15,417 nt of DNA from Candidatus Woesearchaeota archaeon (GTDB lineage: Archaea; Nanobdellota; Nanobdellia; Nanobdellales; CAZNIQ01): assembly GCA_964573185.1 (NCBI GenBank), contig CAZNIQ010000010.1, forward strand, positions 5,765 to 21,181, read 5' to 3'. The translations under genes and the position numbers were made by a program. This document shows positions 1 through 15,417 of the stretch, piece by piece (position 1 is the stretch's first letter; each line of letters opens with the position of its first letter). The notes beneath the pieces are model-generated. The model saw nothing but the letters and a program-made list of their open reading frames with translations, was not told the origin of the DNA and searched no databases.

Positions 1-19
1 ATTATTGGTGTTATACCCT

Positions 20-526
20 TCATATTTTATTTATTGGTGGGGGAGGTAATAAAGGCTTCGGTGGAACGGGAGGTAATACTTTTTTCTCTTCTTTTTTCTC
101 TAATTTCTTAGAAATGTCATTTAACAATTCTATGATCTTATTATTTTGTTTTTCTAAGATTTCAAACCTTTGGTTTAAGTTGCCAAGATATTTTTCCAAT
201 GTTTGAGAGATAGTTTTTGCAAGATCCACATTGTTATTATTTTCAGACGCTTCTTCTTTAGTTATTTCTTCTACAGCTGCCTCCTTTAATATCTCTACCA
301 ATTTCTTAATTTCTTTAGTTAAATCATTAACAGCTACCACCAATTCTGAAATTTTCATCTGAAGTTCTAAAGTTGTTTTAACGAAGGGTTCTAAATCTAT
401 ATTATTACTTTCAATTTTTTCTTCTTTTTTCTCCTTTTCTTTTTTAAGTAATTGTTTTAATTCCAGCAACTCCCTCTCTAATTTTTGAATAGGATCTAAA
501 GGTACTAACTCATAATATTCAGACAT
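20..526 (-). CDS. hypothetical coiled-coil protein with proline-rich C-terminus
   Basis: 168-aa ATG-initiated ORF. K/E/L-rich coiled-coil-like sequence ending in PPVPPKPLLPPPP. T/A-rich TATA-like run (about 549-557) lies about 29 nt upstream of the ATG. No family recognised. Confidence 0.5.
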   Translation of the reverse strand: MSEYYELVPLDPIQKLERELLELKQLLKKEKEKKEEKIESNNIDLEPFVKTTLELQMKISELVVAVNDLTKEIKKLVEILKEAAVEEITKEEASENNNNVDLAKTISQTLEKYLGNLNQRFEILEKQNNKIIELLNDISKKLEKKEEKKVLPPVPPKPLLPPPPINKI

Positions 527-582
527 TAAAAAGTTTATATATTAAGAAAAATAAAAAGATTTGTTAAACAAAAAAGTTAAAC

Positions 583-2223
583 TTATTCGGATTCGAATTC
601 TTCTGATTCTTCACCTCCCTTTCCTTCTTCCTTCTTTTCTTCTTTCTTTGCTGCGGCTATTACATCATCTATCTTTAATATCATTACTGCTGCTTCTGTT
701 GCTGCTTTTATGTATTGTGCATATATGTTTGCCGGCTCTATTACATTTAATTTCCACATATCTTCTACCTTTCCATTAATTACATCTACACCTGCCCATA
801 TCTGACCCTTTTCATGTGCCGCTCTCAATTCTGCCATTATTTCTATAGTATCTAAACCTGCGTTTTCAGCTAAAGCTGCTGGAATTGCTTCTAAAGCGTC
901 TGCAAATGCTAGCATTGCCATTTGTATCTTTGATGGGTGCTTCTTTGCTTCTTCTCTTAACCTTCTAGCTAATTCTACTTCTACAGCACCGCCTCCTGCT
1001 ACTACCTTTCCAGACTTTATAACTGCTGCAACATCTCTTATAGCATCATTTATAGATCTTTCAATTTCGTCTGCTACATGCTCTGATCCTGCTCTTATTA
1101 ATATCGTTACTGCTCTTGGGTTCTTGCAACCCATTACAAATACCATATTTTCATCTGCTACTTTTCTTTCTTCTACTACTTCAGCATATCCTAAATCTTC
1201 TGGTTTCAAATCTTCAATCGAAGTCACTATTTTTGCTCCAGTTGCCTTGGCTAATTTTTCCATATCAGATTTCTTAACCCTCCTTACAGCAAATATTCCA
1301 TACTTTGCTAAGTAGTGAGCAGCTAAATCATCAATTCCTTTTTGACAGAACACTACATTTGCACCAACTTCTTTTAATTTCTCTACCATCTTCTTCAACA
1401 TTTCTTCTTCTTTTCTTAAGAAAGCTTCTAATTGTTCTGGAGATGTTATTTGTATTCTCGCATCTACTTCTGGTTCCTTAACCTCTAAAGCTACATTTAA
1501 CAATGCTATCTTTGCGTTTCTTACTACCTTTGGCATTCCCGGATGTACTCTTTCCTTATCAATTACAACACCATCTATTAATTGTGTATCTTCAACACCA
1601 CCACCTACTTTCTTTTCAATTTTTATTGCATCTAAATCTACAATTATTTTTCCATCTACTTCATATGTTACTTTCCTTACAGCATCTACAACTATTTGTG
1701 CTATTTTTTCAGCAAATAAACCTGCTAACTTTGAAGATAAAGCAGATTTTGCTATTTTCTTTAATGTTTCAATATCATCGATTGAAACTGGCTTTGCTAT
1801 TTTATCTAGTTCTTTTACAACAAATTCTAAAGCTCTTCTGTATCCTTCTATTATTAAAGTAGGATGAATGTTTTGATTTAATAAATCTTCAGCTCTCTTT
1901 AACAATTCTCCAGCTAAAACTACAGATCTTTTAGTACCATCTCCAACTTCTTTATCTTGTGTTTTTGCAACTTCTATAATTAATTTTGCAGCTGGATGCT
2001 CTACTTCCATTTCCTCTAATATTGTTGCACCGTCATTTGTTACAGTAATATCTCCTAATTCGTCTACAAGCATTTTATCCATTCCCCTTGGTCCCAGGGA
2101 TGTCTTTATTGTTTCTGCAATTATTACTGCTGCCATAATATTTGATCTCAACGCATCTCTGCCTGTTGTTCTTGTCCATCCTTCTGGAAGAATCACTACT
2201 GGATATACTGTTCTTGTGGTCAT
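583..2223 (-). CDS. ths: thermosome subunit (group II chaperonin, Cpn60/TCP-1 family)
   Basis: 546 aa with hallmark motifs [45 protein letters not shown] and DEIERS. Acidic C-terminal tail. TATA TTTAAATA (2245-2252, minus) starts 29 nt upstream of the ATG. Confidence 0.97.
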
Positions 2224-2244
2224 GCTCTGGTTTAATTTTAGGAA

Positions 2245-2252
2245 TATTTAAA
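2245..2252 (-). promoter_or_regulatory. TATA box of the thermosome gene
   Basis: TTTAAATA on the minus strand preceded by an A-rich BRE-like run. It starts 29 nt upstream of ATG 2223. Confidence 0.55.
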
Positions 2253-2268
2253 TTTTTCTATAGAAAGA

Positions 2269-2276
2269 TTTATATA
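2269..2276 (+). promoter_or_regulatory. TATA box of the 2299 ORF
   Basis: TTTATATA preceded by GAAAGA. It starts 30 nt upstream of ATG 2299. Confidence 0.5.
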
Positions 2277-2298
2277 TTGTAATCACTATTTAGTAATT

Positions 2299-2754
2299 AT
2301 GGTAAAGTACCAAATTGACGAGATTGTTATAAAAATTCGTGGAAAGAAAACACCCCAACTTTCCATTGATTTCTTTGGAAACGCTATTTATGCTTGGCTG
2401 GGTTCCAAAAGGGATTCTGAAACAGTTAATCTAAAGTATTGTCCTGCTAATGAGAGCGTATGCTATCACTTTGTTAGAGATAAGAATTCGGCGCATTACA
2501 CTCATATAGATTTTACAAAAGAGGAAAATAATGGAAAAGGAAAGTATGTGTTAATACCACATCTATATTTCTCTCATCAAATGGATGATATTGTAAGGTA
2601 CGTAAAAGGAATATTAAAGAGTCAGAAAAGTGGGAGAGTCCCAAATATAGAATCTGAAGAAATAAGGAATTTAATTGAAAAGTTAAATGCTGTAGTCAAA
2701 GAGATAAGAAGAAAACAGGAACAAAGCTTAGATGCTATTGTTTATTTATTTTAA
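2299..2754 (+). CDS. hypothetical protein
   Basis: 151-aa ATG ORF with TATA TTTATATA 30 nt upstream. Its 3' end overlaps the convergent kinase gene by 20 nt. No family recognised. Confidence 0.55.
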   Translation: MVKYQIDEIVIKIRGKKTPQLSIDFFGNAIYAWLGSKRDSETVNLKYCPANESVCYHFVRDKNSAHYTHIDFTKEENNGKGKYVLIPHLYFSHQMDDIVRYVKGILKSQKSGRVPNIESEEIRNLIEKLNAVVKEIRRKQEQSLDAIVYLF

Positions 2755-3271
2755 CGAACTTAACTAAGTCATTAACTATGGTTTTAACCAAGTTAACTGG
2801 GTTAACCGAGGTAGTATCATAGGTTAACACAATCTTATGACTTCTCTCCTCTATCTCTCTTCCTATTATATCTAAGTTCTCTGCCCAAACATTTTCAAGT
2901 ACTTTATGTAAAGGATAACCTCTTTCTTCTAACCTTTTCTTTAAAACATTTGGATCGCATCTCAAATAAACCACAACATCTACCAATTCCTTAGGCAATA
3001 AATGCGAAAGATGGGAATCTATTATGATTATTTTTGAATTAATTTTTTCTATCTCTTCTTTTATCTTTTCTATAAGCTTTTCTTCATTTACAATAAAAGC
3101 TTGCCTAATTTCATCATAACCTTCAGTTATATCTTTCCAAATACCTTTTTTAATTAATTCATTAACGTTTAAGTGATAGGCATTTAGCTCTTTGGCTAAT
3201 AGAGAAGAAATAGTTGTTTTACCAGTTCCCGGAACTCCTGTAACAGCTATTACTATTTTATTCTTTGTCAA
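2735..3271 (-). CDS. putative adenylate kinase / NTPase, Fap7 (AK6)-like
   Basis: 178 aa. N-terminal P-loop [13 protein letters not shown] and the size and layout of archaeal Fap7/AK6-type kinases. The first codon is TTG (reverse complement of caa at 3269-3271), there is no nearby ATG, and it overlaps the eS27 stop by 14 nt. Confidence 0.8.
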
Positions 3272-3467
3272 GAACTTCTAAAATTTCTCCATAGATCTTA
3301 GCTTTACCTCCTGTAGGTTCTGCGAGTACTTCTCCACAAACTAGACACTTTACTACTGTTGATGCATGTGAAAATACCACTTGCTCGTTTCCACATTTTG
3401 GACATCTAACTTTGTAAAAATGACTGTTACGCTGGAATAAACGTTTGATCTTGTCCTCCATAGACAT
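3258..3467 (-). CDS. rps27e: 30S ribosomal protein eS27 (S27e)
   Basis: C4 zinc ribbon [37 protein letters not shown], typical of S27e. The track ORF (to 3485) begins at TTG. The ATG codons at 3467 or 3461 give the expected 67-69 aa, so the start is uncertain. Confidence 0.9.
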
Positions 3468-4032
3468 TCCAATCAGATGGTCCAAAGCTATAAAACTCTT
3501 TCTCCTCTTCTTGCTTCATATAATAAGGTTCCGGCAGGACCTTGAATAACCATGAAGTTAAGAGATAAAAAATTGGAAAATAAAAAATAATTGCCATAAT
3601 ACTTAAGAAATCTAGAGGAATTTTATTATACATTATGGGAGTAAGAGTTAATTGAAAATAAGCCAGTTCGTTTATTCTTCCCAAGTATTTTGCAACAGGT
3701 TTTGCTCTAATAGCTTCTATTGTAATCCAAATTCCATAAATTATAAGAAAAACAGCAAGTCCAAGCTTAATAGGATTTATACCTAATCTAGTAACCATTT
3801 GCCTTATCCAATCTAATGCGACCCATATAGCAATAGTACCATTTGTGGCAGCATTTCCAAAAGAAGTTTCTTTTTTCTCTTGAAAATAATGTGTAAAGAA
3901 CCAAGTAATATAAACTGGTAAAGTTATCCAGATAACATCTTTATCAAAAGTATGTAAGAAAATCAAGATCCATCTTTCTGTAATTTTTAAAAGAAAAGTT
4001 CCGATAGTTGTTAAAACGGAATAAGCATCCAT
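3427..4032 (-). CDS. hypothetical integral membrane protein
   Basis: 201-aa ATG ORF with several hydrophobic segments. Its start shares 1 nt with the stop of the upstream nth gene, and its 3' end overlaps the eS27 start region. No family recognised. Confidence 0.6.
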
Positions 4033-4730
4033 TATTTATTTTTGCATTTCTCCTTATAAAATTTGCAATACTCTTTTATAGGACAAATTTCACATTTGGG
4101 TTTGTAACTACAAACATTCCTCCCAAACAAAACTAACAATCTATTTATTTTCCTCCAGTATTCCTTAGGAATTATCCTATATAGTTGTTTTTCAGTTTCT
4201 TCAGGAGTTTTAGTATTTACCCAACCTAATCTGTTAGCTATTCTATGTACATGTGTATCTACTGCAATTACATCTTTACCACAAACCAAAGATAAATAAA
4301 CATTCAATACCTTTCTTCCTACACCGGGTAAACTTAGTAAAAAGTTTTCATCACAAACCTTCACGGGTTTATACTCATTTTTATTTTTTATTCCAAATCT
4401 TTTAAGATATTCTATCCATTTTCTAGTTATTTCCTTAATCCATTTGACTTTTTGCTTATATAATCCACATTTTCTAAGAATATCCTCTAATTCCCGATCA
4501 GATAAATTTAGGATATCCCAAGGGGTGGGAGCTTTTGAAAATAATTTTTCTGAAGCTTCGATAGTTTGTTCTTCTCTCGTTCTTATTGAAATAACAGTGG
4601 CAATCAAAACCTTGAAAGGATCCTTGTATTTTTCTAGAATATAAGGAACTGCTAACTTATCATTAAGATTTTTAACATAATCCTCTATTTTCTTTAAAAC
4701 TTCAATAATCTGTTTCTTGTCGTAATTCAT
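4032..4730 (-). CDS. nth: endonuclease III (HhH-GPD DNA glycosylase/AP lyase with Fe-S cluster)
   Basis: Helix-hairpin-helix LPGVGRKVLNVYL (catalytic Lys), VDTHVHRIANRLGW (catalytic Asp) and a C-terminal four-Cys cluster CSYKPKCEICPIKEYC. Confidence 0.9.
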   Translation of the reverse strand: MNYDKKQIIEVLKKIEDYVKNLNDKLAVPYILEKYKDPFKVLIATVISIRTREEQTIEASEKLFSKAPTPWDILNLSDRELEDILRKCGLYKQKVKWIKEITRKWIEYLKRFGIKNKNEYKPVKVCDENFLLSLPGVGRKVLNVYLSLVCGKDVIAVDTHVHRIANRLGWVNTKTPEETEKQLYRIIPKEYWRKINRLLVLFGRNVCSYKPKCEICPIKEYCKFYKEKCKNK

Positions 4731-5049
4731 AAATAAGTGGTTTTCTGTTCAGAACCACATATCTTACATTTTCTCTTTTTAAAGCCTTTTCCACTCCTTC
4801 TTTAATTTCTTGATCATAGACTACTAAAAACTTCCAAGAATATAGATCAAAAGTTTCTATTGATAACAAAGATTTTTTATTTTTCTTTACTCTGATCAGA
4901 ACATATGGAATTAATATACCATCTTCATTTAATTCTCTAGCTTCTACTTCTAACTTATATCCAGCATAATTGGCCTCTTTAATACCAGATACCAAGATTC
5001 TATGCGGAGGAGTATCCAGCAATTTTTCAACAAGGTTTTCTATACTCAT
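4702..5049 (-). CDS. hypothetical protein
   Basis: The track ORF (to 5067) begins at TTG. The first ATG is at 5049 (MSIENLV...), with a TATA-like TTTTGTAAAT about 27-29 nt upstream. Overlaps the nth start by 29 nt. No family recognised. Confidence 0.5.
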   Translation of the reverse strand: MSIENLVEKLLDTPPHRILVSGIKEANYAGYKLEVEARELNEDGILIPYVLIRVKKNKKSLLSIETFDLYSWKFLVVYDQEIKEGVEKALKRENVRYVVLNRKPLIYELRQETDY

Positions 5050-5082
5050 TAATTTTTTCAATAGCAAATTTACAAAAGCTTT

Positions 5083-5131
5083 ATGATGACGATCTCCCTG
5101 TCTGACACATGATGAACAGCATTTCAGCTGA
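5083..5131 (+). ncRNA. C/D box sRNA (2'-O-methylation guide)
   Basis: Perfect archaeal architecture. C box AUGAUGA 5083-5089; 12-nt guide CGAUCUCCCUGU; D' CUGA 5102-5105; 3-nt linker; C' AUGAUGA 5109-5115; 12-nt guide ACAGCAUUUCAG; D CUGA 5128-5131. Short UUU/AAA flanking complementarity. Intergenic, with a T-rich TATA-like element near 5053-5063. Confidence 0.85.
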
Positions 5132-5134
5132 AAA

Positions 5135-5142
5135 TTTAAAAA
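5135..5142 (+). promoter_or_regulatory. TATA box of aIF5A
   Basis: TTTAAAAA starts 29 nt upstream of ATG 5164 and begins 3 nt after the D box of the upstream sRNA. Confidence 0.5.
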
Positions 5143-5163
5143 TAGATACCTTTACGAACTTTT

Positions 5164-5559
5164 ATGGTAGAAATACAGATTAAAAAAGTTGCAGATATAA
5201 AACCGGGTAATTACATTTGGTACAATGGTAAAGTGTATAAAGTCGTATCTGTAGAAACTTCTAAGACAGGCAAACATGGATCTGCTAAAGCAAGAATAGA
5301 AGCTATATCTTTCGATGGAGATAAAGTTGTATTAATAAAACCAACACAAGATCCTATAGAAACACCTGTAATTGAAAAAAGAAAAGCACAAGTGATATCT
5401 GTATTGTCTGATGATAAAGTAATGGTAATGGACTTAGAAACTTATGAAACATATGAAGCTTATGTTACTGATACTTTGAAAGGGAAATTAAAAGAAGGAG
5501 ATAATGTAGTTGTTTGGGATATAGGTGAAAAAATTGTAATGCAAAGATTTAGGGAATAA
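5164..5559 (+). CDS. aif5A: translation initiation factor 5A (aIF5A)
   Basis: 131 aa with the hypusine-site motif SKTGKHGSAKA and a C-terminal OB-fold-like region. TATA TTTAAAAA (5135-5142) starts 29 nt upstream of the ATG. Confidence 0.95.
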   Translation: MVEIQIKKVADIKPGNYIWYNGKVYKVVSVETSKTGKHGSAKARIEAISFDGDKVVLIKPTQDPIETPVIEKRKAQVISVLSDDKVMVMDLETYETYEAYVTDTLKGKLKEGDNVVVWDIGEKIVMQRFRE

Positions 5560-6736
5560 TCTTAACAGCTTTCCCATCTCTTAATTTTTCTAAAAATCCT
5601 TTAACAGTTTCCAGCTCACAAGAAAACACTCTTCTGTAGAATTCATCGTAATTTTCTTCAAATAAAGCTATTATATATGCTTCATTCCATATTCTCTTAA
5701 ATATGTTTACTCTATTTTTCTTATAAATTAATTCATACATTCTTTTTCTTCCTTCAAAGTATTTTTCATCAGTTTTTTCAATACTTTGATATAAATCTTC
5801 TATTGCTTTTTCCAAAATTTCTTCCTTATCTTTCTCGAATCCAGGGATTTTTAAAGAATAAATGATTTCATCCGGATATACGTATGAAATTTCAAAAGAA
5901 ACTTTATATCCAATTCCATATTTTTCTCTAATTACTTGAAAAGTTAAAGATGATAACCCACCTGAAACTAAATTTTCAAAAGCCTGAACCAGATGTAAAT
6001 CCTCATTAACTCTGAAATTTAATGAATAATAAATTTGATTTTGAGTATTCATATGTATAACAATATCTTTTCCTTTGTCCTTTTTTGGAACTTTCTTTTT
6101 AGGTTTATCTCCTTCTAATCTTGAGAAATATTTCTCTACAAGTTCTACATGTTTTTCATTAAAATTCCCTGAAAGAATAATAAACATATTTTCTGGAACA
6201 TACATCTTTGCTTTATATTCTTCTAAATCTTCTTTGGTTATACTTTCTACTGTTTCTCTATATCCCGCTATAGGATCCCCATAATCGGATTCTCCGTACA
6301 CACTTTTAGGAATTAAATCTTCCATTCTAGATTCAGGGTCGTTTTCGTATCTTTCTATTTCACTTAAAACTACTTTTTTCTCATTCTCAAACTCTTTAAA
6401 ATCGTACTTATCATTTTCAAACATTGAATACAGAATATCTAATACTTTTTCAAAGCCAGAAGGAATTACTTCCACAGCATAGAAAGTTAAGAATGTATCC
6501 GTAAAAGCATTAGCTATACCACCATTTAATTCTAAACCTAAATTTATTTCCCTAGCAGAATATTTCTTATTACTTTTAAACATCATATGCTCTAATAAAT
6601 GGGAGATTCCCCTTTTATCTTTGGGCTCATATATACTTCCGGTTAAAACACCAACTCCTATTCCTATTGTATTTGCTTCTGGTACTGGATCTAAATATAT
6701 CTTTATACCATTTTCAGCAGTGTGCCCTTTCATCAT
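5549..6736 (-). CDS. M16 family (pitrilysin/insulinase-like) zinc peptidase
   Basis: 395 aa. Inverted zinc-binding motif HLLEHMMFK (HxxEH) near the N-terminus and the downstream GGIANAFT region typical of M16. Its 3' end overlaps aIF5A by 11 nt. Confidence 0.85.
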   Translation of the reverse strand: MMKGHTAENGIKIYLDPVPEANTIGIGVGVLTGSIYEPKDKRGISHLLEHMMFKSNKKYSAREINLGLELNGGIANAFTDTFLTFYAVEVIPSGFEKVLDILYSMFENDKYDFKEFENEKKVVLSEIERYENDPESRMEDLIPKSVYGESDYGDPIAGYRETVESITKEDLEEYKAKMYVPENMFIILSGNFNEKHVELVEKYFSRLEGDKPKKKVPKKDKGKDIVIHMNTQNQIYYSLNFRVNEDLHLVQAFENLVSGGLSSLTFQVIREKYGIGYKVSFEISYVYPDEIIYSLKIPGFEKDKEEILEKAIEDLYQSIEKTDEKYFEGRKRMYELIYKKNRVNIFKRIWNEAYIIALFEENYDEFYRRVFSCELETVKGFLEKLRDGKAVKIIP

Positions 6737-6752
6737 AATCTTTATCGTTTTA

Positions 6753-7694
6753 TCATAAAAATCTTAATAAACTAGAGCTTTTAGCCTTTTTAGACAATTC
6801 ATCAGCCAATCTTATTGGTTCGGGATATCTTCCCTTTACCCACGTCTTTTCAGCTAATTCTCTAGAAGTTTCTAAGGATATTTTATGTCCCGGAGAAACA
6901 TAAACTGTATAACCGAATTTTCTTAAGACATACCCGACTATTTCATTATTCAAAATTATTTTGTCATCTATGATTTTTCCAACTAGAAGAGATTTTGTTA
7001 TGCCGATAGTAGGTATATCTAATAAAACTCCAACAAAAGTTGCTAAACCCATTTTAACTGGATGTGCTATTCCGAAACCATTTACAAAAAGGACATCTGG
7101 TTTTGGATCTATTTTATTAAAGTTTTTAACAATAGGAATACCCTCTCTAAAAGCTAGAAACGTTGGAATATATGGAAAATCAATTTCTTCCTCAAAAACA
7201 TAATATTTTATCAATTTTAAATCTTTATTTAATAAAACAAATGTAACTTTTCCTTTATTCCCTTTATAGCTCAAATCTACTCCTCCAATTATCTCTATTT
7301 TATTGAATTTATCTTTAAGAATTATTCTTTCAGTCAATTTTCTTTGAATTTCTCTTAATTTTTCCAAGGGCTTTTCTTTTATATTAAAATCTTTAAACAG
7401 GTATCTTTCTAAATTTATAATTTTATTATTCTTTATTTCCACTCCTTCTTCTAAAAGTTTCTTTCTTTGTTCTTCATCTTTAATTTCACCTTTCTCATTT
7501 ACAACTCGCCACCAATTTTCAAATTTCTTTTCTTTTAAAGTATAATAAACAAACTTTGTTGCAAATTTTGATCCAAGCATTTCAGCTAAAATTTTATAAG
7601 TAGTAACCTTTCCTTTAGGAATTTGTTTTAAAAGCTCTTCTAAGGTTCTGTAAAGATCCCTACCAATTTTATTAATTTCTTCCAATGTCAGCAC
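6753..7694 (-). CDS. nfi: fusion protein: N-terminal alkyltransferase-like (ATL/MGMT DNA-binding) domain + C-terminal endonuclease V-like domain
   Basis: aa 1-90: LKQIPKGKVTTYKILAEMLG ... NWWRVVNEKGEI resembles the MGMT/ATL helix-turn-helix and PCHRV region, with Trp at the Cys position. aa 95-313: EndoV motifs GGVDLSY, FPYIPTFLAFREG, GIAHP, IPTIGITKS, VSPGH and YPEPIRLAD. GTG start codon. Confidence 0.85.
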   Translation of the reverse strand: MLTLEEINKIGRDLYRTLEELLKQIPKGKVTTYKILAEMLGSKFATKFVYYTLKEKKFENWWRVVNEKGEIKDEEQRKKLLEEGVEIKNNKIINLERYLFKDFNIKEKPLEKLREIQRKLTERIILKDKFNKIEIIGGVDLSYKGNKGKVTFVLLNKDLKLIKYYVFEEEIDFPYIPTFLAFREGIPIVKNFNKIDPKPDVLFVNGFGIAHPVKMGLATFVGVLLDIPTIGITKSLLVGKIIDDKIILNNEIVGYVLRKFGYTVYVSPGHKISLETSRELAEKTWVKGRYPEPIRLADELSKKAKSSSLLRFL

Positions 7695-7698
7695 AAGA

Positions 7699-7706
7699 TT
7701 TAAAAG
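7699..7706 (+). promoter_or_regulatory. TATA box of the 7728 ORF
   Basis: TTTAAAAG starts 29 nt upstream of ATG 7728. Confidence 0.5.
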
Positions 7707-7716
7707 AGGATCTCGG

Positions 7717-7724
7717 TTTTAAAA
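7717..7724 (-). promoter_or_regulatory. TATA box of the ATL-EndoV gene
   Basis: Palindromic TTTTAAAA starts 30 nt upstream of GTG 7694. The two divergent promoters interleave within a 33-bp intergenic region. Confidence 0.45.
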
Positions 7725-7727
7725 GTT

Positions 7728-7985
7728 ATGAAGGATTGGGTAAAGGAATTAATTATAGGTTTTGTTTTATTAGTAGTAGGTGCATTTTTAACAGTACAAT
7801 ACTGGGCAGAAGTGATTAAGGTTATTCTAGGCGTTTTAGGACCAATATTATTATTTCTAGGTATAATCTTCTTATGGATCGGAGTAGAGGATAAGAAACT
7901 TGAGAAAGAATTAGAAGAATTGGAAAAAGAATTAAAGGAAGAAGAAAAGCAAGAGGAGAAGAAGGAAGAGGAACAAAAGAAATAA
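7728..7985 (+). CDS. small membrane protein with K/E-rich C-terminal tail
   Basis: 85 aa with two hydrophobic segments followed by EKELEELEKELKEEEKQEEKKEEEQKK. TATA TTTAAAAG (7699-7706) starts 29 nt upstream of the ATG. No family recognised. Confidence 0.5.
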   Translation: MKDWVKELIIGFVLLVVGAFLTVQYWAEVIKVILGVLGPILLFLGIIFLWIGVEDKKLEKELEELEKELKEEEKQEEKKEEEQKK

Positions 7986-8009
7986 AAAGATAATTAAAGG
8001 ATACTGACA

Positions 8010-8597
8010 ATGGCAAAGTCTTTCTATTGGTATGTTCAACAACTCTGGAAAAGACCAAGAGAATACTTAGGAGATTTATATAAGCAAAGAATCATGCAAT
8101 GGAGAAGAGAACCAGAGATAGTTAGAATTGAAAGACCTACTAGGATAGATAGAGCTAGGAGATTGGGATGGAAACCTATACCGGGAATTGTTTTAGTTAG
8201 AGTAAGAGTAAGAAGAAGAGGTGCAACAAAGAAAGAGGATAATAATAAGGGAAGAAGACCAAAGGCAAATTATAGATATAGATATTTAGGTAAATCTTTG
8301 CAATGGATTGCTGAAGAAAAAGCTGCAAGAAAATATCCTGGTTTAGAAGTCCTAGCTTCCTATTGGGTTGGTGAAGATGGAGAATATGCTTGGTATGAGG
8401 TTATACTAGTAGATCCTGCAAATCCAAATGTACAAGCAAGACCGGAATATGCTTGGTTATTACAGAAGGCTCAAAGAGGTAGAGTATTTAGAGGTTTAAC
8501 ACCTGCAGGAAGGAAATCTAGAGGTTTATTAAATAGAGGAAAAGGAGCTGAAAAAGTAAGACCTTCCTTAAGAGCAAACGATAACAAAGCTAAATAA
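8010..8597 (+). CDS. rpl15e: 50S ribosomal protein eL15 (L15e)
   Basis: 195 aa. N-terminus YWYVQQLWKRPREYLGDLYKQRIMQWRREPEIVRIERPTRIDRARRLGWK and the basic core are characteristic of L15e. Confidence 0.95.
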   Translation: MAKSFYWYVQQLWKRPREYLGDLYKQRIMQWRREPEIVRIERPTRIDRARRLGWKPIPGIVLVRVRVRRRGATKKEDNNKGRRPKANYRYRYLGKSLQWIAEEKAARKYPGLEVLASYWVGEDGEYAWYEVILVDPANPNVQARPEYAWLLQKAQRGRVFRGLTPAGRKSRGLLNRGKGAEKVRPSLRANDNKAK

Positions 8598-8647
8598 GCA
8601 TTATTTTAATTTTTCTTAAAAAACAGCTTTAAGAATATAAAATTGTT

Positions 8648-8720
8648 TGTGCCCCGCCTAGCGACACCCTGGTTCATCGATCCCCTTCGGGGTTCTCACC
8701 GGGCTCAGTTCTAGGCGGGG
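8648..8720 (-). ncRNA. H/ACA-type guide sRNA hairpin (candidate pseudouridylation guide)
   Basis: Read on the minus strand. 10-bp lower stem CCCCGCCUAG (8720-8711) / CUAGGCGGGG (8661-8652). Internal pocket AACUGAG (8710-8704) / UGUCG (8666-8662). Upper stem CCCGGU (8703-8698) / ACC(A)GGG (8673-8667). Canonical K-turn: 3-nt bulge GAU 8678-8676; sheared pairs G8675.A8696 and A8674.G8697; closing C8679-G8695. Apical CCCC-GAA-GGGG. ACA at 8650-8648, 1 nt after the stem, then a T-run. GC-rich island in AT-rich DNA. Confidence 0.5.
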
Positions 8721-8722
8721 TG

Positions 8723-8774
8723 TCAGGACCTCCGGCAATCATCATACTCAGACACACCGGGTTTTCGTCATCCT
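8723..8774 (-). ncRNA. C/D box sRNA (imperfect C box, long first spacer)
   Basis: Read on the minus strand. C-like AGGAUGA 8774-8768; 16-nt spacer; D' CUGA 8751-8748; 2-nt linker; perfect C' AUGAUGA 8745-8739; 12-nt guide UUGCCGGAGGUC; D CUGA 8726-8723. Palindromic TATA TTTATAAA (8794-8801) sits 27-29 nt upstream of the C box. Confidence 0.6.
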
Positions 8775-8778
8775 AGAA

Positions 8779-8786
8779 TTTTTAAT
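8779..8786 (+). promoter_or_regulatory. TATA box of nurA-herA
   Basis: TTTTTAAT starts 29 nt upstream of ATG 8808. Confidence 0.45.
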
Positions 8787-8793
8787 CCTTAAA

Positions 8794-8801
8794 TTTATAA
8801 A
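8794..8801 (-). promoter_or_regulatory. TATA box of the minus-strand C/D + H/ACA sRNA locus
   Basis: Palindromic TTTATAAA. On the minus strand it starts at 8801, 27-29 nt upstream of the C-like box (8774-8768). Confidence 0.45.
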
Positions 8802-8807
8802 AGAGCT

Positions 8808-9854
8808 ATGCTTAATGCTGAAGATATAAAGAACATCGAAAAAATGATAAGGATAGTTGGGAAAAATTTGGAAACTAAAAATTTCAAATTATTAATAAAG
8901 GAGATGCTAGAGGAGGGAAATAAAGAACTCTCTTTAGTTGCTGAAGATTCTGGATTTATTGTAGGAAATCTTGGAGGATTTTCATATATTTTTGTGAGAA
9001 CATTCGTAATTAATGATAAAGGAAAAAAGTTCTCTAAATCAAAATTTTATTTATTGCCTTATGCTTTCTTTGAAGGAAAAAGAATTGATGATTTAGCGGA
9101 TATAATTTCCAGAACAATAGAATACTTTTTAACATTAGAATTTATTAAAAAAGAAAAACCGGATGTTGTATTAATTGATGGGAGCTTAATATCTGATTTA
9201 ATTCAAGCAGCAGTAATGCTAAGTTTATTTAAGAAAGAGAACTATTTTGATACCTTTGTAGAATTTTTAAACCAATATTCCAACTATTTAGATATAGAAG
9301 AAATAGATTATGCATTATTAGAAGATTTACCTAAAATTTTTATCACCTTTTATATAAAAACATTGAGAGATTTCTTGCAATATGTAAAAGATAATAATAT
9401 TCTTGTTTTCTATTTTATTAAGAGACCTGTAGATTCTAAAAGACTAGCTGAAAAGATAGCACCTGATTTATCAAGAAAATTCAACGATTATTTATTATTA
9501 AATATTGTTTTCAGAAATAAAGCTTTTGTAACAGATTTATACAAGCAAGAATTAGAGGGACAAGCTATAAGGCAACTCTTTATAGATATTTTAGAAAACT
9601 ATTATTTTGTTTATTTTAGAAAAGTTCCGAATGGGCATATTTATAGAATAGAGATTCCCGCATTTTATAATGAAAATGAAATAAAAGAAAGCATTTTTAG
9701 CATCTTAAATAAATATTCAGACGTACAAGGTTATCCAAGATTATTGTTACTAGCTCATAAATTATGTAATGTTAGTCTAAAAGATAAGAAAATAATAGAA
9801 AGACTTTTAATCTCAAAGTTAAAAGATTTTGTTGTACCTGAAGCGACAAGATGA
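8808..9854 (+). CDS. nurA: NurA-family 5'-3' nuclease
   Basis: 348 aa with NurA-like acidic motifs (LVAEDSGF, VVLIDGSL). Translationally coupled (ATGA overlap at 9851-9854) to a HerA helicase gene, the canonical partner. The family call rests on motif recollection plus context. Confidence 0.72.
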   Translation: MLNAEDIKNIEKMIRIVGKNLETKNFKLLIKEMLEEGNKELSLVAEDSGFIVGNLGGFSYIFVRTFVINDKGKKFSKSKFYLLPYAFFEGKRIDDLADIISRTIEYFLTLEFIKKEKPDVVLIDGSLISDLIQAAVMLSLFKKENYFDTFVEFLNQYSNYLDIEEIDYALLEDLPKIFITFYIKTLRDFLQYVKDNNILVFYFIKRPVDSKRLAEKIAPDLSRKFNDYLLLNIVFRNKAFVTDLYKQELEGQAIRQLFIDILENYYFVYFRKVPNGHIYRIEIPAFYNENEIKESIFSILNKYSDVQGYPRLLLLAHKLCNVSLKDKKIIERLLISKLKDFVVPEATR

Positions 9855-11491
9855 AGATCGGAATAATTGTTGGATCAACGGATATCTCAAAATTCAATGT
9901 AGCTATAGATCCATCTAAATATAAAAATGTCAAGATAGGTAGTATCGTAAAATTTGAAGTAGACGGCAAGGAGGCCTATGGTATTATTACAAATATTACA
10001 ATTAAAAGTACAAATCCTTTAGATATAGCATCCGAATACTCTTCCTTAGAATTGTTTGTACAAAAATTAAAAGGTGTAGAGCAATTAATATTAGCAGAGG
10101 TAAAAGTTTTAGGTGTATTAGATGAGAAAAAAAGATTTAGGAAGTTAGATTTCCCTCCTTTGCCTGGGACAGATGTATTCTTAGCTTCTGAAGAAGAAAT
10201 AAAGGAAATATATGGTATTTCAGAAGAAAAATGGAAATATATAACCGTTGGAAAAATCCTTGGTGGATACTCAATTGAACCCGCTCTAGATAAAAGGGAA
10301 ATAATTATAAAGCATTTAGCAGTATTTGGAGTTACAGGATCTGGAAAATCACATACTATAGCCGTATTAACTTCAAAGCTTTTAGAACATGGAATACCAG
10401 TTGTAATTTTTGATGTACATAGGGATTATATACCAACATTTAAAGATCCTATAATAATTACATTTGACGAAAGAGAAAAAAGATATTTAGAAAGATTCCA
10501 TAAAGATAGAAGAGGGGATTCAAATCCTAAGATAGAGATTGTCAAATTAAAGTTATATGAGATAGCATCTTATCTACCGGATATCTTAGGAATCTCTCCT
10601 CAAGCACATCCATATTTGTATCTCCTATTAGATGCTGCTCTAAAGAACAAGCCAGTGTCATTAGCAGATTTAAAAGAAACTATTAAAGATAAAAGAAAAA
10701 TTTTAGGACAATTAAGAAAAGAATTTGTAGATCCTAGGATGCTAGAAGAGTTAGATAAAAAATTTGATTCTGCAAGAGCTAGCTTAATTACTAGATTACA
10801 TAGATTGGAGAAATGGAAGATAGTACCACAAAGTGTTAAAGAGGGGCAATACTTATCAATAGATGATATAATTAAATTAAAAGAAAGTGAAGAAATTCTT
10901 GAGGTTGAAGGTGAAGCTATTGAAGCTTCTGAAGGTTTTATAGAAAAAGGAAAACCATTAATAGTAGATTTATTCCCATTGAGTCTTGAAGAACAGAGAG
11001 TTTTAATTGATATATTTCTAAATAAGTTGTTCGAATACTGGAAAGAGTTGAAGAAGGAAAATAGGCATATTCCAATAGTAATTGTAATAGAGGAAGCTCA
11101 CAGGTTTGCTGCAAAGGATGTTAAAGTGTCAAAGATGCTAGGTACTATTGCTAGAGAGGGTAGAAAATTTGGAATAGGATTATGGCTAGTATCCCAGATC
11201 CCATCAAAGATATCCGAAGATATAATATCTCAAATAAATACTTTTATTTTCTTAAGATTAACGAATCCAAAAGATCTAACTTTTATTAGAAAATCCTGTC
11301 CATACTTATCTGAAGAATATCTGGAAACTATAACTAAATTCGATAGAGGAGAAGCTTTAATAGTTGGTTTAGGCGTTAGACAACCTGTCTTAGTTAAAAT
11401 AGAGGAAAGAGCTATAATTGGAGGATCTGAAAAAGAGATAGAAGATAAACTAAAAGAATTATATGAGAGTAGTAGTAATAGGGGCGGGTAG
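9851..11491 (+). CDS. herA: HerA-family hexameric DNA helicase/translocase (FtsK-HerA superfamily ATPase)
   Basis: 546 aa. N-terminal HAS-barrel-like region (IGIIVGSTD...GSIVKFEVDGKEAYGIITNI), Walker A FGVTGSGKSHT, Walker B PIVIVIEEAHRF, and the AREGRKFGIGLWLVSQIPSKI motif. Confidence 0.9.
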   Translation: MKIGIIVGSTDISKFNVAIDPSKYKNVKIGSIVKFEVDGKEAYGIITNITIKSTNPLDIASEYSSLELFVQKLKGVEQLILAEVKVLGVLDEKKRFRKLDFPPLPGTDVFLASEEEIKEIYGISEEKWKYITVGKILGGYSIEPALDKREIIIKHLAVFGVTGSGKSHTIAVLTSKLLEHGIPVVIFDVHRDYIPTFKDPIIITFDEREKRYLERFHKDRRGDSNPKIEIVKLKLYEIASYLPDILGISPQAHPYLYLLLDAALKNKPVSLADLKETIKDKRKILGQLRKEFVDPRMLEELDKKFDSARASLITRLHRLEKWKIVPQSVKEGQYLSIDDIIKLKESEEILEVEGEAIEASEGFIEKGKPLIVDLFPLSLEEQRVLIDIFLNKLFEYWKELKKENRHIPIVIVIEEAHRFAAKDVKVSKMLGTIAREGRKFGIGLWLVSQIPSKISEDIISQINTFIFLRLTNPKDLTFIRKSCPYLSEEYLETITKFDRGEALIVGLGVRQPVLVKIEERAIIGGSEKEIEDKLKELYESSSNRGG

Positions 11492-12551
11492 ATCCGGTTT
11501 ATATACTTCCATTTTATTATCAGATTATTTCGATGTAGTTGTTTATGAGAAAGAAAAATATGTTGGAAAAAAGAAAGGAACGGATATAGTAAGTACTAAT
11601 ATTTTAAAGTTCATTAAACTAAAGAAAAAAGCTATTAAAAATAAAATATATGGAGCTATCTTTAAACATAAAGGTAAAGAGATATTAATCAAAAGAAAAA
11701 GAATTGTTGCTTTAGTTTTGGATCATAAAGGATTTGAAGAATATTTACTAGATTTAGCAGAGAAAAGAGGAGTTTTAGTTAAATTTGGTTATAGGTTCGT
11801 TAAAGGTTCGTTAACTCAGTTAACTTTTAAAGAAGGTTCAAAGGTTTTAACCGAAGTTAACTGGGATATTCTTGTAGGAGCAGACGGTGTAAATTCTTTA
11901 GTAGCAAGAAATTATAGCTTTTACAAGGCTCAAAAAGTTATATTTGGATATGATTTTTTAGTTAAGGGTAATTTCGAAAAGAAATATGTTATTCTAGAAT
12001 TAAATCCGGAATATTTCTATTGGATTGTTCCGGAAAATGAAGAATACGCAAGAGTTGGATTTCTTTTTGAAAATGTTAAATTGCATAAAATATTAAAGAA
12101 GAAGTTTGAGAGGAAAATATTGGTTAATTATAAAGTTGTTAATTGGATTTTTAGACCAATTCCAATCTATGATAATTATAGGTGGCAAAAAGGAAAGGTT
12201 TATTTAATAGGTGATGCTGCTGGAATGGTTAAGAGATTAACAGGTGGCGGTACTATTCCTAGTTTTTGGGGGGCAAATTTACTATTAAAATCAATCCTAA
12301 AGAAAGAACCTTTTGACAAAGTAGGACGTCCATTAAAAATGTACTTAAACTACCACAATCTTCTCTACGATTTTATAAAACATCTTTCTATTTCAACAAA
12401 ATTTAAAATTTTAAAATATGGAAAATTATTTTTTGAAATACTAGGAGATATGGATACTGTATGGGGCCGTGGCCCAGCCTGGCTAGGGCGCCGGCCTGGG
12501 GCGCCGGAGGTCCCGGGTTCAAATCCCGGCGGCCCCATAGTTAATCAATAG
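11463..12551 (+). CDS. FAD-dependent oxidoreductase, geranylgeranyl reductase family
   Basis: N-terminal Rossmann motif VVVIGAGRSGL, GADGVNSLVAR and GDAAGMVKRLTGGGT motifs. The last 29 codons (12462-12548) are the in-frame translation of the tRNA-Pro gene, so the true 3' end is uncertain. Overlaps herA by 29 nt. Confidence 0.78.
   Translation: MRVVVIGAGRSGLYTSILLSDYFDVVVYEKEKYVGKKKGTDIVSTNILKFIKLKKKAIKNKIYGAIFKHKGKEILIKRKRIVALVLDHKGFEEYLLDLAEKRGVLVKFGYRFVKGSLTQLTFKEGSKVLTEVNWDILVGADGVNSLVARNYSFYKAQKVIFGYDFLVKGNFEKKYVILELNPEYFYWIVPENEEYARVGFLFENVKLHKILKKKFERKILVNYKVVNWIFRPIPIYDNYRWQKGKVYLIGDAAGMVKRLTGGGTIPSFWGANLLLKSILKKEPFDKVGRPLKMYLNYHNLLYDFIKHLSISTKFKILKYGKLFFEILGDMDTVWGRGPAWLGRRPGAPEVPGSNPGGPIVNQ
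12463..12537 (+). tRNA. tRNA-Pro (anticodon GGG)
   Basis: 75-nt cloverleaf read by hand. Acceptor GGGGCCG/CGGCCCC; D arm GCCC-AGCCUGGCUA-GGGC; anticodon arm CCGGC-CUGGGGC-GCCGG (GGG at 34-36, G37); variable loop AGGUC; T arm CCGGG-UUCAAAU-CCCGG; discriminator A. No encoded CCA and no intron. Strongly GC-rich against the AT-rich background. Confidence 0.95.
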
Positions 12552-12561
12552 TAACATCTCT

Positions 12562-12569
12562 TTTTAAAG
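12562..12569 (+). promoter_or_regulatory. TATA box of the GH130 gene
   Basis: TTTTAAAG starts 29 nt upstream of ATG 12591. Confidence 0.5.
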
Positions 12570-12590
12570 AAAGGGGACAAAAGAAAATAA

Positions 12591-13580
12591 ATGCTTAAAT
12601 TTAAAAAAGTAGTAGTTAAACCTAGGGACTGGAACGCTGAGTTAACATTCAATCCGGCCGTTTATTATGATGGCGAAACCGTTTTTCTCTGGCCAAGAAT
12701 AATTTTCAAAGAAGATTATGATTTATATGTATCAAAGATAGGATTAATGATATCGAAGGATGGGATTAATTTTCAGAAAGTAAAAATAGTAGTTCAGCCT
12801 GATAAACCTTTTGACAAAATGGGTTGCGAAGATCCTAGAGTAACTAAAATAGATGACACTCTTTACATGACATATGTTGCTCTAGAACATGGAGCATGGA
12901 CTGGTACATCAAGAACAGCTTTAATAAAAGTAGGAAATCCTTTAGATGAAAGAACTTATGAAAAACTTGGAGTAATTACATGGGAAAATGTTGATGATAA
13001 AGATGTAGTCTTATTTCCTGAAAAAATTAAAGGAAAATATGTAATTTTACATAGACCAAATTTACATAGGGATAATGTTCAAATACATTATGGAAAAATA
13101 TTTGTAAAATTTGGAAAACTCGGATGGAAGGAATTCAAATATAAAATTGATAGAATCCCTAAAAGACCAAGTATTTGGATAGCCTTTACAGAAGATTTTA
13201 AGATAAGGGAAAGCAAAGTTCTTTATGAACCTTCTGAAAGATGGGAAAGTTGGAAAGTAGGAGCTGGAGCACCACCTATAAAGATTTCTGAAGGCTGGCT
13301 ATTAATCTATCATGGTGTACAAAGATACAATGATAAAAAAGTTTATAGAGCTGGGGTTCTACTTTTAGACAAAAAAGATCCTACGAGAATTATAGGAAAA
13401 TATGGCCCTATATTAGAGCCAACCGAACCTTGGGAAAAATATGGGGAAGTATCTTTTGTAGTTTTTCCTACAGGAGCTTTCATTAAAGATAATGAGCTAT
13501 ATGTTTATTATGGAGCTGCGGATACTTATATAGGCTTAGCAGTATTCGATTTAGATAAGTTAGTTAATGAAATATTATGA
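12591..13580 (+). CDS. glycoside hydrolase family 130 protein (beta-mannoside phosphorylase/DUF377-like)
   Basis: 329 aa with GH130-like motifs GCEDPRV, DKDVVLFPEKIKGKY, HRP, GAGAPPI, YHGV, YRAGVLLLDKKDP, VVFPTG and YYGAADT. TATA TTTTAAAG (12562-12569) starts 29 nt upstream of the ATG. Confidence 0.82.
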   Translation: MLKFKKVVVKPRDWNAELTFNPAVYYDGETVFLWPRIIFKEDYDLYVSKIGLMISKDGINFQKVKIVVQPDKPFDKMGCEDPRVTKIDDTLYMTYVALEHGAWTGTSRTALIKVGNPLDERTYEKLGVITWENVDDKDVVLFPEKIKGKYVILHRPNLHRDNVQIHYGKIFVKFGKLGWKEFKYKIDRIPKRPSIWIAFTEDFKIRESKVLYEPSERWESWKVGAGAPPIKISEGWLLIYHGVQRYNDKKVYRAGVLLLDKKDPTRIIGKYGPILEPTEPWEKYGEVSFVVFPTGAFIKDNELYVYYGAADTYIGLAVFDLDKLVNEIL

Positions 13581-14349
13581 GGGGTAACATAGGTAAATTT
13601 GGTAAAATCAGAATCTTCCACGTTTCTTTTGCGAAATCTTTACCGCCCAAAAGTGTATAAGCCCATTTGATTAAATCATTGGAAAAAATGGCTAAAGCTA
13701 TTCCTTTTGCAATAACCTCTAAAGGAAAGTTTGAAGTGCATAAAGAAATTGTTAAAGCATCTACATCTGTAAATCCTGTAAGAAAAGCTGTTAAATAAAC
13801 TCCAAGATTTCCAAATAAGGAATACAAAAATTTCAAAGCGGTTTTAACAATAATATATATTAAACCGAAAAATAGAGCTTCCTTTATTATAGTTTCAGAG
13901 GGGATCTCTGTTTTTCCTTCTACTTTTATCCTAAGAAAATAAATTGTGAGGATCCAAAAAAGAAAAGTAGGAATGAAAATATAAAAAGCGACTTTTCTAA
14001 TAGCTAACACATTAAAAATAAGTACTAAAAGGAGTACTCTTAAATTCCTCATCCAAGTAGCAGAAGCTATGGCACCCAAGGCTCCTTTTGAAATTCCTGG
14101 ATTTTCTTTAACTAAGGAAGACATTGAAAGAGTTACAGCAGTAGAAGAAACTATTCCACCAGTGATGCCCAATAAAATCAAGCTTTTAGCACCAAAATAT
14201 TTTAACAAAAGATTTCCAACAAAATTAATGAAAGCTATTATAAAAATAACGAAGAAAACATTTTTTATATTAAAAGCATAGATTTGAATGGATGGAGAAA
14301 ACAAATATGAGATAAAAACTATAACTAGAAAAAGAAGATCTTTTTTCAT
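13564..14349 (-). CDS. polytopic membrane protein, DUF4010-like (MgtC/SapB-associated family)
   Basis: 261 aa and highly hydrophobic. Motifs GGIVSSTAVTLS and GFTDVDALTISL resemble DUF4010 signatures as recalled. Its 3' end overlaps the GH130 gene by 17 nt. Confidence 0.6.
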   Translation of the reverse strand: MKKDLLFLVIVFISYLFSPSIQIYAFNIKNVFFVIFIIAFINFVGNLLLKYFGAKSLILLGITGGIVSSTAVTLSMSSLVKENPGISKGALGAIASATWMRNLRVLLLVLIFNVLAIRKVAFYIFIPTFLFWILTIYFLRIKVEGKTEIPSETIIKEALFFGLIYIIVKTALKFLYSLFGNLGVYLTAFLTGFTDVDALTISLCTSNFPLEVIAKGIALAIFSNDLIKWAYTLLGGKDFAKETWKILILPNLPMLPLIIFH

Positions 14350-14352
14350 AGA

Positions 14353-14712
14353 TTATTTTAAATAGACGATCTCTTTAAAGCATTTTACTATATCTTCTCC
14401 TTCATTTGCCTTTACTAAAAATATTGTTATATTGTTTTTGTAATACTTTGTTACATCACAAACTTTCGAAATACCTTTCCTAATTAAATTCCATTCACAA
14501 ATCGTCTGATTTTTCAATAAGATTTTTACATTATGCAAATCCTTGTAAGCTTTTATTTTGATGTATCCCCCTTCACAAAAAGCATAAAAAGGATCGCTAG
14601 GATATTCATAGCTCGTTGTTTTAATATAGAATAATATTCCAATAACCCCTATTAATAGAACTCCAACTCCCAATAAAAACCAACCTATAGCCTTTAAGGT
14701 TTCTATATTCAT
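14353..14712 (-). CDS. hypothetical membrane-anchored small protein
   Basis: 119-aa ATG ORF. One N-terminal transmembrane segment, then a Cys-containing (4 Cys) soluble domain. Lies 3 nt upstream of the next gene. No family recognised. Confidence 0.5.
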   Translation of the reverse strand: MNIETLKAIGWFLLGVGVLLIGVIGILFYIKTTSYEYPSDPFYAFCEGGYIKIKAYKDLHNVKILLKNQTICEWNLIRKGISKVCDVTKYYKNNITIFLVKANEGEDIVKCFKEIVYLK

Positions 14713-14715
14713 AAA

Positions 14716-14723
14716 TTTAAAAA
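14716..14723 (+). promoter_or_regulatory. TATA box of the C/D box sRNA at 14747
   Basis: TTTAAAAA predicts a start near 14745, 1-2 nt before the C box. Confidence 0.5.
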
Positions 14724-14746
14724 GAAAGCTTTAGCTAAAAGTTTTA

Positions 14747-14795
14747 ATGATGAATTCGGAGCATGCAGAATTATGAAGAGACGCCTGCACCCTGA
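14747..14795 (+). ncRNA. C/D box sRNA (2'-O-methylation guide)
   Basis: Same 7-12-4-3-7-12-4 layout as the sRNA at 5083. C AUGAUGA 14747-14753; guide AUUCGGAGCAUG; D' CAGA 14766-14769; linker AUU; C' AUGAAGA 14773-14779; guide GACGCCUGCACC; D CUGA 14792-14795. TATA TTTAAAAA (14716-14723) starts 31 nt upstream of the C box. Internal boxes are degenerate, as is common in archaea. Confidence 0.75.
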
Positions 14796-15196
14796 ATCAG
14801 TGCTTTCTCCTCTTCTCTTAAATTCCAAATCTTTAATCCTAATTCTTGTGCTTTCTGTATAATTTGCAATCTCTTCCTTTTACCTACAGTACTTGCAATT
14901 ACAACACAATCTCTGTTTGGATCTAAACCTTCTAATTCTTCAACATTGTGTACCAGAACAGGTCTTAATCCATTAGGTAATAAACCTTTAACTTCTTTAG
15001 GGGATCCATATCCAGTTTCAACTGGGGCTGGTTTTCCTTTTTGCTTTTTTCTTATCTTATTATGGATTCCTTTAGGTCTTCTCCAGTGATCAGGATCTTT
15101 TCTAAAAGCTATTTTCTTCCACCAATATGGCCTTAGGTAATCAGGTTTCTTTCTTTTAATTTTCCTTCTTAACTTTAATTTTGATAATATAGACAT
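14771..15196 (-). CDS. rpl32e: 50S ribosomal protein eL32 (L32e)
   Basis: 141 aa with WRRPKGIHNKIRKKQKGKPAPVETGYGSPKEVKGLLPNGLRPVLVHN and ASTVGKRKR motifs typical of L32e. TATA TATAATAA (15218-15225, minus) starts 29 nt upstream of the ATG. Confidence 0.93.
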   Translation of the reverse strand: MSILSKLKLRRKIKRKKPDYLRPYWWKKIAFRKDPDHWRRPKGIHNKIRKKQKGKPAPVETGYGSPKEVKGLLPNGLRPVLVHNVEELEGLDPNRDCVVIASTVGKRKRLQIIQKAQELGLKIWNLREEEKALIQGAGVSS

Positions 15197-15217
15197 GTGA
15201 ATGGTTAAAGAAAAAAT

Positions 15218-15225
15218 TTATTATA
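15218..15225 (-). promoter_or_regulatory. TATA box of rpl32e
   Basis: TATAATAA on the minus strand starts 29 nt upstream of ATG 15196 and overlaps the ppsA stop codon. Confidence 0.5.
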
Positions 15226-15417
15226 GCTTTCTAAGCTTCTCAAGTAAGATCTTTTTTTCTACTCTATAGACAGTTTCTCTCACTAATTCTATTGCGTCAG
15301 GATTAACTGATATAGAATCTATCCCTAATCTTACTAACATCTCTGCAAATTCCGGATCGGAGCCTGCTTGTCCACAGATTGACGTATAAACATTATATTT
15401 CTTTGCGACTTTAATTA
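15221..15417 (-). CDS. ppsA: phosphoenolpyruvate synthase / PEP-utilising enzyme, C-terminal fragment (runs off the window)
   Basis: Hand translation of the minus strand from 15415 gives [64 protein letters not shown]. The [25 protein letters not shown] block is the conserved C-terminal TIM-barrel motif with the catalytic Cys. Not in the ORF track because it is truncated. Confidence 0.8.

Follow-up and report, generated by a model that had tools for sequence, protein, structure and literature searches.

Archaeal RNAs that fuse the two classes of modification guide are rare but documented. The Pyrococcus Pab21/Pf1-snoR9 RNA (RF00065) is one transcript with H/ACA and C/D motifs, and northern blots reveal it both with and without its C/D part. 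In the light of this precedent the first-pass annotation of the locus described here was overstated in calling such a fusion unusual for archaea. In the Nanoarchaeum clade guide RNAs are readily co-transcribed with other RNAs, as seen in the dicistronic tRNA-C/D precursors of N. equitans. The N. equitans sRNAs detected by RNA-seq include AUGAAGA and GUGAAGA as box C and AUGACGA as box C' (PMC3491384). The D guide of N. equitans sRNA16 is AUGCCAGAGGCU, with the predicted target 23S-1903, AGCCU(m)CCGGCAA (Randau 2012, PMC3491384). Productive Pyrococcus H/ACA guides place the ACA box 14-15 nt from the pocket and have a GA stem of 10 stacked layers (Toffano-Nioche et al.). The natural range reported for the GA stem is 8-11 layers.

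Here we describe a guide RNA island on the minus strand (8775-8645) of an archaeal sequence of 15,417 nt, the whole of which is referred to as the window. The island lies between two plus-strand genes, L15e and NurA, and consists of a C/D box sRNA, the linker CA and an H/ACA hairpin, in that order. The analysis confirms a real, conserved guide RNA gene in which a single promoter serves both modules. The strand and the two-module anatomy are those of the first-pass annotation, whose coordinates all proved correct. The host is a nanoarchaeal relative of Nanoarchaeum, AT-rich (31% GC) and presumably thermophilic. The kinship rests on L15e, which is closer to its next named relative, NEQ181 of N. 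equitans (69%), than to the homologues of Thermococci, which follow at about 60%. Because the host is AT-rich and presumably thermophilic, structured RNAs are visible as GC islands. The earlier description of this island as the only GC-rich one apart from tRNA is essentially right, although it overlooked a second canonical C/D sRNA, less GC-rich than the island, at 5083-5131 on the plus strand.

The window's NurA has only one relative in a collection of 5.8 billion proteins, and the two are 54% identical. The second NurA is encoded on a syntenic contig (L082; NCBI GCA_054017035.1), where L15e is followed by the island and then by NurA-HerA. The L15e proteins of the window and L082 are 97% identical. 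The two islands share 90% identity over 131 nt, against 60-76% at the third codon positions of the flanking genes.

The C/D module occupies the first 51 nt of the RNA. All four boxes expected of an archaeal C/D sRNA are present, with C near the 5' end, D at the 3' end and D' and C' between them; the intervals C-D' and C'-D each hold a guide of about 12 nt. The order from 5' to 3' is (U)AGG-AUGACGA-AAACCCGGUGUGU-CUGA-GU-AUGAUGA-UUGCCGGAGGUC-CUGA-CA, and there is no terminal stem. Box D' (CUGA, 8748-8751), box C' (AUGAUGA, 8739-8745) and box D (CUGA, 8723-8726) are perfect boxes on the minus strand and are unchanged in L082. The 13-nt D' guide AAACCCGGUGUGU (8752-8764) has a single change in L082, U to A at the third nucleotide from D'. 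The 12-nt D guide UUGCCGGAGGUC spans 8727-8738.

The position of box C is best read differently from before. The earlier reading AGGAUGA (8768-8774) is less likely than AUGACGA at 8771-8765, which departs from RUGAUGA at position 5 only and reads AUGAAGA in L082. The latter was chosen because both Rfam C/D models, sR20 and snoPyro_CD, align it as box C and because N. equitans uses such variants. The spacer between C and D' is 13 nt with AUGACGA versus 16 nt with AGGAUGA, and the C'-D spacing is 12 nt. The D' and C' boxes, the 12-nt guide and the D box of the first-pass annotation stand, while its C box is probably out of register by 3 nt. A descriptor of the module, a regular expression covering boxes and spacings, had no match in any of 500 versions of the window shuffled by dinucleotides, nor in 20,000 shuffled versions of the island.

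The D guide is complementary to (G)ACCUCCGGCAA. Its predicted target is 23S rRNA ...CCUCCGGCAA, the equivalent of N. equitans 23S-1903, with methylation opposite A8731. In archaeal C/D sRNAs the nucleotide to be modified faces the fifth position upstream of D or D'. At the N. equitans site, AGCCUCCGGCAA, the guide forms 10 Watson-Crick pairs and one G.U pair with no internal mismatch. This pairing is better than that of sRNA16 itself, and the same U is selected. A tRNA-Pro was considered as a D-guide target and rejected; the identity of 10 nt (11 nt with the first base of box D) is same-sense, not antisense. By its sequence the D' guide would match a site AC(A/U)CACCGGGUUU, the third base of which would be expected to differ between the two genomes as the guide does. 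None of the N. equitans guides corresponds to it, and it has no target in H. marismortui rRNA, in the partial 16S rRNA of a relative with 63% L15e identity (L098), or in local tRNAs.

After the linker the RNA continues as CCCCGCCUAG-AACUGAG-CCCGGU-GA-GAACCCC-GAA-GGGGAUC-GAU-GA-ACC(A)GGG-UGUCG-CUAGGCGGGG-C-ACA-AACAAUUUU. The H/ACA hairpin (8652-8720, minus strand) has a lower stem of 10 bp (8720-8711 with 8661-8652), a pocket of 7 + 5 nt (8710-8704 and 8666-8662) and an upper stem of 6 bp (8703-8698 with 8673-8667). The K-turn (8674-8697) has a C-stem closed by a C-G pair, a 3-nt bulge and tandem sheared G.A/A.G pairs. Its elements are GA (8697-8696), the C-stem with a GAA loop (8695-8679), the bulge GAU (8678-8676) and GA (8675-8674). 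The ACA box (8648-8650) lies 1 nt past the stem and is kept in L082. The hairpin has a minimum free energy of -38.6 kcal/mol (z = -4.5), and the fold reproduces the lower stem, pocket and upper stem. The lower stem, pocket, K-turn, ACA distance and T-run are as first described; the upper stem, in addition, holds a bulged A8670. At the level of motifs, L7Ae-type K-turns are present in both modules, as had been proposed.

The hairpin was compared with the H/ACA rules of Toffano-Nioche et al. and Muller et al., which limit the pocket to 5-11 nt per strand and place ACA or ANA at 14-16 nt from the pocket-closing pair. The stems and pocket, the apical K-turn and the ACA distance all agree with an archaeal H/ACA guide. 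The ACA box is 16 nt from the pocket-closing pair C8703-G8667, or 15 nt if G8704 pairs with U8666, as in the minimum free energy fold. The GA stem has 8 pairs and the bulged A, which makes 9 layers. Ten layers are plausible, but would require both a G8704.U8666 pair and stacking of the bulged A. The pocket is predicted to recognise 5'-CGACA-UN-CUCA...-3' or, with the G.U pair formed, 5'-CGAC-UN-UCA...-3'.

With the pocket in both registers, no convincing site was found in H. marismortui 16S and 23S rRNA or in the partial 16S rRNA of L098. A weak match, CGAC-UC-UCAC, lies in a variable region of the H. marismortui 23S rRNA and is not counted as evidence. Neither the D' guide nor the pocket has a convincing site on either strand of the window, L082 and the nanoarchaeal loci L092 and L093, tRNA genes included, and the supplements of Muller 2008 and Toffano-Nioche 2015 hold no matching target strings. 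These negatives are weak because the rRNA searched came from outside this lineage. Of the targets suggested at first, the one for the D guide has a complementary 23S site in N. equitans, whereas the D' and H/ACA targets are absent from the rRNA searched.

The comparison with L082 shows which parts of the RNA vary. There are 13 differences in the island. Those in the C/D module affect position 5 of box C, the nucleotide 3 nt from D', the D'-C' spacer and the guide base next to D. In the H/ACA module two of the seven 5' pocket bases differ, the apical loop changes from GAA to GAG and the bulge from GAU to UAU. The C-stem of the K-turn has two changes, A-U to G.U and A.A to G.A. On the 3' side the 1-nt spacer before ACA changes from C to U, and the tail differs. 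Boxes D', C' and D are invariant, as are box C at six of its seven positions, the G.A pairs, the two main stems and ACA. The same is true of the C-G closing pair of the K-turn, the CA linker and the TATA distance. The 3' pocket strand and the four 5' pocket bases beside the upper stem (UGAG) are also unchanged. Conservation of the boxes, K-turn and ACA in the orthologous intergenic region had been set as a check on the two-module reading, and L082 provides it. Of 22 base pairs, 21 are invariant and one changes from A-U to G.U; with only two sequences this gives no covariation. The structure consequently rests on thermodynamics, motifs and similarity to known families.

Rfam was scanned at gathering thresholds first and then with E-value reporting. 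At gathering thresholds only the tRNA matched. The five best matches, far below threshold and all to the minus strand, are to guide RNA families: HgcG/Pab40 (31.1 bits, E = 6e-7), sR20 (E = 0.003), HgcE/Pab105 (E = 0.018), snoPyro_CD (E = 0.05) and PyrR206 (E = 0.2). The L082 island matches sR20 at E = 0.002. The C/D models fall below their gathering scores (sR20, 25.4 bits versus 44; snoPyro_CD, 21.1 versus 45). Both are specific to Pyrococcus, so that this failure excludes membership of those families but not of the C/D class. Membership of HgcG/Pab40 (RF00064) was rejected; the score is far from the gathering threshold of 77, and only the last of the three hairpins aligns. Membership of Pab21-snoR9 (RF00065) was rejected as well, the order of the modules being reversed and no match being found at E <= 10.

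The linker CA (8721-8722) is unchanged in L082. Read together with the final A of box D, it gives an ACA directly 5' of the hairpin, and the Rfam alignment places this ACA on the one preceding the last hairpin of HgcG. Because a linker of 2 nt leaves no space for an internal promoter, co-transcription of the two modules is close to certain, and the single promoter proposed at first pass is upheld. The TATA box TTTATAAA (8794-8801, minus strand) is separated from AGGAUGA by 19 nt and from AUGACGA by 22 nt, and L082 has TTTATA at identical spacing. Several genes of the window have a TATA 8-mer 21-22 nt ahead of the start codon, as leaderless mRNAs do. The island has the spacing of these genes, as the first-pass annotation had noted. 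Because of this match, transcription is predicted to start in the zone 8771-8774. NurA has its own conserved TATA box, TTTTTAAT (8781-8788), 22 nt before its ATG, and therefore two divergent promoters are interleaved within 35 bp. Past the ACA box a T-run (TTTT, 8639-8642) is the likely terminator. Termination at oligo-T is established archaeal biology, and the sRNA genes of N. equitans likewise end in T-stretches. In L082 the end of the ACA box is 2 nt away from the stop codon of L15e.

We consider it highly probable that the island is one minus-strand transcription unit carrying two modification guides in tandem, and that it works as follows. Archaeal RNA polymerase, placed by the TATA box at 8801-8794, would start at about 8774-8771 and stop at the T-run past ACA, giving a primary transcript of about 130 nt. 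L7Ae would bind at three kinks: the K-turn of C/D, the K-loop of C'/D' and the K-turn at the tip of the hairpin. Nop5-fibrillarin would assemble on the 5' 51 nt, and the D guide would pair with 23S ...CCUCCGGCAA, where the U opposite A8731 would be 2'-O-methylated; the D' guide would direct a second methylation. Cbf5-Nop10-Gar1 would assemble on the 3' hairpin, for which the lower stem and ACA would serve as anchors, and the pocket AACUGA(G) / (U)GUCG would position the target U for pseudouridylation. By analogy with Pab21/snoR9, the fused RNA and trimmed single-module forms would both be expected, with each module an independent RNP.

What becomes of the transcript is a separate matter. The mature RNA may be a stable bifunctional molecule of about 128 nt, which would have originated independently of Pab21/snoR9 in a nanoarchaeal lineage with a reduced genome, and in which a C/D RNP and an H/ACA RNP sit 2 nt apart; we hold this with somewhat less than even confidence. 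With such an RNA, methylation might be coupled to pseudouridylation at nearby positions of the 23S rRNA. Alternatively, the transcript is only a dicistronic precursor that is always cut in or near the CA linker to give a C/D sRNA of about 51 nt, possibly circularised, and an H/ACA RNA of about 75 nt, the fused species having no function. Archaeal C/D sRNAs are often processed from longer transcripts, including the tRNA-sRNA dicistronic precursors of N. equitans, and in that organism sRNA16, the orthologue of the C/D half, is free-standing and has no downstream hairpin. Pab21 also occurs without its C/D part; however, it accumulates in the fused form too. The invariant linker of 2 nt, moreover, leaves almost no space for cleavage between two protein-covered modules, and in archaeal multi-hairpin H/ACA RNAs hairpins parted by only an ACA remain joined. 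On this evidence obligate cleavage is possible but on the doubtful side.

The preferred reading treats the hairpin as an active guide. It could instead be a degenerate or orphan H/ACA-like K-turn, an L7Ae-bound 3' end that protects or aids the C/D sRNA without guiding. [quoted passage not shown] The target search, though, included no rRNA of this lineage. The ACA at 15-16 nt, the 10-bp lower stem, the invariant 3' pocket strand and UGAG are what guiding by Cbf5 needs, and a hairpin that only stabilised the RNA would need none of them. We regard an inactive hairpin as unlikely. That the structure works on the plus strand, as a terminator or 3' UTR of L15e or a leader element of NurA, is most improbable: that strand also folds stably (hairpin z = -3.75) and the island is flanked by two plus-strand genes, but the boxes, sheared G.A pairs, ACA, TATA and T-run are meaningful on the minus strand only, the G.U pair of L082 would read there as an A.C mismatch, NurA is served by a separate TATA box at leaderless spacing, and the plus-strand Rfam matches are at chance level (E = 0.89-4.1), so that the confident plus-strand family match that would have told against the minus-strand assignment did not appear.

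Further copies were sought in several collections. Among GTDB genomes the best L15e homologue was 61% identical (Thermococci), and none of 20 such loci had a guide RNA at gathering score. The L15e neighbourhoods of 80 genomes contained no further copy of the composite gene. A covariance model of the two copies was run against 312 kb of archaeal L15e loci and 48 kb of nanoarchaeal loci and detected no third one. The model's sole weak match was the known N. equitans sRNA8. No sRNA was found beside L15e in the nanoarchaeal loci L092 (N. equitans), L093, L096, L097 and L098. A scan of JGI metagenomes for ATGATGANNGCCGGAGGNNCTGA gave seven matches, representing one conserved site that is apparently protein-coding. 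Viral contigs had no match to the sRNA, and the 23S-target pattern gave only chance matches there, in a non-rRNA context.

Both modules have recognizable relatives in N. equitans. The C/D module shares with sRNA16 the C' box AUGAUGA, 9 of 12 guide positions and the 23S site AGCCUCCGGCAA. Position 5 of box C is A for U in sRNA16 (GUGAAGA) and in L082 (AUGAAGA). Because the 23S site, the C' box and the box C variant are the same, it is very likely that sRNA16 and the 3' half of the module are orthologues. The D' guide of sRNA16 (16S-1158) is unrelated and its D box is CAGA. Unlike the present gene, sRNA16 stands alone; the 40 nt downstream of it are AT-rich and form no hairpin. The hairpin is collinear with the second hairpin (hairpin 2) of the two-hairpin H/ACA sRNA of N. 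equitans, and the K-turn GAGAA...UCGAUGA is common to both. The last hairpin of Pab40/HgcG and N. equitans hairpin 2 have the same layout: ACA, a lower stem of about 10 bp, pocket, a 6-bp upper stem, K-turn, a UGU pocket strand, lower stem, 1 nt and ACA. Their pocket sequences differ from that of the present hairpin, and its target therefore differs from theirs. In HgcG and N. equitans the upstream partner is an H/ACA hairpin, whereas here it is a C/D sRNA.

Eukaryotic composite scaRNAs such as U85 have methylation and pseudouridylation guide domains in one RNA. Eukaryotic H/ACA domains consist of two hairpins with H and ACA boxes, carry Cajal-body signals, have snRNA targets and lack an L7Ae-type K-turn. 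The likeness of the present RNA to scaRNAs is a functional analogy only, with no sign of common descent.

The closest parallel is Pab21/snoR9. In both cases a single-hairpin H/ACA guide and a C/D guide adjoin in one archaeal transcript; L7Ae binds both modules of Pab21/snoR9, and the same would be expected here. In Pab21/snoR9 the H/ACA part is 5' and the C/D part 3', whereas here the C/D part is 5' and the H/ACA part 3'. We know of no prior description of this order in an archaeal RNA. Pab21/snoR9 belongs to the Thermococcales, and the present gene to a nanoarchaeal relative. Because the order is reversed, no match to RF00065 is found, the lineage is another one and the nearest sequenced relative keeps its C/D sRNA separate, the fusion most simply arose independently. 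A second, apparently independent archaeal fusion of both guide systems in reversed order would suggest that such RNAs have originated repeatedly and are tolerated by both RNPs. The gap of 2 nt offers a natural test of how tightly the two kinds of RNP can be packed on one RNA, and the gene likewise of how archaeal guide RNAs are excised from precursors. Very few H/ACA RNAs are catalogued from the Nanoarchaeum clade, N. equitans having one, and the gene adds to them. The wider effect is modest because the principle of fusion was already documented. New relative to the known composite archaeal guide RNAs are the reversed order of the modules, the lineage and the 2-nt linker.

The guide RNA gene on the (-) strand (8775-8645), in which a C/D box sRNA is joined by a CA linker to an H/ACA hairpin, shares a compact promoter region with the NurA gene (8808-9854). 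The conserved TATA boxes of these two divergent genes are interleaved within 8781-8801, that of the sRNA (8794-8801) lying 7 nt from the NurA ATG and that of NurA (8781-8788) being separated by 7 to 10 nt from the point where the sRNA is predicted to start. When the window is compared with L082, a syntenic contig from GCA_054017035.1, identity is only 54% for NurA as against 97% for L15e (8010-8597), and the HerA gene (9851-11491) is 89% identical in nucleotide sequence at first and 97% at second codon positions. Judged from these sequence comparisons, NurA thus has an unusually high rate of evolution compared with its operon partner. In L098, the contig of a more distant nanoarchaeal relative, RNA features are located at 5839-7032 and 1569-1740, both (-); a partial 16S rRNA occupies the contig end about 3 kb from L15e, and an SRP-RNA-like match (38 bits, gathering score 40) directly abuts a tRNA.

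A second C/D box sRNA with a fully canonical box set is present at 5083-5131 (+), in the order AUGAUGA, 12 nt, CUGA, CAC, AUGAUGA, 12 nt, CUGA, and the TATA of the IF5A gene is directly downstream. The L082 copy (2320-2368, +) differs at two positions, both in the D'-C' spacer. The guides of this second sRNA are CGAUCUCCCUGU and ACAGCAUUUCAG, and none of the Nanoarchaeum equitans sRNAs has matching ones.

The tRNA-Pro(GGG) gene (12463-12537, +) was considered as a target of the 12-nt D guide (8727-8738) of the first sRNA. The two have in common the 10 nt GCCGGAGGUC (8727-8736, -, and 12503-12512, +), or 11 when the first base of box D is included. The match is in the same sense and they therefore do not form a guide-target pair; the identity is probably a coincidence between GC-rich RNAs. 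This tRNA gene is wholly contained in the 3' end of a called FAD-binding-domain ORF in the window (11463-12551) and likewise in L082 (9643-9719 inside 8644-9753). Probably the ORF was called too long and its end runs on across the GC-rich tRNA gene, the alternative being a genuine overlap of both genes.

The last A of box D (8723-8726) and the CA linker together create an ACA at 8721-8723 (-), immediately 5' of the H/ACA hairpin. The Rfam alignment of HgcG, the Pyrococcus H/ACA RNA family (Pab40, RF00064), treats this ACA as an inter-hairpin junction, and an identical junction separates the hairpins of multi-hairpin archaeal H/ACA RNAs. The hairpin in the window may therefore once have been preceded by another H/ACA hairpin, as in those RNAs.
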